In this document: one piece after another, positions 1 to 64,000 of the stretch
How positions within the stretch are numbered: the first letter of the stretch is position 1
How the letters are laid out: the number at the start of each line of letters is the position of its first letter
Source of the DNA: a phage
Assembly: GCA_020857175.1 (NCBI GenBank)
Contig: GCA_020857175.1_3048.1
Length of the DNA stretch: 64,000 bases
Reading direction: 5' to 3' (one strand)
Notes under the pieces: generated by a model
Seen by the model: only the letters and a program-made list of their open reading frames with translations
Databases searched by the model: none
Told to the model about the DNA's origin: nothing
Made by a program: the position numbers and the translations under genes

Positions 1-238
1 GTACATATCGTTTTACATCATTAAGCCAAATACGAAATTCCTGGGAATCTTCGAATGGCATACCGACCCAAGCTTTACCATCAATAACTTTAACTTGCCA
101 AGATAATTTAGCTTCGTCATATGACTTTATTTGTACAGGCCAATTAGGATGAACTGTTTCTTTCTTTACTTCTAGAGGCTTTGTCGAACAACCAACTAGA
201 AGACCAATAGATAATATTACTGCTGATAGTTTAATCAT
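1..238 (-). CDS. o-spanin-like outer-membrane lipoprotein, 3' end cut by window edge
   Basis: ATG at 238 overlaps stop of upstream ORF (ATGA); N-terminus MIKLSAVILSIGLLVGCS = signal peptide plus lipobox. Confidence 0.5.
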   Translation of the reverse strand, partial: MIKLSAVILSIGLLVGCSTKPLEVKKETVHPNWPVQIKSYDEAKLSWQVKVIDGKAWVGMPFEDSQEFRIWLNDVKRYV

Positions 239-588
239 TTAGAAAGGTCCTGGATGTCTTCTGCGAACTTGTTGAAGGAGTTGTTGATTTGTTTTTCAAC
301 CAATCCTGGCTTATGAGCCACCACATCCGCCTTCTTTGCATCTTTGCGCAGTTTTTCATTTTCACGCTCAATAGCAGCAATTGCCTCACGATTTTTATTA
401 TTCATCGCATCAATATAATTATACTGAATTCGCAAATTATTTAATGCTAAGGCGTTTTCATTGGCCGTTTTTGTAATTTCAGTAACTGATGTTTCTAATC
501 TTTCTACCTTATTTTTTAAAATAATAGATGTTCCGCCAAATGCTATTACAAGTAATAGCAATCCAGCTGTAAAATTACTTACATGCAT
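235..588 (-). CDS. i-spanin-like protein (T4 pseT.3-like)
   Basis: 117 aa, N-terminal TM helix then coiled-coil-like region; sits between alc and lipoprotein ORF. Confidence 0.5.
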   Translation of the reverse strand: MHVSNFTAGLLLLVIAFGGTSIILKNKVERLETSVTEITKTANENALALNNLRIQYNYIDAMNNKNREAIAAIERENEKLRKDAKKADVVAHKPGLVEKQINNSFNKFAEDIQDLSK

Positions 589-1085
589 AAAGTTTTAATA
601 ACCTCTATAATATCGTCTTGAGAAAGACCGTTAATTAAAATATGATGTTCAGCCGGAGATTTAGAAATTTTAAAGCACGCCGCAACATCTTCTGCCATAT
701 CCGATGCGCTACGATTTGGATTACTAATTCCAAGACGATGCTTTCCTGTCAAAGGATTAACGATGATATAGCATTTGCAGCTATTGATATGAACATTAGG
801 TTGAGTCTGATTAATAAACACTTCACAATCATACTTAGCGAGTTGATTTTCTAAAAAGACTTTCATCTCCTCAACCGCATCAGGAAGCATATCACGGGCT
901 TGCTCAAGACGACGATTTCGATATTCTTTAATGGTTGTTTTCCGCTTTACTTGCTTAGCTAAATCTTTCTTAAGATCGGTGATATATCCAACTCGACGAT
1001 TTCCTTTGAATACAGAAATCCCATCTGTAGTATCACCGTATGCTTCAACGACCATTTCAGTAGTAATGAGCTGCAAATCCATCAT
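579..1085 (-). CDS. alc: Alc (host transcription shutoff on cytosine DNA)
   Basis: 168-codon ORF, MDLQLITTEMVV start, T4 Alc is about 167 aa; position next to rnlA. Confidence 0.65.
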   Translation of the reverse strand: MMDLQLITTEMVVEAYGDTTDGISVFKGNRRVGYITDLKKDLAKQVKRKTTIKEYRNRRLEQARDMLPDAVEEMKVFLENQLAKYDCEVFINQTQPNVHINSCKCYIIVNPLTGKHRLGISNPNRSASDMAEDVAACFKISKSPAEHHILINGLSQDDIIEVIKTLCM

Positions 1086-1146
1086 AAAGTCCTCATGTTA
1101 TGTCAGTAAGACTACTGTAACACAACACGAGGGACTTGTAAACAAC

Positions 1147-2734
<1,588 letters not shown>

Positions 2735-2761
2735 AATAAAATGGGCCTTGCGACCCACTCC

Positions 2762-3940
2762 TTAAAAGTATTTTTTAAAACTCATCATAACTTTATCATC
2801 AACATCATTATCAATCTGTGCAACAAGATAAGATGACAGTTCTACTTCTTGTGGCGCTGATTGAACATTATCAGAATTAAGATATTCACGAATCCAAGGA
2901 TATGGATGTTTAACCGGAGCATCGGTAATTGGGCATGGAAGACCACACTGTTTCATACGAGATACAGTTAAGTAATCAATAAAGCTCCACATGCTATTTG
3001 TATTTAATCCAGGAACATCGCCATCTTTAAATAAATGAACTGCCCAATCTTTTTCTTGGCGGTTAACTTCCATGAAAATATCAACTGCTTCTTGCTCGCA
3101 CTCTTGAGCAATTTTAACCCATTGATCGCCATCAGTACCAGATTGAAGTTGACGAATAATATATTGTGTACCTTTAAGATGAAGCTGCTCATCACGTGCA
3201 ATGAACTTCATAATCTTGGCATTACCTTCCATGATTTCCATGTTTTTATGGAAGTTAAAGGTACACGCAAAGGATACATAAAAACGAATAGCTTCTAATG
3301 CATTAATAACGTGCAAACAGAGGTAAAGAGATTTCATTAGCTCACGCTTCCAATATGTCTCATGCTCAATAGCATCTTCAATAACGTCTTCGTCTGCATT
3401 AATTTCTTTTTGGTATTCGATATCAGCTTTAGCGTTTTCCCAATAACGAGTTTTAATCAGAACATCATCATAATAACGTCCAATGGATTCAGCACGTTTC
3501 ATAATAGCTTCATCTAATACAATTTCATCAAATACCTTCGATGGATCAGTATAAAGATTTCGCATGATATGAGTATATGAACGACTGTGAATAGTTTCAC
3601 TAAAAGTCCATGTAGCAACCCATGTATCAAGGCTTGGGTCTGAAATTAATGACATAAGTACAGCAGATGGCGCGCGACCCTGAATGCTATCTAAAAGTGA
3701 TTGATACTTCAAGTTGTTAGTAAAAATATTTTGCTGATACTGAGGAAGCTTATTAAACTGTGCAGAATCCATCATCAAGTTTACTTCTTCAGGACGCCAG
3801 AAAAATGATAATTGCTTTTCGGTTAAATCTTCAAAAACTTTATGACGTTGAATATCATAACGCGCAATACCAAGACCTGAACCAAAAAACATAGGTTCTT
3901 TTAAAACATCAACTGGATTTGTATTAAAAACTGTGCTCAT
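2762..3940 (-). CDS. nrdB: ribonucleotide reductase small subunit, uninterrupted
   Basis: 392-aa continuous ORF immediately downstream of nrdA; no intron-sized interruption. Confidence 0.85.
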   Translation of the reverse strand: MSTVFNTNPVDVLKEPMFFGSGLGIARYDIQRHKVFEDLTEKQLSFFWRPEEVNLMMDSAQFNKLPQYQQNIFTNNLKYQSLLDSIQGRAPSAVLMSLISDPSLDTWVATWTFSETIHSRSYTHIMRNLYTDPSKVFDEIVLDEAIMKRAESIGRYYDDVLIKTRYWENAKADIEYQKEINADEDVIEDAIEHETYWKRELMKSLYLCLHVINALEAIRFYVSFACTFNFHKNMEIMEGNAKIMKFIARDEQLHLKGTQYIIRQLQSGTDGDQWVKIAQECEQEAVDIFMEVNRQEKDWAVHLFKDGDVPGLNTNSMWSFIDYLTVSRMKQCGLPCPITDAPVKHPYPWIREYLNSDNVQSAPQEVELSSYLVAQIDNDVDDKVMMSFKKYF

Positions 3941-3991
3941 AAATTTTCCGCTTAGTTAATAGTTGGTGACTCGTCCGTGAGTCAAATTATA

Positions 3992-6256
3992 TCATAATTT
4001 ACAGGATGAACAATCTTCAGCTTTTGGAGTTTCTATTTCATAATCATCAGTACCAGAACCGTCACGGGTATTATGATAATAGAAATTTTTTCCGCCAAAA
4101 TACCAGAAATACAAAAGGTCATCAATCATTATTGACATTGGAACCTTGCCTTTAGGGAAGATTTGGGGGTCATAGTATGTATTCGCCGAAGCTGATTGAC
4201 AAACCCATTTCAGCATAATAGCTACCTGCGTAAGATAAGGTTTATTACCTTTCTTAGCTAATTTCCATGTATAGTCGTAAAGGTCTATGTTATGCTCAAT
4301 ATTGGGCACGACTTGATTAAAGGAGCCCTCTTTTGATTCTTTAACAGAGACTGGTCCACGTGGAGGCTCGATACCGTTTGTACTGTTAGATACCTGACTG
4401 GACGATTCGCAAGGCATCAACGCGGATAAAGTAGAATTTCTAATTCCATGCTGTTTGAGTTCAGATCGAAGTTCGTCCCAATCACAAACGTATTTTGGAG
4501 CTGCGATTTGGTCAATCTTTTTATTGTACCAGTCGATAGGTAATTCGCCTCGAGACCAACGAGTGTCTGAATAATATTCACAAGGTCCTTTTTCTTTGGC
4601 GAGCTTAATGGATGCTTTAATGAGTCCATACTGTAATCTCTCAAATAGTTCATGTGTTAAATCGTTAGCATCTTCATAAGAAGCAAAGTTACTTGCCAGC
4701 CAAGCTGCATAGTTAGTAACACCTACACCGAGGTTACGACGCTTTTTAGCTTTTTCTGCTTCAGGAACTGGATATCCTTGGTAATCCAAAAGATTATCAA
4801 GAGCACGAACTTGAACTTCTGCCAATTCATTAATTTTATCTTGGTCTTGCCAGTCAAAATTATCTAGTACGAATGCAGAGAGAGTACACAATCCAATTTC
4901 AGCATCAGGACTATTCACATCATTTGTTGGAATAGCAATTTCACAACACAAGTTACTCTGACGAATAGGCGCCTTTTCACGAATAAACGGAGTATAGTTA
5001 TTCGTATTATCAATGAACTGCACATAAATCCTTGCGGTTCCTGAACGTTCAGTCATGAGCAATTCAAATAGTTCACGGGCTTTAATACGCTTTTTACGAA
5101 TATTAGGGTCTTTTTCTGCTGCTTCGTATAATTCACGGAAACGGTTTTGGTCTTTAAAATAAGAATAATAAAGTTCGCCACCCATTTCATGCGGACTGAA
5201 CAAAGTAATGTAATCATTCTTTCCGAATCGTTCCATCATTAGGTCATTCAGTTGAACGCCATAATCCATATGACGGATACGGTTTTCTTCTACGCCTTTG
5301 TTATTTTTCAAAACGAGAAGATTTTCAACTTCCAAATGCCAAATAGGATAATAAGCAGTAGCAGCGCCGCCACGAATTCCACCCTGTGAGCATGATTTAA
5401 CTGCAGTCTGAAAATGTTTCCAAAAAGGAATAACACCAGTATGGCGTACTTCACCCATGCCAATCTTAGAACCTTCAGCACGAATCATACCAACGTTAAT
5501 ACCAATTCCAGCGCGTTTAGAGATATATTCAACAATTGAAGCGGAAGCCTTGTTGATAGACTTTAATGAATCACCTGCCTCAATAACAACACATGAACTA
5601 AACTGTCGAGTCGGAGTACGACAACCAGCCATAATAGGAGTTGGTAATGAAATCTGTCGAGTAGATACTGCTTCATAAAAACGAATAACGTGTTTTAATC
5701 TATCAACAGGTTCATCTTGATGCAAGGCCATTCCAATAGTCATAAATGCAAACTGTGGAGTTTCATAAATTTGACCAGTGGTTTTATCTTTAACTAGATA
5801 TTTTTCTTTTAATTGCATCGCCCCGGAATAAGTAAATTCCATATCCCGTTCGTGCTTAATTTTTGATTCTAAAAATGTAATTTCTTCTGCTGAATATTTT
5901 GACAACAGTTCAGGGTCGTATTTACCTTCATTTACACAGTAAGAAATATGGTCAATAAATGAACGCGGTTCATACTGCCCATAAACATGCTTACGAAGAG
6001 CGAACATTAGACAACGTGCAGCTACATATTGATAATCAGGCTCTTCAACCGAAATAGAATTCGCAGCGGCCTTAATGACAATAGTCTGAATATCATCAGT
6101 TGTCATTCCATCACGGAGATAAGATTTAATATTTTCATATAATTCATAAGGATCTACTGATGTTCCCTCAGCTGCCCAAGATAAAACTTTAATAATTTTT
6201 TGTGGGTCAAAGCTCTGAGAAACACCACTACTTTTGATAACATTAATTAATTGCAT
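3992..6256 (-). CDS. nrdA: ribonucleotide reductase large subunit
   Basis: 754 aa, same length as T4 NrdA; active-site region NLCCEI... Confidence 0.9.
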   Translation of the reverse strand: MQLINVIKSSGVSQSFDPQKIIKVLSWAAEGTSVDPYELYENIKSYLRDGMTTDDIQTIVIKAAANSISVEEPDYQYVAARCLMFALRKHVYGQYEPRSFIDHISYCVNEGKYDPELLSKYSAEEITFLESKIKHERDMEFTYSGAMQLKEKYLVKDKTTGQIYETPQFAFMTIGMALHQDEPVDRLKHVIRFYEAVSTRQISLPTPIMAGCRTPTRQFSSCVVIEAGDSLKSINKASASIVEYISKRAGIGINVGMIRAEGSKIGMGEVRHTGVIPFWKHFQTAVKSCSQGGIRGGAATAYYPIWHLEVENLLVLKNNKGVEENRIRHMDYGVQLNDLMMERFGKNDYITLFSPHEMGGELYYSYFKDQNRFRELYEAAEKDPNIRKKRIKARELFELLMTERSGTARIYVQFIDNTNNYTPFIREKAPIRQSNLCCEIAIPTNDVNSPDAEIGLCTLSAFVLDNFDWQDQDKINELAEVQVRALDNLLDYQGYPVPEAEKAKKRRNLGVGVTNYAAWLASNFASYEDANDLTHELFERLQYGLIKASIKLAKEKGPCEYYSDTRWSRGELPIDWYNKKIDQIAAPKYVCDWDELRSELKQHGIRNSTLSALMPCESSSQVSNSTNGIEPPRGPVSVKESKEGSFNQVVPNIEHNIDLYDYTWKLAKKGNKPYLTQVAIMLKWVCQSASANTYYDPQIFPKGKVPMSIMIDDLLYFWYFGGKNFYYHNTRDGSGTDDYEIETPKAEDCSSCKL

Positions 6257-6573
6257 AAGTCCTCAACTTGAAAATCGTCTTTAAACAATCGGTTAACTAT
6301 ATGAGCTATTATATCACCATGACACGGCTTTGGTTTACATGTGCATCCTAGCCTCATTCCACGTAAAGGCTCTAAATGTGCTTTAGTTATTTCTCCGGAT
6401 TTAATTCGACGTATAAAATCTTTTTTGAATAATTCAATGGCAGCCTCCCGGCTGCCAGCATCTTTACCGACGTAATTTCCCCAAAATGTACCACGGTGAA
6501 TATTAACATCAAAGTCGGATTTGTATTTATTCACTACCCGACATAGACGGCCCGCGCGGTGATAATTCGGCAT
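6247..6573 (-). CDS. hypothetical protein (nrdA.1-like)
   Basis: 108-aa ORF overlapping nrdA start; Cys/His-containing C-terminus. Confidence 0.45.
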
Positions 6574-6790
6574 ATTGTTTTTCCGTTAAAACAGTAATAT
6601 CGTAGTAACAGTCAGAAGAAGTTTTAACTGTGGAAATTTTATTATCAAAATACTCACGAGTCATTTTATGAGTATAATATTTTTTGCCATAAATGATAAT
6701 AGGCTGATTTGGTCCTGGAACTTCTAACTCACTTGGGTTAGGAAGTGTAAAAAGAACTACACCAGAAGTATCTTTAAATCGTAAAATCAT
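6527..6790 (-). CDS. hypothetical protein (nrdA.2-like)
   Basis: 87-aa ORF between td exon 2 and nrdA.1-like ORF. Confidence 0.4.
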
Positions 6791-6813
6791 AAATCCTCAC
6801 AATTAAATTAAAA

Positions 6814-7128
6814 TTACACCGCCATTTTTCCTTTCAAGACGCCGTGGGACTGATAATCTTTGAGAACGAAATCTTTAGGCCTGAGTTTAAGAATGTATTC
6901 CAATTGTTCTTTAGTAGAAAGATAGCGGAATTTATAAGGCAATCCGCCTATTACCAGTTCACAAAGCTCTTTAGGTTCACGACGCAAAATTTCTTTACAT
7001 TGTTCTACGTGATTCATATAGATATGAGTATTACCACCGGAAAATATCAAATCTCCCGGAATAAGATTACACATCTTAGCTACAATATGAACTAACGTAG
7101 CATATGATGCAATATTAAATGGAAGCAT
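6814..7128 (-). CDS. td: thymidylate synthase, exon 2
   Basis: encodes LPFNIASYATLVHIVAKMCNL..., C-terminal part of thymidylate synthase; continues exon 1 reading after intron. Confidence 0.8.
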   Translation of the reverse strand: MLPFNIASYATLVHIVAKMCNLIPGDLIFSGGNTHIYMNHVEQCKEILRREPKELCELVIGGLPYKFRYLSTKEQLEYILKLRPKDFVLKDYQSHGVLKGKMAV

Positions 7129-8141
7129 TATGTTCAGATAAGGTCGTTAATCTTACCCCGGAATTATATCCAGCTGCATGTCACCATGCAGATCAGACTA
7201 TATCTCCAACTTGTTAAAGCAAGTTGTCTATCGTTTCGAGTCACTTGACCCTACTCCCCAAAGGGATAGTCGTTAGGCATTTATGTAGAACCAATTCCAT
7301 TTATCAGATTTTACACGATAAGTAACTAATCCAGACGAAATTTTAAAATGTCTAGCTGCATCTGCTGCACAATCAAAAATAACCCCATCACATGAAATCT
7401 TTTTAATATTACTAGGCTTTTTACCTTTCATCTTTTCTGATATTTTAGATTTAGTTATGTCTGAATGCTTATGATTAAAGAATGAATTATTTTCACCTGA
7501 ACGATTTCTGCATTTACTACAAGTATAAGCAGAAGTTTGTATGCGAACACCGCACTTACAAAACTTATGGGTTTCTGGATTCCAACGCCCGTTTTTACTT
7601 CCGGGTTTACTGTAAAGAGCTTTCCGACCATCAGGTCCAAGTTTAAGCATCTTAGCTTTAACAGTTTCAGAACGTTTCTTAATAATTTCTTCTTTTAATG
7701 GATGCGTAGAACATGTATCACCAAACGTTGCATCAGCAATATTGTATCCATTAATTTTAGAATTAAGCTCTTTAATCCAAAAATTTTCTCGTTCAATAAT
7801 CAAATCTTTCTCATATGGAATTTCTTCCAAAATAGAACATTCAAACACATTACCATGTTTGTTAAAAGACCTCTGAAGCTTTATAGAAGAATGGCATCCT
7901 TTTTCTAAATCTTTAAAATGCCTCTTCCATCTCTTTTCAAAATCTTTAGCACTTCCTACATATACTTTATTGTTTAAAGTATTTTTAATCTGATAAATTC
8001 CGCTTTTCATAAATACCTCTTTAAATATAGAAGTATTTATTAAAGGGCAGTCCTACAATTTAGCACGGGATTGTCTACTAGAGAGGTTCCCCGTTTAGAT
8101 AGATTACAAGTATAAGTCACCTTATACTCAGGCCTCAATTA
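7129..8141 (-). ncRNA. td group I self-splicing intron
   Basis: about 1 kb between td exons; in-frame stop immediately after exon 1; 5' and 3' intron segments match recalled T4 td intron sequence (UAAUUGAGGCCUGAGUAUAAGG...). Confidence 0.75.
7273..8010 (-). CDS. I-TevI: intron-encoded GIY-YIG homing endonuclease I-TevI
   Basis: 245 aa inside td intron; GIYQIKN...VYVGSA GIY-YIG motif; Zn-finger CKCGVRIQTSAYTCSKC linker. Confidence 0.85.
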   Translation of the reverse strand: MKSGIYQIKNTLNNKVYVGSAKDFEKRWKRHFKDLEKGCHSSIKLQRSFNKHGNVFECSILEEIPYEKDLIIERENFWIKELNSKINGYNIADATFGDTCSTHPLKEEIIKKRSETVKAKMLKLGPDGRKALYSKPGSKNGRWNPETHKFCKCGVRIQTSAYTCSKCRNRSGENNSFFNHKHSDITKSKISEKMKGKKPSNIKKISCDGVIFDCAADAARHFKISSGLVTYRVKSDKWNWFYINA

Positions 8142-8690
8142 ACCCAAGAAAACATCTACTGATCGTTGATACCACTGCAAATCCAAATAGCCATTACGCA
8201 CATTAAACTGATAGAACATATGACAAGGAGGTAATGCCATTTGCTTAAGTTCTGCCGGATTCCATGCTGAAACAATTTGACGCCTATCATTTGGCAGTTT
8301 TTTAATACGATCAATAACTTCTATAATTTGGTCTACACCGCCAAAATCACGCCACTGTTTTCCATAAATTGGACCAAGTTCACCGCTATGGTATCCTAAA
8401 TCTTTTGCTTGATTTTCGTAATTTTCATCCCAGACTGTTTTGCCTTGAATTAATGAATTATGTTGAATTAATCGCAAATCATTTACGTTAGTACTTCCTG
8501 ATAAGAACCACAATAACTCAGAAATACATGCATTCCAGGCGAGCTTCTTAGTTGTTACTGCAGGAAAACCTTTAGTTAAATCCCAGCGTAATTTAGTACC
8601 GAACAAAGCAATTGTTCCTGTGCCCGTTCGGTCATCAGTTTCATAGCCATTTTCAAAAATGTCTTTAATTAAATCTTGGTATTGTTTCAT
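8142..8690 (-). CDS. td: thymidylate synthase, exon 1
   Basis: 183 codons ending ...RSVDVFLG then intron; folate/dUMP binding motifs. Confidence 0.85.
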
Positions 8691-8735
8691 TTAGTACCTT
8701 ATATAAATTATAATACATTTTATGAAGCTAAATAA

Positions 8736-9095
8736 TCAATACGGTTTAGCATCAAATTTTCTCTCAATTTCAGGCGTGAAATATAATTCTTTACCGCGTT
8801 TGGAAAAGCGACCAATAATATGATAATTATTCTCATCAAACGTGATATTACCAATATCCATAGCTTTCAACCAAATATCGATATTTCTATCCAGCTTTAT
8901 GTCAAAATTCCAATACGGAGAACTATTACCGAAAATACTGCAAGCGGATTCAGTGAAACAACTGCTATAAATCTTGTCTTTAGGAACTACTAATTGATAG
9001 ACACCTTTAATAAACTGAGGACCCTGCCACTTTGGCTGTTTCGCGTCTTCTTCTAATAGAATAGGGTAATAATTAAAATTCATATTTTCCGCCAC
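8736..9095 (-). CDS. hypothetical protein, 119 aa, between frd and td
   Basis: ORF fills 400 bp between frd stop and td start; no recognisable motif. Confidence 0.5.
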   Translation of the reverse strand: MAENMNFNYYPILLEEDAKQPKWQGPQFIKGVYQLVVPKDKIYSSCFTESACSIFGNSSPYWNFDIKLDRNIDIWLKAMDIGNITFDENNYHIIGRFSKRGKELYFTPEIERKFDAKPY

Positions 9096-9103
9096 GTGTT
9101 ATT

Positions 9104-9941
<838 letters not shown>

Positions 9942-9969
<28 letters not shown>

Positions 9970-10184
9970 TCAGCTTTAAACTGATCGACGTCAGAGTGAT
10001 AAATCCAAAATCCTGCGCTTTCACCGTCTTCATAAAGCGGACACCCATCACATTCATCTTCCCATCCCATGCCACGTAAAAGGTGTTCAGCTTTTTCAAC
10101 AAGTTCAGAATCTTTACCGATGATATTAAAATACCATTTACCTCTAACTTCTGAATCTTTGATGCTCTGGCGTTGTAATCTCAT
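9942..10184 (-). CDS. hypothetical protein (frd.2-like)
   Basis: 80-aa ORF. Confidence 0.45.
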
Positions 10185-10322
10185 TTTATTCTCCTTAGCA
10201 AGCTTTAATCAAAAGATATAAACAAACCAACATAACTGCTGCCATAATATAAGGTGCTAACATTTTCTTTTCTCCATTAGTTTTGATAGGGTAATAGTAT
10301 CACACTACTACCCTGCTGTAAA

Positions 10323-10724
10323 CTACTTTTTGAAAGTTTTTCGCAAAAGTTCAATGATTTCATCTACATTGTTTTCGTCAACAATGCAGTGAATTTTTGT
10401 TACGCCAGAAACCTTGTCTTTGACTTCATCTTCTTCAGAAGTCGGTTCTTTATACTCGCGGAAACAATAAAACTCTTCTTCACTAAGTTCAAAATAATCA
10501 TCACCCATACCATCATCATTATAGATTTCGCCATTAGCACAAATGATTTCAGTTACATAATCAAAGCCATCTAAACTTGATATTGATTTAACTTCAAACC
10601 AACCACCATTTTCTTGAATGATGCCAACCATATTAGCATTTGATGAACTAATATCAATGAAAGATTTAATACGGTGTGGATTTAACTCGTATTTTTTGCC
10701 GATTTCCATTTTGATTTTCCTCAT
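10323..10724 (-). CDS. hypothetical acidic protein
   Basis: 133-aa ORF. Confidence 0.45.
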   Translation of the reverse strand: MRKIKMEIGKKYELNPHRIKSFIDISSSNANMVGIIQENGGWFEVKSISSLDGFDYVTEIICANGEIYNDDGMGDDYFELSEEEFYCFREYKEPTSEEDEVKDKVSGVTKIHCIVDENNVDEIIELLRKTFKK

Positions 10725-10754
10725 TTTAATAGGGGCTTAATAGCCCCTTGATAA

Positions 10755-10983
10755 TTATTGTTCAATCAGTCCCATGTAAAATTCTGCGTCTTCAGAATCC
10801 ATGCCATCACAATATTCATTAGCCATAAAGCGGGTGAGGTCTTCAAGAGGACCTTCAATAACGATTTGAATACTCCAAAACTTAGAATCTTGTACGCTTG
10901 TGATACTAAGTTCAGGATAACGATTACGAATAATTTCTTCAATATATTCAAAATCAACGATGTCAATATCAACTTTAGCCATA
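10755..10983 (-). CDS. hypothetical protein
   Basis: 75 aa from MAKVDIDIV with AGAGGAAAA RBS; track ORF extended upstream. Confidence 0.4.
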
Positions 10984-11021
10984 TTGTTTTCCTCTTTAAT
11001 CATCAGCAGTATTGCCGATAG

Positions 11022-11056
11022 TTGTATAGTACCATGGAAGAACAAGGATGTAAACA
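11022..11056 (-). promoter_or_regulatory. early-type promoter (GTTTAC -35, GGTACTATA -10 region)
   Basis: minus-strand GTTTAC at 11050-11055 with -10-like element about 17 nt downstream; follows gene 32 terminator. Confidence 0.45.
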
Positions 11057-11074
11057 GTTTTGTGAAAAATTTTT

Positions 11075-11104
11075 AAAATAAAAAAGGGGACCTCTAGGGT
11101 CCCC
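11075..11104 (-). terminator. rho-independent terminator downstream of gene 32
   Basis: hairpin GGGGACC-TCTA-GGGTCCCC followed by T-run on minus strand. Confidence 0.6.
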
Positions 11105-11126
11105 AATTAATTAGTAATATAATCTA

Positions 11127-12035
11127 TTAAAGGTCATTCAAAAGGTCATCCAGGTCCGTGCCATCAGCACTAGATGAACTGCCAGAGCTTGAGCTCATAA
11201 AATCATCTTCAGTTTTTGTATTGAAGTCATCAACATTGAATGCATCCAAATCATCAGCAACTTTATCAGCTTTCTTAGCAGCAGTTGCAGCGGCACCGCC
11301 CATCACAGCAGTTCCCATAACTTGACCGAATTTAGTGCTCAGTTCTTCAAATGATTTGAATTTATCTTTAGAAGTCATTTCAGAAAGGTCAACCATTTGT
11401 TCGAACAGTTCTTTCTGGAAAGATTCATCATCAATGTTTGGAATCGCAGATTGATTCAGGAATTTAGATTCGTCGTAGTTACTAAAACCAGAAACTTGTT
11501 TAACTTTCAGTACAAAGTTGGCACCTTCCCACGGGCAAGTTACATCAACCGGAGTTTCACCCATTTCAACATCAACTGCAATCATTGCATTGATTTTATC
11601 CCAGATTTTCTTACCGAAACGATATTTAAATACTTTACCTTCGTTTTCTGGAGCAGCTGGGTCTTTTACAACAAGAATGTTAGCCCAGTAAGAAGTTTTA
11701 CGTTTAACAAGACTGTACTCTTTATTGTCAGTGTGGTACAGATCATTTTTACTGATGTATTGACATACTGGGCAAGAATCGTAATCACCGTGGGTAGATG
11801 AACATGTTTCAATATACCATTTACCATTTTTCTTGAAACCGTGATTTACAAGAATTGCAAATGGTGCTTGTTCATCATTTTTAGACGGAAGAAAACGAAT
11901 TACTGCTTGACCGTTACCCGCATTGTCGAGTTTCAGTTTCCACTCGCCTTTATCTTCAGAAGAAAAACCACCTTTATTTCCAGCCAGTTTAGCCATTTGT
12001 GCAGCGAGTTCAGCAGTAGATTTACGTTTAAACAT
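11127..12035 (-). CDS. 32: ssDNA-binding protein gp32
   Basis: 302 aa, [17 protein letters not shown]..., acidic Ser-rich C-terminus; matches T4 gp32. Confidence 0.9.
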
Positions 12036-12134
12036 TTTTATTTCCTTTTTAATTTAATTAACAGTTGGTGCTATGACGATGTATGACCTCATAGCTGGTC
12101 AGTGAGATAATTATAATCTATTTATAATAAGCAA

Positions 12135-12788
12135 TTAATACTTGCAAGATTTCACAGTTTCAATGAAAACATTTTTAGCTTTCTGTGAATCAATATTTAA
12201 AATTTTTCTATAAGCTTTTAACTTTATAGAATAATTGTTCCAAACTAAATTATCAGTCTGTTCATCATGTTTATCGATTATATTTAAAAACGAATCAAGC
12301 AAGATAAACGTCTCAAACGAAATTATGTTCGATTGCAGAAGTTTAAAAATATAACTTGACTGAACCTTTGGATTATATTCAAAGATTTCTTTAAAAGCAG
12401 AAACTTCAACTTTTTTACTAAAATAATAAATGTTGCGAATATCTTCTTCAAACTTAAATTTAATTTGCTTTAAGCGTCCGATATATTCACGATAAAACAC
12501 AAGTGCATCAGCGTCAGAGATGTCACCAATCCAAGCATCTTGGTTAGCAACCAAATTACTTATAAAGATTAAAGCAAGTTCCTTTAATTTATATTTTTCT
12601 GATAACTTCTGGAAAAAATACTTATCCCTTCGCTTTTGATAAGCGGCATCAGACACCCGCATGCACCAATTATACTTAATTACATCATACTTTCCATTCA
12701 TATGTTGTTTTATCATTAAGTATAATTTATAAACTGATTTACCATCAATGTATCTTTCACCACCAGCAGGCATGCGGAGTTTAATCAT
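12135..12788 (-). CDS. 59: helicase loader gp59
   Basis: 217 aa, same length as T4 gp59, position between 32 and 33. Confidence 0.8.
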   Translation of the reverse strand: MIKLRMPAGGERYIDGKSVYKLYLMIKQHMNGKYDVIKYNWCMRVSDAAYQKRRDKYFFQKLSEKYKLKELALIFISNLVANQDAWIGDISDADALVFYREYIGRLKQIKFKFEEDIRNIYYFSKKVEVSAFKEIFEYNPKVQSSYIFKLLQSNIISFETFILLDSFLNIIDKHDEQTDNLVWNNYSIKLKAYRKILNIDSQKAKNVFIETVKSCKY

Positions 12789-13132
12789 AGCAGAAAATCT
12801 AATGTATTAGTTTTTTCACAACGAACAACAGAAGGACGTAAAAGATTTTCGTCAATGGCTTCTGACTGAATTTTTTCAATTATACCCGAAGGAATAAATT
12901 TAGCAAATTGAGTTTCAGGAATAGAGTTTTCTTCTAAGAATGCTGTTGTAGCTTCAAGATAACTCATTCCAAACTCTTCTACCATTTTTTCAATAATAAA
13001 TCCATTTTCTTGACGATCAAGAAGCTTTGCTATTTCATCCTTTTCTTTCTTGATTGAAAGTTCTTTTTCTGAAAGACCGGTCTCATCGACCGGACGAATG
13101 TCATTTAGAGAAAACTGTGTCATAAAGTTCAA
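12785..13132 (-). CDS. 33: late transcription co-activator gp33
   Basis: 115-codon ORF at T4 gene 33 position. Confidence 0.7.
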   Translation of the reverse strand: MNFMTQFSLNDIRPVDETGLSEKELSIKKEKDEIAKLLDRQENGFIIEKMVEEFGMSYLEATTAFLEENSIPETQFAKFIPSGIIEKIQSEAIDENLLRPSVVRCEKTNTLDFLL

Positions 13133-13370
13133 CTACCTCTTCAGTTTCAGCTTCAAACACATCACGATTATCTTTATGATACAAAGCTAATAGACGATTA
13201 AACATCTTACCATCAACGCCAAGTTCATCTTTAGCACGAATTCGAATATCTTTAATCAGTTCATTATAACCGGAAATTTTCAGTTTATGATCAGATGCTT
13301 CTTTAATAAATTTAGCCAAGTCTTCGCCATGGATAGCTTCATCAAATTCAACCATTTCTTTTTTAGCCAT
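13101..13370 (-). CDS. dsbA: dsDNA-binding protein DsbA
   Basis: 89 aa, position between rnh and 33. Confidence 0.7.
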   Translation of the reverse strand: MAKKEMVEFDEAIHGEDLAKFIKEASDHKLKISGYNELIKDIRIRAKDELGVDGKMFNRLLALYHKDNRDVFEAETEEVVELYDTVFSK

Positions 13371-13378
13371 TATTCACC

Positions 13379-14296
13379 TCAAAATTCATTAATGCTATTA
13401 GTTAATTTAGAAAGACCCGCTTTTACAAAATATGAATAAATTTTGCCACGCGGTGGTAATTTATATGAATTATAGTAATTCACAATGTTTGAAGCAATAT
13501 TATCAGGAATATAATCAAAATCAATTAGAACTAAATTTTCTTTATAACGATTATACTCAGATTCTGAGAGAAGCACCTTAGCTTGCTCACGGTCATTAGC
13601 AATAGCTTCAACGATTGAAGTTTTCATTGAAGGAGTTCGTTCACCTTCAACTCTGGTAAACCAAAAGTCAGATCGTACTTTAACTGAAGCAACGTTATCC
13701 TTTTTGTCACCCTTAAGAATTTTAGTCATACAATCAATTTCAGCAGAACCGCTTTTAATTTTAACCCATTTCTTGTGCATCGGTGACCATTGCTTAACAT
13801 TTGGATATTTGTGAAGTTGAGTAAAGTCACCGTCCGATGAAATGATTAAAATCTTATGTCCTTCTAAAGAGAACTTTTTAACAAGAACAGCAATGTGGTC
13901 ATCTGCTTCATACTTATCAATATCCATAACAATGTATGGCATATAAGCTTTCAATTCATCTATAACTTTATGACTGGATTCAAAATAACCTTCCCAGTCC
14001 CAAGTAGATTCTTCTCGTGCTTTTCCACGGTTTTTCTTGTAATAATACGCGAAATCACGACGCCAATATCCAGATTTCGCGTTATCAATACACAGTACAA
14101 TTTTAGTGTATCCAAGCGTTTTTGCTTTTTTGACATTAAACTTAATTGAGTTCAATATCAAATGACGAACCATTGATAAATTAATTTTTTCTTTATCTGG
14201 GAAGTTTACCAGAGCAGTTGAAAGAGCAATTTGACTAAAGTCAATAAAGCAAATTCCTTCTTTGTAATCTTCATCCAGCATCATTTCTAAATCCAT
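13379..14296 (-). CDS. rnh: RNase H / 5'-3' exonuclease (FEN family)
   Basis: 305 aa from MDLEMMLDED; acidic-residue clusters typical of flap endonucleases. Confidence 0.8.
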   Translation of the reverse strand: MDLEMMLDEDYKEGICFIDFSQIALSTALVNFPDKEKINLSMVRHLILNSIKFNVKKAKTLGYTKIVLCIDNAKSGYWRRDFAYYYKKNRGKAREESTWDWEGYFESSHKVIDELKAYMPYIVMDIDKYEADDHIAVLVKKFSLEGHKILIISSDGDFTQLHKYPNVKQWSPMHKKWVKIKSGSAEIDCMTKILKGDKKDNVASVKVRSDFWFTRVEGERTPSMKTSIVEAIANDREQAKVLLSESEYNRYKENLVLIDFDYIPDNIASNIVNYYNSYKLPPRGKIYSYFVKAGLSKLTNSINEF

Positions 14297-14358
14297 ATGA
14301 ACCTCGTTCAATTAGTGAGATTTCTATTATATACTATCTAAATCTTAAAGTAAACAGG

Positions 14359-14366
14359 TATAAATA
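14359..14366 (+). promoter_or_regulatory. late promoter TATAAATA upstream of gene 34
   Basis: exact TATAAATA 35 nt upstream of gene 34 ATG. Confidence 0.6.
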
Positions 14367-14400
14367 CTTATTATTGAAAACACAATAGGAGCCCGGGAGA

Positions 14401-17400
14401 ATGGCCGAGATTAAAAGAAAGTTCAGAGCAGAAGATGGTCTGGACGCAGGTGGCGATAAAATAATCAACGTAGCTTTAGCTGATCGTACCGTAGGAACTG
14501 ACGGTGTTAACGTTGATTACTTAATTCAAGAAAACACAGTTCAGCAATATGATCCAACTCGTGGATATTTAAAAGATTTTGTAATCATTTATAATAATCG
14601 TTTTTGGGCAGCAACGGATAATATTCCAAAACCTGCTGGAAATTTTAATAGAATTCGTTGGAAAGCATTACGTACTGATGCCGTATATACAACCGTATCA
14701 TCTGGACCATATCAATTAAAATCCGGAGAAGCAATTTCAGTAGATACATCAGTTGGCAATGACATTGAGTTTACTTTACCACCTTCTCCGCTTGATGGAG
14801 AAACCGTAATAATTCAAGATATCGGTGGAAAACCTGGCATAAATCAGGTTAAAATAAATTCTTCAAATCAGAGTATTGTCGTCAATTTTAGAGGTGAACA
14901 GGTACGTTCAGTTTTAATGACTCATCCAAAGTCACAGATGGTATTCATTTTTAATAATCGTTTGTGGCAAATGTATATTGCTGATTATAGCAGAGAAGCT
15001 GCGATTGTTACTCCATCGACTGCATATCAAGCACAATCTAATGATTTTATCGTACGTAGATTTACTTCTGCTGCACCAATTAATGTTAAACTTCCGAGAT
15101 TTGCTAATCATGGCGATATTATTAATTTCGTTGATTTAGATAAACTGAATCCACTTTATCATACAATTGTTACTACATACGATGAAACGACTTCAGTACA
15201 AGAAGTTGGAACTCATTCCATTGAAGGCCGTACATCGATTGACGGTTTCTTGATGTTTGACGATAATGAGAAATTGTGGAGATTGTTTGACGGGGATAGT
15301 AAAGCACGTTTACGCATTATAACAACTAATTCAAATATTCGTCCAAATGAAGAAGTCATGGTATTTGGCGCGAATAATGGAACAACCCAAACAATTGAAC
15401 TTCAGCTTCCGACTGATATTTCTGTTGGTGATACTGTTAAAATTTCCATGAATTACATGAGAAAAGGACAAACAGTTAAAATCAAAGCTGCTGGTGAAGA
15501 TAAAATTGCTTCTTCAGTTCAATTGCTGCAATTCCCAAAATGTTCAGAATATCCGCCTGAAGCTGAATGGGTAACAGTTCAAGAATTAGTTTTTAATGGT
15601 GAAACTAATTATGTACCAGTTTTGCAACTTGCTTATATAGAAGATTCTGATGGAAAATACTGGGTTGTACAGCAAAACGTTCCAACAGTTGAAAGAGTCG
15701 ATTCTTTAAATAATTCTACTAGAGCAAGATTAGGCGTAATTGCTTTAGCTACACAAGCTCAAGCAAATGCTGATTTAGAAAATTCTCCGCAAAAAGAATT
15801 GGCAATTACTCCAGAAACGTTAGCTAATCGTACTGCTACTGAAACTCGCAGAGGTATTGCAAGAATAGCAACTACTGCTCAAGTAAATCAGAACACCACA
15901 TTCTCTTTTGCAGATGACCTTATCATCACTCCTAAAAAGCTGAATGAAAGAACTGCTACAGAAACTCGTAGAGGTGTCGCTGAAATTGCTACGCAGCAGG
16001 AAACTAATACAGGTACTGATGATACTACAATCATCACTCCTAAAAAGCTTCAAGCTCGTCAAGGTTCTGAATCATTATCTGGTATTGTAACTTTTGTATC
16101 TACCGCAGGAGCTACTCCAGCTTCTAGTCGTGAATTAAATGGTACGAATGTTTATAATAAAAACACTAATAATTTAGTTGTTTCACCTAAAGCTTTGGAT
16201 CAGTATAAAGCTACTCCAACGCAACAAGGCGCAGTAATTTTAGCAGTTGAAAGTGAAGTAATTGCTGGACAAAGCCAAGAAGGATGGGCAAATGCGGTTG
16301 TAACGCCAGAAACGTTACATAAAAAGACATCAACTGATGCAAGAATTGGTTTAATTGAAATTGCTACGCAAAGTGAAGTTAATACAGGAACTGATTATAC
16401 TCGCGCAGTCACTCCTAAAACTTTAAATGACCGTAGAGCAACTGAAAGTTTAAGTGGTATAGCTGAAATTGCTACGCAAGTTGAATTCGACGCAGGCGTC
16501 GACGATACTCGTATCTCTACACCATTAAAAATTAAAACCAGATTTAATAGTACTGATCGTACTTCTGTTGTTGCTCTATCTGGATTAGTTGAATCAGGAA
16601 CTCTCTGGGACCATTATACCCTTAATATTCTTGAAGCAAATGAGACACAGCGTGGTACACTTCGTGTAGCTACACAAGTTGAAGCTGCTGCAGGAACATT
16701 AGATAATGTTTTAATAACTCCTAAAAAGCTTTTAGGTACTAAATCTACCGAATCGCAAGAAGGTGTTATTAAAGTTGCAACTCAGTCTGAAACTGTGACT
16801 GGAACGTCAGCAAATACTGCTGTATCTCCAAAAAATTTAAAATGGATTGTGCAGAGTGAACCAACTTGGGCAGCAACTACTCTGATAAGAGGGTTTGTTA
16901 AAACTTCTTCTGGTTCATTAACGTTTGTTGGTAATGATACGGTAGGTTCAACACAGCCATTAGAATCATATGAGAAAAATGGTTATGCAGTATCACCATA
17001 TGAATTAAATCGCGTATTAGCAAATTATTTGCCATTAAAAGCAAAAGCTGTAGATAGTAATTTATTAGATGGTCTAGATTCGCTCCAGTTCATTCGTAGG
17101 GACATTGCACAAACAGTTAATGGTTCACTAACCTTAACCCAACAAACGAATCTGGGTGCCCCTCTTGTATCATCTAGTACTGCTACATTCGGTGGATCAG
17201 TTTCAGCAAATAGTACATTAACTATTTCTAATACTGGAACGGCAACTCGTCTGATTTTTGAGAAAGGACCTCAAACTGGAACAAACCCGGCTCAAACGAT
17301 GACAGTCAGAGTGTGGGGAAATCAATTTAGCGGGGAATCAGACACAACACGTTCTACCGTATTTGAAGTTAGTGATGAAACGTCTAGTCATTTTTATTCT

Positions 17401-18273
17401 CAGCGTAATAAAGCTGGAAATATAACATTTAATATCAACGGTACAGTAACACCGATAAATGTTAATGCTTCAGGAACATTGAATGCAAATGGTGTAGCAA
17501 CATTTGGTAATTCAGTCACTGCAACTGGTGAAATTATTTCTCGAAGCGCAAATGCTTTCCGTGCTATTAACGGAAATTATGGTTTCATTGTTCGCAATGA
17601 TGGATCAGTAACGAATTTTATGCTTACTGCATCGGGTGATCAGACTGGTGGATTTAATGGATTACGTCCTTTAGCTATTAATAATGCATCTGGCCAAGTA
17701 ACGATTGGTGAAAGCTTAATCATTGCCAAAGGTGCTACTATAAATTCAGGCGGTTTGACTGTTAACTCGAGAATTCGTTCTCAGGGCACTAAAACATCTG
17801 ATTTATACACCCGCGCTCCAACATCTGATACTGTAGGATTCTGGTCAATTGATATTAACGATTCAGCCACTTATAACCAGTTCCCGGGTTATTTTAAAAT
17901 GGTTGAAAAAACTAATGAAGTGACTGGGCTTCCATACTTAGAACGTGGCGAAGAAGTTAAATCTCCTGGTACATTGACTCAGTTTGGTAACACACTTGAT
18001 TCGCTTTACCAAGATTGGATTACTTATCCAACGACCCCAGAAGCACGTACCACTCGCTGGACGCGTACATGGCAGAAAACTAAAAATTCTTGGTCAAGTT
18101 TTGTTCAGGTATTTGATGGAGGTAACCCTCCTCAACCTTCGGATATAGGAGCAATCCCATCTGATAATGGAATAATAGGTAATCTTACTATTCGTGATTT
18201 CTTACGAATTGGTAATGTTCGCATTATTCCTGACCCAGTGAATAAAACTGTTAAATTTGAATGGGTTGAATAA
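14401..18273 (+). CDS. 34: long tail fibre proximal subunit gp34
   Basis: 1290 aa, MAEIKRKFRAEDGLDAGGDKIINVAL start, internal repeats. Confidence 0.9.
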   Translation: MAEIKRKFRAEDGLDAGGDKIINVALADRTVGTDGVNVDYLIQENTVQQYDPTRGYLKDFVIIYNNRFWAATDNIPKPAGNFNRIRWKALRTDAVYTTVSSGPYQLKSGEAISVDTSVGNDIEFTLPPSPLDGETVIIQDIGGKPGINQVKINSSNQSIVVNFRGEQVRSVLMTHPKSQMVFIFNNRLWQMYIADYSREAAIVTPSTAYQAQSNDFIVRRFTSAAPINVKLPRFANHGDIINFVDLDKLNPLYHTIVTTYDETTSVQEVGTHSIEGRTSIDGFLMFDDNEKLWRLFDGDSKARLRIITTNSNIRPNEEVMVFGANNGTTQTIELQLPTDISVGDTVKISMNYMRKGQTVKIKAAGEDKIASSVQLLQFPKCSEYPPEAEWVTVQELVFNGETNYVPVLQLAYIEDSDGKYWVVQQNVPTVERVDSLNNSTRARLGVIALATQAQANADLENSPQKELAITPETLANRTATETRRGIARIATTAQVNQNTTFSFADDLIITPKKLNERTATETRRGVAEIATQQETNTGTDDTTIITPKKLQARQGSESLSGIVTFVSTAGATPASSRELNGTNVYNKNTNNLVVSPKALDQYKATPTQQGAVILAVESEVIAGQSQEGWANAVVTPETLHKKTSTDARIGLIEIATQSEVNTGTDYTRAVTPKTLNDRRATESLSGIAEIATQVEFDAGVDDTRISTPLKIKTRFNSTDRTSVVALSGLVESGTLWDHYTLNILEANETQRGTLRVATQVEAAAGTLDNVLITPKKLLGTKSTESQEGVIKVATQSETVTGTSANTAVSPKNLKWIVQSEPTWAATTLIRGFVKTSSGSLTFVGNDTVGSTQPLESYEKNGYAVSPYELNRVLANYLPLKAKAVDSNLLDGLDSLQFIRRDIAQTVNGSLTLTQQTNLGAPLVSSSTATFGGSVSANSTLTISNTGTATRLIFEKGPQTGTNPAQTMTVRVWGNQFSGESDTTRSTVFEVSDETSSHFYSQRNKAGNITFNINGTVTPINVNASGTLNANGVATFGNSVTATGEIISRSANAFRAINGNYGFIVRNDGSVTNFMLTASGDQTGGFNGLRPLAINNASGQVTIGESLIIAKGATINSGGLTVNSRIRSQGTKTSDLYTRAPTSDTVGFWSIDINDSATYNQFPGYFKMVEKTNEVTGLPYLERGEEVKSPGTLTQFGNTLDSLYQDWITYPTTPEARTTRWTRTWQKTKNSWSSFVQVFDGGNPPQPSDIGAIPSDNGIIGNLTIRDFLRIGNVRIIPDPVNKTVKFEWVE
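15790..16860 (+). repeat. intragenic tandem repeats within gene 34
   Basis: repeated ITPxxLxxRTATETRRG(I/V)AxIATxxxVN units in translation. Confidence 0.6.
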
Positions 18274-18281
18274 GAGGTATT

Positions 18282-19397
18282 ATGGAAAAATTTATGGCAG
18301 AGTTTGGACAAGGATACGTCCAAACGCCATTTTTATCGGAAAGTAATTCAGTAAGATACAAAATAAGCATAGCGGGTTCTTGCCCGCTTTCTACTGCGGG
18401 GCCATATGTTAAATTTCAGGATAATCCCGTTGGAAATCAAACATTTAGTGCAGGTCTTCATTTAAGAGTTTTTGACCCTTCTACGGGAGCATTAGTTGAT
18501 AGCAAGTCATATGCTTTTTCTGCTTCAAACAATACAACATCTGCCGCTTTTGTCAGTTTCATGAATTCTTTGTCAAACAATAGACTTGTTGCTATATTAA
18601 CTAGCGGAAAGGTTAATTTTCCTCCTGAAGTGGTATCTTGGTTAAGGGGAGCAGGAACTTCAGTTTTTCCATCAGATTCAGTATTGTCAAGATTTGACGT
18701 ATCATATGCTGCTTTTTATACTTCTTCTAAAAGAGCTATTGCATTAGAGCATGTTAAACTAAGTAATAGAAAAAGCACAGATGATTATCAAACTATTTTA
18801 GATGTTGTATTTGATAGTTTAGAAGACGTCGGAGCGACAGGATTTCCAAAAAGAACTTATGAAAGTGTAGAGCAATTCATGTCAGCAGTTGGTGGAACTA
18901 ATAACGAAATTGCGCGATTGCCAACTTCAGCTGCTATAAGTAAACTTTCTGACTATAATTTAATTCCTGGTGATGTTCTTTATCTTAAAGCACAGTTATA
19001 TGCTGATGCTGATTTACTTGATCTTGGAACTACAAACATATCCATTCGTTTTTATGATGCATCAAATGGATATATTTCCTCGACCCAAGCTGAGTTTACT
19101 GGGCAAGCTGGGTCTTGGGAATTAAAAGAAGACTATGTAGTTGTTCCAGAAAACGCCGTAGGATTTACGATATATGCACAAAGAACTGCTCAAGCAGGTC
19201 AAGGCGGCATGAGAAATTTAAGTTTTTCTGAAGTATCAAGAAATGGCGGCATTTCAAAACCTGCCGAATTTGGCGTCAACGGTATTCGCGTTAATTATGT
19301 CTGTGAATCGGCTTCACCTCCAGATATAATGGTACTTCCTACACAAGCCTCTTCTAAAACTGGCAAAGTGTTTGGACAGGAATTTAGAGAAGTTTAA
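18282..19397 (+). CDS. 35: long tail fibre hinge connector gp35
   Basis: 371 aa, MEKFMAEFGQGYVQ start. Confidence 0.85.
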   Translation: MEKFMAEFGQGYVQTPFLSESNSVRYKISIAGSCPLSTAGPYVKFQDNPVGNQTFSAGLHLRVFDPSTGALVDSKSYAFSASNNTTSAAFVSFMNSLSNNRLVAILTSGKVNFPPEVVSWLRGAGTSVFPSDSVLSRFDVSYAAFYTSSKRAIALEHVKLSNRKSTDDYQTILDVVFDSLEDVGATGFPKRTYESVEQFMSAVGGTNNEIARLPTSAAISKLSDYNLIPGDVLYLKAQLYADADLLDLGTTNISIRFYDASNGYISSTQAEFTGQAGSWELKEDYVVVPENAVGFTIYAQRTAQAGQGGMRNLSFSEVSRNGGISKPAEFGVNGIRVNYVCESASPPDIMVLPTQASSKTGKVFGQEFREV

Positions 19398-19402
19398 ACT
19401 GA

Positions 19403-19427
19403 GGGAGCCTTCGGGTTCCCTTTTTCT
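19403..19427 (+). terminator. hairpin with UUCG loop plus T-run after gene 35
   Basis: GGGAGCC-TTCG-GGTTCCC then TTTTTCTTT. Confidence 0.5.
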
Positions 19428-19428
19428 T

Positions 19429-19436
19429 TATAAATA
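19429..19436 (+). promoter_or_regulatory. late promoter TATAAATA upstream of gene 36
   Basis: exact TATAAATA 24 nt upstream of gene 36 ATG. Confidence 0.55.
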
Positions 19437-19459
19437 ATATTAAAATAAAGGGGCATATA

Positions 19460-20110
19460 ATGGCTGATTTAAAAGTAGGTTCAACTGTGGGTGGATCTGT
19501 CATTTGGCATCAAGGAAATTTTCCATTGAATTCAGCCGGTGACGATGTACTCTACAAATCATTTAAAATATATTCAGAATATAATAAACCGCAGGCAGCT
19601 GATAACGATTTCGTTTCTAAAGCTAATGGTGGTACTTACGCCGGTCCAATTACTATTAATTACGGGGTAAATAGTTATCTTCAATTAAGTAATAATGAAA
19701 CCCCTATCCGAATTCGTTCTGGTGGCGGCACTGGTAATACTCTTGTAGTTGGCGGCTCTTCCGGTGGTATTAGTTTTAGACCTGCAGGTAGTGAAATCAC
19801 TACTGGACAAATTACTATTACGCCAGAAGGTTTGACAACATTTACCAGGGCTGTAACGGCTCCATCGGTAACTGTTACATCTACTCCTTCCGCAGCATCT
19901 GATGTTACTCGCAAAGATTATGTTGATGGAGCAATAAATACTGTTACAGCAAATGCAAACTCTAGGGTATTACGCTCTGGAGACACTATGACAGGAAATT
20001 TAACTGCGCCAAACCTTTTTTCACAGAATCCTGCATCTCAACCTTCACACGTTCCACGATTTGACCAAATCGTAATTAAGGATTCTGTTCAAGATTTCGG
20101 CTATTATTAA
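19460..20110 (+). CDS. 36: long tail fibre distal connector gp36
   Basis: 216 aa, [12 protein letters not shown] start. Confidence 0.85.
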
Positions 20111-20118
20111 GAGGACTT

Positions 20119-23067
20119 ATGGCTACTTTAAAACAAATACAATTTAAAAGAAGCAAAACTGCAGGTCAACGTCCTGCTGCTTCAGTATTAGCCGAAGGTG
20201 AATTGGCTATAAACTTAAAAGATAAAACAATTTTCACAAAAGATGACTCAGGTAGTGTTATAGAATTAGGTTTAAAATATGGAGGAACTATAAATGGGTC
20301 TTTAGAGGTTACAAAAAATATAACTGGAACTTTAATTGGAAATTCTAGCACAGCTACTAAATTGCAAACACCTAGGAAAATTAATGGTATATCTTTTGAT
20401 GGGTCAAAGGACATTACCTTAACTCCATCTGACATAAATGTCAATAGCACAACATTTATAAAAAATAATGGCGAATTACCTACTGATGCTAATTTAGATA
20501 CGTATGGGCCCATTGAAGAATATCTTGGTGTTTGGTCGAAATCTACTTCAACAAATGCGCAACCAGCAAATAAATTCCCAGAAGAAAATGCCGTAGGTGT
20601 ACTAGAAGTGTTTGTGACCGGCAAATTTGCTGGCACTCAGCGTTATACTGTAAGATCTGGTAACGTCTATATTCGTTCCTTATCTGCTAAATGGAATGGC
20701 GTCGATGGTCCATGGGGTGTGTGGCGTAATGTTCAAGCGTCAACTCGTCCACTTTCACAAACGATTGACCTTGATAGCTTGGGAGAATTAGAACATTGTG
20801 GCTTATGGCGAAACAGTTCAAGCGCAATCGCATCATTTGATCGCCATTATCCAGAAGAAGGATCAGCCGCACAAGGATTTTTAGAAATATTTGAAGGTGG
20901 TTTATACACGAGAACTCAGCGTTATACTACCCGCATGGGTATGGTTTATACTCGTTGTCTCGCTGCTGCATGGGATGCTAGTGCACCTAAGTGGGAGGAA
21001 TGGAAGCAGGTTGGTCATGGCACACCAGCGACTTTCTATGATGGAGATCTGAATGATTTTAAAACTCCCGGGTTATATAATATTTTAGACACTGATGCCG
21101 TTATTAACTGTCCTACAGGTGAAGGTTTGCCGACTGTTATTGTTGGTTTGCTGGAAGTTAAACAGCGTGCTTCTGGCGGTGCTATTTTCCAACGTTTCAC
21201 TACCGCAGGAACGGGTGCAACTACTCGCGATCGTATTTTTGAGCGTGCATATACTGGTGGTGCGTGGGGTGCATGGAACGAAGTATATACATCTTATTCT
21301 CTGCCAATTACTTTGGGTATGGGTGGTATTAAAGCTCAATTAGCGGAGTTAGATTGGCAAACCTTTGATTTTGTCCCTGGTAGTATGTTTAGTGTTCCTT
21401 TGAACAAAATAAAGAATATGCCAGCAAATATGGATTGGGGCACGATTGATAGAAACCTGGTTATGTTTTCTGTCGGTCCTAGCGAACATACCGGAACGGG
21501 TCGAACTGTTCAAGTGTGGAGCGGTACTGTATCTCAGGCGAACTATCGTTATTTCGTTGTTCGTATCGCTGGTAATCCAGGAAGTAGGACTAATACTTGT
21601 CGTCGTGTTGTTCTTGAAGACGGATCACATACTTGGACTGCTCAACAAAACTTTAGGGGATTGCTGAATATCACTGCTGCTGTTAATCTTGGTGCTAATC
21701 AGAAAATTTCACTTGCTCCAGGAGCATATATTCAAGCCCCTGCTAGCGGTTCTGGTTCTAATACTTACGCAAATCAGAATACTACCATTGCGCCATTATA
21801 TCAGGCTATTGACGATTCAAATAAAAACCAGTTTGCGCCAATTGTTAAACAGAAAAACACTGTAACAAATATTACTATGGCTTCTGGTATGGATATTGCT
21901 AGTTCAGAATATCGTATCGTTGCTCAGGGTGATTTATCCGCTACTGGAACTACAGCCACTAAATTAGCTACATGGCGTTTCTTGCCGTCTGGCCGATTCA
22001 TGTCACAAAGCCGAGTTTATGCTGGCGCAGCATTCTTGAACACTGATGGTAACATTGCTGGTTCAATCTGGAAGAAATACAACGATGCAACCAATTTAGA
22101 TGCTGCCTTGAATACTCGCCTAGGTAAAGGCGGTGATACGATGACAGGTCGGTTAACAATCAATGCACCTAATGATTCTATTGTATTATCAACAACTGCT
22201 AGTAATTCTTTGCATATTCGCGGTGACATAGACGGGACTGGTAACTGGTATATTGGCAAGGGTGGTGCTGATAATTCGCTAGCATTTTATAGCTATGCTT
22301 CTCAGGCGGCAGTACATATCACAAACAATGGTGAGATTGCGTTAAACCCGCAAAATACCGCAATGGTTAACGTTAACCGTGACCGTGTACACATTAACGG
22401 TTCTGGATGGATTGCTAGACAACCGGGTGATTGGGGCAACCAATGGCGAGTAGAAGCTCCATTATTCGTTGATCATGGTTATGTTGGTCAAGATAGTTAT
22501 TATCCTATTCTTAAAGCAAGAAGCGTTATAACCAATCAAGGATATAGCACCGCTGTTGACTTTGGTATGCGTCGTATTCCATCACAGTGGGGGCAAGCAA
22601 TCATTCGTGTCGGATCCACGGAGGCTTCTCCTGATGCTGGACACCCACAAGCTGTGTTTGAATTCCATCATGATGGATTCTTTTATACACCAGGAAATGG
22701 TAGCTTTAGCGATGTGTATATTCGTTCTGACTCCCGTCTCAAGATTAATAAAGAAGAATTAGAATATGGAGCAGTCGAAAAAGTTTGCCGACTGAAAGTT
22801 TATATTTACGATAAAGTTAAGTCTATTAAAGACCGTAGTGTTATTAAACGTGAAGTTGGTATTATTGCTCAGGACCTTGAAAAGGAATTACCGGAAGCTG
22901 TATCTAAAGTTGAAGTTGATGGATCTGATGTTCTGACAATTTCTAACTCTGCTGTGAATGCTCTTTTAATTAAGGCTATTCAGGAAATGAGTGAAGAAAT
23001 TAAAGAATTGAAAACGCCTCTCTTTACTAAAATTGCTCGCAAAATTAGTAAATATTTTAAATTCTAA
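20119..23067 (+). CDS. 37: long tail fibre distal subunit gp37 with C-terminal intramolecular chaperone-like domain
   Basis: 982 aa, [21 protein letters not shown] start; C-terminal SDSRLK Ser-Lys motif. Confidence 0.85.
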
Positions 23068-23100
23068 CAACAAGGGGGAAATGCCCCCTTTGGAGTATAA

Positions 23101-23886
<786 letters not shown>

Positions 23887-23918
23887 TTTTTGAATAAATA
23901 TCCTTAAAAGGAGGGTCT

Positions 23919-24575
23919 ATGGCAGCACCTAGAATATCATTTTCGCCCTCTGATATTCTATTTGGTGTTCTAGATCGCTTGTTCAAAGATAACGCTACCG
24001 GGAAAGTTCTTGCTTCCCGGGTAGCTGTCGTAATTCTTTTGTTTATGATGGCGATTGTTTGGTATAGGGGAGATAGTTTCTTTGAGTACTATAAACAATC
24101 AAAGTATGAAACATACAGTGAAATTATTGAAAAGGAAAGAAATGCACGCTTTGAATCTGTCGCCCTGGAACAACTCCAGATAGTTCACATATCATCTGAG
24201 GCAGACTTTAGTGCGGTGTATTCTTTCCGCCCTAAAAACTTAAACTATTTTGTCGATATTATAGCATATGAAGGAAAATTACCTTCAACAATAAGTGAAA
24301 AATCACTTGGAGGATATCCTGTTGATAAAACTATGGATGAATATGCAGTTCATTTAAATGGACGTCATTATTATTCCAACTCAAAATTTGCTTTTTTACC
24401 AACTAAAAAGCCTACTCCCGAAATAAACTACATGTACAGTTGTCCATATTTTAATTTGGATAATATCTATGCTGGAACGATAACCATGTACTGGTATAGA
24501 AATGATCATATAAGTAATGACCGCCTTGAATCAATATGTTCTCAGGCGGCCAGAATATTAGGAAGGGCTAAATAA
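23919..24575 (+). CDS. t: holin T
   Basis: 218 aa, single N-terminal TM, large periplasmic domain; same length as T4 holin. Confidence 0.85.
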   Translation: MAAPRISFSPSDILFGVLDRLFKDNATGKVLASRVAVVILLFMMAIVWYRGDSFFEYYKQSKYETYSEIIEKERNARFESVALEQLQIVHISSEADFSAVYSFRPKNLNYFVDIIAYEGKLPSTISEKSLGGYPVDKTMDEYAVHLNGRHYYSNSKFAFLPTKKPTPEINYMYSCPYFNLDNIYAGTITMYWYRNDHISNDRLESICSQAARILGRAK

Positions 24576-24848
24576 TTATTTGTTCGTATACATCTCTAGA
24601 TATCGATATACACCCTCAAAACCCTCGTTGAATTCGTCGATGAGGGTTTTCTTATCTTCTTGAGTTAATTCAGAAACAATTTTACGGAATGAATTCTGAT
24701 TTAATTTTCTACCTTCATGCGTTACTCCAATCTCATTCAGAAATGCAATAAAATTAGCACGATTTTCAACAATATCTTCTCTGGAAAATTTAATTAAAAT
24801 AGACGCAACAGTAATAATTTCACGAACTGTATCAATATTTTTATTCAT
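24576..24848 (-). CDS. asiA: anti-sigma70 factor AsiA
   Basis: 90 aa MNKNIDTVREIITVASILIKFSREDIVENRANFIAFLNEIG matches recalled AsiA. Confidence 0.85.
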   Translation of the reverse strand: MNKNIDTVREIITVASILIKFSREDIVENRANFIAFLNEIGVTHEGRKLNQNSFRKIVSELTQEDKKTLIDEFNEGFEGVYRYLEMYTNK

Positions 24849-24860
24849 TAACTATACCAC

Positions 24861-25013
24861 TCAATTAGTTGACTTTGTTATAATATCATCAGACGCTTGA
24901 TTTGTAAACTGGTCTGTGTTATTTTCTTCAAAAATTTTTTCTACGAATTCCTTGAACGACTCACGTTCCTGAGCTACATTATGCTCGATTACATTTTCAA
25001 GATTATGACTCAT
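24861..25013 (-). CDS. small acidic protein (50 aa)
   Basis: ATG overlaps stop of upstream ORF (ATGA); hand translation MSHNLENVIEHNVAQERESFKEFVEKIFEENNTDQ...; below track length cutoff. Confidence 0.35.
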   Translation of the reverse strand: MSHNLENVIEHNVAQERESFKEFVEKIFEENNTDQFTNQASDDIITKSTN

Positions 25014-25396
25014 TCGAAATAATCTTCAATTTCATAATCATGGACGTAAATCATTATAGTTTTTAATACATCATCAATACTTTTTCCTGGAGCTGGAATT
25101 ACGTAAAAATATCCTGCTTTTGAAAGGTCTTTATAAGTTCCAATCAAGAAATCATTATTCTCGAGATGTAATTCTTCAACTAATTCATTAACAATTGAGT
25201 GGTATAAATTTGGTAGAAACTTATATAGCTTTTCTAGAATATCAATTTTGATTGTGTATTGAACCACAGACTGAGAATCAATAATCATAGACCTTCCCTT
25301 ATGTTTCTGTTTACGATTAGAATCTTTAAACGCTTTCTTCTTATCTTTATGAACAGAAGCTTTATTAAAATTATGCTTTGCGACTAAATTGTTCAT
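25010..25396 (-). CDS. hypothetical basic protein
   Basis: 128-codon ORF in asiA-motA interval. Confidence 0.4.
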   Translation of the reverse strand: MNNLVAKHNFNKASVHKDKKKAFKDSNRKQKHKGRSMIIDSQSVVQYTIKIDILEKLYKFLPNLYHSIVNELVEELHLENNDFLIGTYKDLSKAGYFYVIPAPGKSIDDVLKTIMIYVHDYEIEDYFE

Positions 25397-25589
25397 AGTG
25401 CTGAATTACCTCTCTTAAACATTTGCATGTGAATGAAAACTTTTTAGCTACACCACATTCAAATATATGTTCTCTTAAATCGCGCGTATCGGTATATCCC
25501 ATCTCAACGATAAAATGCCGTATTAGATTTTTATCTTTATCATTGAGAGAATTAAAATAATCAGATTTTGAATTAATTTCCCTGGCCAA
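25371..25589 (-). CDS. hypothetical protein
   Basis: 72-aa ORF. Confidence 0.4.
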   Translation of the reverse strand: MAREINSKSDYFNSLNDKDKNLIRHFIVEMGYTDTRDLREHIFECGVAKKFSFTCKCLREVIQHYEQFSRKA

Positions 25590-25869
25590 ATTGAATCACC
25601 TTCAGTTGACGTTTTAATTCTTTTATCATTTCTTCGTTCATCGCAATATAAAGATCGCGTAAAGCAGGTTTTAGCATTCCATTTACTGGAGAACTAAATG
25701 GACATACATAATCTTTTCCTACAAGCTTTTTGGTAAATTCCATATCACAAAATTTAAATGCCGGCTCATTCGCATAAATTCCCCAATTAGTTGACATCAT
25801 TTTATTGGCATATTCCAGTGCCTGAATTTGATTCATAATTCCATCAATTTGAAACTTTTTAATATTCAT
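25573..25869 (-). CDS. hypothetical protein
   Basis: 98-aa ORF. Confidence 0.4.
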   Translation of the reverse strand: MNIKKFQIDGIMNQIQALEYANKMMSTNWGIYANEPAFKFCDMEFTKKLVGKDYVCPFSSPVNGMLKPALRDLYIAMNEEMIKELKRQLKVIQFGQGN

Positions 25870-26330
25870 TAGTAAAGGTCCTCAGAGTAAAGTTCTTTTT
25901 CACTACCACCACGTTCAATACGTACTTGTCCAGCGTAAGTTGCAATAATCATTGCTTCTTCACGTGTCCAATAATTACTGTATTGGTCAATAAACCCTTG
26001 GTCATCATCACAAACTTGTTGAGTAACTAATTGAGGTTTAACTACATCTAAAACTTCTGCCATATCTTTAGAATAATGACGAGCACCTGGAATAACGAGA
26101 GTTCGTCCATCTTTTAATTTAAAACGGTTGGCTGCACAGACAATTCGTCGTTGATACTTTTGGTTTTCATCCCAATACGCAGTCTGCCAACATATTTCAG
26201 GAACTTCATCTAAAACATTTTGTTCTGTATATTCACCACTGTAAGAAGCTAATTTAGCAGCCAGACTTTCCGGAGTCTCACGTAACAAAGCTTTATCTAA
26301 CAGAGCTAAACGTTCTTTAAAAGTTTTCAT
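25869..26330 (-). CDS. hypothetical protein
   Basis: 153-aa ORF, stop-start coupled to neighbours. Confidence 0.45.
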
Positions 26331-26656
26331 TTAAACCATCCTTTAATACGTTGCCACAAAGTTTTCTGTTGAGCTTTGTTAACACCAATTGAGCAAATAA
26401 CCGGTTGAGATTCCTGGAATTCTTTATAATCAGCAAGATAAATTTCGTAAGCTGCATCTGTAAAGGAACTTATCGCTGCCATAAAATTATTACGAATACC
26501 TACTGGAGCATCTTTACTTTCACGAATAATCATGTATTTACCAGTCTTAATCTTTACGATAGTTCCAAGATAAGCTCCATGATACCAGATGTCCCAACCC
26601 TCTTGAGTAGGTTCTGCACAACGACGAAGTTCATTGACAATTTCTAACTTGTTCAT
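26327..26656 (-). CDS. hypothetical protein
   Basis: 109-aa ORF. Confidence 0.45.
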
Positions 26657-26666
26657 TATTTATTCC

Positions 26667-27302
26667 TCACAGTTCAGATGCTACAGTGATTACTGCTTCA
26701 ATGTTTTCTGCCGAGCGTTTAATGTCAAGATACACATTACCGTTTTTAGCGATTTTACATGACATTCCGATGTCAGTAAATTTCTGAATATGATGTTCCA
26801 TCATTTTGTATCCAAAAATTCGCATGTTTCCATTATTGTTAATTTCAAAATTGCGAATTCCGTGAGTGCGTTTTTCTAAAATAGCAAGATAGTTACTGCG
26901 GTAAGTTTCAACCTTTTTAAGAACAAATCCATTTTCATCTAAAAGTTTTAACATGAGGTCTTTATCTTCTTCCATATCAGAAGTAATCTCACGAGCTTTA
27001 CGAGTTGCTCGTTTTTTCAGTAGTTCCGGAGCATTTTCCTGCGCGTATAAAGTTGCTGCATTTGAAATAATATCTTGAGCTTCACCAGTAATGATTAATC
27101 CATCACCAGATTTCTCCACCAGGCCTTTTTTAATTAATACCCCAATATTACTATTAACTACTGCGTTACCTAAATCTGGATGCACCTCACGAACTTCTGC
27201 AGCTGTAATGAAATCTTTCTTAGCAATAGTAATTAAAATCGCAGCAGTTTTTTCATTCAAAACATCGTTAGAAGCTTTGATGATGTAAGTTACTTTAGAC
27301 AT
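26667..27302 (-). CDS. motA: middle transcription activator MotA
   Basis: 211 aa MSKVTYIIKASNDVLNEKTAAILITIAKKDFITAAEVREV matches recalled MotA. Confidence 0.85.
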   Translation of the reverse strand: MSKVTYIIKASNDVLNEKTAAILITIAKKDFITAAEVREVHPDLGNAVVNSNIGVLIKKGLVEKSGDGLIITGEAQDIISNAATLYAQENAPELLKKRATRKAREITSDMEEDKDLMLKLLDENGFVLKKVETYRSNYLAILEKRTHGIRNFEINNNGNMRIFGYKMMEHHIQKFTDIGMSCKIAKNGNVYLDIKRSAENIEAVITVASEL

Positions 27303-27339
27303 TTTCTAATCTCCGTAATTCTGTATCAGTAGTTGATAG

Positions 27340-27373
27340 TTGTATAGTACCACAGTATGCTTTGGTTGTAAAC
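27340..27373 (-). promoter_or_regulatory. early-type promoter upstream of motA
   Basis: minus-strand GTTTAC (27367-27372) and GGTACTATA -10-like element. Confidence 0.45.
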
Positions 27374-27394
27374 CGTTTTGTGAAAAAAATTTTA

Positions 27395-27425
27395 AAATAA
27401 AAAAAGGGAGAGCCGAGGCTCTCCC
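27395..27425 (-). terminator. rho-independent terminator
   Basis: GGGAGAGCC-GA-GGCTCTCCC hairpin followed by T-run on minus strand. Confidence 0.55.
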
Positions 27426-27431
27426 TAAAAA

Positions 27432-27581
27432 TTACTGCATGACTGTGATAACTGTCATGATAACACGTTGAATTCCGAACGCAAGAAGACCTCCTGCTAC
27501 GGCTGGAACAACACCTAAACCCGCCAGTAAAATGCTACCGGATACTAATGCAGCGCTTGTAATACCTATGAATGGACTCAT
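27432..27581 (-). CDS. small membrane peptide (49 aa)
   Basis: ATG overlaps gene 52 stop (ATGA); hydrophobic MSPFIGITSAALVSGSILLAGLGVV... Confidence 0.35.
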   Translation of the reverse strand: MSPFIGITSAALVSGSILLAGLGVVPAVAGGLLAFGIQRVIMTVITVMQ

Positions 27582-28906
27582 TTGATTTCCTCTAAATCTT
27601 TGGTGTATTCTGTAACTACATCAGTAGTTTTCCAATATTCGTTTTCTTCTTTTTTAGCTTTAGCTTCTTCAGCAAGTTTCTTTGCTTCATCAGAAGTCAT
27701 ATGAAAAATATTCATTCCGACTAGTTTATCAACATAAGAAGAATACATCTCAATTTTAGAAAGTTCTTCGGTCAGTTCTTTACGAGTTTTACCCTGCACG
27801 ACGATTTCACCTGAAATTACTTTCTTAATGAAATGTGCCTTGGCAAAAGCTAAACGAAAAGCTGATTCAGTTTCTTTGATTTTGTTATCAATTCGTTTTT
27901 GGACATAAGTTTTACGAACTTCAACGAAGTCTTTGATTAAATCAACTACGTTATCGTAAACTTGTAGTTTTCCTTTCTCATTAATAACCGTAATATTCTG
28001 AGAACGACGCTCAATCAACCCGAAGTCTTTCATAATTTTTGCGTGGCGTTCTTCTTCATTATCGCTCAAATAATATTCTTTACGGAATTTAACTTTAAAG
28101 CCAAAACCATGCTCACCACAAGCATCATCCCATGTAATGAAGCCTTTATCTTCAAGTGGGTCTAAGATTTTACTCACATAAGTTTCACGATCATACTTAT
28201 ACGGAATCTCAGTGATATGCATTTGAGTTCGTGAAGTAAACTTATATGTTCCACGAATTTCATATTGCCCATCAATTTCAACGACTTCACCACGAAATTC
28301 TGGGAATTCTACCTTCGGTTTAGTTACTTTCTTTCCTTGAAGAGCTTGTAATACAGCTTTCTTGACAGAAGAAACGCTATGAGGAAGAATGTAAGTTGCA
28401 TAACCAGTTGCAATACCGGAAACACCATTAAGAAGAACAGTAGGAATAATAGGCAAATAGAAAGCAGGCGGAATGTGTTCTTTATCTTGATGTACCGGAG
28501 CATATTCAGTATCTTTATATACGTTATAGAAATTTTTACTTACACGAGCAAAAATATAACGACTTGCCGCTGCTTTTTGAACGGTACGAGAACCAAAGTT
28601 TCCTTGACCATCTAACAGAGGAAAGTTATTGTTCCAAGTATTCGCCATCAAAGCACCTGCATCTTGTGCAGAGTTTTCGCCATGATGATATCCAAGGTCC
28701 GCTACACCACCTGCAATAGAAGCGAGTTTGTGAAACTTATCTTTATTTCCTCGCGCCAAATCAAGAGCTCGAGCAATAACAAATCGTTGAACTGGCTTAA
28801 ATCCATCAATCATATTTGGAATAGCACGATTTTCAACCGTGTACATAGCATAAGCCAATGCTTCATTATCAATGATACTTTTTAAATCGCGATTATTCAG
28901 TTGCAT
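27578..28906 (-). CDS. 52: DNA topoisomerase II medium subunit gp52
   Basis: 442 aa, gyrase A-like N-terminal region, length matches T4 gp52. Confidence 0.85.
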   Translation of the reverse strand: MQLNNRDLKSIIDNEALAYAMYTVENRAIPNMIDGFKPVQRFVIARALDLARGNKDKFHKLASIAGGVADLGYHHGENSAQDAGALMANTWNNNFPLLDGQGNFGSRTVQKAAASRYIFARVSKNFYNVYKDTEYAPVHQDKEHIPPAFYLPIIPTVLLNGVSGIATGYATYILPHSVSSVKKAVLQALQGKKVTKPKVEFPEFRGEVVEIDGQYEIRGTYKFTSRTQMHITEIPYKYDRETYVSKILDPLEDKGFITWDDACGEHGFGFKVKFRKEYYLSDNEEERHAKIMKDFGLIERRSQNITVINEKGKLQVYDNVVDLIKDFVEVRKTYVQKRIDNKIKETESAFRLAFAKAHFIKKVISGEIVVQGKTRKELTEELSKIEMYSSYVDKLVGMNIFHMTSDEAKKLAEEAKAKKEENEYWKTTDVVTEYTKDLEEIK

Positions 28907-28910
28907 AAAT

Positions 28911-29051
28911 TTACCATACTAGTGAATGTAGTGCCATAATAACATCAGAAATGAAAAGCACGACTTGAATTAATCCGAACATTACTCCGTAATATAACGC
29001 TATCAATAAAATAGCAAGGGCTAATGAATAGCCCAAGATTTTCTTAATCAT
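28911..29051 (-). CDS. small membrane peptide (46 aa)
   Basis: hand translation MIKKILGYSLALAILLIALYYGVMFG...; start overlaps ac stop. Confidence 0.3.
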   Translation of the reverse strand: MIKKILGYSLALAILLIALYYGVMFGLIQVVLFISDVIMALHSLVW

Positions 29052-29205
29052 CTTTAATCATCTTAAGTAAGCCAACAGAAGTAGAAAGCACCCAAGCAAT
29101 AAACAGAAAACTTAAGAATACTGAACCTGGGGTCCACACGCCTAAAAAGAAGCAAACCGAACAGACAATAGCCGTAATAAGTTCAATAAAAACCAGAATA
29201 ACCAT
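29044..29205 (-). CDS. ac: small membrane protein, Ac-like (53 aa)
   Basis: hydrophobic 53-aa ORF immediately downstream of stp, as in T4 ac-stp-ndd order. Confidence 0.45.
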   Translation of the reverse strand: MVILVFIELITAIVCSVCFFLGVWTPGSVFLSFLFIAWVLSTSVGLLKMIKDD

Positions 29206-29212
29206 GTTTTCC

Positions 29213-29293
29213 TCACTGGCGTCCGAAGACGCCTTTGGTTTTAAGATTGTTACGATAGAACTGCATCACATGTTCGTTATGAAAATTACTCAT
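29213..29293 (-). CDS. stp: Stp peptide (activator of host PrrC anticodon nuclease)
   Basis: hand translation [26 protein letters not shown], 26 aa, matches recalled T4 Stp; start overlaps ndd stop (TAATG). Confidence 0.8.
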
Positions 29294-29751
29294 TAATATG
29301 CCTGTAAAACAAATTTAAAGTTATCAGCCAACATACGGTTCATTTCTTCAAGTGTTTGATACTCAGAATGATGATTACGAGTAAACGCTAAAGCTAACTG
29401 TCCTTTTCCAAATCCTGTCGTCAGAGGTTTCATCTTAGAAGCAGGCAGATAAAATACTGTGTATGGAACATTATTATTTGCAATAGTTCGTGAAAGCTGA
29501 GACCGACGTTGACGAATATGACTTAGAACTGCACTGAATCCTTGCTTAGAACGCTGATTACCTACATAAAATCGTGCAGACACACATGGATTACTAAATG
29601 GACGACCATCTAATTTACTCACTAAAAAGTAAAATCCAGGTTTAGACAAAATGTCTTTGTGCGGAGTTCCCAAAAACCACTCACCACCCTTGATTGTACC
29701 AATAACAGTAGCGCCCGCATTATTCAGATCAGTAACAGTCATATATTTCAT
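29293..29751 (-). CDS. ndd: nucleoid disruption protein Ndd
   Basis: 152 aa at T4 ndd position upstream of stp. Confidence 0.7.
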
Positions 29752-29811
29752 ATTAATTTCCTCTAAATTATTTTCTACTCCAAGGCCGCATGAATACGCG
29801 CGGCCATTAAA

Positions 29812-30027
29812 TTAATCGTCGCAGTCGACGCTCAATTCCCAAAACTCTTCTACAGTATAAGTTTCAGTATCATTTTCAATACAGAAACGTTCATTACTGT
29901 TATTTGCTAAAGTAGCATTAACTGCCGGTTTCTCGCTAGTGCTCTTAAGAGGTGAAATACGAATTAACTGATCACCATTATCTAAACAGAAAATTTCACC
30001 AACTTTTACATCTTTAAAACTTTTCAT
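29812..30027 (-). CDS. hypothetical protein
   Basis: 71-aa ORF. Confidence 0.4.
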   Translation of the reverse strand: MKSFKDVKVGEIFCLDNGDQLIRISPLKSTSEKPAVNATLANNSNERFCIENDTETYTVEEFWELSVDCDD

Positions 30028-30142
30028 AATTCACCTCAAGGAGTATAAAATCCGAATGCAGTTGTTGACCATCCCATCCAATGTGGAAAATTTGCACCAA
30101 TGTAAAACATAAGAATATAAAACCAAATGTTTAGTAAATTCA

Positions 30143-30361
30143 TCATTTTACACCATTCCAAATTGTTTCAACTACGGATTTTAAACCATTTTGATGAATA
30201 TCCATTCCGACTACCGCCATCAAATAAATTCCAACTACAACTGAACCCAAGGCGAAAATCAGCATGAAAATGAATAAAGCCGGAAAAATATTATCGAAAA
30301 ACCATTCAATAAATGTAAAAACACTGCGTTTACGCTTCATATTTTCCTCACATAAATCCAA
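30143..30361 (-). CDS. small membrane protein
   Basis: 72 aa with two hydrophobic helices. Confidence 0.4.
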   Translation of the reverse strand: MDLCEENMKRKRSVFTFIEWFFDNIFPALFIFMLIFALGSVVVGIYLMAVVGMDIHQNGLKSVVETIWNGVK

Positions 30362-30461
30362 AGTAAGCGTTTAATACATCAATCATTAAAACGATTGGGA
30401 ATATACTCAAAACTATTAGTATTATAACTACATTCCATATAGCTTTAATAATCTTTTTCAT
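30348..30461 (-). CDS. small membrane peptide (37 aa)
   Basis: MKKIIKAIWNVVIILIVLSIFPIVLMIDV with GGAGGAACAG RBS; track ORF N-terminus runs through promoter. Confidence 0.35.
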   Translation of the reverse strand: MKKIIKAIWNVVIILIVLSIFPIVLMIDVLNAYFGFM

Positions 30462-30484
30462 TTTCTGTTCCTCCGTAGTTGATA

Positions 30485-30520
30485 GGGTAATAGTACCACG
30501 GAAGAACAGTCTTGTAAACA
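30485..30520 (-). promoter_or_regulatory. early-type promoter
   Basis: minus-strand GTTTAC at 30514-30519 plus GGTACTATTAC -10-like. Confidence 0.45.
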
Positions 30521-30703
30521 ACTTTTTAAAAATATTCGTAATAAATGTGAATACCAACTACTACCGCTGAAACCTGTGCAACCCACCACGCGCAAGCAAT
30601 AAGTACAGAATTCAAAATTTTCATAATAACCTCATTACAAAAGTAAATGTTAAACAAATTACTGGAATACTAATTAACCAAACAAAACACCACCATAGTG
30701 AAC

Positions 30704-30967
30704 TCATAGCTCAATCTCAATGATTTCAAGATTATTTTCTTTAATAGCTTTCTTTAAATCATCGTAAATAAGAACTTCCCAAGAATTGTTTAAATCACCA
30801 TTCAACAAACGCTCTTGTTGCAATTTATCAGTAAGATATGGTTGATCTGATTCATATTTAGACAATCCCAATGAAATAAATGATGTTGCATCATCAATTT
30901 CAGAATATTGTACATAAACAAATTCACCTGTGATTTTATGTTTAACATAAAAGAATTTAAATTTCAT
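30704..30967 (-). CDS. hypothetical protein
   Basis: 87-aa ORF. Confidence 0.4.
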   Translation of the reverse strand: MKFKFFYVKHKITGEFVYVQYSEIDDATSFISLGLSKYESDQPYLTDKLQQERLLNGDLNNSWEVLIYDDLKKAIKENNLEIIEIEL

Positions 30968-30989
30968 TTTTGTTCCTCCGTAGTTGATA

Positions 30990-31025
30990 GGGTAATAGTA
31001 CCACGGTCCTTGTGGTATGTAAACC
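30990..31025 (-). promoter_or_regulatory. early-type promoter
   Basis: minus-strand GTTTAC at 31019-31024 plus GGTACTATTAC -10-like. Confidence 0.45.
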
Positions 31026-31042
31026 GTTTTGTGAAAAAATTT

Positions 31043-31600
31043 TTAAATGGAAAGATACCATCCGTTGTAGTTGCTTTTTCTTACAACCTTACGAAGGTCT
31101 TCTCTGTCACCGATGAACTTCGGAGTGTACTGGATGACACCTGGATGAATTTCTTTAGTGTTGAATATAATTATACAGTCAGCGACTTGATGATTTAGAA
31201 TGGGCCCTAGATTTATTCCAGAACCGTATGGATACTCTCCGCTGTGTCCTGTCGTTACTGAAATCCATCGAGAGTCAGTTTGGTGTGTTTTAACTTCTAC
31301 CCGAAGCCCGCAGTATTTTGGATGTGCTAAAACATCCCATGCATATGTATACGGATCATCGACGTCTTCTTGACCTTTGTTAACATACCCACTTAACCAA
31401 TCTGCTACAACATACTCAGCATACACTGCAATACGACATCTTTCGATGACCTCAGCCTTATCCTGGTTTGGATTTTGTTTTAAAGAGTATCTCGCAGTAT
31501 CAGCAATTTTGACCTTCATTTCACTAGTCAAATCACTGTTCGATAGGGTAAATGTCGGAATCTGAAATAGTCTCTGTAAACCCGGATTCGTTTTCTGCAT
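31043..31600 (-). CDS. denB: endonuclease IV
   Basis: 185 aa, same as T4 DenB, position between ndd cluster and rIIB. Confidence 0.8.
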   Translation of the reverse strand: MQKTNPGLQRLFQIPTFTLSNSDLTSEMKVKIADTARYSLKQNPNQDKAEVIERCRIAVYAEYVVADWLSGYVNKGQEDVDDPYTYAWDVLAHPKYCGLRVEVKTHQTDSRWISVTTGHSGEYPYGSGINLGPILNHQVADCIIIFNTKEIHPGVIQYTPKFIGDREDLRKVVRKSNYNGWYLSI

Positions 31601-31862
31601 TTAGACTTTCCTTTTTACCACCGAGATAAGCGTTATATACTTTAAGAGTACCATAATAAATTCGGTCATTTTCATCTAAAGACTCGAGGTCAAGTTCATC
31701 GAGCTCCTTTTTATCCATGACTATAACATCATTACAGTAAAGAAACCCAAGTTTTTCGTGACCAAACTCAAATTTATTACAGTACACAATATTAGCGTGA
31801 TGATTTCCGTGCAGTTTAATCTCTTTTATGTCGGAATCGCCGATATTCATACAATAAATCAT
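31533..31862 (-). CDS. hypothetical protein
   Basis: 109-codon ORF overlapping denB start. Confidence 0.4.
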   Translation of the reverse strand: MIYCMNIGDSDIKEIKLHGNHHANIVYCNKFEFGHEKLGFLYCNDVIVMDKKELDELDLESLDENDRIYYGTLKVYNAYLGGKKESLNAENESGFTETISDSDIYPIEQ

Positions 31863-31880
31863 AATTTTTCCTTAAAACAA

Positions 31881-31896
31881 AAGGGCCAAAGCCCTT
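31881..31896 (-). promoter_or_regulatory. intercistronic GC stem-loop (AAGGGC-N4-GCCCTT)
   Basis: perfect 6-bp GC-rich stem with 4-nt loop between ORFs. Confidence 0.5.
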
Positions 31897-31900
31897 TATT

Positions 31901-32095
31901 TTACTTGAATCGTGCAATTCTTTTCTCTAGACATTCAGCATAAGATTTCATTGAGATGAACTGTGAAAGCAGCAGTTCTTGCTCAACTGCACTAACTGTT
32001 AGAAACTTTGTGCTTTCTAAAAATTTGCTCAGTGCATTAATTTTGAGCATTAATTGATCGTATTCTTCTTTTACTCGTGCTTGATAACCTAACAT
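31901..32095 (-). CDS. hypothetical protein
   Basis: 64-aa ORF downstream of rIIB. Confidence 0.4.
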   Translation of the reverse strand: MLGYQARVKEEYDQLMLKINALSKFLESTKFLTVSAVEQELLLSQFISMKSYAECLEKRIARFK

Positions 32096-32109
32096 AATTT
32101 TCCTTAGTT

Positions 32110-32125
32110 AAGGGCCGAAGCCCTT
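32110..32125 (-). promoter_or_regulatory. intercistronic stem-loop with UUCG loop, overlapping rIIB stop
   Basis: AAGGGC-CGAA-GCCCTT on plus strand = UUCG tetraloop hairpin in minus-strand RNA, between rIIB stop and next RBS. Confidence 0.5.
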
Positions 32126-33062
32126 ATTTAAATTGTTCAGTAACGTCTTCAATTACTTCATACTGGCAGGTACGCATTTTAGCATCGTTGTAATCAATCG
32201 GAATTGATACTACATCGCGAGGATGAACTTTAACTTTTACAACTCGACTAGTTGAACCACCGAAGTGACGAATATAAGATTTAGAACATACATGCAAACC
32301 GCGAGAACAAGTTTGTGTATCATCGTCATTTACGCGAGTACGCGGCATTTTAACTACTTTACCCGGACTGTTATCAAAGGTATTTGAGTGACAGTCAAAG
32401 TAATTGCTGCGAACTACTTTCCAAGCATAGAAGTAACCATCTTCTGTAATTTCAATATCGTTTGCTACCAAGAAATCAAAGAGTCGAGATACCGCTTTCT
32501 GGCTTGGGTTTTCCAGCAGATTTTCCAAGAACGGAAAATAAAATTCAAAGTTTTCGCCTTTTTCCATCGAATCAAGAATACGATCAACCAAACCAGACCG
32601 TAATTCAATATTTTGATAGAACAAGCTTCCACCTTCAATTCGAACATCGCCGGAAATATATTTTTCAACAGCGCGACGAACATTAATTTTTTGTGCCGCT
32701 TCTTCTAACTTATCTGCTACGAGCAGATTAAGAATTTCCTGGAAGTTTGAATGTGTATTAGGAGTTGCGTTATAAGTTACACCGTCAACAGTAATTGAAA
32801 TGAATTTTTTAGATGCATTCCAAATAATGTCAGATTTAGCAACTGGAGCAATAACTGCATCGCTATTAACTTTAACTGTAATATCACCACTAATAGTAAC
32901 TTTAGGGCGTTTAGCTTCTTCGGCATTTTTCAAAACACGACGGATTGTGTCAACCGATACACCTTGCCAATCAGCCAATTCCTGTTGGGTATAATTACCG
33001 CTTGAATACAGTTTAACAATTTCAGCTTGTTCGTTTTTGGTCAGGCATTTAATATTGTACAT
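32124..33062 (-). CDS. rIIB: rIIB protein
   Basis: 312 aa, same as T4 rIIB, adjacent to rIIA. Confidence 0.85.
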   Translation of the reverse strand: MYNIKCLTKNEQAEIVKLYSSGNYTQQELADWQGVSVDTIRRVLKNAEEAKRPKVTISGDITVKVNSDAVIAPVAKSDIIWNASKKFISITVDGVTYNATPNTHSNFQEILNLLVADKLEEAAQKINVRRAVEKYISGDVRIEGGSLFYQNIELRSGLVDRILDSMEKGENFEFYFPFLENLLENPSQKAVSRLFDFLVANDIEITEDGYFYAWKVVRSNYFDCHSNTFDNSPGKVVKMPRTRVNDDDTQTCSRGLHVCSKSYIRHFGGSTSRVVKVKVHPRDVVSIPIDYNDAKMRTCQYEVIEDVTEQFK

Positions 33063-33073
33063 AATTTTCCTTA

Positions 33074-35251
33074 TTAGGCCGCAAGGGCCTTCATAGTTTT
33101 AGCGATTTGAGAAACTTCATCATCACTTAAAGAGTTGCGATAACCGATGAAGTCGGAAACAATGCGGAATTTCTTGGTAAACTCAGCAACCATTTTATCA
33201 CTGTTTTTTGAAGCATTATTTGATAATACATCAAAAAGATTAGTTACTGTCCAGATGTCATGACCAATGGTATCTTTTCCACCATTAAAATATACACCGC
33301 GCAATGAACTAACTATATTAGCGAGTCGTGTATATTCTTCAGAAACTTCATCTGTACTGAAGTACTTCATCATAAAATCTAACTCAGGATACTTGATAAT
33401 TTTATCAATATATCGTTGAGCTGAACTTGAATAACCTACGTACTTATCATAATCTACATCATCAAAAGCATCTACATATAAATCACGCAAAGTTTCAAAA
33501 ATACATTGGCACTGACCGAGTTCTTTTACCTTTTTCTGTAAAAGCGGACGAATAACATAAAATTCATTAATGCCAATAAGATTAGCCATACGAATCAAAA
33601 TATTCATAGATGGATGACAAAGCGATGTAGTACCATCCATAGAGAAAATATCAGAACGATGCATATACGCTACATAACCAGTAATTTCATCTGCTTCTGA
33701 CGTAAGTGTAAATAGTTCCTCTTTTTCCCATCGCCCATCTTTAATTTCAAATTTAAATGCTGTAGCAGCTTTAGGACGAGGAGCTTTACTTTTAACTACC
33801 TTTGGAATATAACTTTTAACCAAAGCTTCAATTTCTGACAAATAATGAATGTTAACTTCATCACTTTCAAACATTGCCATAATATCAGGTAGTAAATCAA
33901 TCTGCGATTCTACTTCCGGATTAATAAACAGAAGACGCTCATTGTGATGAATATTTAAAGTGTTATTAAATTCACTATCATCTAATGCACGTGCTAATCC
34001 ACGGACAATATTAACACGATTTTTAATATTATCAATAACAATATTAATTTTTGTCATATTAATACCAAACAGACGATAACTTGATGCAACGGCTGAAGTT
34101 TCATGACTTTGCTTAATGCGTTTCAGTCGAGGGTCAAGATTTACTTCGTACACAACTCCTGCATTGCATAACTTACTGTCAGGTTCAAACATGCTCTGCA
34201 TCTTTTTATATGACAGATTTTTAGTCGTGAATTTGACTGAATTACTAATCATATAATCTCGAGCAGAATAGCCCATTTTCATTAACTCGCGATACGTATG
34301 GCGAGGAGATGTAGATTCTTTAAATCGTTTTACATCTTCATTAAATGCTTTCTCACTGAGTTCTTTAACTCGTTCAATGATATTTTTACGAGTGCGATCA
34401 TCTAGTGAAAGAGCCTCACGAGATGGAGCAATATCAAGTGAACCCATTGGAAACTTAATGTAATTCACTTCATTGCGGATGCTTAACCAGTTACGGTCTC
34501 TAATAACACCATCGATAGGATAAACAATACCGCCATAGATAGCATATAATCCGCCGCGATCTGGCCAGTATCTTTCTGGATTTACACCGTAATAGTCATC
34601 AAAATCCGGAAAATAATCAATTTCGCGATCAAGACCATTAATAATAGCCAAATCTTTGAACGGTCGCATGATATAAGAAACTTCATAAGCAAAGTTTCTA
34701 AAGTCTTTTTCTTCAACTGGAACTACGATTTCAATACCAGTTTTATCATCTGGACCCATTTCTTTTACGAATGTAGGTTTAATTTGTGGACCATCGCCAT
34801 CCATGTAAGCTACATAACCACGAATTTCACCTTTATGATACGAAGTAATACTAAATGTATCAGTATAACTAAACGGAGATTTAGAACCTAAACCAAATCC
34901 GCCAATGAAATCGTTAGATTCAGCCTTAGATGAACTGAAGTATGAATTATACAAACCAGGAGAATTATCATCACCTTGAATATCAAAATCACTCATACCG
35001 GGACCAAAATCTCGGCAAACAAATCGTGGATCTAAACGTCCAGGAACTTGAATGATAAATTTTTCAGGATTTCCATTGAGTGCATGGGCATCAATCATGT
35101 TAGTAATCAATTCACGGACTACTGCGCGAATTTTGTTTGTATACAAATCAGATGACAGAATTTTAAATACTTTAGGAGATGCTGTGATGCTAAATGCTTT
35201 TGATTTAGAACCATTACCAAGAATTGTTTCTTTTTCAGTGGTGATAATCAT
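33074..35251 (-). CDS. rIIA: rIIA protein
   Basis: 725 aa, same as T4 rIIA; GHKL-like ATPase N-terminus. Confidence 0.9.
33076..33090 (-). promoter_or_regulatory. intercistronic stem-loop between rIIA and rIIB
   Basis: AGGCC-GCAAG-GGCCT hairpin right after rIIA stop. Confidence 0.5.
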
Positions 35252-35261
35252 AATTTCCTCA

Positions 35262-35465
35262 TTAATTCATATTACGCTTAATAACTTCAGCAACTTCTAG
35301 TAGTTCATCTTTAGTTGCGGTGTCGGATTGAATTTTATCTCTAATATCTTTAAAGCGGTTTTTAAATTCTTCGGCTTCTCCCATATCGAAAAAGCGTTGA
35401 ATGATTCTATATTCTCGATGAACTGCTTTATCAAAAAGTTCTAAATTTACTTTATATGATTTCAT
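35262..35465 (-). CDS. hypothetical protein (rIIA.1-like)
   Basis: 67-aa ORF. Confidence 0.45.
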
Positions 35466-35519
35466 TCCAATATCCTCATTTGCCCAATTAATTATACCAC
35501 ATCCTTGTGGTAAAGTAAA

Positions 35520-37340
35520 CTACTGGCTCATCCATTCTTTACGAAGGTCAGCATTATCTCCCATGAGCATTTCAAAAAGCTCTTTCCAGTTCTCAGGAAG
35601 TTTAACAACATCATATACTGGGTTTTGAATCATCTCACGATATTCAGATTTTTCCAAAGAGCCAAGTCCTTTAATATAACGGATGCTATGTTTAGGTAGA
35701 GCATCTTTAGCACTCTCATATTCAGCGACTGTATAAAACCATTCTTGTTTTTTACCGACCTGAGCGATGATTACAGGAGTTTTGACAAAGCGAATTCTTC
35801 CTTGTTCAAACAGTTCTGGCCAATTACTAAAAAATCCGAGCAGAGAAGGATAAATGCTTCCTAAACCATCATGGTCAGCATCGGTCATAATAGCAATATT
35901 ATGATAATTCAAGTTTTCAGCTTTTTCACCAAGAACTAATCCAGTGATTGCGCAAATATCAAACAGTTCTTTGTTTTTAAGCATATCAGCATATGACATA
36001 CCCCAACTGTTGAGAACTTTACCGCGCAATGGATAACCACCATGAAGTTCTTTATCACGAACATCAATAAGATATCCGATAGCAGAATCACCCTCAGTCA
36101 AGAAAAGAGTAGTGTCAGCATCTTTACCGCAAAGATTCGCTTTGATATGTTTATGAACCTTAGCTTTAGAAGCCTTTTTAGCTGCTTTAGTTTCTGCTGC
36201 TTTTTCTGCTGCTAATTTACGTGCTAAAGCAGCTTCAATAATCGGCATTAAAATTGCTTCATTATTTAGAATAGCGCGTGAAATCTTTTTAGCATCAAGT
36301 TGAATATGACTACGAATTTCACCAAAAGGAGAAGTAAGTCGTTCTTTAGTTTGAGAATCAAATCGCATGTTTTTCATATCACGAACAAACATAACGATAG
36401 TCAAACATTCTTTAACGCGCGCTTTAGTTACATCAATTTTGAACTTACGTTTGATTTGTGGAATAAGGTCTTCACAAATATCATCCATAACACAGTCAAT
36501 GTGATGGCCACCATTCTTAGTGTGAATGTTATTGACGTATGTTAATTGACGAAAACCATCCGGTGAACGACCAACCGCAATAGAACAATTTTCTTGTTCT
36601 TGAACAATAGCATGCTCATCATATTGGCGTGCATATTTCTTAAAATTGCCCTGAACCTTTTTACCATTAAAGGTAAATTGAATATCAGGATAAACTACTG
36701 CAAGTGTCTGGAGACGATCTAGTGTAATGTCAAGATAAACTTGGGACAGCTCATTAGTTTCAAATGACATAAAATCAGGAATGAAAGTAACACGAGTTCC
36801 TTTCCATTTTCCAGGAATAGTTTCCCACGATTTATTTTCCATGCCATTTGAACAACGAACTACAATATTATTTTGACCATCACCAGTTTCACCGACAAAC
36901 ATCACAGAAAAAATGTTTGTCAAACTAGAACCAACACCATTCATACCGCCAGTGACGCGTTCTTTATCATCACCGAAGTTACCACCTGCTTTTGGAATAG
37001 TCCATGCAGCAACAGGACCAGGAATTTCTTCACCGGTAGGTGTTTTAACCATTGCCTGTGGAATACCGCGACCGTTATCTTCAACTGTTACCTGATTATT
37101 TTTAATGGTAACATTAATTTTATTTGCGAATTTAAACTTAGTACGAATACCTTCATCGACTGAGTTATCGATAATTTCATCAATAAGCTTAACAAGACCA
37201 GGTACATACTGAACACTTTCCCATTTACCAAACAGAAAGCGCTCATGCATTTCATTAGCAGAAGAGCCAATGTACATGCCACTACGCTTTTTGATATGTT
37301 CAATATCGCTCAGAATTTTAATTTCATTCTTAATCATCAC
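35520..37340 (-). CDS. 39: DNA topoisomerase II large subunit, unsplit (T4 39+60 equivalent)
   Basis: 606 aa GyrB-like ATPase plus toprim in one ORF; no bypass/hop element. Confidence 0.85.
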   Translation of the reverse strand: MMIKNEIKILSDIEHIKKRSGMYIGSSANEMHERFLFGKWESVQYVPGLVKLIDEIIDNSVDEGIRTKFKFANKINVTIKNNQVTVEDNGRGIPQAMVKTPTGEEIPGPVAAWTIPKAGGNFGDDKERVTGGMNGVGSSLTNIFSVMFVGETGDGQNNIVVRCSNGMENKSWETIPGKWKGTRVTFIPDFMSFETNELSQVYLDITLDRLQTLAVVYPDIQFTFNGKKVQGNFKKYARQYDEHAIVQEQENCSIAVGRSPDGFRQLTYVNNIHTKNGGHHIDCVMDDICEDLIPQIKRKFKIDVTKARVKECLTIVMFVRDMKNMRFDSQTKERLTSPFGEIRSHIQLDAKKISRAILNNEAILMPIIEAALARKLAAEKAAETKAAKKASKAKVHKHIKANLCGKDADTTLFLTEGDSAIGYLIDVRDKELHGGYPLRGKVLNSWGMSYADMLKNKELFDICAITGLVLGEKAENLNYHNIAIMTDADHDGLGSIYPSLLGFFSNWPELFEQGRIRFVKTPVIIAQVGKKQEWFYTVAEYESAKDALPKHSIRYIKGLGSLEKSEYREMIQNPVYDVVKLPENWKELFEMLMGDNADLRKEWMSQ

Positions 37341-37390
37341 TTATCCTCGTTTGGTTTCGGGAATATTATACTCCGGCATTCATAAAGCTA

Positions 37391-37406
37391 AAGGCCCGAA
37401 GGCCTT
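37391..37406 (-). promoter_or_regulatory. intercistronic stem-loop with UUCG loop upstream of gene 39
   Basis: AAGGCC-CGAA-GGCCTT immediately after stop of upstream ORF. Confidence 0.5.
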
Positions 37407-37676
37407 TTATTTAAAACGAATAGTTGAATCCTTAAAGAACAGCCCAGAACATACTGTTCCTTCTACTTTCTGCCCGGTAGGTCCAACAGCACGAAATCCA
37501 GTATGTTGGAAATCATTTTCAGAGCAACCGAACCAGTTATATCCAGTGATTTCAATATTCGTAAAACCACTTGATGATAAAATTTTAGTTGCATTATCAG
37601 CATCAGTACATCCTACTAAAGATACTGCTAATACTAATGCTGCGATAGAACGATTAACATATTTCATAATTTTCAC
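37407..37676 (-). CDS. small lipoprotein
   Basis: 89 aa, signal peptide with LVGC lipobox. Confidence 0.5.
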   Translation of the reverse strand: MKIMKYVNRSIAALVLAVSLVGCTDADNATKILSSSGFTNIEITGYNWFGCSENDFQHTGFRAVGPTGQKVEGTVCSGLFFKDSTIRFK

Positions 37677-38044
37677 TTAAATTTAATGGCTTGAAGAAGA
37701 CTAATAATTCTCAAACGGCTTCTTTCATCTTTAACTGTAAAAGAAAGAGGGTCGCCAGATTTCATAGTAATAGTGCATTCAAAATCAAAGTTTTCTGTAA
37801 CTTCTTCAAAGAAGTCAAATTCTTCATCATAAATTAGAACACTACTTTGCATACTATGAAGAGTTTTTCCATCATTTCCAGTTGCTGTACCAATCATCGT
37901 AACATTACGACCTTTCATATCTTCAACGATAAATTCGCTTGTCGATATTACAACATTAATAGAACTATTTCTATGAATAGCAGAAAATAGAAATTTCTTT
38001 TCTTCACCTTCACGAATACGATATTTCTTACCGATTTTAAACAT
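37673..38044 (-). CDS. hypothetical protein
   Basis: 123-aa ORF. Confidence 0.4.
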   Translation of the reverse strand: MFKIGKKYRIREGEEKKFLFSAIHRNSSINVVISTSEFIVEDMKGRNVTMIGTATGNDGKTLHSMQSSVLIYDEEFDFFEEVTENFDFECTITMKSGDPLSFTVKDERSRLRIISLLQAIKFK

Positions 38045-38046
38045 AA

Positions 38047-38223
38047 TTACCCTTTAAGTAAGTCGTAAAAACCACCATTTACATGCTTAGGAGCAGAAGG
38101 CCGACGAGTAGACAAACGATGACATTTAGGGCAAACATCATTTTCTCGTTCAGAAATCTTTTTAATTTTTTCATATTCATGCCTACAGTCTTTAGATTGG
38201 CATTTATAATCATACATTGGCAT
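38047..38223 (-). CDS. zinc-ribbon protein (58 aa)
   Basis: codon-by-codon translation MPMYDYKCQSKDCRHEYEKIKKISERENDVCPKCHRL...; two Cys pairs. Confidence 0.45.
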   Translation of the reverse strand: MPMYDYKCQSKDCRHEYEKIKKISERENDVCPKCHRLSTRRPSAPKHVNGGFYDLLKG

Positions 38224-38225
38224 AA

Positions 38226-38657
38226 TTATTCCTTAAAATGAGCTTTCAGCATCTGATACAAAGACCATGCTTGTTCATTATTTTCAATAGTAACTTTCAT
38301 GACTGGGAATTCTGTGAAATCTTCTATTTGTTCTTGCTCTTTCTCTTTCTCTTCCTGCTCTTGCTCTTCAGCTGCCTGATATGGATTTTCCACTTCATCA
38401 AAGAACACAGCTTCACTCGTTGAAAGCCAGATAAAATCTTCATCCAAAATATCTTTACCAGAAGATAACGCCAATTTTCCACTAGATGTCACAAGTTTAG
38501 TAGGACGACCAAGATAGTCAATATCTGTAACTCTAAAAGGTTCCATACCAAGACGTCGTGCATAAATTCCGTTTTCGGTATGGTCCTTGATAAAATCTTC
38601 TTGTGCTTGTTTATTTTTAAATTGATACCATTTATTAACTTCAAATTTAATAGCCAT
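38226..38657 (-). CDS. hypothetical acidic protein
   Basis: 143 aa with [13 protein letters not shown] low-complexity acidic tract. Confidence 0.4.
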
Positions 38658-38872
38658 TAATAAGTTTCCTTCCAGTAAGTTGTGCCATCTTCAGTAATTT
38701 CACGAAATACACCGTAAATTGGTTGTTTATCACCAACCTTTTCATACACATAAACCGAAGTCAAGTGAGTAAACTTAACGGTATGTTCTTTTTGAACTAC
38801 TACCAAATCTGGATCGAATAATACATCTTCAAATTCGTCATTAGTGCAATTCTGAACAATTTTACGTTTCAT
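38657..38872 (-). CDS. hypothetical protein
   Basis: 71-aa ORF. Confidence 0.4.
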
Positions 38873-38885
38873 TACAATTTCCTCA

Positions 38886-39167
38886 TTAATTGAACAGTGG
38901 AGCGATGCGTTTCAGAAGAGTAGCAGCACCTTTAGCGAATTTTACATCATGAAAAACAGTTTCTTCTTCCGTTACAACACGAGCTTTAATGTTTTCACAA
39001 TCCCAATTTTTGCGAACAATCTTCAAAAGCTGCAGTAAATCTTTACATTCAACAATATCGATAACACATCCACGAGAATCTTCCATTATCGCACGATAAC
39101 CGTAAGCCATACCATAATCGTTGAAAGATTGCTCGATGATAATTAAGTTTTCCATTTTATTCTCCAA
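38886..39167 (-). CDS. hypothetical protein
   Basis: 93-aa ORF. Confidence 0.4.
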   Translation of the reverse strand: MENKMENLIIIEQSFNDYGMAYGYRAIMEDSRGCVIDIVECKDLLQLLKIVRKNWDCENIKARVVTEEETVFHDVKFAKGAATLLKRIAPLFN

Positions 39168-39262
39168 GTTGTTTTCTGTATCAGTAGTTGATATTGATAT
39201 AGTACCATAATCAACTACTGATGTATATAGTTTTATGAAAAAATTTTAAACTTTATGCAAAT

Positions 39263-39682
39263 TTATGCTAAAGCTGCTTCGCACCATTTTTTAATTTGGA
39301 ATTCAGGAACGACCATGAACTGGCCTGCAAAAACAATATTGTAGAGCTTGACACCATCTTCTACCCAACGGTCCGAAATAAAACCAGCGACTTGATTCGT
39401 TGTCCATGGAGTTCCATCTGTTGCCGCCGCAATTGTGAATTTATGGTCTTTTACAACTAAAACTGAAGAACAAAGTTTCCATTTAAATGCGCTTTCTTCT
39501 GGCTCAATGAACTGACTTGAGACATAACCAATGTTACCATCAGCGTCACGAACTTTAACCTCGTTACGACCAAAAACTGGATCACTTACAGAAAGAACTT
39601 CAACCAGCTTTCCTGCAACTTTAGAACGAGAAGCAACGGATACATATACGTAATCACCAGTAGAGAGATTTACAATATTCAT
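39263..39682 (-). CDS. paralog A of two-domain family (motB-region)
   Basis: 139 aa; shares SxASRSKxAGxLVEV and DRWVEDGxxLYNIVFxGxFxVV motifs with next ORF. Confidence 0.5.
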   Translation of the reverse strand: MNIVNLSTGDYVYVSVASRSKVAGKLVEVLSVSDPVFGRNEVKVRDADGNIGYVSSQFIEPEESAFKWKLCSSVLVVKDHKFTIAAATDGTPWTTNQVAGFISDRWVEDGVKLYNIVFAGQFMVVPEFQIKKWCEAALA

Positions 39683-39691
39683 AATAATTCC

Positions 39692-40165
39692 TTAAGCTTT
39701 ACGAGGAGAAGCATAACGAGTGATTTCAGATTCTTCAACAACCCGGAAGTCACCTAAGAATACGATATTGTAGAGATTTTCACCATCTTCAACCCATCGG
39801 TCTGTGATGAAGCCGCACATCCTATCAGTTTTACTTGGACCAGCGAAATCATCAATATAATCGAATTCTTCATCAGTTACAAATTCAACGCCTTTACACA
39901 ACGCCCATTTAAATTGTGCATTAGACTCAGTGGATTCAACTTCTTCAACAGAAGCAAAATGAGAGCTAACACGAGTTTCCAGAAATTTAGGACTTACGTA
40001 AGCGTACTGAGTTTCAGTTTTTCCAGAACTAGGAATGATTCGAACTTTAACTTCTTTAACACGACCAGTACCATTAGTACGAAGTCCTACCACTTCAACT
40101 AGACGACCTGCAGCTTTAGAACGAGATGCAGACGATACACGCTTAATTTCACCGATAGTAATCAT
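39692..40165 (-). CDS. paralog B of two-domain family (possible MotB homolog)
   Basis: 157 aa; same motifs as paralog A. Confidence 0.5.
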   Translation of the reverse strand: MITIGEIKRVSSASRSKAAGRLVEVVGLRTNGTGRVKEVKVRIIPSSGKTETQYAYVSPKFLETRVSSHFASVEEVESTESNAQFKWALCKGVEFVTDEEFDYIDDFAGPSKTDRMCGFITDRWVEDGENLYNIVFLGDFRVVEESEITRYASPRKA

Positions 40166-40241
40166 AATTTTTCTCTCTTTGTTGTTAAGATTTATACTCC
40201 CTCCGCAGGACCATTATACTCTGGCCCCAAGAGTTTGTAAA

Positions 40242-40433
40242 CTAGCTTACACGAACATTAATCACTGCGCTGCGAGGAACTACAGAGTACTCTCCAGCAT
40301 GAACTACGTTCAGAAGTTCAACACCATCTTCAATCCACTGATCAGTCACCCATCCACCCACAGGATTCGCGAATGGACGATGAATATAAACTTGCCTTAC
40401 ACAGCAGATCAGTTGGATCTTCAGGTTTTTCAA
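40242..40433 (-). pseudogene. C-terminal remnant of third paralog copy
   Basis: encodes ...VTDQWIEDGVELLNVVHAGEYSVVP but has no ATG and upstream part is replaced by another ORF. Confidence 0.45.
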
Positions 40434-40680
40434 TTTCTGTCAATAGACTAAAATCTTTTTCATAAATAATAAGCGGTGATACCATTCCATAATAGTTTCT
40501 AATTTCAATATACATCATACCGATAAGAATTCCGCTATTAACACTAATAACAGTAAAAGGATATCCACCAGTTAAACCAAGAAGTTCACAAAACTTATTA
40601 TGAGCTATATTAGACAGTACCGAAAAATTCTTAATTTCATCAAATTTTTTCAATTGATAAACAGCATTATTTTTAATCAT
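40342..40680 (-). CDS. hypothetical protein
   Basis: 112-codon ORF whose 3' end overlaps the paralog remnant in another frame. Confidence 0.4.
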   Translation of the reverse strand: MIKNNAVYQLKKFDEIKNFSVLSNIAHNKFCELLGLTGGYPFTVISVNSGILIGMMYIEIRNYYGMVSPLIIYEKDFSLLTEIEKPEDPTDLLCKASLYSSSIRESCGWMGD

Positions 40681-40690
40681 AATTTTCTCT

Positions 40691-41203
40691 TTAATCTAAG
40701 GTAATAAAGCCTTTTAATTCGGCATGCGATTTGCGAAACATTACTTGATGCCCACCAATGATAACTTGATCATCTGGAACTTCATAAATCGCAATGTACA
40801 TTCCACGATCTTTTAAGTCTTCACGCTCTTCTCGGGTGAACCATCTCATCATATCATATTCACTAGCGAAAGCAAAATGATATAATGAAATAAGCCACAA
40901 TGGAATATAATTTTCAAATTGTGAATAATCTTTATTCCATTTAGTTTTAATAGTATCATTAGCATTTTCAACTAATAACTTATCATCGTGTGGAATAGGA
41001 ATACTTTCATGGCTTTCATAATTATCGCTATGATGATGAAATGACGATGAATTAATACCGCAAAATTTTAGCCAAGTTCGAGTTTTCATAGAATCAAACC
41101 CACGATAAGGAGTTGATTGAACGCATAACTCTTGCCTAATTTTCACTATACCACTATCATCATTTAATGCGCTAAACGATGATTCAACACGATAAATTTT
41201 CAT
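40691..41203 (-). CDS. hypothetical protein
   Basis: 170 aa from MKIYRVESSF with GAGGATAAT RBS. Confidence 0.45.
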   Translation of the reverse strand: MKIYRVESSFSALNDDSGIVKIRQELCVQSTPYRGFDSMKTRTWLKFCGINSSSFHHHSDNYESHESIPIPHDDKLLVENANDTIKTKWNKDYSQFENYIPLWLISLYHFAFASEYDMMRWFTREEREDLKDRGMYIAIYEVPDDQVIIGGHQVMFRKSHAELKGFITLD

Positions 41204-41227
41204 TTTATTATCCTCAGTAGCTATGGT

Positions 41228-41261
41228 GTTATAGTACCACAACTAACCGAGGAAGTAAACA
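41228..41261 (-). promoter_or_regulatory. early-type promoter
   Basis: minus-strand GTTTAC at 41255-41260 and GGTACTATAAC -10-like. Confidence 0.4.
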
Positions 41262-41266
41262 ACTTT

Positions 41267-41950
41267 TTATCGTTTTGTTGGAAGAGACAAAGGATCGCAC
41301 TCTTCCTCTGACGGAGCATCTTCAAGACCCATAGCATATCGCAAAGCATACTTCATCATCAGGATGTCTTTCGCACAGTCATGAATAGAATCATGCGCAA
41401 CGAATCCATCTAAAGTTCCTTTTGGAAGAGGACACGTGGTCATATCACGAACAAGGAGAAGTGCTTCAATTCTGGTACGAATATCACGCTGATTCCAAAA
41501 TTTACAAGGTTCTAACTTAAATGTATCAAGCTCATTCTCGGAAACGCCGTTAAGACGTTGAATATCGCGAATGAGATCGACTAAAATTGGAAAATCAAAC
41601 GACATTCCACGGCACCAGCCTTGAGATTTCCAAGGATCGATATTATGCGCATTGATGTAATCATTAAATTTTGCAATACCATCGATAGTGCTTACATCTT
41701 CATCTGATGGCGCAATATTTTTTCGAGCTTCAGGAGATTGATTCTTCCACCATTCGATAGTGCTTTTAGTAAAAAGACGATGTCCTTTTTGGCTTTTTAA
41801 ATCAAATTTGATTTTAATGCCACGTGAAACTAATTCATCAAATGTTTCAACGACTTCTGGATTAGGGTCAAAAGCAATTACAGCCAAATCAATAACAGCT
41901 GCTTTTTCACCGCTTCCCATTGTTTCAAAATCTATAATAAAATCAAACAT
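41267..41950 (-). CDS. dexA: exonuclease A
   Basis: 227 aa, DEDDh-like exonuclease, same length as T4 DexA. Confidence 0.85.
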   Translation of the reverse strand: MFDFIIDFETMGSGEKAAVIDLAVIAFDPNPEVVETFDELVSRGIKIKFDLKSQKGHRLFTKSTIEWWKNQSPEARKNIAPSDEDVSTIDGIAKFNDYINAHNIDPWKSQGWCRGMSFDFPILVDLIRDIQRLNGVSENELDTFKLEPCKFWNQRDIRTRIEALLLVRDMTTCPLPKGTLDGFVAHDSIHDCAKDILMMKYALRYAMGLEDAPSEEECDPLSLPTKR

Positions 41951-42225
41951 TAAATTTTCCTTGCTAAATCGCGAATTTGACCTACAGTATAATCTTGGAT
42001 ATAAACTTTATTAATAGGCTCATCAATAAATTTTGCCATAGATTCAATATCTTTTTGTATCTCTTCAAGACTGTATACTATCTTTAAAGCTTTTTCGCGA
42101 ATAGTAATATTTTCAGGACTAGAATTTTCCTCAATGACAGCTTTAACATTTGTCATAAGAGATTTAAACTGATGCAAACTTAATTCAATCATTAATAACC
42201 GCCTTATAAAGATGGCTAATTTCAC
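41950..42225 (-). CDS. hypothetical protein (small paralog 1)
   Basis: 91 aa, similar pattern to next ORF. Confidence 0.4.
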   Translation of the reverse strand: MKLAIFIRRLLMIELSLHQFKSLMTNVKAVIEENSSPENITIREKALKIVYSLEEIQKDIESMAKFIDEPINKVYIQDYTVGQIRDLARKI

Positions 42226-42445
42226 CTAAAACATAATCACTGATTGTGATAGTTTTCACTTCACCACAAAAGAATTCTAACGCAATTAAATCTCGTTCAA
42301 TTTCTTCTAATTGAAGCATTAACTTGCCAGATTCAATTTTTACATTTCTACGATTTTTACTATAAGCTATTTCATAAATTTCGCTCACTTTATCTTGAAG
42401 CAGATAAAACTGGTCTTTAGTTATTTCCACGAATAGCTTCCTCAA
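42185..42445 (-). CDS. hypothetical protein (small paralog 2)
   Basis: 86 aa. Confidence 0.4.
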   Translation of the reverse strand: MRKLFVEITKDQFYLLQDKVSEIYEIAYSKNRRNVKIESGKLMLQLEEIERDLIALEFFCGEVKTITISDYVLGEISHLYKAVIND

Positions 42446-42677
42446 ATTTAATTAGTAATTTACAGACACTTTCATCTAGTGTAATTACCGTATCTGTATT
42501 ACTGTGATATGATTGTTTTTCAATTCGTTTAATTGCTAATATAGTATCACTTATAAGATAAAGCTTATGAAGGAGCTCAGCTCCTGTTACCATAACATCG
42601 AGATTATCTTGCTTATTAGTATGCTTCCTTATACCATCTATTAGACGATTTAAATATTTTGAATTGATGTTAATCAT
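42417..42677 (-). CDS. hypothetical protein
   Basis: 86 aa. Confidence 0.4.
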   Translation of the reverse strand: MININSKYLNRLIDGIRKHTNKQDNLDVMVTGAELLHKLYLISDTILAIKRIEKQSYHSNTDTVITLDESVCKLLIKFEEAIRGNN

Positions 42678-42683
42678 ATAGCC

Positions 42684-44003
42684 TCACACATAAAACACAT
42701 CATAACGACCACGTGTTACACCAACGTAAAGAAGTTGTTGAGCTAATTCAGCATCTGCATAATGAATACAAGGCGTATAAATGAAAGCACGGTCTACAGA
42801 CATACCCTGAGCTTTATGGAATGTTGATGCAGGAAGTGCTTTCACTTTACTGAACTGTGATTTAGCATCCCAAAAATCACTCCATGGAGCTTTTCCGCCT
42901 TTGTTCCAATTTTTATAAGTTTCTGCCGTTTTACCTAAAAATAGGTTAAACTTATATAGCTCTTCATCAGATGAAATTATTTTAATCTTTTCACGATAAT
43001 ATTCATCATCGCCATAAGTTTCTACTGTTAAATCCCAATGACGAATTAAGTATTCTCCAGGAACACCACGAGCTTTAACAAATGATGATGTATACTCTGC
43101 TTCTATAATACGAACTAATTGTCCGTTATTAAAAATAATTTCTGACACAGGCTTTCCATCAATTTTATATGTTTTAATTAATGGTTCCTGCATTACAATA
43201 ATTTCACCGACAATAAAATCTTTATCAGTTTCAAAAATCTTTTTACGAATAATGCTATTTAACTTGTCAACAGATTTATTCGTAAATGCCATTACGCGAT
43301 TTTCAAACAAATCATCTAGTGATTTGACGATTGAAAAATAATTTACCATAAAATCACGTAAAGCTGCATCACCAGTAAATCCACGTACTCCATGCCCGTC
43401 AACAACTTTATCATAAATCCACTTACCGTTGCGAACATCAGTAGCTACATCAATAATAGGAGCATTACTGCGTTTAACTTCAGTAAGTTCACACTGATAA
43501 AAATCTTTGTGTGTAAAGAATGGACTGATATAAGCAGTATTTTCTCCTGGATCAACAGGTCTAATTTGCTTATTATCACCTATTCCAATTATAGTACACC
43601 AAGGTGGAATAGTTGAAAGCAGAATTTTAAATAGCTTTCTATCATACATTGACACTTCGTCGCAGATTAATACCCTGCATTTAGCTAAATCTGGTACTTC
43701 CTTCTGTTCAAAAAGAACGTTTTCTTCATACGTAACTGGGTTAATTTTAAGAATACTGTGAATAGTACTCGCTTCTTTCCCCGACAGTTTTGAAAGAATC
43801 TTTTTAGCTGCATGTGTAGGAGCTGCCAAAATGATACCAGTTTCGCCTGTTGATATTAAAGCTTCAATGATGAACTTAGTAAGAGTAGTCTTACCAGTAC
43901 CAGCAGGTCCATTAATAGTTACATGATGTTTCTTTTCTTTAATAGCCCTCATAACGATGTTAAAGGCATTTTTCTGGCCTTCGGTCAAATCATCAAATGT
44001 CAT
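42684..44003 (-). CDS. dda: Dda SF1B DNA helicase
   Basis: 439 aa, Walker A INGPAGTGKTTL, same length as T4 Dda. Confidence 0.85.
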   Translation of the reverse strand: MTFDDLTEGQKNAFNIVMRAIKEKKHHVTINGPAGTGKTTLTKFIIEALISTGETGIILAAPTHAAKKILSKLSGKEASTIHSILKINPVTYEENVLFEQKEVPDLAKCRVLICDEVSMYDRKLFKILLSTIPPWCTIIGIGDNKQIRPVDPGENTAYISPFFTHKDFYQCELTEVKRSNAPIIDVATDVRNGKWIYDKVVDGHGVRGFTGDAALRDFMVNYFSIVKSLDDLFENRVMAFTNKSVDKLNSIIRKKIFETDKDFIVGEIIVMQEPLIKTYKIDGKPVSEIIFNNGQLVRIIEAEYTSSFVKARGVPGEYLIRHWDLTVETYGDDEYYREKIKIISSDEELYKFNLFLGKTAETYKNWNKGGKAPWSDFWDAKSQFSKVKALPASTFHKAQGMSVDRAFIYTPCIHYADAELAQQLLYVGVTRGRYDVFYV

Positions 44004-44311
44004 CGTAAATTCCCTGCAATTGGTATACTAACAATACGCCCAGTATCTAAAATTCGCTGATATAATCTTTGTGTGTCTACGTCAGGCTTAACATGTTTAA
44101 CTTCTATTTTATTAAACCAAAACTTGCGTGGAGTTTCAACTAATCTTGGAATTCCCTTACCTAAAGCTAATCGATACTGCTCTTTAAGAGTAGTAAATAC
44201 TTTATCAGCAATATTCCATTCAAAAAATACAGCAGGACGATGTTCATCAAGCGGAACTGGCGCCGTAAATCCGTCTTTGTCTCGGTAAACTATCGCATAT
44301 ACATAAACCAT
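44000..44311 (-). CDS. hypothetical protein (dda.1-like)
   Basis: 103-aa ORF overlapping dda start. Confidence 0.45.
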   Translation of the reverse strand: MVYVYAIVYRDKDGFTAPVPLDEHRPAVFFEWNIADKVFTTLKEQYRLALGKGIPRLVETPRKFWFNKIEVKHVKPDVDTQRLYQRILDTGRIVSIPIAGNLR

Positions 44312-44312
44312 A

Positions 44313-45059
44313 TTATCCTCGGATAAGTTTAAAAATTGAACAATTTAGCGGATATCCTCTTTTCAGTTTAAGTTTATCAATAAAAGACAAGTTTTGATAC
44401 CGCTCTACACCTTGAATAATTTTATCACACATATCATATTGCATTTCTGCCTCTGACAACTTTTTCACAATTTTCCAATCCGAGCCTTTAAGAAGAACGT
44501 TCAATTTAACAACTTCAGCGCCTTCTGCTATGTGAGAACCATCAATACGAGCTTTAAGTGCTATAATCCTTAGCTTAATGTCAGAGGTCTGTTTTGATTT
44601 AGAAAGCTGAGAAATGTGTTCAATTCGGTTTTCACGTTTTTTCTGTATAGCTTTAATTTGATTATAAGTCTTTTTGATTTTAGCCCATTTCTTTTCATCT
44701 AAATTTAGTTTATGAACTTTTTTCGCAGATGAACGACCAATTCGCAAAGCAAATAAATCACGCTTTTCAATCAACTCCTCTAAAGTATAATCAGAACGAA
44801 ATGTATTATACTTTTTCTTTACTGCAATAACATTCCCTTTAATGTATCCAACGTTATTATCAAAACGTTCTAATGATAATTTCTCTCCTTCAATACGATT
44901 ATCAAAAGGTTCTCCTGAATAGGCACAAACTTTTTGTTCTAAAATATTCTTAATATAATTGAAGTCTAAGTTAAAATCTTTAGAACGTCTTTTTGCAGAT
45001 GCCTGAGTATGCTCTAGACGACGTTTAATTTTACGAATTTGGTTATTAGACAGCTTCAT
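44313..45059 (-). CDS. srd: Srd-like protein
   Basis: 248-aa basic ORF at the T4 srd position between dda and modA. Confidence 0.5.
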   Translation of the reverse strand: MKLSNNQIRKIKRRLEHTQASAKRRSKDFNLDFNYIKNILEQKVCAYSGEPFDNRIEGEKLSLERFDNNVGYIKGNVIAVKKKYNTFRSDYTLEELIEKRDLFALRIGRSSAKKVHKLNLDEKKWAKIKKTYNQIKAIQKKRENRIEHISQLSKSKQTSDIKLRIIALKARIDGSHIAEGAEVVKLNVLLKGSDWKIVKKLSEAEMQYDMCDKIIQGVERYQNLSFIDKLKLKRGYPLNCSIFKLIRG

Positions 45060-45089
45060 ATTTTTCTCACATCTTACGGACGGTTAACT

Positions 45090-45125
45090 ACTTATACTAT
45101 AACATTTTTACCTTAACTTGTAAAC
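45090..45125 (-). promoter_or_regulatory. early-type promoter upstream of srd
   Basis: minus-strand GTTTAC at 45120-45125. Confidence 0.4.
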
Positions 45126-45182
45126 AACTTTATGTAAAAATGCTTTAAAACTTTCATGGTATAATGAATCTAAGTCCTTCCA

Positions 45183-45785
45183 TTATAGATTAAATCCTTC
45201 AAAATCAAGAGTATAGATAGTGTATGTTGAATACTTTTTGTACTCATATCTATCTGCAATTCTAAATACACTTCCAGCTGGTATCATTACTTCTTGTTCA
45301 TCTGAAACTAATTCCATATTACGATAACGATGGCTATCCGGAAACTTAAAGTTTGGATTGTATTCTTTACAACGTAGAGCTTTTATAGCATACTCCTGGA
45401 AATTGAATACCATAGGAGCTTTGAATTCAAAAATAACTTGTGTGTTATACTCTAAACCGGAAGCAAAATGTAGAGCTATATTTTTATCATATGAAGCTGA
45501 TACGACTTTATCAAATGTAATAATATCAATTCCTTGATTTAATACTTGCTTAGTCTCAGCTGGAACACCTCTCCAAAGAGGTTTATCGTTTGGTTCCAAA
45601 CGAGATTTGATTATTTCATTTAACCAAGTATGGTCATCTGGTTTATTAGTAATACAATGAATTAAAAGTTCAATTTCAGATAAATTAAACCCTTCAGAAA
45701 GTAATTCTTCACGAATAGAAGCACGCACCGATGCATCCATTGATTTTATTTTAAAATCTTTTAGTTGCATTACTGAGTATTTCAT
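45183..45785 (-). CDS. modA: ADP-ribosyltransferase ModA
   Basis: 200 aa, same as T4 ModA, ART-like fold motifs. Confidence 0.8.
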   Translation of the reverse strand: MKYSVMQLKDFKIKSMDASVRASIREELLSEGFNLSEIELLIHCITNKPDDHTWLNEIIKSRLEPNDKPLWRGVPAETKQVLNQGIDIITFDKVVSASYDKNIALHFASGLEYNTQVIFEFKAPMVFNFQEYAIKALRCKEYNPNFKFPDSHRYRNMELVSDEQEVMIPAGSVFRIADRYEYKKYSTYTIYTLDFEGFNL

Positions 45786-46404
45786 TCAACTACCTCAATA
45801 TCATAAACTTTAAATGTTCCAAATGAATCGTGTAATTTTTCTTTTGAAATAGAAGTTATTCTATACTTTCCAATTGGAATCATCCATTCTTGTTCACGCA
45901 CAATCATCATTAAGTTATCAGTACGCTCTGAATCTAGCCCATCAGTATCTTCATACGTGTACTTAAACTCAGTATTAGGAGAAGAAAGTATAATATCGCT
46001 GATATGGTCAGAATAATTAAAAGCTTTATCAGTTTTTAAGCGAAATATTATTTCAGTGAAATACTCAACATAAGAAAAACCACATGCTGTGTGCAAACTA
46101 GTAGTAAATGAATCTACCCTATTCGTTGAAAACACTTCTCCAACTTGTAAATCTTTAATGAGTTCTTTTGTCGATTTTGATATACCACGATATAACTGAT
46201 AAGGTGATTTAGTTAAATGCTTTTTAACGATTTTATTCAACTGCCGATGAAGAGCTTCATTCTTTTTAGCTTCCATACATTGCCAAAGAATTGACTGCTC
46301 AAAGTCAGTAAATTTTTCACAGACTTTTTATACATATCATATTGAAAATCAACGCTTTCAGCTTTTATAGATAACTGTTCAACATCTGCAAGATTAATAA
46401 TCAT
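45782..46404 (-). pseudogene. modB: ADP-ribosyltransferase ModB interrupted by -1 frameshift
   Basis: N-terminal 27 codons MIINLADVEQLSIKAESVDFQYDMYKK then frame change at T5 run (46325-46329); downstream frame continues for 164 codons; 43+164 = 207 codons if restored. Confidence 0.6.
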
Positions 46405-46471
46405 GATAGCCTCCGTATACTTCAGAAGCTATCATATCATCGTTAGAAAGGAAAGTAAACAACTTTTTGAA

Positions 46472-46654
46472 TTATTTTGCCCAGGGAGCCCAAGGCGGAG
46501 GGTCAAGATGGTATGAAGCTAGTTCTTCTAGAAGAGCATCTGGGGCTTCAATTCCATAATTCTGTAATACTATACGGTACTCTTTCTTATAATCACTAGA
46601 ATCATTCTGGTTATTCGTAGAATGATTATCTTCTAACATCTCAAATAAATCCAT
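46472..46654 (-). CDS. hypothetical protein
   Basis: 60-aa ORF. Confidence 0.35.
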   Translation of the reverse strand: MDLFEMLEDNHSTNNQNDSSDYKKEYRIVLQNYGIEAPDALLEELASYHLDPPPWAPWAK

Positions 46655-46662
46655 ATTAATTC

Positions 46663-47067
46663 CTAGCGATAAAAACCAAATTGACGATTAGTTTCAATAA
46701 TCTTTCTTTCTTCTTCGGACATTCTCCAACGTAGTCCAACATCAAAATGAGCCCAGACCATCTTAACAAATGCATTTATATCTTTAATATCTTCAATAAT
46801 GAATGTTTTACTTTTAGAAGGTTGACTCACTAATTTAACTTTATCATCTTCAAACAGGTCAAAAAGACCATATTCATGAGCTCTTTTATAGCCTTTAATA
46901 GTTAAAGCTTCAGAAGAAGAAAACGGTGAATCTGTATTCTGCAAAATATCTTCAGTATGCTTTATAATTAGAATAACATTTTCTGGATATTTTCTTTCTT
47001 TTATATCTTTAATTAAAAAATCCGGATTTTCTGCTAAAGGAATAATTAATGAGCATTTTTTTACCAA
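46663..47067 (-). CDS. hypothetical protein
   Basis: 134-aa ORF. Confidence 0.4.
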   Translation of the reverse strand: MVKKCSLIIPLAENPDFLIKDIKERKYPENVILIIKHTEDILQNTDSPFSSSEALTIKGYKRAHEYGLFDLFEDDKVKLVSQPSKSKTFIIEDIKDINAFVKMVWAHFDVGLRWRMSEEERKIIETNRQFGFYR

Positions 47068-47126
47068 GAGTATTTACTGATTTACCTTCTTTAGACATGA
47101 ATTCTACTGAATAATGTTTTGCTACT

Positions 47127-47291
47127 TCAATCATGTGATTTCCTTTTGCCTACTAATGGACCATCGGGAATTTTGTTTTCCTGGATATATTTCTCATTTT
47201 CTTCCATCATTTTACTGCCAATTTTAAGAAGCAAATCCAGTGCTTCATTTGCTTTTGCTTTAGCCTCTTCTAACGTTATATCTTTGTTCAT
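47127..47291 (-). CDS. hypothetical small protein (54 aa)
   Basis: codon-by-codon translation [35 protein letters not shown]...; ATGA coupling to upstream ORF. Confidence 0.3.
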
Positions 47292-47491
47292 GATTTATCA
47301 CCATAGATGTCTCTCATCAATTTAAGCGCTGAGCGTTCTAATTTCTTTTCTTTCTCAGCACTAATCATTGATTTCATCCATTCTTCCGATTCGTTCTGCA
47401 TTTCTTTATTTGCTTGTTCAACCCAACCATCATCAATATACATTGAGTTTGGTCTATTGAACCATTCAAGAATCTTCTTGGGAGCTTTCAT
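47288..47491 (-). CDS. hypothetical protein
   Basis: 67-aa ORF. Confidence 0.35.
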
Positions 47492-47984
47492 TTATTTTAC
47501 CTAAAACAATAGTAGGAGCATCGTCAAATTTATGAATTTTTAGTAAATTTGGATTTAACTTATTCCATAAAGAGGTAATAAAATATGATAGCGCACTTTC
47601 GTCCGTAATTATAAATTTATTTCCTTTATCTATTTTCCAATCATATATTGAATCATATGAATAGAAGGATAACGGTTTATTATTATAATATGCTTCACTA
47701 ACATCAATATAGTTAGATTTAGTAAATGCTTGAATTGCCATAAATGGAGAATTTTGTACAGTTTCAATAATTCCGATCTTTTTAAGTTTTATTTCAACAT
47801 CTTCTGGAATTGGCATTGAAATAAAATCTTCTACTAGATACATGTTATTGTCATATCTTTTATCAATCATTACTGCTACAGTAATTGGAACATCTTTAGC
47901 AAACGACATGCTATTACTGCTAATATACATTTCAAACAAAATCGCTTCCATAATTTTCCTCAATCGCAAGATGTAGATGAACAA
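47466..47984 (-). CDS. hypothetical protein
   Basis: 172-codon ORF. Confidence 0.4.
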
Positions 47985-48301
47985 CCAGAATCACAAGAAC
48001 TTCCACATGAATCGCCCATCCATACATGAACAGGAACATTAGTATCATATGAATCAGAACTAGACTGTGTATTCTGTGCATTAGATGATGTAGTAGGTAC
48101 TGACCAGCGCCAAGGATTTTTATAATATTCTTGGGCTTCTTCATAAGTCATAGTAACTGCTTCTACTGTTCCATCTCCCATATAAACATACTCAACTACA
48201 GTTAAAGGAAGGTAGTCATTTGAAATAGGAACTACACCTTCTCCAGGAGCTGTAGAGAAAAAATCCGTAAAGAAACTTTTAAACCAATTAAAGATAAACA
48301 T
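47960..48301 (-). CDS. hypothetical protein with Cys/Ser-rich C-terminal tail
   Basis: 113 aa ending ...[18 protein letters not shown]. Confidence 0.35.
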
Positions 48302-48507
48302 TACAAAAAGCCTCTTTTGAATTCGACTTGCTTTTCACCATAATCATATCGAATCTCTGCATTAAATTCGACAGAACCATCTGCGTACATCATAAATGAA
48401 TGCACAACAACTTCTGTAGACCATGGTTGCAATTCATATTTCTTCATTACATGTCGTGAAATGATAATATCTAAATCTTCATTCGGTTTAATCCAACGAT
48501 TTAACAT
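48301..48507 (-). CDS. hypothetical protein
   Basis: 68-aa ORF. Confidence 0.35.
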   Translation of the reverse strand: MLNRWIKPNEDLDIIISRHVMKKYELQPWSTEVVVHSFMMYADGSVEFNAEIRYDYGEKQVEFKRGFL

Positions 48508-48569
48508 AGTGCTCTCCTCTATAAGATAATTCTATTATACCATACTCATTTTGGAAAGTAAACCATTTA

Positions 48570-48597
48570 AATGAAAAAGGACTCCCGAAGGAGTCCT
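48570..48597 (-). terminator. terminator downstream of soc
   Basis: AGGACTCC-CGAA-GGAGTCCT hairpin followed by T-run on minus strand. Confidence 0.5.
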
Positions 48598-48602
48598 TGA
48601 AT

Positions 48603-48848
48603 TTATTCACCAGTTACTTTCCACAAATCTTCATTTGCAGCAATCCATTCAGTACGTTGATTTTCTTCATATACTGTAGAATATGCTGCTTTTTCTGAAG
48701 GGAATGTCTGATAATGAGCACCAGAAATTTTGTGAACGTCAGAATAAAGAGGGAAAGCTACAGAAATTTCCTTTCCTTCAATTTTCTTATTTCCATCTAA
48801 TTTCTGCTCAAATGTTTTAATATTAACATAACCGCGAGTACTAGCCAT
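48603..48848 (-). CDS. soc: small outer capsid protein Soc
   Basis: 81 aa MASTRGYVNIKTFEQKLDGNKKIEG matches recalled Soc. Confidence 0.8.
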   Translation of the reverse strand: MASTRGYVNIKTFEQKLDGNKKIEGKEISVAFPLYSDVHKISGAHYQTFPSEKAAYSTVYEENQRTEWIAANEDLWKVTGE

Positions 48849-48878
48849 GTAATTCTCCTTTTATTTAAATTACATGAT

Positions 48879-48886
48879 TATTTATA
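48879..48886 (-). promoter_or_regulatory. late promoter TATAAATA for soc
   Basis: exact TATAAATA on minus strand about 30 nt upstream of soc ATG. Confidence 0.55.
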
Positions 48887-49556
48887 CATCTTCTTTTCTG
48901 AATAAGTAAATTAAATTCTTAAGAGCTGAACTTGTTACATCATATTTTCCTTTAAGCGCCTTTACAACCGGGCCTGTTGCTGGTTTACCTAAAGAAACCC
49001 ATAACTCATGTATTTCGCTTTTAAGCGGTTCATGCCAATGCGGCGCTTTTCTTTGCGCCCTTGAAGTTCCTTCTGAAATCTTTTTATTTCCGCCATTCGA
49101 ATAAAACTTTTTCATTACTTCAGATTGCCGAGCTTTTCGTTCTGCTCTATTTTGGGCTATACGTTGTGAATTCTTCATCCGAGTTTTTGTTTCAGGATTG
49201 TTTAATCTAAGTTTATGTTCTAATCGTTGTTGCTCAGTCCATTTTCTTCCTTCTCCACCCTGACCACCAGGAGAAATATTAATGCAAGTATCTGGGTGTT
49301 TACGTTTTAATGCAGATATTAGCTCGCGTTCAACTTCATATGATTTTTCTCTAGAACCATGGCATTTTGACCAACGTATTTTATAATTAAAACCATACTT
49401 ACGATATATGTTCCATAGTATTTTGCCTGACCCCGGATATTTATCATCATATGGATTTACAATAAATGATTCATGTTTCCCAGCGTACCAAAAGACGCCT
49501 TTCGGCGTCCTAACTTTTACGATATATGTTCTATAAAATTTTTGTTTAATACCCAT
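48882..49556 (-). CDS. segF: GIY-YIG homing endonuclease SegF-like
   Basis: about 224 aa from MGIKQKF; GIY-YIG-like N-terminus; position between 56 and soc. Confidence 0.65.
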   Translation of the reverse strand: MGIKQKFYRTYIVKVRTPKGVFWYAGKHESFIVNPYDDKYPGSGKILWNIYRKYGFNYKIRWSKCHGSREKSYEVERELISALKRKHPDTCINISPGGQGGEGRKWTEQQRLEHKLRLNNPETKTRMKNSQRIAQNRAERKARQSEVMKKFYSNGGNKKISEGTSRAQRKAPHWHEPLKSEIHELWVSLGKPATGPVVKALKGKYDVTSSALKNLIYLFRKEDV

Positions 49557-50061
49557 TATCTTGACGTTCAAAATTATGTTTATTTTTCAAATAATAAAGT
49601 TTAAAGATTTCTTCCGCATTCATTCCAAGGCCAGCAAACATATTTAATACGAAATGAAATATATCCACAAGCTCAAATTTAATTTCGAGCTGATCTTCTG
49701 GGGACATTTCATCAATGCGTTTTTCTTGCGCTTCAATATAACGTGCTTTCCATTTTTTCCAAACTGCCGATGCATCTTTTTCACCACGTGACATTTCACC
49801 AAGAGAAGTCAGAAGTTCGCGGAATTCATCATCAATACAGTCTTTTTGTTCACGCATCCAAGAAACAACATCACCGGCAGTTTCTAATTTATCTGGATGA
49901 TAACAGTATTCGCGGTCATTTGCTAAACGAATCTGCAGAGATTTCTGCATGTCAAGCATTACCTGCAGCGGGTCTTTTTCATCACCGAGAATATCCCAGT
50001 ATTCATTTTGAGCTTTATCAGCGCCTTCGATCAGTTGACTACATTCGTTAAAGTAAGCCAT
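49546..50061 (-). CDS. 56: dCTP pyrophosphatase gp56
   Basis: 171 aa from MAYFNEC; MazG-like; same length as T4 gp56. Confidence 0.8.
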   Translation of the reverse strand: MAYFNECSQLIEGADKAQNEYWDILGDEKDPLQVMLDMQKSLQIRLANDREYCYHPDKLETAGDVVSWMREQKDCIDDEFRELLTSLGEMSRGEKDASAVWKKWKARYIEAQEKRIDEMSPEDQLEIKFELVDIFHFVLNMFAGLGMNAEEIFKLYYLKNKHNFERQDNGY

Positions 50062-50121
50062 TATTTTTCCTTTCAATTCATTAATAAGTTAAATAATTAT
50101 ATCATTTGAGTATGTAAGCAA

Positions 50122-51461
<1,340 letters not shown>

Positions 51462-51484
51462 TATATCATCCTCAGCAATTTATT

Positions 51485-51516
51485 TTATAATACCATAACA
51501 AGCTGAGAAAGTAAAC
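51485..51516 (-). promoter_or_regulatory. early-type promoter upstream of 186-aa ORF
   Basis: minus-strand GTTTAC at 51511-51516 with GGTATTATAAA -10. Confidence 0.45.
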
Positions 51517-51560
51517 AAATTTATGAAATTTGTGATAAATATTAATTTAAAGGAGGACAT

Positions 51561-51761
51561 ATGGCACAAAAATTAATGGCACTTGTTAATGCCATAAAAG
51601 GTAATAAAAAACGTATAGCTTTTACTATTTCTGCTATGGTAGGAATTTTACTCTGGAACTTTATTTTATCACCAATTGCAATTGCGCATGGTGTTAATAT
51701 TCCAGTAGTTACTCTTGATACATTCGTAGATCTAGCATTTGCTTTAGTTGGGTTAATTTAA
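51561..51761 (+). CDS. small two-helix membrane protein (66 aa), plus strand
   Basis: strong RBS AAAGGAGGACATATG; two hydrophobic segments; convergent with gene 61. Confidence 0.45.
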   Translation: MAQKLMALVNAIKGNKKRIAFTISAMVGILLWNFILSPIAIAHGVNIPVVTLDTFVDLAFALVGLI

Positions 51762-52786
51762 ATCTTGGCATATTTAGATAACCGCATTTTAGCCATTAAC
51801 CCCTGGGCAATATTATTTTTCATATATTCCATAATTTGTTCAGGGGTTGCACCTTCCTTTCTAATCATATCATTAACATCTTTTGATTTCCAGGGAGATT
51901 TATCCCAAAACATAACCCTTTCTCCTGCATCAACTAATTTAGTCATTCGCTTGATAGTGTCAGGGTGACGAGGCTCATTATCTAAAACCCACACTCGTCT
52001 ATCTTTAAATGGAACAACTTCTAGGTCTAATTGACCACCCGTAATAGCTATACCATTTTCAATAAAAAGTGAATCTATAGGTCCTTCTAGAACATATACA
52101 TCACCATCTTTAACTCGTTCGACTCCATATATTTTTGTTGCCTCAGGATAAGCTTTGATGGTGATATATTTTTGAGGAGCATCTTTCTTTAATGCACGTC
52201 CTTGAAAAGACTCAGCTTTTCCATTAGCATTATAAATTGGAATAACAAGACGAGGCTCAGAAATTTCCTTTTTGTATGTTCCCAGTGCTATGCTATTAAC
52301 TAATTTAGGCCATTCGGTTGTAAACCAAAGATATTTCCATTTATCCTTTGGAATACAACGAGCTTTTACATATTTTATAATTGGATGGTCTTCCGCCAGT
52401 TTATCTAATCTAACACATGACGGAAGAGATTTAATTATTTTCTTCTCAGGATGTTTAGGAAGTTCTTTAGGTTTTTCTACTGGGCGACTTTTACCTTTTT
52501 CTTTTCTTATTTCAAAGATATACTCACGATATAAATCAGGTTCAAACTCCTTTAAATATATTCCGATTGGCGCATGATAGTTACAGTTATAACAATGAAT
52601 ATTTCCTTCATTATTATCACCATAATACCATCCACGCGCTTTATTTTGGTCGGTTTTTGAATCTCCACAAACTGGGCATCTAAACCGTAATTTAAAAGTT
52701 GAACTATTATTTACTTGTGTGAATTTAGGTAAATGAGCTAATGCACGATATGCAAACTCATTATCAATCCAAGCTATTGATGACAT
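51758..52786 (-). CDS. 61: DNA primase gp61
   Basis: 342 aa, Zn-ribbon CPVCGDSKTD... plus toprim; same length as T4 gp61. Confidence 0.85.
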   Translation of the reverse strand: MSSIAWIDNEFAYRALAHLPKFTQVNNSSTFKLRFRCPVCGDSKTDQNKARGWYYGDNNEGNIHCYNCNYHAPIGIYLKEFEPDLYREYIFEIRKEKGKSRPVEKPKELPKHPEKKIIKSLPSCVRLDKLAEDHPIIKYVKARCIPKDKWKYLWFTTEWPKLVNSIALGTYKKEISEPRLVIPIYNANGKAESFQGRALKKDAPQKYITIKAYPEATKIYGVERVKDGDVYVLEGPIDSLFIENGIAITGGQLDLEVVPFKDRRVWVLDNEPRHPDTIKRMTKLVDAGERVMFWDKSPWKSKDVNDMIRKEGATPEQIMEYMKNNIAQGLMAKMRLSKYAKI

Positions 52787-52789
52787 TCT

Positions 52790-52954
52790 TTACTCTTCTT
52801 TTTCTTTAGATTCCTCTTTTTTCTTTTTAGGAATCTGTTCAGGACCTTTATTTACTACAGCACCTGATGTTGTTCCAGTAGAGATATTTTCAGGATTACC
52901 ACCTGAATCTCCAGCAACCATATCTTCTTTAATAAATTCTTTATATGTTTTCAT
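52790..52954 (-). CDS. hypothetical protein (61.1-like, 54 aa)
   Basis: hand translation MKTYKEFIKEDMVAGDSGGNPENIS... Confidence 0.35.
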   Translation of the reverse strand: MKTYKEFIKEDMVAGDSGGNPENISTGTTSGAVVNKGPEQIPKKKKEESKEKEE

Positions 52955-52955
52955 A

Positions 52956-53312
52956 TTAACCTCTATTCATAAAAGCATTAAAAATTTGGTCATCAATAGA
53001 TGGAATAGCAACCTTTTCGGCATCATTTAGCAAATCATTAATTTCATCAGATAGCATAACACATGTGCCTTTATTTCCTGTAATTGTTACTGCACAATTA
53101 CGAACGTTTTCTTTATTAAATTTTAGGTTAATATTTTCGTAATGAAAATCCTTTAATGCTGAATATATTTTTAAAATAAAATTGTCTTTTACTACAATAA
53201 ACCCAACCTCACTATTAAAACGTGGTTCATGGAAACTGTAATAAACCTTTTCATCTATAAAATCGTATGAAATTTTTTCCATTTTTAAATATGAAAATTC
53301 AGAACTATACAT
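52956..53312 (-). CDS. hypothetical protein (61.2-like)
   Basis: 118-aa ORF. Confidence 0.4.
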   Translation of the reverse strand: MYSSEFSYLKMEKISYDFIDEKVYYSFHEPRFNSEVGFIVVKDNFILKIYSALKDFHYENINLKFNKENVRNCAVTITGNKGTCVMLSDEINDLLNDAEKVAIPSIDDQIFNAFMNRG

Positions 53313-53324
53313 ACTAACCTCTAA

Positions 53325-53618
53325 TTACTCACCTACCACTTCAGCGATGATATTTTTATTATTAAAGTTTTTATCGCAATACAGAACATAATTATACTGC
53401 ATTACACCACCAGATTTAAGTTGTTTTTGCACTTCAGCTTTCATTTCAGGACGATCACGTTCAACGATATTCATAATATCCGCTTCAATTTGAATTTCAA
53501 CTTCAGTCTGATCTGCAGTCATAGACCATTCGCACAAATCTTTGTCATAACCCGCCATAGCAGGCTGAGCAGCGCAAGAAGATAAAGCAAAAATTGCAGC
53601 AAAGATAAATTTTTTCAT
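53325..53618 (-). CDS. sp: Spackle-like periplasmic protein
   Basis: 97 aa with N-terminal signal peptide MKKFIFAAIFALSSCAAQPAMA; T4 Sp is 97 aa in the 61.x cluster. Confidence 0.6.
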   Translation of the reverse strand: MKKFIFAAIFALSSCAAQPAMAGYDKDLCEWSMTADQTEVEIQIEADIMNIVERDRPEMKAEVQKQLKSGGVMQYNYVLYCDKNFNNKNIIAEVVGE

Positions 53619-53678
53619 GATAATCTCCTCAGTAGTTTATGTTTATATAGTATCTCAATTTCCAATAAAAGTAAACAG

Positions 53679-53978
53679 TTATTTTAAAACTTCTGCATAA
53701 TCACATGTTACAAACTGTTTCTCTAACTTGGCGATTTTACGAAAGTATCTTTTGCATTGACGAATCTGTCGCTTTGTAGGGCGCACAGCAAACTTAATAA
53801 ATTCCACTCGACCAAATGGAGGGCTTTCTTCTGCCGGAATATCTAATACTAATTCCCACGTATCTGCAATAAGTGCTTTGAATTGAGTATTTTTCCTGAC
53901 ATTATACGGAGTAGGTTTAAATAAAACGATATGCATATTATCCTCGGCAATCCACTTCACATACCTTCTTGTCATCAA
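53679..53978 (-). CDS. hypothetical protein (61.4-like)
   Basis: 99-codon ORF. Confidence 0.4.
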   Translation of the reverse strand: MMTRRYVKWIAEDNMHIVLFKPTPYNVRKNTQFKALIADTWELVLDIPAEESPPFGRVEFIKFAVRPTKRQIRQCKRYFRKIAKLEKQFVTCDYAEVLK

Positions 53979-54120
53979 TGAAAGCTTTAACTAGTGCTTT
54001 ATTAACTTCAGCATATTGAGTAGTAGCCCATTGAACGTCATCTTTCATCATTGTGATCTCTTTAGTAAACATGCTTTCGTTCTTAAACCACCCCATAAAA
54101 ACTACCTTTACCAATTCCAT
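53938..54120 (-). CDS. dmd: Dmd-like antitoxin (inhibitor of host RnlA/LsoA)
   Basis: 60 aa MELVKVVFMGWFKNESMFTKEI... at 61.5 position next to gene 41. Confidence 0.55.
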   Translation of the reverse strand: MELVKVVFMGWFKNESMFTKEITMMKDDVQWATTQYAEVNKALVKAFIDDKKVCEVDCRG

Positions 54121-54178
54121 AACAATCTCCTCATTTAACCAACAAGACTACTATACCATAGTCTTGTCAGCTTGTAAA

Positions 54179-55606
54179 CTAAAATTTTAATTCATTTGCC
54201 AAAGCATCTAACTGAGCTCGAGCGGATTCGTTTCTTTGATAGCGATTCTGTTCAGCCTGAATTTGCTGTGAACCTGCTACTTCGTTCACTTCAGTTGGAG
54301 TAGAATCTTGTTCAATTTCTACCCATTTCTGATTTCCTTTTTGAACACCCATCAAAAACTTATTCCATTTATTCTTATCACCGTATCGTGATTTGATTTG
54401 CTTAATGAGTTGTTGTTCAGCAGCTGCTAGCTCCTCGGTTTCAATGACCGCAAGCATAAAATCAGCTGTTGCTGGAAGACCGGCAGATTCTGCAATATCG
54501 CTCATGTTAACATCAGAAGAATCCCAAGCTTGTTTACCAACCTGTGCTGCAGTCCAAAGAACAGTTTCGGTTTCAACAGCAAGAGCACGTAATTCCTCTG
54601 CAATGGCTTTAACAGTTGTGTAACTATTTTCTGAGTAAACTCTAATGCGGCAAGATTTACAAATACCCAGATAGTCGACAATAATGATTGTTGGAACAAA
54701 ATTCTTCTTGAGCTTTAATTCGTTTAAAAGCGAACGAAATGTATTAGCATCTGCTCCACCAGTAGGATACTGTTTAACTATTAAACGACCGAGAGTAGAT
54801 TTCTCGCGCCATTTTTCCATTTTTCCTTTATACTCAGCGTAAGAAATATGCCCGTCATCAATGTCATCAAGAGAAACATCAAGCATATTAGCATCAATAC
54901 GCTTAGCACAGACTTCTTCTGCCATTTCCATGGAAATGTAAAGAACATTATGTCCGAGCTGCAAATAATCTGCTGCCAATGAACACAGACCTAATGACTT
55001 ACCGACGTTAACACCAGCCATTAAAACGTTCAGTGTTCCAGTTTCAGCTCCACCTTTAGTAATTTTATTTAGAATTTTGAGTCTAAATGGAACCTTACGA
55101 GCTTTATTCATATAAGATAGCCAACGTGCTTCGTAGTCATCCATCCAATCATGACCAACGTAACTATCAAATGAAATTGATAATGCTTGGCGCATGATGT
55201 CAGGAATAGCACCTACATCTGGCATTTTCTTATTTCGTTTTTCCGGAGGAAGCTCAGCATTAGTTTGAATTTCAATTATTTTAGACGTAGCATTAAACAT
55301 CGCCCTTTGCTGAACATATTTTTCTGTTTCTTTTACTAACCAGCTATGGTCTTCTGGAGAATCGGCTAGTTTCGAAATAAGTGTTTTTACACCAGAATAT
55401 TCTGTTTCAGTAAATGAACTATTTTCTAATGCAACATTTAACGCATTAATAGATGGAACGCTATGGTACTCATTAACATGAGATTTAATTAATTTGAATG
55501 TATTTTTAGCTGGACCACTTTCAAAATATTCTGAATCCATATATGGCCAAACTTTTGAAAAATAAGCTTGATCAAATATGAGATGGGAAAGAATAATTTC
55601 TACCAC
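54179..55606 (-). CDS. 41: replicative DNA helicase gp41
   Basis: 475 aa DnaB-family, Walker A GVNVGKS; same length as T4 gp41. Confidence 0.9.
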   Translation of the reverse strand: MVEIILSHLIFDQAYFSKVWPYMDSEYFESGPAKNTFKLIKSHVNEYHSVPSINALNVALENSSFTETEYSGVKTLISKLADSPEDHSWLVKETEKYVQQRAMFNATSKIIEIQTNAELPPEKRNKKMPDVGAIPDIMRQALSISFDSYVGHDWMDDYEARWLSYMNKARKVPFRLKILNKITKGGAETGTLNVLMAGVNVGKSLGLCSLAADYLQLGHNVLYISMEMAEEVCAKRIDANMLDVSLDDIDDGHISYAEYKGKMEKWREKSTLGRLIVKQYPTGGADANTFRSLLNELKLKKNFVPTIIIVDYLGICKSCRIRVYSENSYTTVKAIAEELRALAVETETVLWTAAQVGKQAWDSSDVNMSDIAESAGLPATADFMLAVIETEELAAAEQQLIKQIKSRYGDKNKWNKFLMGVQKGNQKWVEIEQDSTPTEVNEVAGSQQIQAEQNRYQRNESARAQLDALANELKF

Positions 55607-55615
55607 ACTTACTCC

Positions 55616-55978
55616 TTAAAAGAATTTAAACTTTTTCTTTGACCTTTTATTGAATGCATCTTGCAGTTGCATTGTAATACATTTTTCTACATGAGGAGCT
55701 AACTCAGCTTTTCTTTCTTGGTCAAGAACAGCAAAGTCCATTACAACCTTTCCATCAACCCAATCCAGTTTAGTTACATACACTATATGTGTAGAACCAT
55801 CTTCTAGTTTAATGACAATCTCCTGGATAACATTTTCCATAGCGGATTTAATTATCTTAAGAGACTCATTAAAAAGACGTTCTTTTCTTTCTTCTTCCCC
55901 CTCCGAAGAGGGAGATTCATCGATAATTTCTAGATCTAAATCTAAATCATCTTTATTCATTAAATTCTTCCATATCAC
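55616..55978 (-). CDS. 40: gp40 head vertex assembly chaperone-like
   Basis: 120-codon ORF between uvsX and 41. Confidence 0.55.
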   Translation of the reverse strand: MIWKNLMNKDDLDLDLEIIDESPSSEGEEERKERLFNESLKIIKSAMENVIQEIVIKLEDGSTHIVYVTKLDWVDGKVVMDFAVLDQERKAELAPHVEKCITMQLQDAFNKRSKKKFKFF

Positions 55979-57128
55979 TTAACTGTTCGAGGTCAGTTTC
56001 TAAATCAGCAGCTGATTTACTTTTACTTTCTGGAGATTTAAATTTTTCAACCTTTGAGTTAATCAATTCATCAACTTCAGCTTCAACAATTTCATTACTA
56101 TCAATAGCACCTAACTGATAAGCACGTTTAATAGCATCTCGGAATGGTTGATGCTTAAATAAAGGACCCCAGAATGTAGTGCAGTTAGTATCTTTTGCAC
56201 GCCAAGATTTTTCTTCGCGAATCATCTCGCCGGTTTCTTCATCAAGAAATTCACGAGCATACCAACCATTTTTAGGTTTTACCACAAATCCTAATTCTAG
56301 AGCCATATCTAACAATCCAGAATAAGGATCGATACCACCGTCAAATTTAACATCAATAAAGAATTTACTTTTTTCTTTAACGGTACGAGATTTTTCTACA
56401 TTTAGAACAAATTGATACCCCTGAAGATCAGAACCATCTTTAATCTGACGCTTACCGATAATGAATACGGTATCAGCCGAATACATTACGCCTGTACCAC
56501 CTGTCATCACGGTTTTACTAAACATTTCAATGGTTTCAATTGTATGGTTAACTGCAACACATGGAATATTTTTAATGCTAAAATAAGGAGTAACAATACG
56601 GAATAATGACTTCAGTGATTTAGCACGAGTCATATCTGCCACAGATTTTTCATTCAAGGCATCTTCAGTTTCTTTCTTAGAAGCCATATTACCAATTGAA
56701 TCGATGAATACAATAACTTTTTCACCACGCTCAATAGTTTCAAGCTGATTCACCATATCAATTTTCAGCTGTTCAACTGACTGGATTGGCGTATGAATTA
56801 CTCGTTCTGGGTCAACTCCCATAGACTTAAGATAAGCCGGAGTGATACCAAACTCTGAGTCATAGAACAAACAGATAGCATCAGGATACTTATTCAAATA
56901 AGCTGCTACCATTGTCAGTGACATATTAGATTTAAAATGTTTAGAAGGCCCTGCGAAAATAGTTAAACCAGACTGCATACCACCGTCCAACGCACCGCTA
57001 ATTGCAATATTCAGCATTGGAATTTTAGTACGAACCACATCCTTTTCATTAAAGAACTTGCTTTTAGTAAGCTCTGCAGTCATTTTAGAAGTGGAAGCTT
57101 TAATCAAACGGGATTTTAAATCAGACAT
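55953..57128 (-). CDS. uvsX: RecA-like recombinase UvsX
   Basis: 391 aa MSDLKSRLIKASTSK..., Walker A GPSKHFKS; same length as T4 UvsX. Confidence 0.9.
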   Translation of the reverse strand: MSDLKSRLIKASTSKMTAELTKSKFFNEKDVVRTKIPMLNIAISGALDGGMQSGLTIFAGPSKHFKSNMSLTMVAAYLNKYPDAICLFYDSEFGITPAYLKSMGVDPERVIHTPIQSVEQLKIDMVNQLETIERGEKVIVFIDSIGNMASKKETEDALNEKSVADMTRAKSLKSLFRIVTPYFSIKNIPCVAVNHTIETIEMFSKTVMTGGTGVMYSADTVFIIGKRQIKDGSDLQGYQFVLNVEKSRTVKEKSKFFIDVKFDGGIDPYSGLLDMALELGFVVKPKNGWYAREFLDEETGEMIREEKSWRAKDTNCTTFWGPLFKHQPFRDAIKRAYQLGAIDSNEIVEAEVDELINSKVEKFKSPESKSKSAADLETDLEQLSDMEEFNE

Positions 57129-57370
57129 TATATTTTTCCATAGGCAGCATTATATTTTACTCATGCTTATAATAAAGGGTATTGTTATACCCAGAGTTTA
57201 ACTACATCATATTTAATAATGAGATAATTATATCACCTTATCATTTAGCATTTACTTTTTGATTTCTTACTTTCATAAAGGTCATACAGATACAATCCAG
57301 CAAGACTAACTGCGGCAAATATTCCTAAGCCAGTAATGAATAATAAAGGTCCTAACATATTAACCTCAAA

Positions 57371-58447
57371 TTAAGCGGTGATATCGAGAACGCGAAGAAG
57401 CTCTTCTTGCCATTCTGATTTTAAACTTTGATACTTAAATAGGGTTTGATGTTGTATTGTAATCAATTCCCGCCTCAAGCACTCATTGGTTTTTAACTCA
57501 TTTACTAAAGTTTCAAAATCATTTTTATTCTTAACGTAGAATCTAGGGTCGTCAATAATAAGATGCTCGCTATCAAACTCTTCATCGATAAGCATCACAG
57601 CATCTGATGCCATGGCCTCCCAGACTCTAATTGTGATAAAATTATCATTGTAATCTTTATCACCAATGACTATAGTTGCTATCGCTTGGCTATTCGTGTC
57701 AATAACCAAATTTGATGCTATTTTTTGACTGAATGATGGAGCTACATTCCACGGAAATTTAGGATTTTTAAACTGTTTCTCTTTAATAGTTCCAAACATT
57801 TTAATATTTAAATTGGTATCAAAAAGAAATTCAACTATTTTAGACTCTCGTTGCCCACCTCTAAACGCGCCGCAGTACACAACGTCATATTTTTTAATAG
57901 TTTGATTCGCAGGTTTAAGTTTCTGTGAATGAATAAAATATCTATCTACAGGAAAGTAATCATACTCAAATTCTTTACCGTATCTTTCGGTTGTTTTCTT
58001 ATGAGCCTTTTTAGCAATTTCTAGATTTCTGCCCTGAGATATTACTTTAAAGTCAGATGACACAAATAAGTCTTCATCTTTGTATTCACTTGAAAATTTC
58101 TTTCTGCGAACTACCGGAAGAACTTGCATAAATCCAAGACGGCCATCAGTAAAAATATAATAAATTTTACTTCTATATTCAGCCATCAATTTATATGAAT
58201 TTAAAACGATTGGATTTTTCTTTCCACCGAAGAAATTGATAGCGCCATTAATTACTATTAGTCTATCGTATGAATTTATATCAGTTACTACATCAAATGA
58301 TATAGTGTATTCAGTATTTCGCATTGAAATTATATCAACGGAATGCCCTAATTCAGTTAAAGACCTGCCTATTAAAATAGTTTCGGCTGATGATACTATT
58401 TTAAAATCACTCACAGTATTACTTAAATTTAGAATAGCTATTTTCAT
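57371..58447 (-). CDS. DNA hmC beta-glucosyltransferase homolog (GT-B), diverged from T4
   Basis: 358 aa MKIAILNLSN...; motifs QRESK, EKQFKNPK, ITIRVWEAMASDAVMLIDEEFD recalled from T4 beta-gt but many substitutions. Confidence 0.7.
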   Translation of the reverse strand: MKIAILNLSNTVSDFKIVSSAETILIGRSLTELGHSVDIISMRNTEYTISFDVVTDINSYDRLIVINGAINFFGGKKNPIVLNSYKLMAEYRSKIYYIFTDGRLGFMQVLPVVRRKKFSSEYKDEDLFVSSDFKVISQGRNLEIAKKAHKKTTERYGKEFEYDYFPVDRYFIHSQKLKPANQTIKKYDVVYCGAFRGGQRESKIVEFLFDTNLNIKMFGTIKEKQFKNPKFPWNVAPSFSQKIASNLVIDTNSQAIATIVIGDKDYNDNFITIRVWEAMASDAVMLIDEEFDSEHLIIDDPRFYVKNKNDFETLVNELKTNECLRRELITIQHQTLFKYQSLKSEWQEELLRVLDITA

Positions 58448-59301
58448 GATATTTCCGTAACTTCAACTTTGTGAATAGCATTAAACTTATGAAATGCTTC
58501 TGATTTTTCTTTACGCGAAACGCACATGCGAAGAACCTTTAATGGCTCGTCTTCTTCACCCAACGATTTTCGTTTTTCAATATTAGAAGTTTTCCAACGA
58601 GCTTGCTCTGGAAACTCTCTATTGATTTGCTCAAGCGCTCTATTATGTTTAGAATTACTACGAATTGAACTACACCCGCCAGGAGCTTGTGCTTTTCCAG
58701 ATACAACTAGATATTTGAACAAGGCCAAATGCGGATAACCTTGATTAATTAAATTGAGAAATGCATACATATCTTCGCATAAATCAATTTTTCCATACCC
58801 AATTTGTTCTGTCGTAAGTTTTCCGAGGTCATACCATGTATTCGTGAATCCATATGAATTTTCACGATAATTACCCCAAGATGAAGTAATTTTAAAAATT
58901 GGTAGACGAGCATGACCGTGATAATACCCGCAATCCATGGCATCTTCAACATATTGAATCAATTCATAGAACTGTTCACGAGTTAATTGATTAATTTTAT
59001 CTACGCGCCGTTTATCGTCTCTCTTTCGTATTGAACTCATACGGATAGTAGTATCATCGTCAATCATCCAGATTCGTTGACCTGCATACATATCAGTAAT
59101 TGCTTTACGAGTACCGGCAATTCCATTAACATCATCAGGAATAGTTACAATTTTAGCTCTAGACCCATAGGCATCATAATAAGCTTTTTCTTCGTGTTCA
59201 CGCACTATAATATGCGGTTCATAATCAGTCGGAAACATATCAAGGGCAGAAACTGCCCCGACACGTTGATAACTTGGAATTACGAATTGAATCATTTCCA
59301 C
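58444..59301 (-). CDS. GT-A/GT2-like glycosyltransferase
   Basis: 285 aa; FVIPSYQR N-terminal strand and RIWMIDDDTT DxD motif; ATGA-coupled to beta-gt homolog and overlapping gene 42 end. Confidence 0.55.
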   Translation of the reverse strand: MEMIQFVIPSYQRVGAVSALDMFPTDYEPHIIVREHEEKAYYDAYGSRAKIVTIPDDVNGIAGTRKAITDMYAGQRIWMIDDDTTIRMSSIRKRDDKRRVDKINQLTREQFYELIQYVEDAMDCGYYHGHARLPIFKITSSWGNYRENSYGFTNTWYDLGKLTTEQIGYGKIDLCEDMYAFLNLINQGYPHLALFKYLVVSGKAQAPGGCSSIRSNSKHNRALEQINREFPEQARWKTSNIEKRKSLGEEDEPLKVLRMCVSRKEKSEAFHKFNAIHKVEVTEIS

Positions 59302-60032
59302 TCACCTTTATAGTCTTTTTTCACAATATGAGTTTCGCCAGTATTCCACCAATGATCAACCAAATAAAAATGACGAGAATATACATGAAGACTTCCAACA
59401 TTCCATATAATAGAACCTGCTTTATACTGACGAGTTGAATCGCCTGCATTCAAATCAGATACTAATTTATCTAATACGTATTTTTGCCATGCATAATCAT
59501 TACGGAATCCGAAGACCACGTCATTTGAGCGCATGCTTACTACCGCATTGACTTTCTTATCACGAATCAAGTACTGTACTGTATTAGTACACATGAAATC
59601 TGACATACCATCTTTATTGTAGTCAAACTGCATAGATGGACGAGTATAAATCATGATACCACGTCGAGAATCAGGATTTTGACCAAGTTCAGCTAAACAC
59701 ATATCATACTGGGCATAGTTATCTTCTGACCAAATAGCCCAACCATAATTCGAGTTAATTTCGCCTTTAGAAGATGCTACCTGCTGCCAAATCTTTGGTG
59801 TTTCACCTGGAATATCTTTAACAAACAAACTCTTAGATTTATACCATTCAAGTTCACGCTGAATGTATTCATCATTAAGAGCGCCAAAAATAAACGGTTC
59901 ATCTGCTACAAATGATGCGCCAATAATTTCAATAGTTTTAACACCAGTTTTATCAACTACGAAATCTTTTTCTTTTAATGCAAGCCCCAAATGAAGACGG
60001 ATTTCTTCAACTGTCATAGAGTCACTAATCAT
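59292..60032 (-). CDS. 42: dCMP hydroxymethylase gp42
   Basis: 246 aa, thymidylate-synthase-like, same length as T4 gp42. Confidence 0.85.
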   Translation of the reverse strand: MISDSMTVEEIRLHLGLALKEKDFVVDKTGVKTIEIIGASFVADEPFIFGALNDEYIQRELEWYKSKSLFVKDIPGETPKIWQQVASSKGEINSNYGWAIWSEDNYAQYDMCLAELGQNPDSRRGIMIYTRPSMQFDYNKDGMSDFMCTNTVQYLIRDKKVNAVVSMRSNDVVFGFRNDYAWQKYVLDKLVSDLNAGDSTRQYKAGSIIWNVGSLHVYSRHFYLVDHWWNTGETHIVKKDYKGEWK

Positions 60033-60039
60033 TTAAACC

Positions 60040-60189
60040 TCAATTGATACATTCATATTTAACTTGTAACAGTAATAAACTCCAACCTAAAATAATAGTT
60101 GGAATCATAAGAGGAACCGTTACACTATAGTATATACTTATTATAATCATCAAGATTAAAAGCAACACTGCTATAATTTTGCTTTTCAT
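60040..60189 (-). CDS. small membrane peptide (49 aa)
   Basis: codon-by-codon translation MKSKIIAVLLLILMIIISIYYSVTVPLM...; ATGA-coupled to imm. Confidence 0.35.
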   Translation of the reverse strand: MKSKIIAVLLLILMIIISIYYSVTVPLMIPTIILGWSLLLLQVKYECIN

Positions 60190-60437
60190 TCCTTCTCTCT
60201 GATGATAATTACCTGATTTGGTTGTGCAGACTTTTTAGTTTCACCCGCAATTGACCAAATAAATGTAATAAACCAACCAATAATTGACCAGTTAAACAGT
60301 AAAGATGTGAAAAAGATTCCTACTGTCGATTTTGACCCACGCATCAAAGCAATAAACCATGGAAGCATGTATATAATAATAGCCAACACGCCTGAAACTA
60401 AAACCATAAAAATTGAACCTGCTACTAAAGTTTCCAT
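60186..60437 (-). CDS. imm: superinfection immunity protein Imm
   Basis: 83 aa membrane protein, same length as T4 Imm, position next to 42. Confidence 0.75.
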   Translation of the reverse strand: METLVAGSIFMVLVSGVLAIIIYMLPWFIALMRGSKSTVGIFFTSLLFNWSIIGWFITFIWSIAGETKKSAQPNQVIIIREKE

Positions 60438-60444
60438 GTTTTCC

Positions 60445-60825
60445 TCACTTAGTCAAATTTTTTACGCATGAATTATAAGAATTCACTACATACTCCATCG
60501 GAGCATTTTTACCAGTACGCCATTGGTAATTATTAGCCCAATTAGCCCAAATTTCGGCGCAGTAGTTTTCAATTTTTTCTTCGTGTGTAATTACATCAGA
60601 ATTACGATATGCTTGAGCAGATTCATCTGGACGAATAGCTTCGTCAAAATTCGCCTGCATTTGTTCGACTGTTTGCTTTGGAGCTTCTTTATAACACTTG
60701 ACATTAGGATTATAAAATTTGCTTGAACAGTTTACAATTTTTCCTACATCAGACTGATTTACTACCGGTCCTTGAGCTACACAACCAGTAAGACCTAATG
60801 CAATAACCAAAATAGCGATTTTCAT
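60445..60825 (-). CDS. lipoprotein
   Basis: 126 aa, signal peptide with LTGC lipobox. Confidence 0.5.
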   Translation of the reverse strand: MKIAILVIALGLTGCVAQGPVVNQSDVGKIVNCSSKFYNPNVKCYKEAPKQTVEQMQANFDEAIRPDESAQAYRNSDVITHEEKIENYCAEIWANWANNYQWRTGKNAPMEYVVNSYNSCVKNLTK

Positions 60826-60835
60826 AATAATTTCC

Positions 60836-61084
60836 TCAAATGCAAGTAGTAATTACTCCAGTAGTGCTTATGCAGGTATTACCCATTTGCACACCTAAAG
60901 ATCCATTTGTATTCACATGAAGATTATCATCAATTTTAACTGATATTTTACCATTAGTGTGAATAACGGTGCTAGATTCAATCACAGGTTGAGTATCATT
61001 TTCAACACTAACAAATGGAACTGCTGCTAATGCAACTAAACAAACTGCTAAGCATCCCATAACAATTTTCATTTCATTCTCCAA
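60836..61084 (-). CDS. small secreted or membrane-anchored protein
   Basis: 82 aa with N-terminal hydrophobic signal-like segment. Confidence 0.45.
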   Translation of the reverse strand: MENEMKIVMGCLAVCLVALAAVPFVSVENDTQPVIESSTVIHTNGKISVKIDDNLHVNTNGSLGVQMGNTCISTTGVITTCI

Positions 61085-61104
61085 ATCCGTATCAGTAGTT
61101 GATA

Positions 61105-61140
61105 GTTGTATAGTACCATGGAAGAACAGTCTTGTAAACA
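61105..61140 (-). promoter_or_regulatory. early-type promoter
   Basis: minus-strand GTTTAC at 61134-61139 and GGTACTATACA -10. Confidence 0.45.
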
Positions 61141-61214
61141 GTTTTGTGAAAATTTTTTAGGGAATTCTAAATGTCCAGAATCATCTGTTTTTCATAAGTA
61201 TAGATTTATATTAC

Positions 61215-61242
61215 TTGTATGAAAAAGGGACCCGGAGGTCCC
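61215..61242 (-). terminator. rho-independent terminator downstream of gene 43
   Basis: GGGACC-CGGA-GGTCCC hairpin followed by T-run on minus strand. Confidence 0.55.
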
Positions 61243-61255
61243 TAGATTTATTCTA

Positions 61256-63952
61256 TCAGCCAAACAGGAAGTCTAACGAAGCTTTTTCTTCATAGTCCAT
61301 ACCAGCCGATTCACACATGCCCGCAAGCGGTTTAACAAACGATTTTTGGAACAAAGTTGAGTAGTCAATCCAAGACAGTACGTCAGAACGAATTTCTTTT
61401 GGAAGTTCTGTACCCGACGGCCAAGCAATGCATTTGTCACCAAATGGATTTCCTTCACGCAATGGAAGAACCATTACTTTATTTCCATCCAAAATTGGAG
61501 CTACACCTAAACCGCTAACAGCTCGACGATAAGTTAGCACACCGCGAATATGGAACGGGCATTTAAATCCTGGCCAACCTTTATCATCATATTTCGCTAT
61601 ATCGTTCGCAGTTTTTACTTCAGCAATAACTTTATAGTCAAGTTGACGATATTCTTTCTCGAAGTTCTTGTAGTATTCTTGGACAGACTCTTCACCTTCT
61701 TGAAGAATACGACGAATACTTTCTTCGAGAGCTTCTTGGACCGCTTTAGGCGTTGAACTCTGCTGAGTTTCCATACCCATGATTTTTAGATGCGGTTCAG
61801 CAAATCGTTTATCTTCCATATCATAAACGTTCAGAGCATAACGCTTTTTCGCTTTCCAAAATCCACCAATACCCTTTGAACCAAGTGGAGGGCAAGAAAT
61901 AGCTTCACGGTCCATATGCATCAGATGCTCGCGGTTATTCATATAATCACATAACTCACGATATGCAACATCAATCATAGGTTCCATCTTTTTCTTACCG
62001 AACTGATTCATAAATTCAACCAAATCGTTCTGCTCTTTGAATCGGTCAAGACCAACTTTTTCAATAACTTTATCTACACAAACATATACCGAATCAGTAT
62101 CACCTGCTGCGATGAAATCTTCGCCATTAGTTCCACATACTTTATTCAGATACTCATTAATTTTACGAGCAATCCACTGAATACCAACTTGGCCGAAAAT
62201 TGTGATAGCAGTAGCATTTCGCAAATCATAGTAACGGAAATGAATATTACCAAGAGCACCATAAAGACTGTTAATAAGAATTTTACGGTTCAGCTGATTT
62301 GTATTAGCAAGTGTAGCAGCTTTTTCACATTCCTCAATCAGACTATTGAGAACAGATTCAGTATAATTCGACAGTTCATTTAAGAAATCATCACTGAACT
62401 TAACATATCGTTCAACTTCTGGTTTAGTTGAACAAGACCCTGCGCCTTTCATAATAATCTTTTTAATAGCTTCGGCATTCATTTCTTCAGCGAACATTTT
62501 CTTTTTCCAGTCTTTACGCTGGAAAAATACTTTAGCGATTTCCTTTGGAATGATACCTTCTTGATGCTTATCATACATCCATCCATTCGGAGAACAAGAA
62601 TATTCATCACTCGGTTTAGGAGCTGTTCCTGCAATATATTCATGAATTGGATGAACTTTAAACTGACCACGAATAGTCTCAGGACTAATGTTAACCTGAC
62701 GAATAATGCTCGGATACAGAGACGTCAAGTCAAAACTCATAATATATCGACGAGCAATTGGTTTAGGTTCAAATACGAATGCACCCGGAAAACTCTGTTT
62801 AACGTGCGAACCCTGTTGAGGAATAACCTTATGTTCACCTTTCAATGAGTTAAAAATAATAGCATCCCAAGTTTTAATAGGACTCATTACACCAGAAAAA
62901 GGCATTTTAGCATAATAAGACATACTTAAAACTAGATCGATAAACCCGCGAATTTTATCAATTGCTTGAACTGATTCTACGTCAATGATGTTATAACTAA
63001 TGTATCGTTGATGATTAGTCTCACGAAGTTTATTAATAGGACCATCATACGGTAATTTACCTTTTTTGGTTTCATGTTGAGCAACTGATTCCAAAGAGAA
63101 TGACGGCAAATTAGTAAAAGCGAATTTCTTGTACAAATCTAAATAATCAAGAATAGATACGCCATCAATAGAATAAATTTCTTTGCTACCGTACATATTT
63201 TGAATTAGTTTAGATTTTACTCGACCGATTGGAGAGAAGCGTTTCATACTACGTTCACCGAGAACCATTTTAACACGATTCATGATATACGGAACGTCAA
63301 ATCCCTCAATATTCCAACCAGTAAAAATAGCAGGTCGTTTCTGTTCCCAGAGATTGATATATTCCATGAGCATATCACGCTCATTATCGAATGGCATATA
63401 AATTACTCGGTCAAGAATTTCTTGAGGAACTTCATCACCACCTTCACAGTCAAGCTTAGCAGCTAACTTTGCATCCCATTTTGATACTGAACCGTACATT
63501 GAATTCAAAAGGTCGAAAACATAAAAACGATCATCAATTGAATCATAATGAGTGATAGCATCAATTTCATATTCAGCTTTCATTGGATCAGGAAATTTAT
63601 CACCAGTAACCTCAATGTCACAGTTAGCTACACGAACAAATTTTCGGTCATAAACAATTTCTGAACCATACGTATCACTGATATAAGCGAGTTTAAAATC
63701 GTTCATACCAAGAGCTTCGAGACCGATGTCTTCCATTCGCTTCATCCAATCTCGAGCATCTTTCATTGATGGAAATTTTTGAGGAGCGCAATTTTTACCA
63801 TAGATGTCTTTGTACTTTGACTCTTCCTTACAATGTCTAAACATAGTTGGAAGATATTCTACTTCGCGAGTACGTTCCTTTCCATTTTCATCAATATAAC
63901 GTTCAACAATGTTATTTCCGACTGTTTCGATAGAGATATAAAATTCTTTCAT
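61256..63952 (-). CDS. 43: DNA polymerase gp43 (family B)
   Basis: 898 aa MKEFYISIETVGNNIVERYIDENGKERTREV...; exo motifs and DTDS polymerase motif; same length as T4 gp43. Confidence 0.95.
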   Translation of the reverse strand: MKEFYISIETVGNNIVERYIDENGKERTREVEYLPTMFRHCKEESKYKDIYGKNCAPQKFPSMKDARDWMKRMEDIGLEALGMNDFKLAYISDTYGSEIVYDRKFVRVANCDIEVTGDKFPDPMKAEYEIDAITHYDSIDDRFYVFDLLNSMYGSVSKWDAKLAAKLDCEGGDEVPQEILDRVIYMPFDNERDMLMEYINLWEQKRPAIFTGWNIEGFDVPYIMNRVKMVLGERSMKRFSPIGRVKSKLIQNMYGSKEIYSIDGVSILDYLDLYKKFAFTNLPSFSLESVAQHETKKGKLPYDGPINKLRETNHQRYISYNIIDVESVQAIDKIRGFIDLVLSMSYYAKMPFSGVMSPIKTWDAIIFNSLKGEHKVIPQQGSHVKQSFPGAFVFEPKPIARRYIMSFDLTSLYPSIIRQVNISPETIRGQFKVHPIHEYIAGTAPKPSDEYSCSPNGWMYDKHQEGIIPKEIAKVFFQRKDWKKKMFAEEMNAEAIKKIIMKGAGSCSTKPEVERYVKFSDDFLNELSNYTESVLNSLIEECEKAATLANTNQLNRKILINSLYGALGNIHFRYYDLRNATAITIFGQVGIQWIARKINEYLNKVCGTNGEDFIAAGDTDSVYVCVDKVIEKVGLDRFKEQNDLVEFMNQFGKKKMEPMIDVAYRELCDYMNNREHLMHMDREAISCPPLGSKGIGGFWKAKKRYALNVYDMEDKRFAEPHLKIMGMETQQSSTPKAVQEALEESIRRILQEGEESVQEYYKNFEKEYRQLDYKVIAEVKTANDIAKYDDKGWPGFKCPFHIRGVLTYRRAVSGLGVAPILDGNKVMVLPLREGNPFGDKCIAWPSGTELPKEIRSDVLSWIDYSTLFQKSFVKPLAGMCESAGMDYEEKASLDFLFG

Positions 63953-64000
63953 AGATATTCCTTAGTTTATAGCCCGAGTTATTAGGCTCTTGATATATTA

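Follow-up and report, generated by a model that had tools for sequence, protein, structure and literature searches.

A one-base insertion divides motB.1 within the motB cluster of a T4-like phage contig

Organization of the motB cluster

The 64,000-nucleotide stretch of DNA considered here (hereafter, the window) is that of a T4-like phage (Tequatrovirus), with a 2.3-kb query around the locus of interest matching 679 phage records, of which ESh18 and JLBYU24 provided the best matches (98.3% identity). When the whole window was compared with ESh18 for indels, the two were found to be approximately 95% identical, with isolated indels being assignable to neither genome, the ESh18 record being labeled UNVERIFIED. 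Although the contig entered the database under the name Escherichia coli (NCBI third-party annotation, locus tags LOG80_...), its DNA is that of a T4-like phage, the phage having been co-sequenced with a bacterial isolate. Such co-sequencing of phage and bacterium has likewise been noted for other 'bacterial' MotB matches (PMC7827196).

Examination of the region revealed a series of genes on the minus strand in the order dexA (41267-41950), motB.2 (40691-41203), motB.1 (40242-40680), motB (39692-40165), a gene encoding a 139-aa MotB-like paralog of the RB3_010 type (39263-39682), an 89-aa ORF of the RB3_009 type (38886-39155; phrog_3720), cef (38657-38872) and goF (38226-38657). The four ORFs that the initial annotation had listed between positions 39263 and 40680, including one of 112 codons overlapping its neighbor, were all found on this strand as described. 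Comparison with T4, where the order is cef-motB-motB.1-motB.2-dexA, showed this to be the same cluster, the additional material in the window corresponding to the 89-aa ORF and the 139-aa paralog, both of which T4 lacks. The region is thus the early, dispensable motB cluster of Tequatrovirus, with motB.1 found at its usual position, downstream of dexA and between motB.2 and motB.

In the case of motB.2, the 183-aa ORF called mechanically (40691-41242, TTG start) has no entry in the protein database, while relatives and the source assembly call a protein of 170 aa beginning at the ATG at position 41203 (phrog_1106, PF26820). Several phage records name this protein a 'transcriptional regulator'; it shows no similarity to MotB. 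The possibility that MotB.2 is a fourth member of the MotB family was rejected, with hhalign assigning a probability of 0.2% to its match with the MotB profile. No intrinsic terminators were found between positions 38800 and 41400. The stretch separating the 139-aa paralog and the 89-aa ORF (39168-39262) contains an 11-bp inverted repeat (CAGTAGTTGAT...ATCAACTACTG), although this repeat includes no T-run and was not called as a terminator.

MotB and its shorter paralog

The 157-aa product of motB and the 139-aa paralog align across their whole length (BLASTP E 1e-29, 40% identity), and both are members of Pfam family PF17613, scoring 136.7 and 72.1 bits, respectively, against a gathering cut-off of 25 bits. 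The common N- and C-terminal motifs previously noted in these two ORFs hence reflect genuine homology. The 63-codon frame found upstream of motB (see below) also scored above this cut-off (34.8 bits). Two-domain architecture, as defined by a KOW-like N-terminal motif (SRSKAAGxLVEV...EVKVR) and a C-terminal core (GFITDxWVEDGxxLYNIVF), was seen in the 157-aa ORF, which matches positions 2-158 of the 162 in the PF17613 profile, and in the 139-aa ORF, which presents two Pfam-matched stretches and a full-length match to PHROG 1671 (E 1e-50). At motB.1, only the C-terminal core was found. The 139-aa paralog comprises the KOW-like motif SRSKVAGKLVEV and the C-terminal core GFISDRWVEDGVKLYNIVFAGQFMVV without a long linker, and its ATG lies 9 nt past the motB stop codon, with an AAGGA ribosome-binding sequence. 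The exact protein is encoded by 126 contigs and is named MotB-like in RB68/ST0.

At the DNA level, the two full copies share 71% identity across 92 nt, with exact identity common to all three copies being limited to about 10-14 nt (GAAGATGGTG). As judged from these alignments, the copies diverged long ago. Recent gene conversion between them was considered and rejected, since the exact DNA identity they share amounts to at most about 14 nt.

An AlphaFold2 model of the MotB protein encoded in the window, generated from a 24-sequence alignment (pLDDT 80.3), presents two small beta-barrel domains, with residues 65-81 forming a disordered linker between them. The modeled domains resemble small beta-barrels of the Tudor/KOW type and would be compatible with MotB-like DNA binding; a PDB sequence search with MotB returned no match at E <= 1. 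Published accounts of T4 MotB describe a protein whose DNA binding is tight and non-specific and that copurifies with H-NS/StpA, changes the footprint of H-NS and relieves the repression of host genes under H-NS control (PMC6070864; PMC7827196). By analogy, the paralogs encoded in the window may bind DNA as does T4 MotB. In the favored reading, the motB gene and the gene encoding the 139-aa paralog stem from an ancient tandem duplication, the duplicated protein comprising two domains, namely, a KOW/SH3-like N-terminal barrel and a second small beta-barrel.

MotB.1 and turnover in the family

The region upstream of motB was mechanically divided into two ORFs, namely, one of 63 codons with a TTG start and no ATG (40242-40433) and another of 112 aa in a different frame (40342-40680), with the two overlapping by 92 nt. 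Both are, however, covered by a single family, PHROG 2333 (210 positions), of which positions 43-179 match the 112-aa ORF (E 2e-30) and positions 160-210 match the 63-codon frame (E 5e-32). Judged by tblastn against phage records and by searches of the protein database, MotB.1 is encoded in one frame in every relative examined, with ESh18, RB3 and many others presenting an uninterrupted 438-nt ORF encoding 145 aa at this position and Manna encoding a 166-aa version that contains an in-frame insert; IMG/VR provided only 13 loci, a number too small for a survey of motB.1 intactness. Alignment revealed exactly one extra A on the gene strand, such that the gene spans 439 nt in the window, as compared to 438 nt in relatives. 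The insertion lies after codon 96, at positions 40392-40393 (TT on the plus strand, the gene being on the minus strand), where the window reads AA (GGCAAGTTT) and relatives contain one A (GGCAGTTT; GGC-AGTTT). In silico removal of the extra A restored a protein of 145 aa that agrees with RB3 MotB.1 in 142 of its 145 residues. The closest DNA relatives of this motB.1 are 99.2% identical, each comprising 470 nt over the stretch that counts 471 nt in the window.

Accounting for both frames, the product encoded at 40342-40680 comprises MotB.1 residues 1-96, corresponding to the N-terminal domain and linker, followed by 16 out-of-frame residues. The region encoding the C-terminal domain (40242-40391; native residues 97-145) is intact but out of frame, and it is this domain that carries the homology to MotB, as reflected in matches of the remnant to the 157-aa (E 8e-10) and 139-aa proteins (53% identity over 32 aa, E 1e-12). 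Together with the match between the two full copies, these values show that protein similarity among the three copies, for which pairwise alignment had been proposed, extends far beyond chance. Likewise, comparison of the MotB.1-family and MotB-family profiles yielded a match of 98.6% probability (E 1.2e-15) confined to the last 37 columns. The MotB.1-type N-terminal domain was thus identified in the 112-aa ORF, while an in-frame MotB-type C-terminal domain was obtained only upon deletion of one base. As read from the sequence, the locus is a disrupted allele of motB.1, with no separate gene being present. Very probably, therefore, this is the motB cluster, in which the 'overlapping ORF' and the 'remnant' of the initial annotation are two parts of motB.1 divided by a private, one-base frameshift.

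In the AlphaFold2 model of an intact MotB.1 protein 99% identical to the restored version (pLDDT 81.5), the N-terminal elements fall between residues 7 and 83 (pLDDT approximately 80) and C-terminal strands span residues 96-143. In terms of this model, the frameshift would remove the entire C-terminal domain yet spare the N-terminal domain because the shift, coming after residue 96, meets the domain boundary. MotB.1-type proteins correspond to Category 2 of Patterson-West et al. 2021 (PMC7827196). Their N-terminal domain is a module other than that found in MotB and has been published as being LSm-like (Kim et al. 2025, PMC12152347; PMC7827196). MotB.1 accordingly never had a MotB-type N-terminus, such that the absence of this motif at the third copy is the normal architecture of the protein and not erosion.

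Variation across the family was next considered. Among the 774 phage records having any MotB hit, 208 encode a true ortholog of the 139-aa protein, as defined by identity of 80% or more, and in none did the match to this protein fall between 60% and 80%. MotB.1 homologs fall into length classes of 143-145, 164-169, 177-183 and 244-252 aa, with N-terminal modules that are different or duplicated. Alignment of P0073, P0080, P0064, P0081, P0037 and P0053 showed such homologs to be modular, with some of approximately 250 aa containing the N-terminal module twice. A 21-aa insert (IDMDLVSMYVxPVEK) found in some MotB.1 homologs resembles the N-terminal motif of the 180-aa class. Chimeric genes were also detected, namely, those encoding P0247 (163 aa) and P0188 (173 aa), in which a MotB-type N-terminal half is joined to the C-terminal half of the 139-aa paralog. 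These chimeras sit alone at the place of the tandem pair, in metagenomic contigs from several samples (L022, 3001-3492; L023, 2199-2690; L024, 37-528; and L025, 1373-1894), which suggests that they arose by unequal recombination between paralogs. The proposal that the motB/cef region is a duplication hotspot undergoing birth and death is in part borne out, in that the region, the homology and the variation in copy number all stand; the decayed and overwritten copy invoked as a further sign of such turnover does not. The C-terminal domain shared by MotB and MotB.1 and the idea of duplication were, moreover, published in 2021 (Patterson-West et al., PMC7827196). As such, the cluster, the sharing of domains and the history of duplication are already known, and the present finding is an ordinary one.

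Origin and consequences of the frameshift

To what extent the extra A is confined to the window was addressed in several collections. A 40-nt probe spanning the insertion yielded zero matches in 50,697 phage records, and the exact pattern of the insertion allele was absent from IMG/VR, JGI metagenomes and GTDB genomes. As a control, the wild-type pattern was found in the same type of search. The exact 112-aa product was encountered only as HBK9475793.1, encoded by a 65,226-bp NCBI TPA contig labeled E. coli, and in a Logan contig of SRR5368307, the DNA of which is identical, insertion included. These are two assemblies of one sample. A second private change was detected 11 nt downstream of the insertion, namely, a G to A substitution on the gene strand (plus-strand position 40381) that would lead to R100H in the restored frame. 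The base at this position differs from that of the window in all 27 matching phage records, and R or K occupies the corresponding residue in 20 of 20 aligned family members. Four differences separate the window from its nearest relatives here, and the insertion and this substitution make up two of them. The pair could reflect a single, complex mutation or a consensus of poor local quality.

Signs of an old pseudogene were not seen. Only one indel was found, three amino acids differ from RB3 MotB.1 after correction and, since the DNA of motB.1 is 99.2% identical to that of intact orthologs, there is no indication of prolonged decay. The change is hence private, and either a recent frameshift or a read-level error, rather than the outcome of long-term decay.

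That the extra A arose from faulty sequencing or consensus calling, with the phage really containing an intact 145-aa motB.1, is possible and was given a minority, though by no means negligible, chance. The allele is a singleton across all collections searched and the second private change lies only 11 nt away, such that half of the four differences from relatives fall together. At the same time, two different assemblers generated the same sequence for the SRR5368307 sample, which argues against an assembly artefact, although it is compatible with an error at the level of the reads. Furthermore, the site, where A becomes AA, is no homopolymer run. Indel errors in Illumina data are rare at such non-homopolymer sites, and this also counts against error. 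Of the two explanations, a real and recent mutation was ranked above error, by a preference that is appreciable but not overwhelming. Most likely, then, the mutation is real and has cost the phage the function of a gene it can do without under laboratory conditions, with a read-level error being less likely.

Were the mutation real, it could have been selected. In this scenario, loss of the C-terminal domain would be advantageous in this host, for instance by letting the phage evade a defence system by which this domain is recognized, while the N-terminal domain would go on working as a protein in its own right. The position of the shift exactly at the domain boundary, sparing the whole N-terminal domain, and the sequencing of the phage along with an E. 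coli isolate are consistent with such adaptation. Still, the allele was encountered a single time, with no recurrence, and the sole other truncated allele, that of the T4 reference considered below, is absent from resequenced T4. Moreover, deletion of motB.1 from T4 was without phenotype in laboratory strains (PMC12152347), so that neutral loss fits equally well. An adaptive origin was accordingly considered very unlikely. The same low probability attaches to the broader notion that phages selectively shed the C-terminal domain in particular hosts, for instance where a defence recognizes it, in which case the private frameshift and the adjacent missense change would form an escape allele, captured while the phage grew on an E. 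coli isolate of clinical or environmental origin, and the LSm-like domain would be a functional stand-alone unit.

The initial annotation instead saw in this locus an old third MotB copy that had decayed N-terminally, surviving only as a C-terminal remnant, with an unrelated ORF newly arisen over it. Indeed, the C-terminal frame contains the MotB core, lacks an ATG and is overlapped by another ORF, and copy number in the family differs between phages. The supposedly new ORF, however, fits the N-terminal part of the same PHROG 2333 to which the remnant belongs, the two are conserved as a single ORF in relatives, and a single indel separates the window from intact genes 99.2% identical to it. 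Decay and overwriting, already highly improbable on these grounds, is refuted by the PHROG span, the alignment and the restored 145-aa frame; the remnant is real, yet it does not survive alone, with the 112-codon ORF being its N-terminal part in one gene interrupted by one inserted A. Finally, programmed +1 ribosomal frameshifting or transcriptional slippage yielding full-length MotB.1, with which the wholly intact downstream frame would agree, is scarcely credible given that the allele is private, that the shift is not conserved, with every relative examined having the protein in one frame, and that no slippery run exists at GGC-AAG-TTT (GGCAAGTTT).

Assuming a real frameshift in motB.1, its consequences would probably be limited. 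Intact MotB.1 comprises a different, LSm-like N-terminal module joined to the same C-terminal domain as found in MotB. The extra A after codon 96 would shift the frame, such that the N-terminal domain followed by 16 missense residues is produced and the MotB-type C-terminal domain is lost. The resulting truncated protein would presumably lack MotB.1 function. A strong promoter-like site (TTTACA-17-TATAAT; 11/12 matches) is found on the minus strand at 40213-40241, immediately upstream of motB and adjoining the motB.1 stop codon; the GiZh record annotates a host-promoter-like sequence within its own counterpart of the motB.1 region. Transcription of motB could thereby proceed from its own promoter-like site independently of the motB.1 defect, and no polar effect on motB would be expected because this site stands between the two genes. 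In T4, deletion of motB.1 leaves burst size and latent period normal (PMC12152347). What probably results is loss of the function of the MotB.1 C-terminal domain, at small cost in culture. With a known and dispensable early gene disrupted at one base, and this in one assembly, the allele is of small significance. Automated annotation presents a hypothetical protein of 112 aa here, leaving the C-terminal domain uncalled, and split calls of this sort are best taken to represent a frameshifted motB.1.

The T4 reference itself presents a comparable case. There, motB.1 (NP_049627; positions 7291-7650 of the NC_000866 record, corresponding to 2292-2651 of locus L004; compare L026, 706-1137, and L027, 301-732) encodes 119 aa (13.8 kDa) ending in DQWIGRWR*, and contains one G more than do RB3 and the window (ATTGGAAGATGG vs ATTGAAGATGG). 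This base follows codon 115, with the next 26 codons being recognizable out of frame. A 40-nt probe spanning the extra G matched only AF158101 and NC_000866, two copies of the reference record, while in the resequenced T4 genomes MT984581 and MZ375356 MotB.1 is annotated as 143 aa long, the gene differing from that of the reference by this G alone. Protein database entries assign the 143-aa form to 256 contigs, as compared to two for the 119-aa form, and all relatives encode a MotB.1 of 143-145 aa with a complete MotB-like C-terminal domain. T4 MotB.1 is thus probably 143 aa long, with such a domain. A 2025 study reported a 13.8-kDa MotB.1 and cloned a motB.1 amber-mutant fragment from the NC_000866.4 sequence (PMC12152347); work on the '13.8 kDa MotB.1' may, as such, have used a truncated protein. 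The extra G matters to any experiment in which motB.1 is synthesized from NC_000866.

Set against T4, the 157-aa ORF in the window is the ortholog of MotB (PF17613; PHROG 1671), being found at the same place between motB.1 and cef and containing the same KOW-like N-terminal motif and C-terminal core, although it is 157 aa long, as compared to 162 aa for T4 MotB. After motB, the window contains a second, diverged copy (139 aa, 40% identity) with a shorter N-terminal loop and no linker, which T4 lacks. The third gene agrees with MotB.1 (PHROG 2333) in its place, its N-terminal domain and its C-terminal domain, and the restored protein is approximately 81% identical to the intact T4-type form of 143 aa. 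By contrast with T4-type MotB.1, the two domains lie in different frames in the window, as the result of a private 1-nt insertion. The T4 reference motB.1 is likewise truncated in the C-terminal domain by a 1-nt insertion that leaves the downstream codons recognizable, yet at a different site and as an independent event.

Follow-up and report, generated by a model that had tools for sequence, protein, structure and literature searches.

The genes modA.3, modA.2, modB, modA and srd lie in this order, as they do in T4, in the window, the 64,000-nt stretch of a mosaic Tequatrovirus (T4-like) genome that was analysed. The best 24-kb matches to the window in the phage collection were approximately 97% identical, and that collection held no record of the window itself. 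On the minus strand, modB is divided between two overlapping open reading frames. ORF1 (46404..46237, 55 aa), taken from the sequence and the ORF list, starts with MIINLADVEQLSIKAESVDFQYDMYKK (MIINLADVEQ…MYKK) and consists of ModB codons 1-27 (46404-46324), a tail of 28 codons unrelated to ModB (46323-46240) and a TGA stop codon (46239-46237). ORF2 (46276..45782, 164 aa) begins at Met44 (MEAKKNEAL…) in the other frame; its start precedes the ORF1 stop by 37 nt and lacks a Shine-Dalgarno sequence. The ModB frame itself is unbroken from residue 28 through residue 207 and the stop codon (46324..45782). The deletion site between the two frames is a run of five A residues (46325..46329, T5 on the plus strand) followed by G at 46324; the zero frame reads U AAA AAG, and the junction on the coding strand is TAT AAA AAG TCT.

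The initial annotation had named this gene modB, placed a change of frame at the T5 run 46325-46329 and predicted that one added A would give a 207-codon ORF joined to MEAKKNEAL…, and all of this was borne out. T4 ModB aligned to the window by tblastn in two pieces that switch frame at the run, residues 1-27 with 100% identity in frame -2 (46404-46324) and residues 27-207 with 94.5% identity in frame -1 (46327-45785). Insertion of one A created a 624-nt ORF of 207 codons, the product of which is identical to ModB of phage ACG-C40 and, without gaps, identical to T4 ModB at 197/207 positions (95%). As judged from these alignments, the split modB is a specific 1-nt deletion relative to approximately 99% of relatives and no chance pattern of ORFs. 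For annotation, the two CDSs are best joined under the label of a single disrupted modB rather than named 'hypothetical protein' and 'RNA polymerase ADP-ribosylase'.

Comparison with relatives, which had been suggested as a check, found the run intact in nearly all of them, as A6G (ACG-C40, G2540 and RB51) or A5GG (T4 and PM123), versus A5G in the window. The single missing base was the sole difference within modB in the alignment with close relatives. Indeed, the window and G2540 had no nucleotide difference over 46580-44937 (~1.6 kb) except the modB deletion, and the window equalled ACG-C40 over ~2.5 kb, indels and one SNP aside. By its sequence, A5G is reachable by the loss of an A from A6G or of a G from A5GG. 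T4 itself reads AAA AAG GTC where the window reads AAA AAG TC, and relative to T4 the base lost is thus G and not A. Since the ModB frame has acquired no further changes, the lesion, if real, would be young.

T4 modB (NP_049636, T4 12507-13130) has the same promoter, leader hairpin, Shine-Dalgarno sequence, gene order and catalytic residues as the window gene, whereas the window frame is interrupted after codon 27. Directly upstream of modB, a consensus scan identified a putative early promoter (46431..46459, minus strand; TTTACT and TATGAT spaced by 17 nt, with TG) that is identical in T4, ACG-C40 and metagenome contigs. The scan assigned srd a promoter-like site of its own. A predicted hairpin in the leader RNA (46402..46436, minus strand) pairs the leader with the Shine-Dalgarno sequence GGAGG (46414-46410) and the AUG (46404-46402), and resembles the arrangements that sequester ribosome-binding sites in T4. 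It has 14 pairs (-20.8 kcal/mol, z = -5.6), none of 200 shuffled sequences folded equally well, and it is conserved in T4. The 5′ arm of the hairpin overlaps the -10 hexamer, so that only read-through transcripts would be translationally masked. Downstream, modA (45183..45785, minus strand, 200 aa) is intact; its ATG overlaps the modB stop codon (ATGA) and its own GAGG lies ~8 nt upstream. The early stop of ORF1 would abolish translational coupling of modA while leaving this Shine-Dalgarno sequence in place, and may exert some polarity on modA.

T4 ModB is a mono-ADP-ribosyltransferase of the R-S-E type that also RNAylates rS1 and rL2. The repaired ModB of the window matched PHROG 832 (RNA polymerase ADP-ribosylase) with E = 6.5e-42, and ORF2 matched it with E = 3.7e-33. 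Precomputed Pfam hits assigned the 164-aa product to PF26816 (Mod_ADP_RT); these hits and PHROGs were used because the model set with which ModB, ModA and the fragments were scanned against Pfam-A, with no match, lacked PF26816. A PDB sequence search for ModB returned no solved relative. In an alignment of 35 homologues, R73, G74, S99 and Y115 were invariant and E171 and E173 nearly so. The catalytic R, S and E-x-E are all present in the window in the downstream frame, past the break (minus strand: R73/G74, 46189-46184; S99, 46111-46109; E171/E173, 45895-45887), and the R73A/G74A substitution abolishes the activity of T4 ModB (PMC10468400). The first conserved element of the alignment, F32..E36.S38.L40..C43, marks the start of many short homologues; ORF1 carries it out of frame and ORF2 lacks it. 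The AlphaFold model (pLDDT 93.2), which matched C3/iota/Certhrax-type ARTs in a fold search, shows three N-terminal helices with confidence (residues 5-14, 18-31 and 34-42), and the break falls inside helix 18-31. Because the break lies in this conserved N-terminal helical region, neither the ORF1 nor the ORF2 product is expected to be an active enzyme. Homology, motif and synteny place the gene in the Mod_ADP_RT family (PF26816), but the single uninterrupted ORF of that family is missing; as encoded, the modB of the window is, from its reading frames, a disrupted allele of the family and no functional member.

Ribosomes initiating at the strong GGAGG/AUG would be predicted to synthesize a 55-aa peptide of 27 native and 28 nonsense residues and to stop at 46237. 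The catalytic part, located downstream in the other frame, would have neither a ribosome-binding site nor the N-terminal helices, and little or no active ModB would be made. The allele is expected from these features to be null or a strong hypomorph. The 164-aa ORF was also considered as an independent truncated enzyme; this is unlikely given the lack of a Shine-Dalgarno sequence, a start upstream of the ORF1 stop and the missing helices. Weak re-initiation might be possible at a TTG (46240-46238) that overlaps the ORF1 stop codon TGA.

The deletion is rare among relatives. An 801-bp query of the modB region matched 503 phage records, and in 502 of these the match covered 80% or more of the query. 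A 76-nt probe centred on the run matched 398 phage records, of which one, Escherichia phage a15 (OQ067373), carried the deletion allele; the other matches listed all span 77 nt. Contigs matching the surrounding sequence were all intact (deletion in 0/6 from JGI metagenomes and 0/3 from IMG/VR), a search of IMG/VR for the exact A5 pattern gave no match, and a gapped pattern recovered intact alleles or nothing from JGI metagenomes, GTDB genomes and IMG/VR. In a collection of 15 billion proteins, the full-length ModB cluster numbered 712 members, and the 55-aa frameshift product was represented by two sequence variants from four contigs. Overall, ~4 data sets had the off allele, versus more than 500 on alleles (genomes or contigs). 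T4 survives catalytic inactivation of ModB, but its burst falls 4-fold and its lysis is delayed by 20 minutes (PMC10468400). The viability and reduced fitness of ModB-inactive T4 would explain why the deletion is tolerated yet rare and short-lived.

The split modB of a15 comprises the CDSs a15_136 (55 aa, WBF82409.1) and a15_135 (164 aa, WBF82408.1). The deletion is the same, both predicted products are identical to those of the window, and a single SNP separates the two phages in the 801 bp around modB. Elsewhere, a15 is ~96-98% identical to the window and is another phage; it lacks the modA.3 insertion of the window described below and has an A-run insertion of its own in asiA.1. Common descent of the allele in the window and a15 was considered and is not demonstrable, as intact phages have the very same 900-bp patch that the two share, and no SNP in it is informative. 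An exact-protein look-up also recovered a Logan assembly of run SRR5368307 (contig_172, 30 kb), which encodes the same 55-aa product and matches the window with 100% identity throughout 6,168 bp, the A5 run among them; a literature search found no publication on this run. The same deletion was present on the RB51/AR1-type modB haplotype in scaffold_260 of ENA ERZ28571564 (L012) and in the Logan contig ERR4622921_4221 (L011), and 28 phage records have this haplotype with an intact run. Occurrence on two haplotypes indicates at least two independent origins, or calls, of the deletion. Pro5 (CCT) in L011 and L012 was examined as a deletion-linked marker and rejected, since it belongs to the normal RB51/AR1 haplotype. 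Two further entries in the public protein collection are modB frameshift products, one of 56 aa (P0053, MYKKKFVKNLL…) whose shift occurs at the same modB run and into the same wrong frame, and one of 96 aa (P0020) shifted at Arg73/Gly74 (codon 74).

The deletion is best read as a true slippage event at a mutational hot spot, the A run of a dispensable gene, with an estimated probability of approximately 0.65. Replication slippage at the run encoding Lys26-Lys27 would have removed one base of modB; we infer that a true mutation in the phage stock, with slippage as its mechanism, is most likely. Streisinger-type slippage at A runs is the classic source of frameshift hot spots in T4 rII. Like those hot spots, the modB deletion alters one base of an A5-6 run, affects a dispensable gene of a T4-type genome and recurs independently; unlike them, it is known from sequence records alone.

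Three readings had been offered at the outset, and they fared differently. An error of assembly was eliminated, since the independent Logan assembly is identical, which excludes an assembler-specific artefact and requires that most SRR5368307 reads carry A5. A pseudogene or hypomorph was favoured by the presence of the allele in a15 and on a second haplotype. The remaining rival is a homopolymer error of base calling or consensus, by which the true modB would be intact with 207 codons and its A run under-called; this is unlikely, though it deserves serious weight. It gains from modA.3, at which the same type of error would have added an extra A. This Mrh-family paralogue (156 aa in T4, a15, ACG-C40 and PM123) has A7 instead of A6 in the window (47056-47062, T7 on the plus strand; minus-strand gene) and is split into ORFs of 41 aa (47134..47009) and 134 aa (47067..46663), both on the minus strand. 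The A7 run was found in 0/474 phage records and was reproduced in the Logan contig of SRR5368307. The window thus has two A-run indels ~730 nt apart, one of which is unique among the 474 records. Other carriers of the modB deletion likewise have extra homopolymer indels, a15 in asiA.1 and L011 as three deletions in 4.3 kb, and error-prone homopolymer calling, which recurs at the same sites, would yield such a pattern. Sporadic errors at one fixed site prone to them could also account for a frequency of ~4 in more than 500, and the perfect preservation of the downstream ModB frame, with no decay, suits an artefact as well as a recent mutation.

Several results argue against such an error. The Logan re-assembly from raw reads agrees with the window, and a false call would have to dominate the reads. 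Frame-breaking indels numbered only two in 64 kb, which contains 72 A/T runs of at least 6 nt, and neither is in an essential gene. Consistent with this, a window-wide screen of ~260 T4/a15 reference ORFs at 85% identity or more found only modB and modA.3 frame-broken, and 60 of the 72 runs did not differ in length from any aligned reference. The ndd.4 and I-TevI regions showed apparent frame splits, which were rejected because the called ORFs ran upstream of the true starts; another at motB.1 was set aside because the region is divergent. The other intergenic run-length differences examined were shared natural polymorphisms or lay in variable terminator regions; for example, the run difference at 48538-48614 had an exact match in 9 records and is a natural polymorphism. 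In addition, L012 carries the modB deletion and no other homopolymer indel in 3.6 kb. Finally, a15 comes from the SNIPR Biome collection (PMC10869271), and the release testing of SNIPR Biome engineered phages uses more than 1000x coverage, SKESA assembly and a BWA check (PMC10869271). Short reads at very high depth very probably underlie the genome of a15 itself, a further point against a miscalled run.

In a15, an A6 to A7 insertion at about 25,850 truncates asiA.1; the counterpart in the window is 24935-24940, and asiA.1 is intact in the window, T4 and PM123. Relative to window positions 42684-46975, L011 has three extra single-base homopolymer deletions, two of them probably in srd, where no gene was called. 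The L011 data are clearly prone to error, and the modB deletion in this contig counts for little as evidence. The pattern among carriers fits either slippage mutations gathering in dispensable early genes of plaque-purified stocks or recurrent miscalls at the same places.

A -1 slip on AAA AAG in the A5 allele gives M-Y-K-K-V-C-E in the exact wild-type frame; slippage of the Lys tRNA from AAG to AAA, followed by GUC, would yield wild-type ModB with the junction peptide VCEKFTDFEQSILWQCMEAK. A TAA directly before the run (GTA TAA AAA GTC) closes the ModB frame, and productive slips are therefore confined to the ~30 codons from Lys26 through the ORF1 stop. In E. coli, A_AAG is a minimal and notably shift-prone -1 site (PMC5009743), and -1 slippage suppresses single-base deletions in test genes with an aggregate efficiency of 1-10% (PMC10861913). 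By analogy with these reports, a -1 slip at U_AAA_AAG or a later codon before the ORF1 stop may carry a few per cent of ribosomes on to full-length ModB, and such low-level leakiness is plausible.

A further account holds that the A5 allele is itself selected, either as a 'savior indel' whose -1 slip lowers the dose of a toxic enzyme or as the off state of a phase-variable A run. The 'savior indel', in which low-level frameshifting compensates for an indel, is a described class, exemplified by the G run of herpesvirus TK (PMC5009743), and in window modB the wild-type protein would be restored by a -1 slip. The recurrence of the deletion on two haplotypes would also agree with selection. Several features weigh against this account. 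U_AAA_AAG matches the slippery heptamer X_XXY_YYZ no further than the A_AAG tetramer, and re-pairing in the P site (AAA to UAA) is poor. A dnaX-type -1 site, A_AAA_AAG, shares AAA AAG in the zero frame, but the window has one A fewer than the heptamer, no stimulators and an arrangement that is not conserved. No GGAGG-like sequence was found upstream of the site, and the predicted hairpin starts inside it instead of 5-9 nt downstream (96-nt fold, z = -2.5). The flanks are the same as in intact phages, and nothing in them has evolved to support frameshifting. A two-frame arrangement was present in 1/398 phage records (a15) and in 0/9 metagenome and IMG/VR contigs; the single ORF is kept in ~99% of relatives. 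Selected attenuation or switching is accordingly improbable, and a mutational hot spot is the simpler account of recurrence. At most, adventitious leakiness would occur at modB; nothing suggests programmed frameshifting.

The suggestion of phase variation in the initial annotation found no support, given a tract of 5-6 nt, short for a contingency locus, and an off allele in 4 data sets versus more than 500 on, with no sign that such alleles persist. A narrower proposal is that the recurrent deletion is a selected hypomorph, in which slippage supplies a few per cent of wild-type ModB and a toxic ADP-ribosyltransferase/RNAylase is tuned down in certain hosts or production strains. We consider this very improbable; if true, it would be the phage counterpart of the 'savior indel' of herpesvirus TK.

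A T4-type modB with a single-base frameshift is already known, as the same allele is in GenBank (a15) and the kind of event is textbook; no new biological principle follows from it. The preferred reading, a true slippage deletion, adds a natural example to the A-run frameshifts that recur in dispensable early genes of T4-like phages. It also bears on a15, the parent of a clinical phage product, which probably makes no ModB or very little; ModB raises the burst size of T4 4-fold (PMC10468400). If reads confirm the deletion, the allele would be a handy natural ModB knock-down for studies of RNAylation.

Further indels relative to T4 were observed at a distance from modB. At 27399-27431, an A7 and an A5 run flank a terminator-like GGGAGAGCC hairpin; both runs exceed their counterparts in T4 and a15 by one base, the difference from PM123 at the A7 run is two, and the 91-nt stretch around these positions had no exact match among phage records. 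A 1-nt indel relative to T4 at ~8048-8049 lies inside the td intron, upstream of the annotated start of the intron ORF I-TevI (7276-8138, minus strand), the protein product of which is 100% identical to that of T4.

Follow-up and report, generated by a model that had tools for sequence, protein, structure and literature searches.

In the analysed window, a 64,000-nt stretch of phage DNA, gene 42, a TAGT gene and a homologue of T4 beta-gt follow one another as a coupled run, which probably takes part in a three-enzyme glucosylation producing T6-like DNA without naked 5hmC, the beta-gt homologue having most likely arrived in a cassette by recombination. The window phage is a Tequatrovirus, a T4-like coliphage, and all of the window features described below are encoded on the minus strand. 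The run begins with gene 42 (59292–60032), encoding the dCMP hydroxymethylase of 246 aa, which matches the Pfam Thymidylat_synt profile (E 1.1e-15) and is syntenic with T4 gp42; this gene and its neighbours are 96.3% identical to T4 at the nucleotide level over window positions 59310–60825. The gene 42 product supplies hm-dCMP. The stop and start codons of successive genes overlap twice as ATGA (tcat on the plus strand). At 59292–59295, the TGA stop of gene 42 overlaps the ATG of the TAGT gene (58444–59295; 283 aa, GT-A fold), and at 58444–58447 the TAGT stop overlaps the ATG start of the beta-gt homologue (57371–58447; 358 aa, GT-B fold). The former overlap is also annotated in KMB26, e11/2 and T2 and is visible in the T6 sequence; the latter had been correctly read in the first-pass annotation, as had the existence of the two minus-strand open reading frames that it joins. 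As judged from this arrangement, gene 42, TAGT and the beta-gt homologue would be transcribed together as one overlap-coupled run, with the two transferase genes at its distal end. The Shine-Dalgarno sequence before the ATG of the beta-gt homologue is weak, so its expression putatively depends on the coupling. A promoter scan performed no better than on shuffled sequences (25 found, 21 ± 4.8 expected), and no promoter is claimed.

By its sequence, the protein encoded directly downstream of gene 42 is the T2/T6 beta-glucosyl-HMC-alpha-glucosyltransferase, also known as ba-gt or ggt. It matches the Pfam TAGT profile (PF20691) with 39.2 bits (cut-off 27.5) over profile positions 2–205 of 205 and phrog_842 with an E-value of 8e-89, and it is identical to the T2 enzyme at 268/279 residues (96%) and to the T6 enzyme at 248/260 residues (95%), with which it also shares the locus and the ATGA junction with gene 42. 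A T2/T6-type second-glucose transferase had been listed as one option in the first-pass annotation, which placed the start at GTG 59301 (285 aa); we moved it to ATG 59295 because all homologues begin with MIQFVIPSY, as do the annotations of relatives. The FVIPSYQR and WMIDDDT motifs are present as described there. The DDD of the latter (residues 79–81; 59053–59061; codons GAC GAT GAT, atcatcgtc on the plus strand) is the DxD metal/nucleotide-sugar motif, and D79, D80 and D81 are invariant among 10 TAGT homologues (alignment A3). The predicted model is GT-A-like (nucleotide-diphospho-sugar transferase fold) and contains the DxD, so that the profile match, the invariant residues and the model all agree with the original description of a GT-A sugar transferase. 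Among PDB sequences only chance matches were found for TAGT (E > 1), and NCBIfam gave no match for either TAGT or the beta-gt homologue. Two differences from T2/T6 are apparent at the 3′ end of the gene: the C-terminus reads KVEVTEIS instead of PIAVD and is 3 aa longer, because the recombination junction lies at 58472, and the next gene is beta-gt instead of uvsX.

In T4, as had been stated, beta-gt directly adjoins gene 42, with a gap of 23 nt, whereas here the start of beta-gt overlaps the upstream TAGT gene, and a DxD enzyme thus separates gene 42 from the beta-gt homologue. This departure from T4 could be read as the insertion of an unusual extra transferase (arabinosyl or other non-glucose) into a T4-like beta-gt/42 locus. 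Such a reading is extremely improbable, since the GT-A enzyme is 95–96% identical to those of T2 and T6 and TAGT is the normal occupant of the locus, being found there in ∼470 phage records at an identity of at least 95%. The extra gene is not the GT-A enzyme, as the first-pass annotation had it; the rare, inserted gene is the beta-gt homologue, present in 12 records. Nothing points to the non-glucose sugar that had also been considered. Both proteins are fully accounted for by glucosyltransferase families.

The 358-aa protein is, as far as its sequence indicates, a full-length member of the T4 beta-glucosyltransferase family. It matches PF09198 with an E-value of 2e-61 (207 bits, cut-off 27) over residues 1–170 and the PHROG beta-glucosyltransferase family phrog_7922 over its full length (E 7.5e-138); with these matches and those of TAGT, neither of the two reading frames is a product of chance. 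Residues 1–355 align collinearly with residues 1–350 of T4 BGT (PDB 1bgt; E 7.5e-124), across both Rossmann-like domains. The identity to the solved T4 enzyme is only ∼55%, in agreement with the earlier view of a diverged beta-gt homologue, and the likeness to T4 BGT (PDB 1bgt, 1jg6 and 1ixy, among others) consists in the GT-B fold, the full length, and the conserved catalytic Asp and UDP-binding residues. An alignment of 14 sequences of the family that includes the window allele (A2) shows no variation at E22, D101, R196, R200, R274, E277 or NFFGG, each of which was traced to its codons. D101 corresponds to D100 of T4 BGT, R196/R200 to R191/R195, and R274/E277 to R269/E272; we take Asp100, together with Glu22, to be the catalytic base of the T4 enzyme, and Arg191, Arg195, Arg269 and Glu272 to bind UDP. 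All 34 of the 34 family-invariant columns are kept in the homologue, catalytic and UDP-binding residues among them. The protein, labelled as hypothetical in the GenBank entry of KMB26, lies on a long branch, with at most 56% identity to other subfamilies, whereas its neighbouring subfamilies share 57–67% with each other.

The beta-gt homologue is part of a 1.3-kb cassette (57170–58471), which also contains the nine 3′-terminal codons of TAGT together with a 37-aa ORF and a hairpin. When the window was compared with e11/2 by megablast, only 58472–63399 and 53324–57169 were covered and the cassette was not, and alignment A1 shows a sharp break in identity at the cassette border. The cassette stretch is covered in only 12 of the 542 matching records, and it is absent from hundreds of T2/T6-type relatives with an otherwise identical TAGT gene. 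The flank formed by TAGT and gene 42 is 100% identical at the nucleotide level to that of cassette-less phages such as e11/2; therefore the gain or loss of the cassette was recent. The GC content of the cassette is 31–33%, which is not distinctive next to flanks of 31–38%. Outside the 12 cassette records, the closest relative of the beta-gt homologue in a search of 5.8 billion proteins is 96% identical and the next is 55% identical, and no relatives were found in IMG/VR. With one relative at 96%, none in IMG/VR and all others at 55% or less, the donor lineage appears to be unsampled. The most likely source of the cassette is an unsampled phage that already possessed the coupled TAGT–beta-gt pair, from which it was transferred by recombination. 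The imported block would begin within the diverged but still alignable tail of TAGT and would carry its own ATGA junction.

A coupled pair of this kind is known in other genera and has been on record since Thomas et al. 2018 (PMC6024577). Beta-gt adjoins TAGT in many Karamvirus, Moonvirus and Gelderlandvirus records, and the order 42–TAGT–ATGA–beta-gt–uvsX is standard in the three genera, the named examples being S16 (Gelderlandvirus), CC31 and PG7 (Karamvirus), and Moon and Merlin (Moonvirus). The Salmonella phage S16 has the same layout as the window, with gene 42, TAGT, ATGA, a beta-gt gene of 358 aa, a small ORF and uvsX. However, the proteins of these genera are only 44–45% (beta-gt) and 64–65% (TAGT) identical to those described here. 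Their pair-bearing phages lack alpha-gt, whereas the TAGT of the window belongs to a clade associated with alpha-gt. The position of beta-gt in the interval between gene 42 and uvsX is also common to T4 and the window, although in T4 beta-gt is followed by segA, which is missing here.

The 12 cassette records are vB-Eco-KMB26 (OR539218.1), CHD2BS1, CHD16UKE1, G3F6, G3F8, G3F9, G3G6, G3G7, PM123, PM136, UPWr_E2 and G2540. At the locus they are 99.9–100% identical to the window at the nucleotide level, except for G2540 with 98.9%; the figure for KMB26 is 99.95–100%. KMB26 and its sisters have the same gene order as the window, and over 14 kb the identity to KMB26 is ∼99%, not 100%, which makes the window phage a sister isolate. 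A full-length alpha-gt is encoded by KMB26 (E 5.6e-258 to PDB 1xv5), CHD2BS1 and G2540. Its place, ∼13 kb away, would fall beyond the window, which ends inside gene 43 and holds no alpha-gt. KMB26 is the only phage listed with all three glycosyltransferase types in PMC13216743 (NAR 2026), compared with the 12 cassette records in the database used here, and no characterisation of cassette-bearing phages was found in the literature beyond the one-line count in that paper. The two enzyme families, their pairing and the lineage's set of three transferases are already published.

TAGT adds a second, beta-1,6-linked glucose to alpha-glucosyl-hmC, its known acceptor, which is the product of alpha-gt. 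The two-enzyme system of the first-pass annotation would thus become one of three enzymes, with an alpha-gt like that of the closest relatives supplying the acceptor of TAGT. Alpha-gt at the replisome would glucosylate about three quarters of the hmC in alpha linkage, TAGT with UDP-glucose would extend part of the alpha-glucosyl-hmC to gentiobiosyl-hmC, and the beta-gt homologue would beta-glucosylate the hmC out of reach of alpha-gt, which is left bare in T2/T6. The predicted DNA would contain alpha-glucosyl- and gentiobiosyl-hmC, with the remaining hmC beta-glucosylated. In T2, T6, and T4 without b-gt, ∼25% of the hmC escapes alpha-gt and stays bare; bare 5hmC is the target of Brig3, and BapA strips mono-glucose and not gentiobiose (PMC13160076). 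DNA without bare 5hmC would offer no substrate to defences that require it, such as Brig3 or McrBC, and gentiobiose, which is resistant to the deglucosylase BapA, would be retained.

Modified forms unlike those of T2, T4 and T6 would be expected if the beta-gt homologue had shifted its acceptor or donor, or if TAGT also extended beta-glucosyl-hmC. Whether TAGTs tell alpha- from beta-linked acceptors is stated as unknown (PMC13216743), and their action on beta-glucosyl-hmC is suspected in phages that have beta-gt and TAGT but lack alpha-gt. The long branch of the beta-gt homologue would fit a new activity, as would its raised dN/dS and the changes at invariant positions described below, but its active-site signature is fully conserved. 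The TAGT gene is 100% identical at the nucleotide level to that of phages without beta-gt and therefore bears no sign of co-adaptation, and the interval from uvsX to gene 43 shows no further gene for sugar-nucleotide biosynthesis. Taken with these points, a new activity seems distinctly improbable; were it present, cytosine glycosylation would be unlike that of T2, T4 and T6 (every hmC might be di-glucosylated, for example), and the pattern of escape from Brig1, Brig3/BapA and GmrSD would be correspondingly new.

When coding sequences are compared, the beta-gt allele seems to be under weaker constraint than the neighbouring genes. Between the homologue and its 96%-identical relative there are 16 non-synonymous and 6 synonymous differences, giving a dN/dS of 0.67 that is based on these 22 substitutions only; the ratios of gene 42, uvsX and TAGT are 0.06, 0.02 and 0.16, respectively (Fisher p = 4e-6). 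The window allele also carries N11T, T17I and S194A (the last at the equivalent of T4 Ser189), at positions that are identical in 13/13 other aligned members of the family, and the 96%-identical relative has N, T and S there like the rest of the family; nothing was found in the open-access literature on residue-level roles of T4 BGT positions 11, 17 and 189. In G2540 the gene has a frameshift (+1 A in an A6 run). These features, and the rarity of the cassette (12 records compared with ∼470 with TAGT alone), could mean that the beta-gt homologue, brought in by recombination, is a passenger that is dispensable or in decay, contributes little to a phage that alpha-gt and TAGT already protect, and is drifting toward loss, in which case the DNA would simply be T2/T6-like. 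We consider this unlikely. The metagenomic relative and 11 of the 12 records have an uninterrupted frame of 358 codons, none of the family-invariant columns has been lost, the frameshift of G2540, being in a homopolymer, could stem from a sequencing error, and diversifying selection would fit the dN/dS ratio equally well. A working beta-gt homologue, as the third enzyme beside alpha-gt and TAGT, is the reading that we prefer.

Glycosylation of hmC sets which defences attack T-even phages, including McrBC, GmrSD, Brig1, Brig3/BapA and CRISPR. T4 DNA is fully mono-glucosylated, and T2/T6 DNA is partly gentiobiosylated with 25% of hmC bare. A lineage with all three transferases could join the T4-type and T2/T6-type protection, and the altered restriction and defence spectrum proposed in the first-pass annotation is a reasonable expectation. 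Natural controls exist in G2540, with its frameshifted beta-gt homologue, and in e11/2, which is without the cassette. The components are textbook enzymes, so the value of the lineage is that of a convenient test system and not of a new mechanism. The effect of a second primary transferase, a question raised in PMC13216743, is directly approachable with it.

Two small elements occupy the part of the cassette downstream of the beta-gt homologue. A hydrophobic ORF of 37 aa (57245–57358; MLGPLLFITGLGIFAAVSLAGLYLYDLYESKKSKSKC) is preceded by a GAGG Shine-Dalgarno sequence and is confined to the 12 cassette-bearing records. The related metagenomic contig L005 lacks this ATG and has a deletion of 3 nt, and with the start codon gone there and no homologues beyond the 12 records, it was downgraded as a cassette gene and is considered doubtful. 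The small ORF at the matching place in S16 is unrelated to it and is not hydrophobic. Between the cassette genes and uvsX, a consensus scan located a terminator-like hairpin with a T-rich tail (57177–57192; GGGTATAACAATACCC), one stem base of which is different in L005.

The window comes from a T-even type phage in which the ORFs for gp41, gp40, uvsX, a homologue of T4 DNA beta-glucosyltransferase (beta-gt), a T2/T6-type beta-glucosyl-HMC-alpha-glucosyltransferase (TAGT), gene 42, imm, imm.1 and gp43 are listed in that order on the minus strand. The two overlapping ORFs reported in the first-pass annotation are present, with the beta-gt homologue at 57371–58447 (358 aa) and the TAGT ORF, as first listed, at 58444–59301. 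They are joined by the reported ATGA at 58444–58447 (tcat on the plus strand), in which the TAGT stop and the beta-gt start share bases, and the upstream ORF contains both expected motifs, FVIPSYQR and WMIDDDT. Its start and length required correction: because MIQFVIPSY opens every TAGT homologue and the CDSs of relatives are annotated from the same ATG, these comparisons identify the ATG at 59295, rather than 59301, as the true start, which gives a protein of 283 aa. With this start, a second ATGA arises at 59292–59295 between the gene 42 stop and the TAGT start, and gene 42, TAGT and the beta-gt homologue are therefore chained by 4-nt overlaps.

Both family assignments in the earlier reading were borne out. 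The 358-aa protein, described there as a diverged beta-gt homologue, matches Pfam PF09198 (T4 beta-glucosyltransferase; E 2e-61) and the PHROG beta-glucosyltransferase family (E 7.5e-138), and its alignment to the T4 enzyme structure 1bgt is full-length (E 7.5e-124, about 55% identity). It retains all 34 invariant columns of a 14-member family alignment, including E22, D101 (T4 D100), R196 and R200 (T4 R191 and R195), R274 and E277 (T4 R269 and E272) and the NFFGG loop, residues that we take to be the catalytic base and UDP ligands in T4 BGT. The 283-aa protein, for which a T2/T6-type second-glucose transferase had been proposed as one option, scores above the gathering threshold of the Pfam TAGT family (PF20691), matches phrog_842 (beta-glucosyl-HMC-alpha-glucosyltransferase; E 8e-89) and is 96% and 95% identical to the T2 and T6 enzymes, respectively. 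These matches, together with DDD79–81, which is invariant among homologues, argue against the absence of a sugar-transferase fold.

The earlier view that the GT-A enzyme is the extra gene has to be inverted, as the addition is the beta-gt homologue. Window 57200–59400 is 99.9–100% identical to Escherichia phage vB-Eco-KMB26 (OR539218.1) and ten sister records and 98.9% identical to phage G2540, and, of 542 matching phage records, these 12 alone span the entire stretch. The others align only rightwards from 58472, i.e. over TAGT and gene 42. TAGT occurs at ≥95% protein identity in about 470 records and the KMB26-type beta-gt in 12, all other beta-gt proteins being <60% identical. In a local megablast against the T2/T6-type, cassette-less phage e11/2, the borders fall at 58472 and 57169; in the alignment, identity collapses within the last nine TAGT codons and resumes just upstream of uvsX. 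On these grounds, the rare element is a 1.3-kb cassette at 57170–58471 on the minus strand. It begins with the diverged end of TAGT and the ATGA overlap and also holds the gene for the beta-gt homologue, a hydrophobic ORF of 37 aa and a terminator-like hairpin. The flanking TAGT and gene 42 sequence is 100% identical at the nucleotide level to cassette-less phages, which indicates that the gain or loss of the cassette was recent. Since the imported block opens inside a still-alignable TAGT tail (HKVEVTEIS versus HPIAVD) and carries its own ATGA, the donor probably already possessed a coupled TAGT–beta-gt pair.

Such a pair has precedents. T4 lacks TAGT; there, beta-gt begins after a gap of 23 nt behind gene 42, with segA and uvsX following it. 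Salmonella phage S16 (Gelderlandvirus) has exactly the layout seen here: 42, TAGT, an ATGA overlap, a 358-aa beta-gt, a small ORF and uvsX. The two genes are annotated side by side in Karamvirus, Moonvirus and Gelderlandvirus records, and a table in Thomas et al. 2018 lists beta-gt and ba-gt homologues for CC31, PG7, S16, STML-198, Moon, Merlin and PS2 (PMC6024577). The two-enzyme reading of the locus also missed a third partner, alpha-gt, which does not occur in the window (this ends within gene 43) and is full-length about 13 kb from the locus in KMB26, CHD2BS1 and G2540; KMB26 alpha-gt matches T4 alpha-gt (PDB 1xv5) with an E of 5.6e-258. A 2026 NAR survey of 753 phages with T-even-type transferases found exactly one with all three types, and named vB-Eco-KMB26 among six genomes compared, without further characterisation (PMC13216743; preprint 10.64898/2025.12.06.692756). 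We find the three-transferase combination in 12 database records. Both enzyme families, the S16-type coupled pair and the three-transferase complement of the KMB26 lineage are thus already in the literature, and the novelty of the locus had been overestimated.

The only other allele of the window beta-gt subfamily (96% protein identity) is on a Logan metagenomic contig, SRR32122129 (L005), which also bears the cassette. The two alleles differ by 16 non-synonymous and 6 synonymous changes, giving a dN/dS of 0.67, compared with 0.16 for TAGT, 0.06 for gene 42 and 0.02 for uvsX (Fisher's test, beta-gt versus gene 42 and uvsX, p = 4e-6). With the family as outgroup, the window protein is derived at N11T, T17I and S194A (T4 Ser189), positions at which 13 of 13 other aligned members agree, and a neighbour-joining tree places its subfamily next to the T4 clade, as a sister group with a long branch. 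In G2540, an A7 in place of the A6 run at about 57721–57726 (just upstream of 4750 in its record) splits the gene into annotated ORFs of 249 and 80 aa. The allele pattern fits relaxed constraint on a drifting passenger gene, and it equally fits diversifying selection accompanied by a functional shift. The dN/dS, the three substitutions, the G2540 frameshift and the long branch lower our confidence that the homologue is a plain, fully active beta-gt, which we still consider fairly probable. In L005, beta-gt is intact, TAGT has an extra A in a T5A4 stretch (+1 frameshift) and is called as two ORFs (1583–2435), and the 37-aa ORF has a mutated ATG and a 3-nt deletion (3508–3560).

According to three papers (PMC13160076, PMC13216743, PMC6024577), alpha-gt works with the replisome, cannot reach neighbouring hydroxymethylcytosine (hmC) residues and leaves about 25% of hmC bare in T2, T6 and T4 without beta-gt; TAGT adds a beta-1,6 glucose to alpha-glucosyl-hmC, and T4 beta-gt fills the leftover sites. 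The window phage would, like T2/T6, make alpha-glucosyl- and gentiobiosyl-hmC, and the beta-gt homologue would beta-glucosylate the remaining hmC. The predicted beta-glucosylation would deprive Brig3, a 5hmC-specific glycosylase, of its substrate, and gentiobiose, which the deglucosylase BapA is described as unable to strip (PMC13160076), would be retained. With one naturally frameshifted member and with relatives that lack the cassette, the KMB26 lineage lends itself to testing how the DNA is actually modified and what this means for defence.

Over 49582–64000 (14 kb) the window is about 99.0–99.5% identical to KMB26 (99.95–100% at the transferase locus), and therefore comes from a sister isolate rather than KMB26 itself. 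The 37-aa ORF differs from that of KMB26 by one amino acid and is identical in G2540. Upstream of uvsX, at 57215–57245 on the minus strand, AAATGCTAAATGATAAGGTGATATAAT resembles, by eye only, a T4 middle promoter (MotA-box TGCT, 11-nt spacer, TATAAT); e11/2 has a diverged counterpart, and the terminator-like hairpin sits between this candidate and uvsX. A 49-aa ORF (Pfam Phage_T4_Y02C) between gene 42 and imm is absent at window 60033–60185, as in T4 and KMB26, and present in e11/2, G2540 and L005. The T2 TAGT (AP018813.1, 3283–4125, minus strand) carries R11H and P251S, the first at an invariant and the second at a nearly invariant position of the TAGT alignment; the window allele has the consensus at both. 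Gentiobiosyl content is about 5% in T2 versus 72% in T6, and one might speculate that these substitutions relate to the low T2 value. In the T6 record (MH550421.1), an in-frame TAG at 3951–3953 (minus strand) interrupts ggt/TAGT at codon 10 (MIQFVIPSY*), and the CDS is annotated from Met20 only (261 aa), without the first beta-strand, which is odd for a phage with that reputed content; the TAG could have arisen by mutation in a laboratory stock or reflect an error in sequencing.
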